A stretch of DNA of 30,007 nt from Prasinococcaceae sp. CCMP 1430 (taxonomy: Eukaryota; Plantae; Prasinodermophyta): assembly GCA_013416795.1 (NCBI GenBank), contig RQSC01000031.1, forward strand, positions 254,091-284,097, given 5' to 3'. Position numbers and translations under genes: made by a program. Below, one piece after another: positions 1 through 30,007 of this stretch (the stretch's first letter is position 1; the number at the start of each line of letters is the position of its first letter). The notes under the pieces are model-generated. The model was not told where the DNA came from and did not search any database. It was given only the letters and a program-made list of their open reading frames with translations.

Positions 1-275
1 CGAGCGGCGCGCGAATTTTCTTCCGTGGTTTGCATCGGCAACACTTAGACCCCATCGCATGCGCGCGCGCGCGCGCGCGCGCGCGCGCGCGGCCCCCATC
101 AAAACGCACGCGCGCGCGCGCGTGGCACGCAATGCATTTTGATTTACAGTCTGCGGGCGCGGCGTGACGGCTGACCTATATCAAATCGAATGGCCGCGAT
201 TCCGCGCGCGCGGGCGCCCGCGGGCGCCCCGTTCGGGGCTTCCGGGCTTCGGGTTTCGAGTTGCGGTTTGGTCAT

Positions 276-305
276 AACCCTAGCCGTCGCAGATTAGAAG
301 TGACG
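276..305 (+). promoter_or_regulatory. Telo-box-like AACCCTAG followed by an AGCCGTC..AGAT..TGACGT stretch upstream of NOP56
   Basis: The motif is seen directly. Telo-boxes are established in promoters of plant translation and ribosome-biogenesis genes. Function here is inferred. Confidence 0.45.
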
Positions 306-501
306 TACCGCACGCGAATTTACGCGCCATTGAGGTAAGACCCTATCCGTATATCAAAACGAACGAGTTTGTTTTTTTAATGAACAGAGTTGGTAGAAAT
401 ATTCGCGTGTGCGTCGCGACCTCGGTCGCGCGCCCGCGCGGTTTTTGGGGTTCGCTCGCCGGCTGCCGCGGCGCAGCCGCCGGCCAGCCGTCGCCAGCGC
501 A

Positions 502-624
502 GCGCGCGCGCGTGCGCGCGTGCGTGCGTGCGCGTGTGTGCGTGAGCGTGTGCGTGTGCGTGTGCGTGTGTGTGTGCGCGCGTGCGTGTGTGTGTGTGCG
601 TGTGTGCGTGTGCGTGTGTGTGTA
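502..624. repeat. Alternating purine-pyrimidine (GC/GT)n tract, Z-DNA-prone (duplicated at 2191-2313)
   Basis: About 120 bp of CG/TG dinucleotides with one break at 544-546. Confidence 0.9.
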
Positions 625-749
625 GGGGTGGGTGTGGGTGCGGGTGCTGCATGCCACGGCGCCCACACCTTGCGCGACGGGCGCGACGGGCGCGCGCGCG
701 CGTGCGCTCGCTCGCTCGCTCGCTCGCCCGCCCCGCCCCGGCGCTCGCG

Positions 750-1281
750 ATGGCGGACCTCTTCGTGCTGTACGAGTCCTCGAGCGGCTACGCGCTGCTC
801 AAGACCAAGCCGCTCGACGGGCTCGGCATGAGCCAGGCGGAGCTCGCGGGCGCCGTCGGCGAGGTGCGACGCGCCGCGCGCGGTGGCAGCGGCGCGCGCG
901 CGCTTGTGTGTGTGCGTGTGTAGGCTGTGCGCGGGCGCGTGCACACGCGGCGCATGTGCGTGAGCGGAGCACGCGTGCGTGTGCGTGCGCGTGCGCGCTT
1001 GTGCGCGCGCGTGCGTGTGTGCTTGTGCGCGCGCGCGCGCGCGTCTTCGCGTGGCGGGTGGTGCCTCTCCTTCGCGCGTGCTCGCTCGCCCGCGCGCGGA
1101 CGCTCGCTGACACCCCCGTCGTCGCCGCCGCCGCCGCCGCCGCGCAGCTCGAGACCTTCTCCAAGGTGGCCACGCTGGCGGCGTTCAAGCCCTTCGTCAG
1201 CGCCGCCGACGCGCTCGAGCAAATCAACGCGCTCTCGGAGGGTGCGAGCGCGCTCGCTCGCTCGCTCGCTCGCTCCCTCTC

Positions 1282-1331
<50 letters not shown>

Positions 1332-4092
1332 GCGCGCGCGGCACGCGTGTGCTCGCGCGCCTGCGCCTGCGACCGCGCGCGCGGCGGGCGCTGACGCCAC
1401 CCTCGTCTGGCCGGCCGCCCCCCGCGCCCCCCGGGGGTGCGACGGCGGCGGCCCTCCCGGCCCCCGTCCGCGCATTCAAATTCGTATACCGTCGCAGCTT
1501 GGGCTTGCGCGCATGAGCGCAGCGCCACGCGAAAGCACACCATCGGAAGTCGTTTTCATTAGGATTGATATATTTTCCACCCCCCCCCTCGCGCGCGCGC
1601 GCGCGCGCACTACTTCGCGGCACTTCCGCGGTTGTGAATGATGGTGTGTCCGGCTTTTCCGTATATGCAGACGGTTCCGGACCGATGCTCGAGCGGCGCG
1701 CGAATTTTCTTCCGTGGTTTGCATCGGCAACACTTAGACCCCATCGCATGCGCCGCGCGCGCGCGCGCGCGCGCGCGCGCCGGGGGTAGTTTTGCGTGCG
1801 CGCGCGCGCGCACCGTGCGTTACGTAAAACTAAATGTCAGACGCCCGGCGGCGTGACGGCCGACCTATATCAAATCGAATGGCCGCGATTCCGCGCGCGC
1901 GGGCGTGGCGCCCGCGGGGCAAGCCCCGAAGGCCCGAAGCCCAAAGCTCAACGCCAAACCAGTATTCCCTAGCCGTCGCAGATTAGAAGTGACGTACCGC
2001 ACGCGAATTTACGCGCCATTGAGGTAAGACCCTATCCGTATATCAAAACGAACGAGTTTGTTTTTTTAATGAACAGAGTTGGTAGAAATATTCGCGTGTG
2101 CGTCGCGACCTCGGTCGCGCGCCCGCGCGGTTTTTGGGGTTCGCTCGCCGGCTGCCGCGGCGCAGCCGCCGGCCAGCCGTCGCCAGCGCAGCGCGCGCGC
2201 GTGCGCGCGTGCGTGCGTGCGCGTGTGTGCGTGAGCGTGTGCGTGTGCGTGTGCGTGTGTGTGTGCGCGCGTGCGTGTGTGTGTGTGCGTGTGTGCGTGT
2301 GCGTGTGTGTGTAGGGGTGGGTGTGGGTGCGGGTGCTGCATGCCACGGCGCCCACACCTTGCGCGACGGGCGCGACGGGCGCGCGCGCGCGTGCGCTCGC
2401 TCGCTCGCTCGTCGTGGCTTTTTGTGCGCTTGGCTGACTCGAAAGGCTNCGGATGGCGACGGCCGACGCAACGCGCTCACTTCAATCTACTGGATGCCCA
2501 CGCGAGCGTCTCCCAGGCTGCCGCTCGGTGTCAACCTCAGCGACCACGTCCACTACTATCACTGCGGCGCGCCGTTTGAGTACACCCTGTACGACCCCGC
2601 GACTGGCGAGATGCACGTCGAGGTCCTCGGCCCCGATGTGCTTGCCGGTCACAGGCTGCAGGTGTGCGTGAAAGGAGGCACGTGGAAGTGCGGCAGGCTG
2701 CTGTGCGGCGACGCTCCGGTGGGCGCCGCAGGTGGCGGCGGCGACCCGCGAGATCACTGCCTGCTCGGCGAGGCCGTCGCGCCGGCCTTGGCGGCGCCCG
2801 CGCCCGCGCCCGCGCCCGCGCCCACCTCAGGCGACATGACGGAGTCCCTTCAGGACTTCTTGGAGATGTCCCTGCCCAAGGTGAAGAAGGCGGGCAACGC
2901 CAAGAAGTGCGGCTTCGCCGTGGGCGTGGCGGACAGCAAGCTGGGCTCGGCGGTGCAGGACGCGACGGGCATCCCGTGCACGACGGGCGAGGACGTGCGC
3001 GAGATCCTGCGCGGCTGCCGCATGCACCTGGCGCGCTTCACCGACGGCCTGAGCGACGCGGACGTGTCGCGCGCGCAGCTGGGCCTGGCGCACTCGTACT
3101 CGCGCGCCAAGGTGAAGTTCAACGTGAACCGCTCGGACAACATGATCATCCAGGCGATCGCGCTGCTGGACACGCTCGACAAGGACGTGAACACGTTCGT
3201 GATGCGCGTGCGCGAGTGGTACGGCTGGCACTTCCCCGAGCTGGTCAAGGTGGTGAACGACAACTACGCGTACGCGCGCACGGCCATGTTCATCAAGGAC
3301 AAGGCCAAGGTGTCGGACGACATGCTCCCCGAGCTCGCGGAGATCGTGGGCAGCGAGGAGATCGCCAAGGAGGTGCTCGAGGCGGCGCGCGCGTCGATGG
3401 GCCAGGACATCTCCCCCATCGACCGCGTGAACATCGAGGCGTTCGCCGAGCGCGTCATCTCGCTCGCCGAGTACCGGCAGAAGCTCGCCGACTACCTCGT
3501 GGACAAGATGCACGCCGTGGCGCCCAACCTGAGCGCGCTCATCGGCGAGACGGTGGGCGCGCGCCTCATCTCGCACGCGGGCAGCCTCACAAACCTCGCC
3601 AAGTACCCCGCGAGCACGGTGCAGATCCTGGGCGCCGAGAAGGCGCTCTTCCGCGCGCTCAAGACCAAGGGCAACACCCCCAAGTACGGCCTCATCTACC
3701 ACTCGAGCTTCATCGGCCGCGCGCAGGCGCGCAACAAGGGGCGCATCTCGCGCTACCTCGCCAACAAGTGCTCCATTGCCACGCGCATCGACTGCTTCAC
3801 CGAGGGCGCCGGCACCTCTGCTTTCGGCGAGCGCCTCAAGGAGCAGGTGGAGGAGCGCCTCGCCTTCTACGACAAGGGCACCGCGCCGCGCAAGAACGTC
3901 GACGTCATGCGCGAGGCCATCGAGGCCGCGGGGGGCACCGTCGCGCCCGGCGAGGAGGGCGGCAAGAAGCGCAAGGCCGCCGCGGGCTCGTCTGACTCCG
4001 ACGGCATGGACGTCGACGAGGCCACGCCCAAGAAGGCCAAGAAGGACAAGAAGGAGAAGAAGGAGAAGAAGGCCAAGAAGGACAAGAAGTAG
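750..4092 (+). CDS. NOP56: Nucleolar protein 56 (box C/D snoRNP core), 3 exons: 750-863, 1148-1241, 2831-4092; 489 aa
   Basis: The spliced frame reads [14 protein letters not shown]...AVGE|LETFSKV...QINALSEG|[17 protein letters not shown] and continues with [64 protein letters not shown] and a KKE/D tail. GT..AG junctions are phase-compatible and the total is 1470 nt. Confidence 0.96.
1286..1329. repeat. (TC)22 microsatellite in NOP56 intron 2
   Basis: Seen directly. Confidence 0.95.
1690..2411. repeat. Copy 2 of the duplication, inside NOP56 intron 2, with two complemented-in-place blocks (1754-1847, 1907-1966)
   Basis: Identical to 1-722 except for 2 point mismatches (1861, 1906) and the two blocks that equal the unreversed complement of 65-158 and 218-277. 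Confidence 0.95.
2452..2784 (+). CDS. Partial DUF985/Cupin_5-type cupin coding fragment, in frame with NOP56 exon 3
   Basis: [51 protein letters not shown] matches the recalled DUF985 pattern TxIY..SDE..hxG.P..LGxD..aG..Q.vV.xGxW..L..xVAPGF. Strong GC3 bias. It lacks the N-terminal HPEGG and C-terminal GF, and starts just after the N at 2449. Confidence 0.72.
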
Positions 4093-4249
4093 GGGGGGAG
4101 GGGGAAAACGCGGCCGCGCGCGCGGGAACACAGGCCCGCGGCGCCCGTCTGCACCACACACACACCACACAACTCCTCCGCGCTGGCTCCGGGGGGCCTG
4201 TACACTAACAACGCCACGCTCTTGACACGCCCGCGACGCGACGCAACGC

Positions 4250-4372
4250 GCGCGTGCGCGCGTGTGCTCGCGCCTGTGTGCGCGTGTGTGTGCGTGCGCG
4301 CGCGCGCGCGCGCGTGCTCGTCTTTGTGTCTGTGTGTGTGTGCGTGTGCGTGCGCACGCGCGTGTGTGTGTG
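4250..4372. repeat. (GT/GC)n-rich low-complexity tract downstream of NOP56
   Basis: Seen directly. Confidence 0.8.
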
Positions 4373-4671
4373 CCTGCCGCGGCGCGGGCGTGGCCCCAAC
4401 AGCCACCGCTCGCTCGCAAGTTTCGGGTTGGCAGCGCCCGCTCGCACGTTGACACCTCTTTTCCCTTCAATGCAACGCCCTTAAGGGTCCAAAAAAAAGG
4501 GTCCATAAATGTCATCAAAATGCACGTGCCCGCGCGTGGCGTTATGAGGGGGGGAAAAACCGCGCGCTGGCGCACAGTGCGCGGGCGCGCGGGCCGGGTC
4601 ACTCGCCGTCTCGGCGGCGCCGAAGACGAAGCNCAGCTGCTGCCGCAGCCGCGGCTGATTTCGCCTTCGGC

Positions 4672-7600
4672 TTGACGGCGGCAGGTGCCGCCCGAACGGC
4701 CGCGTTTAGAGGAGGCGCCCCGTTGCTTGCCCGAGCGCCGCTCGCAGGTGCGCTCTTGGCAAGAGTAGCGGCGGCGGTAGCCGCCGCAGCCGCAGCCGCG
4801 GCGGCGGTCGCCCGCGGAGTCTTTTGCTTTGCCGCTGCAGAGCGCTGCAAGTTGACGGCGGCAGCAGCGGCCGCGGGCGACGCGGACGGCAGGCCCGAGG
4901 ACGCCGACGCCGCGCTGCGCGATGCGGCGGCGCTTGTTCGTGCCATCGGCGCGGCTGCGCGGTCGCCGCACTGCAGGGAGAGGCTCGCGAGGCGGAACGT
5001 GCTGCTGCCGATTGGGGTGCTCACGCGCCGAGGGCTGCGTTCTGTGAAGGGCATGGGGCGTGCGCGCGGCTCGCGCGGTGACTACGGCGCCGACGTGGCG
5101 CTCGTACGCTCGTGTGCGCTCGCCGCCGAGCAGTTTGCGCTCGCCGCCGCGGGCATAGCCGGCGTCGGCGCAGATGGCGGAGCGATTCCCGCGTACGACG
5201 CCGAGCGTTGTGCGGACTGCATCGTCGAGGCGGGCGCGTGCGGGACGTTTGTGGAGGCGCTCCGGGCCGCGCGCGCGGCAGGGGCGCGCGCGGGCGCGCT
5301 GCTGCTGCAGCGAGATGCGCTCCGCGCCGTGGACGCGCTGCTTCGCTGCGCGCGGCTGCGATCGGCGACGGCGACCGCAGGCGCTGAGGCTGTGCTGCTC
5401 GAAGGACTCGGGTGGACCAACGCAGCTGCCGCCGCGCCCGCTGCGCTCGGCAGCGCTGGCGCCGCAGGCGAGATGGGCGACGCGATTGGAGCACTCAGCA
5501 CCGGTGCCACCTCCCTCGCTCCTCCGGCGCCCTCCGACGACCTGTACGCGCTGCTCGATGTGCAGCTCGCTACGGTGGGCGCGCTCTCCGCGCGGCCGGA
5601 CGCGCTCGTGGGTGCCGCAGGCGTCGCCAAATTGGCCGAGGCGCTGCAGTGGGTGGCGTGGTCCTTCGGCGAGAGGCTCGCGTGTGGCAAAAAACGAGCG
5701 GGCGCACAGAGTGAGCAAAACAGTGGCGGTGAGGTGATGGCGGCGCCAGCTTCGTCGCCAGCGTCGCAGAGCGAGTCTCCGCGCACGGCAGGTGGCAGTC
5801 GCACACACGCCGGTACGATGGCGTCATCGCGCTCGCCGCTCGCACGCATGCGCGAGGCCATCAGCGGCTTGATAGGGCAACACGGCGGCAGCAGCGGCGG
5901 CACTAGCGGCGCGAGCGGTCGCGTCGCGAGCGTCGCGGCCGCGCCTCGCGTCGTGAGTGCCGCAATCAAGGCCGTGTCGCTACCCCTGTGGCCATGCATG
6001 GGCCGCCCGGCGGCGTTTCAGGGGCTGTTGGAGGAGGGATCGGTGGCGTTGCAGCGCGAGGTGGTGATGCTGCTGCGAGAGGCGATGCGGGACACGGCCA
6101 CTGGGGGCGCCACACGCGCAGCACTGCGGGCTCTCGGTGCATGGGGCACCCTTCTCGGGCACACCTGCTACGCCTTCGGGGTGCCCGGCGGAGAGACGCA
6201 AACAGAAGTCGCAGACCCGCGCGCGGGCAGCGCAGGAGCGCACGCGGACGGCCCCGGCACACTCACCCTTCCTGATGTGGTGGCGCTGCGGCAGGACGTG
6301 ATGCATCTGCTAGTTCTGGCGTGTACGGATAGCGACGACGTCGAGCACGAGGTCGGCGCGTTGCTGGGTTCGGTGGTTGGGGGCGACAACGCGGTCGAGC
6401 TGCCGCTCGAGCTCCGCGCAGAGCTTTCGGCGACGCTGCGCGAAGTTGTTGACAGTGCTGCCGACAATACTGCGGTGACACTCATCGGGGAAGAGCGCAT
6501 GCTCCCCGCTTTTGCCGAAGCAATCGACAGCACCCGAGCGATGTCCGCCTCGATGTACGGCATGCCATCAAGGACGAGCCAGCGCCGGCAATGGGCCGGC
6601 AGCGGCACTGGCGACGACCCTGCTCGGATTGCAGAGAGCATCGTTGCTGATATCATCGACACAGTAGCTGAGGGAGGCAACCCCTCGCTGCAAGGACAGT
6701 CCGCAGGGAGCGATGCGGTTGCAGATGAGGACGAGGCTCGCACGGACGAGCTGCGTCTCCAATTGCAGCGCTCGGTGATTCTTGCGCTACGTGCGGTGCT
6801 CGCCGCCGCTGGGCGCTGTGGTTGCAATGGATTCGCCGCAGCCGCAGGCTCGCCTCAACTCTCGGCCGCGCTCACGCAGTGCGCAAGCGAGCCCTCGAGC
6901 GCAGCGTTCGTGCTGCCACTTCTTTGCGATCTGCTCACCGCACCCTCGCAGAGCGACGCCGAGCTCCCCGCACGCGAGGCGTTGCTGCGGCAGACGCTAG
7001 AGTTGCTGCCGCGAGCCCAGCACCATGCACGCGACAGTACAGGCGGATGCCGTCATTTGCTGGAGCTGCTCTACTTGGTGAGGTCAGCGCTGCTTGCAAA
7101 TCGGGCTCTATTGCAGCCGCTTGTGTGTGCTGTCGATGGCTATGTACCAGTTGTGTCCGTGCTGAACGAGGAGTACGGATCTTCGAGCATGGAGCGCGAT
7201 CACGCCGATGTTGGCTCGGACGAGATGCCCATTCTGCGTTCGGAGGGCCTGGCCTCAGCGGTGTCAACGGCGGTGTTGTCCACGCTGGTCGCGGCCCTCC
7301 GCGAGTCCGAGGACAGCAAAGCGGCGTTTGCGCGCCTTGTCGGCTACGACACGCTTGAGAGCGCGGTGCTTCGTTGTCACGGCGGTCGGCCCACCAGGAC
7401 GTTGCTGCGGGGCTTGCTCGCGCTCGCCTGCGACGACATTGGTGCCGGCGACTTCAACATCGCTCTGGCAGCTGGGCAGGGTGCGAGTGCGCCTCTTGGC
7501 GCGGCCTCTGGCACGACTGCCGCATCGGGGGGAACGAGCGGCGGCCGCACATCAGCGCCGATGGTCGTCGCCAATGACGCGGCGCTGTGCGTACTGCTAC

Positions 7601-10600
7601 GCGTGGCCCGACGCGCGCCCGACGGTCTGCAAGGCGAGGCACTCGCTGCTGTGAGCGCGCTATTGCAGGACTCCACGACAAATCGACTTGCGGCAGAGCG
7701 AGCGGAGCTCGGCACGCTCCTGCTCGAGTGGCTACCGGAGGCGCGAGAGGACAGCATGGACGCTGGACCATCCATCCGGTCGAGAGTGTCTACGCTCCTG
7801 TGCGCAGCCGCGTCGGGTTCGTTTTCTGCTCGCGACGCTCGACGGGCAGTGGCGATGTTGCGCCCCGCCGACGATCCGCCCCCGCATGCCCTCGTGCTTA
7901 TTGAGTCACTCACGGCCATGGCGGAGCGCTCGAAGGTGCCGTCTGCATATTTTGATATGAACGGCAAGCGCTCTGGCTTGCAGCTGTCTAGTGGCATGCG
8001 CTGGCCGTCAAGCAAGGGCTACGCCTTCGCAACTTGGCTTCGACTGAATGAGCCAGCTGCGGGGGCTGCTGTGATGGATATGTTGCGCACCCCTGGCAAG
8101 ACTACTGCTGCATATATTCCCATGTCGCCGTCAGACGCGGATGTTGGACTGGATGAGCGTGGATTCTTTTCTTTCGCCGCCGGTGAGGGCAGCGGAGTTG
8201 TCGCCACTCTCATCCGTGGCGGGGACATCATGGTGCGCACGAGTGGGCGCAAGGACGACGGTGCCATATTCTCTACTGGCATCGGTCCAGGCAACTGGCA
8301 CCACGTGGTCGTCACACACGCGGCGAGCAGGGGACCGCTCGCATCCCCGGCGGTATGCAAAGTGTACGTTGACGGCACGCTGGTCGCTTCAACTCAGCTC
8401 AGATTTCCGAAAACACCCCCGGGGGATGGCGGGCTGAGCGCTGGTGGGATTGCGTGCGGTGGCGCTGGCGGCGTCGTTTGGAAGCACGCCGAGGCGGCAA
8501 AGGCGCAATCGCGGGCGAGCGCGCCGCAGGGCGATTCCGGCGTGCCACCTCCGTGGATGGGTGCGACGCCTCTGGGCGGACAGCTCGGGAGCGTGTACCT
8601 CTTTCACGATGCGCTCAGCGACCTGCAGGTGAAGGCGTTGCACTTGATGGGCTCCTCTTATCGACATACGTTTTTACCAACGGAGTGCGGCGTGGCTCCC
8701 GTGAGCCTTGAGAGTGTCAAGGCTGCGCTTGAGGGCAAGGACTCCTTGGCAAATCGGCTGGCCGCGTGTTTCGTCGCCACCGCTGCGGACGCGAGCGGTT
8801 CCGCATGCGTGAACACTGCCGTGGACGCGACGTCGTGCGAGGCTGGGTCGGCCCACGGCGCGCGCGTCATGCCAGGGACCCAACTACGTTCCACGCGTGG
8901 CCTGCGAGACGCAATGCATGCAATTGGTGGGGCATCGGTGTTCACTCCCTTGCTCACGTGCACGCCAAAAGCTCTGGCCTCACGCGATAGCAGAGCCATG
9001 GCCACGTCGGTGCACTCGGCGACTGTGCGGTTGATTGCATCCATGCTCGACGGTGCTGCAGGCTCGCGCTCTGCCTTCAACGCTTCTGATGGCACGGGCG
9101 TCATATCGCATCTTTTGTCACGACTCCCGCATGAGCTTCTTACTGCAGACCTGCTCCGTGCAACACAAGCTCTGGAGAGGTGCTGTATGGGTGCGACCCA
9201 GTTGCGTGTCGACGTCGTACGCAGGCTGGTGCTGAATTACGAGCTCTGGTGGCAAGCGCCTGACGAGACGAGGCTGCCACAGCTCGAGCTCTCAACAAGC
9301 ACGACTGCCGACATGTTCGCCGCTGCTGGCGGTTGCGGCGCCCTGATTGACGCAGCGGCCGGTGGCAGCGGGCGGCGCAGCACGAGTGCTCGCGATGCCG
9401 GCGTCATCGCAGCTCAGGACGGTGGAGGCGTGCGAAATTTGGAAGACACCGACGCGCAGTGGCATCGTGATGCCCAGGCTCGCAAGGCTGTCGTGTCGGC
9501 GCTCACGACCGTGCTCGCAGGTGATCTTGCGCCTCCGAAAGGTCTCAATGAAAAAGACGCGGCGCAGGCGAGAATGCCCTCGCGTGAGGACGTCTGCGCA
9601 TGTCTGGCGATTGCCCTCGACTCCGGTGGGGCGAGCAGGCCTGCTCCGCCGTCCGACCTCGCCTCGGGTGCGCTTTGCGCTATCGCGGCGGCCTTACTCA
9701 GGCCGAATCGTGGCCTTCGCGAAGTGGTGCTGGGGTGCGTGGGTGGGTACGGAGGCGCAGCGCTTGCCGGTGCTATGATGCGACCGCGCTCGGTCGCACA
9801 CGAGCCATCACTCCCAGACGAAACGGCGGCCGCCGATGGTCGAGGCGACGTGGGTCCGGTCGCGCTGGCTGGCCTGGCATTTCTTGTTGCAATCGTACAA
9901 GCTGTTTCAGATGAGATCGACATCGCCAGCACGGCTGGCACTTCAGTGCCTTCGTGGGTGCACCAAGCCATCAAGGGCCCCACGCAGAGACTGTCAGCCG
10001 GCGTCAATGTTGGCGCGCGCGAGTTTATATCAGAGGCGACAGCTGTGCTTATGTCGAATGGCCCCTTGCACGCGAGTGCGCTCATGGCGGTCACGTCAGC
10101 GCTGGCGCCGATACAGAAACAGACAGCAGCAGTTGAGGCCGTGCTTTCCCTGGCCTCGAAGTGCACAGACGTTGGCGCACGTGCGGCTGCAATCGACGCA
10201 GTTGCGAGCTGGCAGCTCGGAGAGACTCTGGCGCGCAGCAAGAGCTGGCAGGAGCTGCTACTGCCCACTGTCATCTGCGCGGCTAGTGCTGACAGTGCGG
10301 ATCGCTGCTCGGCTCTCAATCTCTTCGCTGCAGCGCACGCGCAGGCGATCGCGCACGTGCGAGGTGGCTGGCGCGTCGTGGAGCGCAGCGTCAGCTGTAT
10401 CCATGCGGCCGCCGCACGAGGCGAGTGCGATGGTTACTCGCTCTGCCATGAGATGTTGGCGCCGGTCCTGCGCGCTGCTGCGCGCACTCTCACACGTGCG
10501 TTGCACGATGTAGGCTCAGCCGACGAGAGCAGCCGTGCGTCTCTTGATTCTCTGCAAGTGGAGGACGCTTTGCACAACGCCGTCTGTGTTGTTGCTCTTG

Positions 10601-13600
10601 CTGATGAGCTAACGATGGGGGATGTCCAGATTGTGCTGGACTGTCTGACGACGTCTGGCGAGTCGCCTGTGGCCGCAACGACAGTGGGGGCTGGCGCGGT
10701 GTCCTCTGCTGCCGCTGCCGCCGCAGCGACGGCGGTGTCCATTGAGGTGCCTTCGCAGATCAGCGAGGACGGAGGACCCGCGCCAAGGCCATTGTCTCCG
10801 AGCGGTAGCATCGTCGCTGATGACGCTGAGTCGGAGGCAGCTGCTTCTGACAGCGGCTTCGAGATTGTGGACGGCGAGGAGGCCGCAGCCACTGCAGCGG
10901 CAGCGCACGCGCCGCGGCCTGCGGGGCAGTCGCGCCTGGTGTCGCTGCAGAGTCAAGTGGGGTCCGATGAGAGCAGCACGCACCGGTATGGACGCCTGAA
11001 GATACCGGTGGGTGCGAAGAAAGGTACTGCGCCAGAGCACGGCTGGGAGGTCTGCCGTCTTGCATGCGACGTGCTGTCGCTGTGGCACAGGTTGCACGCT
11101 GCTCTCCGCACGCGCTCGGCGTCCCAAAGTGCCTCATCTGGCGGCAGCGCGGCCCACGTCACAGTCCCCATCGATCTACGCACCAAGGCAAAGGACTTTG
11201 TGGGTGGGCTCTTTTCGTCAGCGACTGCTGCGGGCGCCGCAGCTCTCGACGCAGCCTCGCGCGGACGCAATGCCACAGACGCTTCAAAGAGCTCTGGGCT
11301 CCCTCCCGACGACTCGCCGCATGCGGATGCGGTTGTCCTCACGGGCGGCGCGGGTGCGCCTCTGAACGCAACTGGCGAGGGTCTGGCGGGTGCAGTGCTG
11401 CGCATCGTTGTCCTCTGTGCTGTCGCCGGCCCTGTCGAAGGCGCGGCCGCCGCCGCGGTGCAGGCACTTTCCGAGGGCGCCGCCGCTCCTGTGCGCCCGC
11501 CGCGTGGTGCCGACGCCAAGGCCGTCCGCAGGAGAGCAGATAGGGTGCAGCTCACGGTTTCTGTGCTCGAGGAGGCGCAGCGTCGCGTACCAAGTGGGTC
11601 TGCGCGGCACCAGATGCTCGGGCTGGCTGTGGAACTGCTGAAAGATAACACGCGCAATCTCGTTCGTGATGCGATTCTGCTCGAACGCGGTGGGATGAAC
11701 GTCCGGAGCAGTGGTGCGAACGATGCTGGCGGCGACGCCAGCACCGAAGAACTCGACGCTCTTGAGGCTGAGCTCAAGCCGGCGTGGGCGCGGCGTGGGC
11801 TTGCATCAGAAGCGCGCACACTCCTGCAGCTCGCGAAGGTCAGGCGTGACGCTGCAGGCGAGGCGATGTCCGAGTGGGCGAGCGTCGGCCAACGCTCTCA
11901 GCGTGCATACGAGGCAATCGCCGGTGCTCGCTCGGAGGCGATTGCGGCCGTCTTGGCGGGCGATGCCGAGCGGCGTGCCGCCGCCGCTGCTGCGCGTGAC
12001 GAGGCTGTGAGCGACGGGGCGATCCGCTGGCGCGAGCTGCAGCGTGAGTTCTACCAGGAACGGGGCCCTTGGGCTGCGATCGCTGCGGCGTCCAGCCTGG
12101 ATCCAACCGCGTCGCCCTCCCGCAAAGCCAACCACGAAAGCGACGCCGACGAGGGGCGCTCCCACAGCTTTGAATGGAGAATGGACAAGGTGGAGGACTC
12201 CTCGCGCCGACGGCTGCGCCTCAAGCTCACCACTGCCCTCTCGGCGGCCGGCGGCCGTAAAGTGGCGTCGAGTGGATCGAGCAGCCCTTCGCCGGGCAGT
12301 CTGGACGCGCGCAACCCAGGGAGCGCAGCTGGCACGCCTTCGAAGCCCTCGGGTGAGGACCTCGTCTCGACGGGAAAGGAATTCGCCGCAAACTGCTCGC
12401 TTGTGACAGTGAAGCGCGTGATCCACGGACGGCTGCGCGTGGATGCTCGGTCCGGTGACCTGGTGTTCAGGCCCCATGCGGATGCAGCAGATGTGGCTCG
12501 CGCGCCGTGGAACAGGACGAGGCGTTGGGCGCTCCGTCGGCTCGCGGAGGTGCGCATGATGCGCTATCAGCTGCGACCGTGCGCGTTCGAGATCTCCCTC
12601 GACGACAGGCGCACGGCCTTCTTCGCTTTCGACACGCGCATCACCTGCCGCGCCGCAGCCGAACGCGTCGCCAAGGCCAGGCCAGGCGGGAGTATCACTG
12701 TCACGGATAGGCGTCGCGCGCGCGAGGAGGCCGAGCGTGCGTGCGCGCGCTGGCGTTCGCAGCAGATATCGACGTTCGACTACCTGATGGCACTGAACAC
12801 GCTTGCCGGGCGCACCTTCAACGACGCGCAGCAATATCCTGTGTTCCCATGGGTCATTGCCGATTACACCTCCGACGAGCTCGATCTCAAGGCTCCCTCG
12901 ACCTTCCGAGACCTCTCCAAGCCGGTCGGCGCGATCAACCCAGACCGTCGGGACTTCGTGTTGGAGCGCTACAACTCGTTCGAAGACCCCGAGGGCATCG
13001 TGCCCAAGTTCCACTACGGCTCGCACTACTCGAGTGCCGGCGCCGTGCTGTACTACATGATTCGCCTTCAGCCGTTCCACTGGCTGCACCGCGAGCTGCA
13101 GGGGGGCAAGCTCGACCACGCAGATAGGCTCTTCCACTCAGTTGGCGCAACGTGGGACAACGTGCTTACCAACTCGTCTGACGTGAAGGAGGTCATCCCC
13201 GAGTGGTACTACCAGCCAGAGATGTTCCGCAACCTTGGAGGGTACGACCTGGGCACACGCCAGGATGGCGCCGTGCTGGGCGACGTGCTGCTGCCGCCAT
13301 GGGCCCACGGCTCGCCAGAGGAGCTGGTGCGCCTCAACCGCGAGGCGCTCGAGTCCGACTACGTGAGTGCCCGTATTCATGAGTGGGTCGACCTCATCTT
13401 TGGATTCAAGCAGACCGGCAAGGCAGCCGAGGAGGCGTGCAATGTGTTCTACTACCTGACGTACGAGGGGGCGGTGGACGTCGACGCAATCGAGGACGAG
13501 CGCGAGAGGGAGTCGATACTCGCTCAGGTTCGCGAGTTTGGCCAGACTCCCGCGCAGCTTTTCAAGCGAGCTCACGCCGCGCGCAGCACCGAGCGAACGC

Positions 13601-14859
13601 TCAGGCGGCCGCTGCGTGACGCCCCGCAGATGCTGGAGCCTGCCGGCGCCGCCCTTCCCGCGAAAAACTCCCGCGTGGCCTGGGCTCTCTCAACCATCGT
13701 CCTGTCGCCCGATGGGCGCGTGCTGTCCGTCGACACTAACGCGAGGTACGCCATGCACCGGTGGATCACGCCGCAGACGCTCTCATCGGGGGCGTTCTCA
13801 TTCGCGGCGGGCGGGCAGGCAGCGGCGTACTCAGCTGGTGGCGCGCGCTGCGCCCTCGAGCCCGACCCGCAGCCGCCGCGCACTCTGCGTGGTGGCGGCG
13901 TGGCGTGGTCGAGCGCCAACGGTAGCGCGGGCGTCTCCGAAGCGCGCGCTGTGCAGAGCGCACCTGCGATGCACTTCGCCGCGCCGCCCAGCCTGCGCTT
14001 CGTACTGAGCGCGGGCCATTGGGACAACGCCATTTGTGCGGTGTCCGCCGAGAATGGCCGGCTGCTCCAGAGAGTCGTCGCGCACAAGGACGCCGTCACG
14101 AGCCTCGCTATGAGCTCGGATGGGTCGGTCGCTGTGAGCGGCTCTGCTGACACGACCGTCATGCTGTGGGACACGCTGCACGCCGCGCGCGACGCCGACA
14201 AGGACGCGCTGCCGCTCGCCTCAACCCCGCGAGCGGTCCTCCGCGGTCACAAGGACGCCGTCGTGGCGCTCGCCGTGGACGCGGACCTCGACTTGGTGGC
14301 CTCGGGCGGCGCGGACGGCTGCTGCATCCTGCACGCGCTGCATTCGGGGCAGTACCTGCGCGCGTTGCACCCCGACACGGGCTTGAGCGCGGGCCCCGCT
14401 GCGCTGGTGGCCATCGCGGGAGGAGTGGTGCCGTGCGTTGTGGTGTACACCGCCAACGACCTGAGCGTGCGGAGCTACACGATCAACGGCCGCGCGCTCG
14501 CGCGCGGCGACGCGCGCGAGCGCCTGCACGCGCTGGCGGTGGCGCCCGAAGGGGACGTGTGCGTGGTCGGTGGCGACCGCGGCGTGGTGTGCGTGCGCCG
14601 CACGCACGACCTGGTGACCACGCGCACGCTCAAGCCTCCGCAAGCGAGCGCGGGCGTGATCACCGCGCTGCACGTCTCCAGGGAGGAGGCCGTGCTGGCG
14701 GGCACTGCCGGCGGGGCGCTGTGCGCGCTGGCGCTCGGTGTTCGCGCGAGCAAGCAAGCACGCGGCGGCGGAGAGGACGGCACCGCACCCTCGGCCGCAC
14801 ACCGCGCCGTTGCGGCGACCGGACTGCCTGGCCAGGACCTCCTCAGGGACCTCCTCTGA
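4672..14859 (+). CDS. BEACH-domain protein (neurobeachin/LRBA/plant Bch-like): ConA-like lectin, PH, BEACH and WD40 domains; 5' end unresolved
   Basis: 3395-codon uninterrupted ORF. ConA-like YAFATWLR..WHHVVVTH..VYVDG; PH RRWALRRLAEVRMMRYQLRPCAFEI; BEACH ISTFDYLMALNTLAGRTFND..YPVFPWV, HYGSHYS, DVKEVIPEWY, WVDLIFG, EFGQTPAQLF; WD repeats SAGHWDN, SGSADTTVMLWD, LRGHKDAV. The ORF opens on TTG after an N (4633); the first in-frame ATG is at 5053. Confidence 0.95.
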   Translation: MTAAGAARTAAFRGGAPLLARAPLAGALLARVAAAVAAAAAAAAAVARGVFCFAAAERCKLTAAAAAAGDADGRPEDADAALRDAAALVRAIGAAARSPHCRERLARRNVLLPIGVLTRRGLRSVKGMGRARGSRGDYGADVALVRSCALAAEQFALAAAGIAGVGADGGAIPAYDAERCADCIVEAGACGTFVEALRAARAAGARAGALLLQRDALRAVDALLRCARLRSATATAGAEAVLLEGLGWTNAAAAAPAALGSAGAAGEMGDAIGALSTGATSLAPPAPSDDLYALLDVQLATVGALSARPDALVGAAGVAKLAEALQWVAWSFGERLACGKKRAGAQSEQNSGGEVMAAPASSPASQSESPRTAGGSRTHAGTMASSRSPLARMREAISGLIGQHGGSSGGTSGASGRVASVAAAPRVVSAAIKAVSLPLWPCMGRPAAFQGLLEEGSVALQREVVMLLREAMRDTATGGATRAALRALGAWGTLLGHTCYAFGVPGGETQTEVADPRAGSAGAHADGPGTLTLPDVVALRQDVMHLLVLACTDSDDVEHEVGALLGSVVGGDNAVELPLELRAELSATLREVVDSAADNTAVTLIGEERMLPAFAEAIDSTRAMSASMYGMPSRTSQRRQWAGSGTGDDPARIAESIVADIIDTVAEGGNPSLQGQSAGSDAVADEDEARTDELRLQLQRSVILALRAVLAAAGRCGCNGFAAAAGSPQLSAALTQCASEPSSAAFVLPLLCDLLTAPSQSDAELPAREALLRQTLELLPRAQHHARDSTGGCRHLLELLYLVRSALLANRALLQPLVCAVDGYVPVVSVLNEEYGSSSMERDHADVGSDEMPILRSEGLASAVSTAVLSTLVAALRESEDSKAAFARLVGYDTLESAVLRCHGGRPTRTLLRGLLALACDDIGAGDFNIALAAGQGASAPLGAASGTTAASGGTSGGRTSAPMVVANDAALCVLLRVARRAPDGLQGEALAAVSALLQDSTTNRLAAERAELGTLLLEWLPEAREDSMDAGPSIRSRVSTLLCAAASGSFSARDARRAVAMLRPADDPPPHALVLIESLTAMAERSKVPSAYFDMNGKRSGLQLSSGMRWPSSKGYAFATWLRLNEPAAGAAVMDMLRTPGKTTAAYIPMSPSDADVGLDERGFFSFAAGEGSGVVATLIRGGDIMVRTSGRKDDGAIFSTGIGPGNWHHVVVTHAASRGPLASPAVCKVYVDGTLVASTQLRFPKTPPGDGGLSAGGIACGGAGGVVWKHAEAAKAQSRASAPQGDSGVPPPWMGATPLGGQLGSVYLFHDALSDLQVKALHLMGSSYRHTFLPTECGVAPVSLESVKAALEGKDSLANRLAACFVATAADASGSACVNTAVDATSCEAGSAHGARVMPGTQLRSTRGLRDAMHAIGGASVFTPLLTCTPKALASRDSRAMATSVHSATVRLIASMLDGAAGSRSAFNASDGTGVISHLLSRLPHELLTADLLRATQALERCCMGATQLRVDVVRRLVLNYELWWQAPDETRLPQLELSTSTTADMFAAAGGCGALIDAAAGGSGRRSTSARDAGVIAAQDGGGVRNLEDTDAQWHRDAQARKAVVSALTTVLAGDLAPPKGLNEKDAAQARMPSREDVCACLAIALDSGGASRPAPPSDLASGALCAIAAALLRPNRGLREVVLGCVGGYGGAALAGAMMRPRSVAHEPSLPDETAAADGRGDVGPVALAGLAFLVAIVQAVSDEIDIASTAGTSVPSWVHQAIKGPTQRLSAGVNVGAREFISEATAVLMSNGPLHASALMAVTSALAPIQKQTAAVEAVLSLASKCTDVGARAAAIDAVASWQLGETLARSKSWQELLLPTVICAASADSADRCSALNLFAAAHAQAIAHVRGGWRVVERSVSCIHAAAARGECDGYSLCHEMLAPVLRAAARTLTRALHDVGSADESSRASLDSLQVEDALHNAVCVVALADELTMGDVQIVLDCLTTSGESPVAATTVGAGAVSSAAAAAAATAVSIEVPSQISEDGGPAPRPLSPSGSIVADDAESEAAASDSGFEIVDGEEAAATAAAAHAPRPAGQSRLVSLQSQVGSDESSTHRYGRLKIPVGAKKGTAPEHGWEVCRLACDVLSLWHRLHAALRTRSASQSASSGGSAAHVTVPIDLRTKAKDFVGGLFSSATAAGAAALDAASRGRNATDASKSSGLPPDDSPHADAVVLTGGAGAPLNATGEGLAGAVLRIVVLCAVAGPVEGAAAAAVQALSEGAAAPVRPPRGADAKAVRRRADRVQLTVSVLEEAQRRVPSGSARHQMLGLAVELLKDNTRNLVRDAILLERGGMNVRSSGANDAGGDASTEELDALEAELKPAWARRGLASEARTLLQLAKVRRDAAGEAMSEWASVGQRSQRAYEAIAGARSEAIAAVLAGDAERRAAAAAARDEAVSDGAIRWRELQREFYQERGPWAAIAAASSLDPTASPSRKANHESDADEGRSHSFEWRMDKVEDSSRRRLRLKLTTALSAAGGRKVASSGSSSPSPGSLDARNPGSAAGTPSKPSGEDLVSTGKEFAANCSLVTVKRVIHGRLRVDARSGDLVFRPHADAADVARAPWNRTRRWALRRLAEVRMMRYQLRPCAFEISLDDRRTAFFAFDTRITCRAAAERVAKARPGGSITVTDRRRAREEAERACARWRSQQISTFDYLMALNTLAGRTFNDAQQYPVFPWVIADYTSDELDLKAPSTFRDLSKPVGAINPDRRDFVLERYNSFEDPEGIVPKFHYGSHYSSAGAVLYYMIRLQPFHWLHRELQGGKLDHADRLFHSVGATWDNVLTNSSDVKEVIPEWYYQPEMFRNLGGYDLGTRQDGAVLGDVLLPPWAHGSPEELVRLNREALESDYVSARIHEWVDLIFGFKQTGKAAEEACNVFYYLTYEGAVDVDAIEDERERESILAQVREFGQTPAQLFKRAHAARSTERTLRRPLRDAPQMLEPAGAALPAKNSRVAWALSTIVLSPDGRVLSVDTNARYAMHRWITPQTLSSGAFSFAAGGQAAAYSAGGARCALEPDPQPPRTLRGGGVAWSSANGSAGVSEARAVQSAPAMHFAAPPSLRFVLSAGHWDNAICAVSAENGRLLQRVVAHKDAVTSLAMSSDGSVAVSGSADTTVMLWDTLHAARDADKDALPLASTPRAVLRGHKDAVVALAVDADLDLVASGGADGCCILHALHSGQYLRALHPDTGLSAGPAALVAIAGGVVPCVVVYTANDLSVRSYTINGRALARGDARERLHALAVAPEGDVCVVGGDRGVVCVRRTHDLVTTRTLKPPQASAGVITALHVSREEAVLAGTAGGALCALALGVRASKQARGGGEDGTAPSAAHRAVAATGLPGQDLLRDLL

Positions 14860-14992
14860 CGCGGCGCGCGGAGACGTGCGCCCTGGGCGCTGCTGCTCCT
14901 GCCGCTGTAAACATATGTGTGGGATATGTGTGTACACGGCACTCCTCGAGCGCGCGCGCCCCGCGGTCGCGCGTGCGCGCTGCAGCCGCGCC

Positions 14993-15527
14993 TCACTCGC
15001 TAACGAATTCCTTGAGCGTCGCTCGCAGCACCTTCTCGGCGGCCTTGAGGCCCGGCGGCATCAGCCTCAGCTGAGGCGCCATGACCTCCTCGCCGCCGCG
15101 AAAGAGGCGAAACGCGGGCACCTCGCGCACGGTGAGCTCGGTGCACAGCGCGCGGAAGTCGTCGTTGTCGTCCGCGTTGATCTGCGCGCGGCAATGAGCG
15201 AAGGCGGGCGCGCGCGAAAGGGGCGAGGCGCGCGGCGCGTCCCGCGTCAGGGCGATTGACAGTGAAGGGCAGCACGGGGCACTGAGGCGGGTGGGTGCGC
15301 GCGAGCCGCAGCCCGCGCCCGTCACGCACCTTCGCGAAGAGTACGCCCGCGTTCGCCTCGGCGAAGAGCTCGAACGTCGGTCCGAACATCTTGCAAGGCC
15401 CGCACGACCTCGTGCAGCACATGAGCACCACTAGCCGGCCGGGGTTGCCCTCGCCAGCGAGCACCTCGCGAAGCGCGGCGATGTCCGGCGGGAGGCGCAC
15501 GAGCGGCGGCGGCCCGCCGTCGCCGCC
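14993..15527 (-). CDS. Thioredoxin-like protein, exons 15527-15330 and 15181-14993; N-terminus unresolved
   Basis: RLVVLMCCTRSCGPCKMFGPTFELFAE..VLFAK|INADDN..VREVPAFRLFRGG is a Trx fold with CGPC and a cis-Pro VPAF. Intron 15329-15182 is GTGCGT..CAG, phase 0. Confidence 0.85.
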
Positions 15528-15761
15528 CTAGGGTGCGTGCCGGCGCGCCGATCGGCGCGGCAGCGCGCAGCGGTGCGCGGTGCGGCGCCCGGACGCGCGC
15601 GAGAGAGAGCGAGTGGGCGTGCGGCGCTGCCACTTCGCACGCACGCGAGCGTGCTCGAGCGCGAGCGCTGGTGCGAGCGCCCCGCGGAGATCTGGGTTCC
15701 ATGCGTACCCCCTGTCTGCGCCGCGCTCGGCGACGCGCGCTGACAGCGATCGCGCTCACAG

Positions 15762-16740
15762 GAAGGACTACTATTCCACGCTGGGAGTGTCGCGCGGCGC
15801 GTCGGACGCGCAGATCAAGCGCGCGTACCGCAAACTCGCGATGGAGCTCCACCCCGACAAGAATCCCGGCGACGAGAAGGCGGCCAACAAGTTCGCAGAT
15901 GTGAACCACGCGTACGAGGTGCTCAGCGACGGCGAGAAGCGCAAGGTGTACGACCGCCACGGTGAGGAGGGCCTCAAGCAGCACGATCAGCGGCAGCAGC
16001 AGCAGGGTGCCAACCCTTTCGGCGGCGACATCTTCTCGCAGTTCTTCGGCGGTGGCTTCGGCCAGCAGCGCGAGCCTGAGACGCCCAAGGGCGGCACGGT
16101 TGTGATCGACGTGCCGGTGACGCTCGAGGAGCTCTACCTGGGCGGCACCCGCTCGATCACGCGTGACAAGAACATCATCGTGCCCGCGCGCGGCACGCGC
16201 CAGTGCAACTGCCAGATGCGCATGGTCACCAAGCAGGTCGGGCCGGGCATGTTCCAGCAGTTCCAGAAGAAAGAGTGCGATGAGTGCCCCAACGTCAAGA
16301 TGCAGCGGGAGCAGGTGACGCTCACGCTCGAGGTCGAGCCCGGCACTCGCGACGGCCACAAGTTGCTCTTTTTCGAGGAGGGCGAGCCCATGGTCGACGG
16401 CGACCCGGGCGACCTCGAGGTGCGAGTGCTCACCGCGCCGCACCGGCGCTTCTCCCGCGACAAGTCCAAGCAGGAGGATCTGCACCACACCGCCAAGATC
16501 TCGCTGCTCGATGCGCTCACGGGCTTCGAGCTCGAGCTGGCCCACCTCGACGGCCACAAGGTAGCCATTGGCGCCACCGACGTCACGCGCCCCTTCCAGG
16601 TGCGCACGTTCAAGGGAAAGGGCATGCCGCTGTTCGAGAGCTACAACAATCACGGCGACCTGCACGTTACGTACGAGGTGGACTTCCCGAAGACGCTCAC
16701 CGCGCAACAGAAGGAGCAGCTCAGACAATTGCTCAAGTGA
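15762..16740 (+). CDS. ERDJ3B: ER DnaJ co-chaperone ERdj3/DNAJB11 type (main exon; signal-peptide exon not resolved)
   Basis: KDYY..IKRAYRKLAMELHPDKNPG..YEVLSD..YDRHGEEGLK, G/F region, GTRQCNC..GPGMFQQ..CDECPNVK, GEPMVDGDPGDL and GDLHVTYEVDFP are typical of plant ERdj3B. Preceded by a CTGAC..CACAG acceptor. Confidence 0.92.
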
Positions 16741-16933
16741 GCGCGGAGCTCAGCTGCGCGAGCCCGGTGCCGCGGGGGCTCCAGGACGCCAGCAGACGCG
16801 GGCGGGCACGCACGCATTGGTGCGCGCGCGCACGCGCGTCGTGTAAAACACTGTTCACCTACGGCACACGCGCGCTGCCGCGACCACGTACAAGCACATA
16901 TTACAACAGACCGGCCGGGGCGCAGACGCGCCT

Positions 16934-17812
16934 TCAGATGAGCCCGGCGTCAGCGAACGCCGCGTCGGGCTGGCGATCGTGCACGCCAGCGATGCACATC
17001 CGCGCCTCTCGCTGCGCGGCGCCACCAGAGCGCCACGCGCGTGCGTCGGCGTGGTGCGAGGTGGCCAGTCGCTGCGCCCAGCCAGCACGGGCGCCACCTG
17101 GGGAACGGCCGTAGCGCGACACCGTCAGCGTCACGTTGGGCGCACCCGGATCGAGCTTGATGCCGCCCTGCTCGCACCCCCACAACTCGCTCCAGTGCGG
17201 CCTGCCATCATTCGGCACGCCCACCATCCTCTCGCCGATCACGCTCGCGTCAGACAGGTGCGCGCGCGCCCGAGGAAGCTGCTCGGCCGTCGCATGGTCC
17301 CGCAACACGGCGGTCGCGGCTGAGGCGACGTCCGCCCCCTCGAGGACCATCACTTCGAAGGCGTCGACCAGGGCGTTCGGGTCGAGAGCCGCGAGTCGCA
17401 TCCGCTCAAACTTGTCAGGCGCGCGCAGCGCAGGTGAGCTTGCGCCCTTGCCCCCGTGCTCGATGGCGCGCAGCGTGGTGGATGGGAGTTTCGAACGTCG
17501 AGAGGCGGCACGAGCGCCGGCGCGTGCGCGCTCGTGCGCCCTCCTCACCGCGAGCTCGTCACCCAGCGCAGCGACGTCCTCCGGCCTCCCATCGAGGCTG
17601 CGAAGCAAGGCGCCATTCAGGCCACCGTCGACGCCCGCTGCGCGCATGTGCTCGTCGAGAAGCAAGGCATAGTCCGCACCGAAGGCCGCCTCCAAGTTTC
17701 GCTCGAGACGTTTGAGGGCTCGCGCTGCTGTGCTACGCTCGTGGGCACGCGGCCTGCGCTCGCCCCCGTGGTGGGCGACGGCAGCTGACGGCGATGGCGA
17801 CGAAGGAGCCAT
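16934..17812 (-). CDS. Hypothetical protein, about 292 aa
   Basis: Open frame from ATG 17812 with GC3 bias and a protein-like core (ERNLEAAFGADYALLLDEHM, PHWSELWGCEQGG). Telo-boxes lie upstream. No family recognised. Confidence 0.55.
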   Translation of the reverse strand: MAPSSPSPSAAVAHHGGERRPRAHERSTAARALKRLERNLEAAFGADYALLLDEHMRAAGVDGGLNGALLRSLDGRPEDVAALGDELAVRRAHERARAGARAASRRSKLPSTTLRAIEHGGKGASSPALRAPDKFERMRLAALDPNALVDAFEVMVLEGADVASAATAVLRDHATAEQLPRARAHLSDASVIGERMVGVPNDGRPHWSELWGCEQGGIKLDPGAPNVTLTVSRYGRSPGGARAGWAQRLATSHHADARAWRSGGAAQREARMCIAGVHDRQPDAAFADAGLI

Positions 17813-18002
17813 TGCCAACGCCGACGCCGGCCGCGCGCCGCGGTGCTTGGATCGAACCCATGCGTAGTATCTGCTGCGCGAGAAGTCCACCCCGAGCGTG
17901 TCTGCTGCGTAGGGGCTGCGCCGAGCGCGTTGCGCGGCGACGCGCGCGGCGCACCGCTCGGAGGACGAAAGGGGGGGGGGAGGCGAGGGGGCGCGCGCGA
18001 TG

Positions 18003-18023
18003 TTAGGGTTGGAAATAGGGTTT
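18003..18023 (-). promoter_or_regulatory. Two telo-box motifs (TTAGGGTT 18003-18010; TAGGGTTT 18016-18023 = AAACCCTA on the minus strand)
   Basis: Seen directly in an AT-rich patch about 200 bp upstream of the 17812 ORF. Confidence 0.5.
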
Positions 18024-18084
18024 AATTATGGCATCATATGGCATTTTGCGACGGGAACGGCGGGTACTCAGTGTCTAGCTAGAC

Positions 18085-18707
18085 GTGGCAGCAAGAATAC
18101 GCGGTGAGGCTCCGCGTCAAGCCGGGCACTTCTTGGATGCTGTGTACGGCTGGGATGAATCCCGGCTCGCACACAGCATGAAGAAACGCGGCAATGCCAA
18201 ACCATGATGCAGACCTTACCGCTCTGAACATGCTCGCGCGCAGCGACGAGGTGCGCGGCTTCCAGATGCCCCTCTCGCACATCCTGTGCATGGACTTGCC
18301 CGTCACTATTGGCCCCGACAAAGCGGAGATGCTGGGGTGTATGTCGCTGGTGAGCAAGGAGAACACGGTGGGCACGTATGAGCTGCTTGGCGCACCGCGC
18401 GAGGAGGTTCCATCTCATAGCGAAGCGCACGACGATGCAGTTCACTGGGAAGAGAGGCCGGCCGCTCTTGCTGTGCTTAGACCAGCAAAGCCTAATGCGC
18501 CACTTCGACATCGATTTTTCTCGATGCATGGAACGCCACGGGCGCGTACCTCCTACCGACTGCGTGTTGCTGACTGCGTTCGTGACCAACAAGAACCATG
18601 ACGACGCTTTGATGACCTGGGATGAGGTCATCAAAGGCACGGCTTCGCCGCCGCTCATCTTCGCAAATCGCACGTTGCACACGCGCCCGTCGCCGCTCGC
18701 CGCGTAG
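18085..18707 (+). mobile_element. Degenerate Crypton-like (Ndc10-domain-II/tyrosine recombinase) transposon remnant with two frameshifts
   Basis: A lower-GC block whose three frames join as AGHFLDAVYGWDESRL / ALNMLARSDEVR..LSHILCMDLPVTIGP..MLGCMSLVSKENTVGTYELLGAPR / LMRHFDIDFS. This resembles the recalled CryptonF pattern gt.lDgY..ee..l / LlRge.lR...LsDl....l..eGP...L......gKtN..Gr.ey.ga.R / RF..pDFs. Not confirmed by a search. Confidence 0.5.
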
Positions 18708-18927
18708 CGGCGGCTCGGCAACAAAACCATCAAAGCGGTGCGCGTCCGCGCGACCGCGAGGAGCCTTCCGATTTTCCGGCCGCCCGGCTTCCGCGCCGCG
18801 CCGCCGTCAACAGCCCTATCAAAACGCATTCGTCCGTATCAAAACGCATCCGCTGCTGCGCGCGCGGAATTACTCAGCGCCCGCCGATGCCGACAAGTCG
18901 CTCAATGCGGTCACCCGCCGCCGCCGC

Positions 18928-18949
18928 CACACTGCGCGCGCAGCGCAGC

Positions 18950-18996
<47 letters not shown>
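18928..18996 (+). repeat. Hairpin + C46 element, copy 1
   Basis: CACACTGCGCGCGCAGCGCAGCT followed by 46 C and then an N (18997). Confidence 0.75.
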
Positions 18997-18999
18997 NGG

Positions 19000-19224
19000 A
19001 TGACACACATGAACTACGACAAGCCGCCGCCGGAGATGAAGCTGGAGCAGCCCTCCTTTGGAGAGGAGTACGCGCCGCTGACTGTGCACGGCTGGGGGGG
19101 GGAGAAGCGCTACGGCGACGACAAGATGCTCGCCAAGAGCTACTGGCCCAAGGGGAGCGCGATGTACGCCAAGGACGGCAAAGTGCGCAGGTGGCAGAAG
19201 GTCGAGGCCTGGAAGCCCAACTGA
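19000..19224 (+). CDS. Small or 5'-truncated protein, 74 aa, unknown function
   Basis: MTHMNYDKPPPEMKLEQPSFGEEY...WQKVEAWKPN* with the strong codon bias seen in the NOP56 exons. Starts 3 nt after an N. Confidence 0.6.
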   Translation: MTHMNYDKPPPEMKLEQPSFGEEYAPLTVHGWGGEKRYGDDKMLAKSYWPKGSAMYAKDGKVRRWQKVEAWKPN

Positions 19225-19494
19225 GCGTCGCCCTCGCGGAGGGCTGGTCGCCAGGCTGCGGCAGCGCCGGGAGGCGCGCTGAAGCGAGCGCGCGAGGGGC
19301 ACTCTTGCTGCGCGTATCGCCTCTTTTTTTTTTGGTATCGCGAACACATTTTTGACTCGGCAGCAATGGCGTCTGCGCGTGTGCGTCCGCACGAGCGCAA
19401 GCGCGCACTCGCTCGCTGTGCGTGCCATGAGGCATCCCGAAGCGCGCGCATTGTCTACACACAAAGAAGTATTACAAAGGATGGACGCGACGAC

Positions 19495-21314
19495 TCACAT
19501 GTCCATGTCACCAGGGCCTGCGCCACTAGGCGCAGGCCCACCCCCGCCTCCGCTTGCGTCGCTCACATTGAGCGCTGTGAGCGAGTCAAGCAGCTCCTCG
19601 AGCGGCACCTCGGGGACGCCATCGCCATCACTCTCATCGTCGTAGTCGTCGTCGTCGACTGCGCCGCCCGCACCGCTCGCGCCACCTGCGTGGCCCTCCG
19701 AGCGGCGGTACAGATTGATGCGGGAGCGCAACTCGGGGTCCTCCTCGAGCTCCTCCATGAAGCGCTCCATGTCGCGCTGCCGCTGCTCCTCCATCGCCGC
19801 CTCGGCAGCACCCTGCCGCCTGCTCGATTTCGACTTGTTCTTGGCGCCCTCAGCACCGTCACCATGTGCGTCCTCGTCGGTATCCATCTGCCCCTTGTTG
19901 CCCAGCTGCTTGAGCTGCCACGGCCTCGCCCTGTTCTTCCTCCGCCGCCTCTTCTCGGCGTAGCTCTTGCGCACGAGAACCACGTCAGGCAGGTCGATCG
20001 AGCCGCCGTACGAGTCGACCTCGGCGGTGTTGTAGTTCGCTGACTGCAGGTCATAACCAAGCGCCGTGTCGCCCGGCTTGAGCACTGAGCCCAGCAACGT
20101 GCGCACGTGCATGGTGCCGTCGGTGTGCCCGAACTCGCTCACCTACGCAACGCGTGGCGAAATGCAATTCTGTCAGCGTCGACACCGCGCGGTGGGGCAC
20201 GCAGGCGCGAGCCCGCGCGAGTGTGCTCGCGCGTGTGCGCTCGCGCGCGCGCGTTGCCCCCGCGCGCGCACCTTCACCACCTCCGCATCGGCGAGCACGT
20301 ACGGGCCGTTAGCGATGGGTCTGCCGTAGTCTCCGCGCACGCACTCGATGTCAAGCACGAGGTACTCAACGAGCTGCTTGGAATCCTGAATGACCGCGAT
20401 GGGCGAGCGCCAGTATTGAGTAGCGTCGAGCCACACCTGGCGCAGCGAGCTCGGGTCAGTGAAGAGCAGGTTGTTGGAAACGCGCGTGACGAGCGCGAGC
20501 GGCCCGAAGCCGCCCAGCGCGCGGCTCTGCCGTCGGTCGAAGACAACCAGGTCGTCCTTGCACGGGTGCGCAATTTCGCAGTAGAACGTGAACTTGTAGC
20601 GGTAGTTCGAGGTGTGCTCGTCGTGCGACACGAGCTCCTTGGAGTCCTTGCCCTGCTTGACGGGCGCGACTTGCGTGAGGAAGTCGACGAAGGAGAGCGC
20701 GTGCGACTTGGACTTGAAGAAGAAGTCTAGTCCATCGGCGTTGTCCTTGACGTTGATGGTGTGCTTGTCGGCGCCGTGCTTGAGGATGAGCTGCTCCAAG
20801 AACAGGAAGGTGCGCTTGTGGCTCACTTTCTGGCGCACCTGCACGCTCGCAACCCACTGGTCAGGGTTTGCGTTGGCACGGATGCACTCGCCGCACATGT
20901 TGTACACCACCGTGTAGTCCACCACGCAGCTCTGCTGCAGGATAGCTCCGTTGAGCACCTCGTCCTGCACGGTGACCTTCACCTTGAGCTGCTTGCTGTG
21001 CGGCTCAGTCCAGATGAAGCCCGCATCGACGAGCTTGACCTTGTTGAGGCCCTTCAGGCGCTTCACGCAAAACGTGAGCAGCTCCTTGGACTCGAGCTCT
21101 GCGCGCAGCCAATGCTTGGGCGGCTGCAGGTACTTGCCGCACGTCGAGCAGTAGATGACCGTGCAGCGACGTGGTATGTCCTTTGTGATATCCACCTGGG
21201 TGCGGACGCAGTTCACGCACATGTTGGTCGGGTTAGGCGGCATGCCTACGCCACAGATGCAGCACAGGATGGTGCCCGTAGTCTGCGAGGCTTGGAATGT
21301 GCCCAGCGGCCCAT
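19495..21314 (-). CDS. NMD3: 60S ribosomal export protein NMD3, exons ~21314-20272 and 20142-19495
   Basis: ILCCICGVGMPPNPTNMCVNC, YCSTCGKYLQPPK.W..AELESKELL..C, FIWTEPHSK, QWVASVQVRQKVSHKRTFLFLEQLILKH, GLDFFF, LKPGDTALGYDL, FMEELEEDPELRSRINLYR. Intron is GTGCGC..CTGAC..TAG. The ATG at 21314 is 1 nt out of frame. Confidence 0.95.
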
Positions 21315-21494
21315 GGCTGATCCCGCTCGCACTGGCACGCCCTGTCTCCCCCTCCCGCCCCTCCCCTCGGACGCGCGCGGGCAAAACGCGGCGGGCAGGG
21401 GCGGCCGGCGCGGGCGCGGGCGCGCTGCTGCAGTCCAGCGGAGCTCGGGCATCAATTTGCTGCGTAGGAGTGCTGGTGCCATCGCCGGTGGGCG

Positions 21495-23760
21495 ATGTCG
21501 ACCCGGAGCGGCGGCCGCGATGGTGGCGGGGGCGTCGCCAGCGCGGTCGCGCGCGAGCTGCCAGCGGTCACGCGCCCGGGGTCCAAGGTGACGCACGCCT
21601 TTGACGCCAGGCCGCCGCCGCGCACGCCCGGGCACGCCGCGGCGTCGCGCTGCGTCGCCACTGCGCAGCACGCTCTGAGGCGGCGCGGTGCCACCAAGGG
21701 GAGGGTGCTCGCCGCTCTTGGAGGTGTGTGCGCGCGCGATGACGGAGCGCGTCGGCCCTCCGCGGGCGAAAGCACCCTGTCGCGGGCGCGCGAGCGCGTG
21801 CGCACGTCCTCACTGATACAAGAGGTAGTGCTCCTGGACGCGCGCCTGCCAATGCGTTCGTTCGTGCCAGTGACGTCACATCGTATCGTGCACTGTCTGA
21901 CACTATCATCGTCATGATATGCTGACTGTTGTGAACGACTGAACGGATGCGCGCACGACAGCCCTCATGCTCGTCGGGATGGGCGCGGTGGTGTTCTTCC
22001 TCCCGCCGGACGGTGCCGAAACAGGCGAGTCTGATGGTTTCCGCGCCGAGGCGCGCTCGTTGTCGGAGGAGGTCGTGCGTACAAAAAAGGTCGAAGACAT
22101 ATTCTCGCTGCCCGCGGGCTTCGACTGCGCGCGGGACATCGACTGGCCAGCCGCGCTGCGCCACACCGTTCGCGCCGTGCGCGATGCCCCCGTCCTCAGG
22201 CCAGATCCAAGGTCCGACTGCGAGAAGCGACTGCGCTCGACAGAGTGCCGCGCGCATGTCGTCATCGTCATGATAGCACACGGTTGCTGACCCGCCGCCT
22301 TGTCAACCCCTTCGTTCGCGCCGTACTCGCAGCGGCGGGAAAACCTTTGATTGCATCGACGTGGACAGCTTCTACGTTCCGCGGCTGTACGCGTGCCTCG
22401 TACGGCACTACCCCACGTGGGACGGCCCAGACTCCACGCGCGCACGCGCCCAGGCGGCGGCCGCCGCGGGCAAGCTGCCCGAAAGTTGGGAGGTAGCAAG
22501 CGACGTCCACGGCAGTGATGCACAAGGTGACAAGCGTAACCGCTTGAGGACGCTGCCTGGCGCAGAGGCTGGACGAATGGGCTTCATGGCCTTCAACGTG
22601 AGCGAGCCGACCATGGACAGGTGCGCGCATGACTATGATGACGCGGTGGTCGTTCCTAGTATCGTTTCTAGAAGTGTCTCGTGTGTGCGCCACCGCCACA
22701 TGGCATGCACGCGCGTCAGCATCCCAATTCTATCTATGCGCATTGTGCGCGGCCAGGTGCTGACAGGCAAGAGCCCGCATTGTATCATGCTCCGTGCCTG
22801 TCTTCGTTGACTCTCACTCAACACAGGTACGGCCTGATCGACGAGGACGCTGCCGCGTTCTGGCGTGCCTACCGCTCCCACTTCAGCGAGGGTCAGCTGC
22901 AGGTCGCTCTCGTAGACAAGTTCAACACTACCATCCGCAGGCGCTTCGAGCTCGTACGCAACGAGCACGCGCGGCTCGCGGGAACAGCTAGCGCGGAAGC
23001 TGAAATGGCGGCCAAAATGTATGGATACCATCGCGCGACCATCGAGCGCATGAGCGACCCCCAGGTGTCCCTCGAAGGCGCCGGCTCGCGCGTGACCCTT
23101 CGCGCGACTGGCGGCGGCCCGAACGGCTATCAGGGCTTCACGGGCGGCGTGCACGGCGAGGACGCCGACAGGATGATCACTGCCCTGTCCTACATTGCTG
23201 AGCGCTATGGGGAACCTTCCCATCTGGGCATGAGCGTGTGGCGCTTGAAGCCCGGAGCGCAGATGCTGAGCCGCGACCGCAATCGAGACTACAACCTCCT
23301 GTACGAGGGCCTGTGGCGCCCGAACTCGTTCTTCGCCTTCGCCGGGTGCCTTGACTCATGGCATTGTGGCACGTGGGACGCCAACCGTTGCGACGTCGAG
23401 ACCCGGCCCCCCCTTGTGCCCATCATCAATCGCGCGAAGGTCTGTTGAGCGCGCGGAGCGGACCTGCGCGCGCTTATGCTTATACTGCAACTTGTCCTCG
23501 GCTTCACGCGTACAGGGGCCGCGCACGCAAACCAGTGGATGCACGCGTGATCGGGCCTCCGTGCGTCTATCGCTGACACATCTCGCTGCTGCAACGCGCT
23601 GCCTCCGCCCGACCCGCGCCAACAGTGGGCGCTATCCAAGCGCAACATGCTCCAGACGCTGCTCAACACAGAGCTGTTGCCCAAGGATGAATGCATGGCG
23701 GAGAGCGGCCAAGCCCCGACCGGCAAGTCCGCAGCATCGTCGTCCGCGGCACGACGATGA
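21495..23760 (+). CDS. Uncharacterised type II membrane protein, 5 exons: 21495-21723, 21962-22211, 22333-22620, 22827-23439, 23626-23760 (504 aa)
   Basis: Four phase-compatible GT..AG introns (CTGAC in introns 1, 2 and 4; TTGAC in intron 3). Splicing creates the TM segment RVLAALGALMLVGMGAVVFFLPP. Without the last intron the protein would end at 23448. No family recognised. Confidence 0.7.
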
Positions 23761-24079
23761 TGGAAGATTGCCCTGCGATGCGCCATGTTCCTTAGAGCCC
23801 CCGACGTCGCGACAGCACATAGCCCGTGCATGCTTTTCTCGGTTGTCATCTGTACTAGTCTAGTGTACAACATGCGCAGCGCACGTGTGGGTAACACCTG
23901 CGCTTGATGCGCGGCGCGGTGCGGCGCGCAGGCGACAGGCCGCGGATCTGCGCATGCGTGGCCGCCGCTAGGCTGCCTGGCGCTGCCCCTTGCTCCGCCG
24001 CCGCGCCCCCACGTGGGGGGTTGTGTGCAACCCTAAAAATTGTGGAATTTTTCCACAATGTTCTGTGAGAGCAGACAGT

Positions 24080-24101
24080 CATACTGCGCGCTGAGCGCAG
24101 C

Positions 24102-24148
<47 letters not shown>
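24080..24148 (+). repeat. Hairpin + C46 element, copy 2
   Basis: CATACTGCGCGCTGAGCGCAGCT followed by 46 C; 20 of 23 nt identical to copy 1. Confidence 0.75.
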
Positions 24149-24150
<2 letters not shown>

Positions 24151-25840
24151 AGGTCGGCCTCGCGGCGGGCGCGCGCGCGCAGGAACGCGAGCGCGTTGAC
24201 GGCCTGCGCGTCCATGGCGCGGCGCGCCAGCGCCTGCGACTCGAGCAGCTGCGTCTGCGTGAGGCTGCCGTCGCGGCCGTCGCGCGGCGCGCTCTCCTCG
24301 GCGAGCTGGTACTGGCTGAGCGGGCAGTCGGTCGGATTCTGGGTGACCCACGGCGCGGCCTCGTCGGATCCTCCTCCCTCTCCTCCCCCGAGGGAGAGGT
24401 CGCGCATCCCCACGGAGCGCCCCCGCTTGCCGCTGCCGGTGGTGGTGGCGCCGCGCGACCCCGCGGAGCCCTCCCGGAGCCCGCCGCCCACCGACCCCAT
24501 CATCTCGCCCGCCGCGTCGTCGAGCGGCAGGTGGCCGCTCGAGTTGGTGGCGTGCGTGCCGCCGCTGCTCGCGCGCCCGGCGGCCCCGAGGGGCTGCTGC
24601 GTGGCCATCGCGTCGCGCAGGCGCTCCGCCTCGAGGTCCTCGCCCTCGAGCGCGGCCAGGCCGTCGCCCGACGCGAGCTCGTCGGGAAAGTCGCCGCCGA
24701 AATCGGCACCCCCGAGCGCGCCGAGGTCGCCGAAATCGGCACCCCCGGAATCTGCGGCCGGAGCGACCGCGCCGGCGCCCGCCGACGGTGCGCCGGCGGC
24801 GGTCGCGCCCATGTACTCCGCGCGCACCCTCTCCAGCGCCTCCGCGCCCAACCTGTTGCCCTCGGCGGCCCGCTCGGCGAACAGCGCGTCGATCGCGTCG
24901 CACGCCCCCCCGCGCAGGCCCTCCGAGGACGGCGCCGCCAGCGCCGCGAGCGCGTCGTACGCCAGCACGCGCTTGGCGGGGCGGTCCACCGTGATGGCCT
25001 CCGTGTCCATCATCCAAGACTTCAGCGTGTCGGTCGACAGCACGGTCTCGGCGTCGCACACGAGCAGCGCGGACGCGCGCTTGCGCTTGGACCTGCGCCG
25101 CTGGCCGGCGGCGCCCGCCTCGCCCTCGCCGCCGTCCGCGGCACGCCCCCCGCGAGCGTGCCGCCGCCGCCGGGGGCGGGGCCCAGCGCGCCGGCCGCGC
25201 CCTCGTCGAACGCGCCGAGGTCTTGCAGCGTGATTGCCTCCTCGCTGCGCGCGAGCATGCCGCCGGTGTCGATGGAAGGCGCGGCGCCAGCGCCCCCGCC
25301 GCCCGCTTGAAGGTCCGCCGCGTCGAGGAAGAAGAACGAGGCCTGTCCCTCCTCCTCGATGGCCGCGAGGTCGGCGAGGAGCGTGGGATCCGCGGACAGC
25401 AGCGCCTGCGTCTCCGAGGCGGGCGCGCCGGTCGCCTCGTCGATGGGAAGGAGGTGATCGGCGCCGCGCTTGCGGCCGCGCCTGCCCTGGCGGGCGCGCC
25501 GCGCGCCGTCGTCGCCCCCGCCGCCGGCGCCATCGCCGTCGGCGAGGTCGATGTTGGAACGGCGGCGCGAGCGCATGTCCCCGAGGTCGCGAAAGAAGCT
25601 CAGGCTGTCCTTGTAGAGCAGCTCCGTCTTGCGCGAGTAGATGACGGTGATGCCGAAGCACAGGTGCGCGGCCATGCGCAAGGCGATCGGCCCGCCGCTG
25701 GGCTCGAGCACCTCCCTCACCGCCGAGGCCAGGTCGCAGCCCGAAATTTCGCGGCGGCCCGTCTTGCGCGCCGAGTGCGCCACCAGCCACACGAGGGCCA
25801 GAGGGCCCTTCTGCGAGAGCAGGCTGACGGAATAGAACAT
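24149..25840 (-). CDS. RAD21/REC8: Rad21/Rec8-family kleisin (Rec8/SYN1-like), 1-nt frameshift at the C6 run 25146-25151, C-terminal winged helix missing
   Basis: The N-terminal domain MFYSVSLLSQKGPLALVWLVAH..PIALRMAAHLCFGITVIYSRKTELLYKD is diagnostic. The central KRKR..DAETVLSTDTLKSWMMDT motif follows after the frame change. The ORF runs into the poly-G tract. Confidence 0.88.
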
Positions 25841-26095
25841 GGCGGCAGCTGCGCGGCGCGGCGAATCGCTTTAAGGTTCTGCCCGCCAAGAGGGGCGTGT
25901 GTGTGTGTGTGGATGTGGGGGAGGAGGCGTCGCGTCGACGCCCGCGCCACGCGGCGGTGCGGCGGGGCCGCGCGCCGAATTTGCGCGGGGCCGCAACAAT
26001 GTCAACAGCCGCCTCAGACAAAACATTGACCGGGAAGACGCACACCAGCCAGCGGCGCCTGCGCCGGCGCGCGGGCGCCGCCGCGGCTGCCGAGC

Positions 26096-26517
26096 NNNNN
26101 NNNNNNNNNNNNNNNNNNNNNNNNNNNNNNNNNNNNNNNNNNNNNNNNNNNNNNNNNNNNNNNNNNNNNNNNNNNNNNNNNNNNNNNNNNNNNNNNNNNN
26201 NNNNNNNNNNNNNNNNNNNNNNNNNNNNNNNNNNNNNNNNNNNNNNNNNNNNNNNNNNNNNNNNNNNNNNNNNNNNNNNNNNNNNNNNNNNNNNNNNNNN
26301 NNNNNNNNNNNNNNNNNNNNNNNNNNNNNNNNNNNNNNNNNNNNNNNNNNNNNNNNNNNNNNNNNNNNNNNNNNNNNNNNNNNNNNNNNNNNNNNNNNNN
26401 NNNNNNNNNNNNNNNNNNNNNNNNNNNNNNNNNNNNNNNNNNNNNNNNNNNNNNNNNNNNNNNNNNNNNNNNNNNNNNNNNNNNNNNNNNNNNNNNNNNN
26501 NNNNNNNNNNNNNNNNN
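26096..26517. other. Assembly gap, 422 N
   Basis: Seen directly. Single Ns also occur at 2449, 4633 and 18997. Confidence 1.
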
Positions 26518-26518
26518 G

Positions 26519-28120
26519 GCGTACCGCAGGCTGCAGAAGCGCTGCCACCCGGACATCGCCGGACCCGAGACCATGGAGGTGTGCATCCTGATGAACGAGG
26601 CGTACGCGGCGCTCTCGGATCCGTCGCTGCGTCGCATATACGATTCCGAGGTGGAGGCGTTGCGAGCGCAGGACGGGCCGGCGGTGCTCGATCTGAACTT
26701 CCACACGCACGGCGCGCTGTCGGCGGGCGCCGCGGCGGGCGCGACGGCGTCCATCACGGGCGGCGACGGCGTGGAGGACGCCGGCTGCAGGGCGCTGCTC
26801 CAGCGCGCCATGCAGCTGCAGGAGCGCTGGCGCGCCGGCGAGCCCGGCGCCGCTGCGCCGCTGGTCCACTACGCCAGCCTTCGCGGGCAGGGCTTCGGCA
26901 GGCTGCTGGAGCACGCCCTGGAGACCTTCGTCTTCGCGACGCTCCTGGACAGGCCCTTCGTGCTGGACATTCGCTCGAGGGACCTCACCTTCACGTGGCG
27001 GTCCTTCTTCACCCACGGCGACTACAACTGGCGCCCGCCGCTGTGGATGGAGCCGCTGCTGCTCGGCATCCAGGACCAGGTGGCGCCGGACGAGGCCGGC
27101 GCCGAGATCCGCGACGGCGGCGCGGGCCTCCCGCCGGGCTGGTTCTTCCCCGGCGCGAGCGAGGACGAGCGGCGGAACGCCACGCGCATGGGCGAGCTCG
27201 TGTCGCACGAGTGGCACGCCCGGGGGCCGCGGGGCTCCCAGATCGCGGTCGTGCCCAACTGGGGCACGTCGACGTGGTTCCTCTGCACAGGGGTCAAGCA
27301 CATGGTCTTCCAGCTGATGGCCAACTACAGGTGCCCCGGCATGTCCGGCGGCGGGCAGCTCCCGCCGGGCTACGGCAGGTGGTACGGGCTCAACTTCCTG
27401 TTCAAGCCCACCGTGCTGGCGTGGGAGGTGTATCGCAACGACCGCGCGAGCGTGCTCGGGGATGGCCACGGCGACGGCGGCGCGCCCTTCGGCGCCATCC
27501 ACCTGCGCACGGAGAACGTGCACGGCCTCGTGCAGCTCAGGGAGGGGCCCGAGGAGCTCACCAAGTACAAGGTGGGGACCAGCTTCATGAACAAAAAGGC
27601 GGGCGAGGCCATCCCGAGCCAAATCGTGACGTCGATGGCGCGAGACCTCCGCGCGTGCCTGCAGAGCGGCATCGCCGCGGGGGTGGGCAAGTGGTGGCTG
27701 CTCAGCGACAACGTGGACGTCGCGCAGGCGCTCGCGGCAACGGAAGAGCTCAAGGGCATGGTCGTGCAGGGCTACCACGCCAACTACAGCGCAACCAACG
27801 CGCACAGCAACAACGCCGTGGCCAAGGGCCTGTTCGGCCACTCGCTCATGGCCAGCTCCGTCAGCGACTGGATGGCCATCTGGGACTCGGCGGTGGCGTT
27901 CGTCGGCGATGGGAGCGCGTACGGCATGACGGCCGCCGTCGGCACTGGCAAGGCCTGCAGGTGCGCCTCCCACAACGTCGACTCGCTCCCGGCGACCGTC
28001 ACGCGCTGCGACACGGCCGAGTCGCCCGGCAGCAGGGAAGGCCAGTTGGAGTGCCCCGTTGGCCGATCCAAACTCCTGCTGTGCGCGCGGCGCGGGACGT
28101 ACGCTCGCTCGCTCACGTGA
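26519..28120 (+). CDS. 5'-partial ORF: J-domain fragment followed by a fucosyltransferase-like (GT11/23/37 superfamily) domain; probable further intron 28081-28198
   Basis: AYRRLQKRCHPDIAG..LMNEAYAALSDPSLRRIYD is a J-domain with HPD. GQGFGRLL..FATLLDRPF, GAIHLRT, WWLLSDN and SDWMAIWDS..VGDGSAYGMTAA correspond to the conserved motifs of alpha2/alpha6/O-fucosyltransferases. GTGCGC..CTGAC..CAG at 28081-28198 suggests a last exon ending at 28271 or 28275. Confidence 0.72.
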   Translation, partial: AYRRLQKRCHPDIAGPETMEVCILMNEAYAALSDPSLRRIYDSEVEALRAQDGPAVLDLNFHTHGALSAGAAAGATASITGGDGVEDAGCRALLQRAMQLQERWRAGEPGAAAPLVHYASLRGQGFGRLLEHALETFVFATLLDRPFVLDIRSRDLTFTWRSFFTHGDYNWRPPLWMEPLLLGIQDQVAPDEAGAEIRDGGAGLPPGWFFPGASEDERRNATRMGELVSHEWHARGPRGSQIAVVPNWGTSTWFLCTGVKHMVFQLMANYRCPGMSGGGQLPPGYGRWYGLNFLFKPTVLAWEVYRNDRASVLGDGHGDGGAPFGAIHLRTENVHGLVQLREGPEELTKYKVGTSFMNKKAGEAIPSQIVTSMARDLRACLQSGIAAGVGKWWLLSDNVDVAQALAATEELKGMVVQGYHANYSATNAHSNNAVAKGLFGHSLMASSVSDWMAIWDSAVAFVGDGSAYGMTAAVGTGKACRCASHNVDSLPATVTRCDTAESPGSREGQLECPVGRSKLLLCARRGTYARSLT

Positions 28121-28450
28121 GAACCCGCCGTCGGTCGCAGCATATCGCGCGCGCGCGCTCCCGCCCGCTGACTGAGCGAGGAGGTATATCCTGCTCAGCG
28201 GAGTGCAACAGCGCGCTTCAAAAAGTTACATTAACCGCGGTGCCTTCCTTCTCGGTGCGTGCCAGCGCTGAATAGCGGGAAAGAGAGCCCGCGTGGAGCG
28301 GATGCACCGCACGCATCCGCGACGCCCATACGCGAGCATGCGGAACAGCGCCCTTCTTAGCTTGGTGTGTCGAGCACGACGTCGAACAAGCGCCCACCGT
28401 CGATGGCCTCGAGGTCGCCCTCACCGCCTGAGGCGCGTGGCGCGCCGTTG

Positions 28451-29964
28451 TCATCGGCCTGCGGCGCGCGGAGAGAGACTGTCAGGCGCGCTCGTGTGCG
28501 CGCGCCCTCGCTTTTGGGCCCGCGCGACGCTCGAAGCGGCGGAGGCGCGCAGACGCACCCTCTGCGCGGCGACGAAGCTCCTTGTCGCTCCCTCTTCCGT
28601 GCCGGCTGCCTGCGCCTGCGACAGCCCCAGAAGGCGCAGCTCCGTGCGCGCGGTGTCGAAGGAGCTGTACATTCGCCGATACGCGCGCCGCAGCGCGCTG
28701 CGCAAGGTCGGCATGCGCCTCGCGAGCCGCCAGTCATTAGCAATGTACCAGCCCAGCGTGTCGATGTCCTACGCGCGCGCACGCGTTGCGGCCAACGCGA
28801 GGGCCCGAGTCAGCGCCGGAGGGCGACAACGCCGCGCGCCGGCCTCACGCGCGCCGGCGTCACGCGCGACGTGCCACGCGCGACCGTAAAGCGCGGCGCG
28901 CGACGACCTGCATGATTCCGAGCACCTCCTGGTGCTCCATGACGCCTTTGAGCGCCTGCGCGTAGGTGCTCCTCGTACTAGTCTGGTCCCCCGCGCCTTG
29001 AAGCTCGTACACGGGTGCCATGAGCTCAAGCGAGTAGCGGAGCTCGCGTAGGCTCTTGCGCAGCTCGTGCAAACGCGCCGCGCCGCGCGGGTCCACGCCC
29101 ATCACGCGCATGTGACGCCGCTCGGCCTTGGTGTGGGAGGCGTCGTACTGCTCGTCCGCCAGAGGCCGCTGCAGGTCGTCCATGCTCGTTGACCACGCCG
29201 GGTGCGACATAGCGGTCCTGTGCGCGACGCGGCGCGGCCGTCGGGGCGGCGGACGTATTCGGGGAGGCGCGCGTGGGCGCGCGAGGACGACGCGCGAGGC
29301 GCGACGCTCAGGTCAGGCCTCCCTGAGCTTCATTTCGCCGACTCGGCGCCTCCTTCCGTCGCGCTGGCGCGCGAGTGCAACGCGGGCGCGCGCACGGGCG
29401 AGCGTGCACGCGCGCCCCTCACCTTGCTTTCTCGAGGAGCAGCTGCGGCGCGGCGAGGTCTGCCGGCCAGTGCGCGAGCGTGCTTTCGAAGATGGGTCTC
29501 TCCGCCCACTCGCGCACGGCCTTGATGGCGCCGACCAGCTCGCGCGTGCGTTCGGGATCCGCCACCCGTTTCAGGTGGCTCGCGCGCTCGCGCGCGAGCT
29601 TGTCCCTGAGCTCCTGCAGCGCCGCTCGCTCGTCGTCGCCCGCGCAGTGCACCACCTCGTCGTCCCCCGCAATCGCGTTGAGCGTCTCCAGCATCACGTC
29701 GGCGTCGCGCACGCCGCCGATGACGCGCAGCGCCGCGCTCAGTGGACGGACAGCCACCGACTTGGCGCGGCCGTCGCCCGCGGCGAGCGCCATCAGCGGC
29801 CCGAACTGGCGCAGGGCGGTGCGCAGCCGCCGCAGCGCCACGCGCGCGTCGTGCACCAGCTCGTCTGAGGGCTCCGCGCCGCCCATCAGCCTGCGGCTCA
29901 GCTTGGTCGACTTGCCGAGCTGCGCGCGCACTGACTGGAGCGCGAGCGCACCGAGCGAGTGCGG
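28451..29964 (-). CDS. CHAD-domain (polyphosphate-binding) protein, exons >=29964-29423, 29217-28908, 28768-28451; 5' end probably outside the window
   Basis: ELVHDARVALRRLRTALRQF, IGGVRDADV, LHELRKSLRELRYSLEL and EVLGIMQ|DID are CHAD hallmarks. Two phase-compatible GT..AG introns; 1170 nt in total. Confidence 0.85.
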
Positions 29965-30007
29965 CTGGACGGGCGGCGCGGCCCGCGCGCGCGCGCGCGC
30001 GGCCTCG

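Follow-up and report, generated by a model that had tools for sequence, protein, structure and literature searches.

Can a stretch of DNA be duplicated in such a way that parts of the new copy are complemented but not reversed? This question is raised by the upstream region of NOP56 in Prasinococcaceae sp. CCMP 1430, a second copy of which lies in intron 2 of the same gene within the window (the whole stretch of DNA that was analysed, 30,007 nt). A reading of the sequence alone had described this second copy as keeping an exact offset of 1689 bp while presenting, at two places, the base-for-base complement of the first copy in the same direction. If these patches were real, they would represent a kind of duplication never described before. 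Our analysis leads us to conclude, with high confidence, that the complemented blocks are errors of assembly software and not DNA in the cell. The features of the duplication are as follows (bases were coded as A0, C1, G2 and T3 and compared by XOR, with XOR 3 denoting the complement):

1-722: copy 1, the NOP56 upstream region and 5' UTR, identical to 1690-2411 save for the blocks and the single-base differences.
65-158: block 1 in its authentic form, with the motifs ATCAAAACGCA (98-108, plus strand) and ATCAAAATGCA (133-143, minus strand).
218-277: block 2 in the form found in real reads (contigs of DNA runs X1, X2 and X11).
1690-2411: copy 2, at offset 1689, within NOP56 intron 2; probably a false duplicate from gap filling.
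1754-1847: patch 1, the unreversed complement of 65-158 (XOR 3 throughout).
1861: single-base difference, C versus T at 172, not seen as a variant in the contigs.
1907-1966: patch 2, the unreversed complement of 218-277 (XOR 3 throughout), with an odd T (XOR 2) before it, at 1906.

Comparison of the two copies revealed that 1690-2411 repeats 1-722 at a constant offset of 1689 with zero indels, and the per-base XOR showed that the copies differ at four places only (65-158, 172, 217 and 218-277). The XOR is 3 at 94 of 94 positions in block 1 and at 60 of 60 positions in block 2, in agreement with the offset and the unreversed complements of the sequence-only reading, while the two remaining places are single-base changes (172, T in copy 1 to C in copy 2; 217, C to T). 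The extent given earlier holds for the complemented blocks and needs correcting for the duplication itself, which begins at window base 1; its left end is cut by the window there, and the unit may therefore exceed 722 nt. In dibase colour coding, the 156 base differences collapse to 7 colour differences, at 64/65, 158/159, 171/172, 172/173, 216/217, 217/218 and 277/278, the same number as in the earlier manual count. Because block 1 opens with 27 nt of (GC)n, a repeat whose complement equals a 1-nt phase shift as well, its informative part is 92-158; with a chance complement match of 0.284 per base, the 127 informative positions of the blocks correspond to a probability of ~4e-70.

The pattern is confined to this one pair of copies in the window. 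A k=16 scan and a blastn search of the complement-only window against the window returned diagonal 1689 and nothing else, and at other offsets the longest same-direction complement run in the window is only 30 nt, within (GC)n. An inverted duplication or template switch would make copy 2 the reverse complement of copy 1, and it is not: neither a reverse-complement nor a reversed match of the blocks was found in the window by the k=16 scan and blastn. Mirror symmetry is likewise absent, each block being 17-23% identical to its own reverse, and inversion of a mirror repeat is thus unable to mimic a plain complement here. The earlier exclusion of known copying mechanisms is upheld by these results, as the blocks are neither reverse complements nor mirror repeats.

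Which of the two forms is present in the cell? Read evidence came from Logan contigs aligned to the window, not from raw reads, and covered three DNA runs (X1, X2 and X11); since 1-131, 496-755, 966-1151 and four more intervals were masked as repeats in this alignment, most of block 1 and the 1689/1690 junction lie beyond the reach of the contigs. The copy-1 form of block 2 is present in the reads: 79-nt contigs match 199-277 (X1 and X2) and one of 72 nt matches 181-252 (X11), with 1-2 other letters, and contigs with C or T at 278 continue from 248. Contigs of the three DNA runs match the remainder of the stretch with 0 mismatches. The copy-2 patches occur in no contig among those listed for the three DNA runs, with 1-131 and other repeats masked. 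Patch 2, if real, predicts a contig or unitig of ~120 nt, and none is among the contigs listed, though the 72-79-nt pieces are. Summed depth was 1.7/10.9/0 in the three DNA runs for the bin 1761-1870 (patch 1) and non-zero (252/232/152) for the bin 1871-1980 (patch 2); most of the depth in the bins comes from partial GC-rich matches, to which we tentatively ascribe the value over 1871-1980. The patches are probably absent from all reads, and their sequence is almost certainly absent from the cell, so that they carry no biological significance.

For block 1, the evidence comes from a recurrent motif. ATCAAAAYGCA (also written ATCAAAAYGMA) occurs at 7 sites in the window versus 0.02 expected; copy-1 block 1 holds two of these, others lie outside the duplication (including 4514, 18818 and 18838), and the unreversed complement of the motif, TAGTTTTRCKT, is found only in copy-2 block 1. 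A k-mer direction test, which is ~80% accurate, also favoured copy 1 for block 1, by 5-9 bits; for block 2 the same test, at the same ~80% accuracy, favoured the copy-2 form by 4-10 bits, contrary to the reads, and no 60-mer in the window scored as more complement-like than copy-1 230-289. Because of its accuracy and the conflict with the reads at block 2, we did not rely on this test. The proposal that copy 1 is the authentic one is therefore backed for block 2 by contigs of three DNA runs and for block 1 by the motif statistics, whereas its telo-box argument is weak, since AACCCTA occurs just twice in the 30-kb window, which is about what chance would give.

The surroundings of copy 2 carry several signs of misassembly. 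The NOP56 context that had been proposed for the duplication was borne out, with exons at 750-864, 1147-1241 and 2831-4092, and the features of the gene and of its intron 2 are these:

750-864, plus strand: NOP56 exon 1 (translation; RNA contig over 756-863; 82% nucleotide identity to a relative).
1147-1241, plus strand: NOP56 exon 2 (translation; RNA contig).
1590-1612: (GC)n tract, probably the left edge of a former gap; the intron 2 DNA contigs end here.
2449: single N, the join of two non-overlapping pieces; its flanks do not overlap and the contig match of the Cupin piece begins at 2450.
2450-2782, plus strand: Cupin_5 (PF06172) gene fragment, foreign to the locus and in frame with exon 3 (Pfam, contigs).
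2783-2830: (GCGCCC)n tract with the 3' end of the intron, where the former gap probably stopped on the right (tandem repeat at 2794-2823).
2831-4092, plus strand: NOP56 exon 3, with the Nop domain (PF01798, E = 1e-87; homologues up to 86% identity).

The mRNA is spliced from 1241 to 2831: an RNA contig splices 1152-1235 to 2833, and its 8 intervening letters fit 1236-1241 plus 2831-2832. In each of the three DNA runs, the contigs that cover 1406 onward break off at 1596, 1609 or 1612, and a 434-nt contig with exon 3 begins near 2798. At the other end of the gene, a DNA contig of ~656 nt covers ~620-1275 and crosses the 722/723 edge, and an RNA contig (X15) runs from 683-722 into exon 1. Microsatellites stand at the edges within the intron: a (GC)n tract occupies 1590-1612, copy 2 ends at 2411 in (GCTC)n, and (GCGCCC)n covers 2794-2823. 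The Cupin_5 piece (Pfam E = 2e-17) spans only profile positions 37-127 of 139, and it sits at single-copy depth in 14-kb contigs of X1, X2 and X11, the remaining 2.8 kb and 11.2 kb of which do not match the window around it. Low-complexity or N junctions combined with sequence of another locus are thus both found here, as in a wrong gap fill, and this setting of copy 2 amid misassembly signs bears out the earlier view that the cause most likely lies in software or encoding. In a relative (86% amino acid identity), intron 2 is ~555 nt long and has no Cupin piece; in the window it measures 1589 nt, of which 496 nt are left once copy 2 and 2412-2782 are subtracted. Only the exons align at the relative's locus, the non-coding DNA being too diverged to reveal the ancestral form of the blocks.

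Elsewhere in the window there is a sized gap at 26096-26517, a 46-nt poly-C run at 18951-18997 abuts an N, and no overlap was found between the flanks of the single Ns in the window. External searches were made with both DNA and protein: the anchor 173-203, common to both copies, gave zero matches in a metagenome scan, NOP56 exon 3 matched metagenome contigs at 69% identity at best with none conspecific, and protein searches returned no 100% self match, the closest NOP56 being at 86% and the closest NMD3 at 96% (ENA).

At the actual locus, the upstream region most likely occurs once, as 1-722 in its copy-1 form, and NOP56 intron 2 is most likely ~0.5 kb long. We envisage that a draft assembly had a gap in intron 2, between the (GC)n near 1610 and the (GCGCCC)n near 2800, and that a gap-closing or contig-chaining step would have walked through the microsatellites into the wrong sequence. 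On the left side, the NOP56 upstream region may have been copied again (1690-2411, perhaps from ~1613 onward), and on the right side a Cupin_5 fragment of another locus may have been drawn in (2450-2782); the two extensions would then have failed to meet, leaving the single N at 2449. The false copy would have been stitched from short pieces, of which 1754-1847 and 1907-1966 were complemented with their order unchanged, by one of two conceivable routes: either an opposite-strand piece was reversed without complementing and the whole was flipped later, or decoding of a colour-space piece started from its true first base in complemented form.

Within the artefact reading, we give somewhat better than even chances to the first route, a base-space strand-flag error during the chaining of contigs or unitigs or during gap filling, in which opposite-strand pieces were only reversed (or only complemented) and the whole was oriented afterwards. 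The alternation of identity and complement with no indel resembles a path of alternately oriented pieces, and the complement class alone occurs, as such an error would predict. One patch edge, 277/278, falls on a true fork in the read graph (the contig stops at 277, and different contigs carry C or T at 278); the three other patch edges do not match contig ends in the aligned runs. The single N, the sized gap at 26096-26517 and the microsatellite junctions fit a short-read scaffold with gap closing. Pieces of a de Bruijn path overlap by k-1, however, and a flipped piece should disturb these overlaps, yet no disturbance was seen; we also know of no named assembler with such a strand-flag bug.

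The second route, decoding of SOLiD dibase data from the complement of the true anchor base, is possible but appears less probable. An anchor taken uncomplemented from an opposite-strand read, for example, would yield the plain complement until the next piece starts. Such decoding accounts economically for the differences, 7 colour changes explaining all 156; the three clean junctions need one delta-3 colour change each, and the lone change at 172 behaves as a valid two-colour SNP. With its length of exactly 60 nt and a T just before it that fits neither identity nor complement, patch 2 resembles what we take to be a 60-colour read with its primer base (csfasta format), but patch 1 is 94 nt long and lacks a preceding T. 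Moreover, the assembly is without evidence of SOLiD input, and the 46-nt poly-C run abutting an N looks more like Illumina, presumably a two-channel poly-G tail. Random colour errors should also yield long patches of the A<>C/G<>T and A<>G/C<>T classes (XOR 1 and XOR 2), of which the window has none, although it offers one duplication only to reveal them.

It is also conceivable, but in our view unlikely, that the tandem duplication is real and that only the two patches, perhaps with the two single-base differences, are artefactual. The contig of 199-277 has ~3 times single-copy depth, and in X1 position 278 is C at ~162x and T at ~86x, which indicates more than one genomic copy for at least some of the element. 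The contig common to 340-495 and 2029-2184, by contrast, reaches depths of 102/83.5/52.5 where the 14-kb single-copy contig reaches 94/96/68 (three DNA runs), that is 0.8-1.1 times single-copy depth in all three runs and not twice, although GC-rich neighbour contigs in X1 are at 38-68x, so that with a local GC-biased depth of ~40-70x its 102x could be read as two copies. Further arguments against a real duplication are that microsatellites, an N and a gene fragment of foreign origin delimit copy 2, and that the relative's intron 2 is ~555 nt long. That the patches themselves are real DNA, written as a parallel-complementary copy by an undescribed biological process, is extremely improbable: they are present in a public assembly, the summed depth over 1871-1980 is non-zero and the k-mer direction test does not disfavour copy-2 block 2, but the reads hold the copy-1 form and no listed contig the copy-2 form, the patches destroy a recurrent motif and lie in a misassembled stretch, and we know of no polymerase or repair pathway that writes a strand in parallel complement.

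With the complemented blocks very probably being software errors, the practical consequences concern the assembly, which warrants a quality warning: gene models, comparisons of paralogues and repeat or 'mirror' findings drawn from it call for a check against raw reads prior to interpretation. The NOP56 locus is misjoined: its intron 2 contains a promoter-region copy that is probably false, together with a foreign Cupin_5 fragment, and as this fragment is in frame with exon 3 it invites a false fusion gene model.

Compared with known systems, copy 2 shares with false duplications and wrong gap fills the copying of nearby sequence into a probable former gap, the microsatellite edges, the single N, the inclusion of a fragment of another locus and, probably, the one-copy read depth. 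It departs from them in that two internal pieces are complemented but not reversed, false duplications ordinarily being plain or reverse-complement copies. With SOLiD dibase errors it shares that a sequence and its complement give one colour string and that each junction takes one changed colour, but colour errors normally produce three substitution classes and persist until the read or contig ends, whereas here the complement class occurs alone. Finally, inverted duplications arising by template switching, fold-back or long-read hairpins resemble this case in giving a local adjacent copy and in their confusion of strands, yet they are reverse complements, whereas in the NOP56 copy the order of the bases is kept.

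The first 722 nt of the window, upstream of NOP56 (copy 1), recur at 1690-2411 (copy 2, inside NOP56 intron 2) at a fixed offset of 1689 and with 0 indels. Per-base comparison of the copies, with bases coded A0, C1, G2 and T3 so that an XOR of 0 denotes identity and 3 the base complement, gave 0 except at four places, confirming to the base the indel-free 1689-bp offset and the two unreversed-complement blocks that had been claimed from the sequence:

65-158, block 1, 94 positions with XOR 3 throughout (complement), copy-2 form at 1754-1847
172, single-base difference, T in copy 1 to C in copy 2
217, single-base difference, C in copy 1 to T in copy 2
218-277, block 2, 60 positions with XOR 3 throughout (complement), copy-2 form at 1907-1966

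Block 1 opens with 27 nt of (GC)n, the complement of which is indistinguishable from a one-base phase shift, so that 92-158 is the informative part of this block; for the 127 informative complement matches P is ~4e-70 (0.284 per base at unrelated positions). At other offsets in the window, same-direction complement runs reach at most 30 nt and all lie in (GC)n. When the complement-only window was compared with the window by a k=16 scan and by blastn, the offset-1689 diagonal was the sole match, with 0 matches within the window for the other two base substitutions. Since copy 1 reaches back to window base 1, the duplication is clipped by the window on the left and its repeat unit may exceed 722 nt. 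The 77 nt adjoining copy 2 on its 5' side (1613-1689) have no match in the window, with contig depth zero from 1651 on, and for the same reason may be more of the duplicated upstream region beyond the window.

The locus into which copy 2 falls is organised as follows:

750-864, NOP56 exon 1
1147-1241, NOP56 exon 2
1242-2830, NOP56 intron 2 (GT..AG, 1589 nt), holding copy 2
2412-2448, 37-nt spacer 3' of copy 2
2449, single N between the spacer and the Cupin_5 fragment
2450-2782, 333-nt Cupin_5 fragment (PF06172, profile positions 37-127 of 139), in frame with exon 3
2831-4092, NOP56 exon 3 (Nop domain PF01798, E 1e-87)

A (GCGCCC)n tract follows the Cupin_5 fragment. NOP56 is real and expressed: a contig from the RNA run X15 links 683-722/756-863, 1152-1235 and 2833-3231, coordinates that fit splices at 864, 1147, 1241 and 2831. 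The remainder of the window holds usual nuclear genes, including DnaJ, NMD3 and a 3395-aa BEACH-domain protein, the latter a BEACH/neurobeachin-like, intronless ORF at 4672-14859 with PH_BEACH, BEACH and WD40 domains and with a single N shortly upstream, at 4633.

When 31-mers were sampled from window 1-6000, a fraction of 0.85-0.86 of them was present in fourteen marine DNA runs of one organism. We placed Logan contigs of three DNA runs (X1, X2 and X11) and of X15 on window 1-3300, with 1-131, 496-755, 966-1151 and four further intervals masked and only the longest pieces listed. Long pieces matched with zero mismatches at 756-965, 1152-1235, 1406-1609, 2450-2782 and 2833-3231, and the runs therefore represent the assembled strain or a nearly identical one. 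The copy-1 form of block 2 was found in contigs at 199-277 (79 nt, X1 and X2) and 181-252 (72 nt, X11), and 1754-1847 and 1907-1966 were covered by no piece among the longest, unmasked contigs listed for X1, X2, X11 and X15; a real block 2 patch at 1907-1966 would be predicted to give a unique unitig of ~120 nt, longer than the 72-79-nt pieces listed. Contigs that run on from 248 carry at position 278 either C (~162x in X1, roughly two thirds of the coverage) or T (~86x), the 79-nt piece at 199-277 lies at ~3 times single-copy depth, and the Logan contigs are highly fragmented, exons included (434 and 862 nt). Together these suggest a short GC-rich repeat family, perhaps accompanied by heterozygosity or a mixed culture.

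The contigs also bear on the surroundings of copy 2. Those of intron 2 end at 1596-1612, within a (GC)n tract, and that of exon 3 begins near 2798. The Cupin piece lies within 14-kb contigs at single-copy depth in X1, X2 and X11, with flanks of 2.8 kb and 11.2 kb, neither of which matches the window around it; the real genome thus has this piece at another locus, and Cupin_5 in NOP56 intron 2 is a chimeric join, which could yield a false Cupin-NOP56 fusion gene model. The contig common to both copies (340-495 = 2029-2184) has a depth of 102/83.5/52.5 in X1/X2/X11, that of the 14-kb contig being 94/96/68, which points to one genomic copy, with some doubt from GC-rich neighbours at 38-68x.

Which copy is authentic is indicated by an 11-mer, ATCAAAAYGMA, with 7 sites in the window against 0.02 expected:

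98 (+) and 133 (-), in copy-1 block 1
353, in the duplicated part, duplicated at 2042
4514, 18818 and 18838, outside the duplication, intergenic and promoter-like

The unreversed complement of this motif has 2 sites in the window, both in copy-2 block 1, and this confinement identifies copy-1 block 1 as the natural form. The ATCAAAAYG(C/A)A sites are all intergenic and promoter-like, with a tandem pair at 18818 and 18838, and judging from sequence the motif is a possible promoter or transcription-factor element in this alga. The authenticity of copy 1 proposed in the sequence-only reading is thus supported by the motif in block 1 and the block 2 form in DNA-run contigs, and its telo-box argument proved weak, AACCCTA having just 2 sites in the window. 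A k-mer direction likelihood favoured the copy-1 form for block 1 (+5 to +9 bits) and the copy-2 form for block 2 (-4 to -10 bits), in a test that is correct in ~80% of control segments and was trained mostly on coding sequence. In a strand-symmetric k-mer model the 60-mer at 230-289, in copy-1 block 2, is the most complement-like of the window (-9.1 bits versus a mean of +2.1). This rank contradicts the reads, which support copy-1 block 2; we followed the reads over the k-mer test, and the discrepancy is unexplained.

The feature is not real biology, and we consider the patches very probably to be software errors within a wrongly filled gap, in line with the earlier view that an artefact is the most likely cause, which is supported by the misjoined surroundings in the contigs and the kept base order. 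The original gap in intron 2 would have run from the (GC)n tract near 1610 to the (GCGCCC)n tract near 2800. An extension anchored on the left would have crossed the (GC)n tract by slippage, entered the region upstream of NOP56 and duplicated it, and one from the right would have strayed into a Cupin_5 gene from elsewhere; the two would have failed to join, leaving one N, and two pieces of the false copy would have been written complemented but not reversed.

Within this artefact reading, a strand-flag error in base space during the chaining of short pieces is somewhat favoured: it fits the alternation of identity and complement along copy 2, the exclusiveness of the complement class and the position of the 277/278 edge, at which the read graph itself branches, although we know of no named tool with a bug of this kind. 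A colour-space decoding error, which presumes SOLiD data, is a more doubtful candidate. Its arithmetic fits perfectly, the 156 base differences reducing in dibase colours to seven colour differences (64/65, 158/159, 171/172, 172/173, 216/217, 217/218 and 277/278), the number obtained earlier by hand, and an opposite-strand anchor base left uncomplemented would explain the complement-only class; however, the window also has a 46-nt poly-C run next to an N, which hints at Illumina data of the two-channel type. That run, at 18951-18997, lies just ahead of coding-looking sequence and resembles a contig end that poly-G/C read artefacts lengthened before it was joined. The kept base order (k=16 scan, blastn) excludes inversion, template switching and hairpin copying, and the low identity of the blocks to their own reverse (17-23%) excludes mirror-repeat inversion, bearing out the claim that known copying mechanisms are not the cause. 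The biological interest of the blocks is low, and their value lies in the caution they impose on this assembly.

NOP56 and NMD3 are roughly equidistant from chlorophytes and streptophytes (named matches <=75% and <=63%, respectively), and in protein searches their near-identical or close relatives came from metagenome assemblies only. On these grounds the source looks like a marine green alga of a deep branch. Two candidates do not fit: Micromonas pusilla CCMP1545 (Sanger sequenced, PMC4815162) is unlikely given the protein identities, and the published PacBio assembly of Prasinoderma coloniale (PMC7455551) disagrees with the gaps and Ns seen here. Among the NOP56 proteins of the collection, the best match (86% identical) lies on TARA/ENA metagenome contigs with 69% GC, and its locus, L081, was aligned with the window:

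L081 4228-4468 and 4993-6269, aligned with window 745-1269 and 2828-4092

Exons alone align, with 83% nucleotide identity in exon 3. Exons 1 and 2 are fused in the relative, which has no intron 1, so that this intron differs between close lineages. In the locus alignment neither the upstream element nor the Cupin piece is present in the relative's intron 2, which measures ~555 nt, and taking both copy 2 (722 nt) and the 371 nt at 2412-2782 out of the window's intron 2 brings it down to 496 nt.
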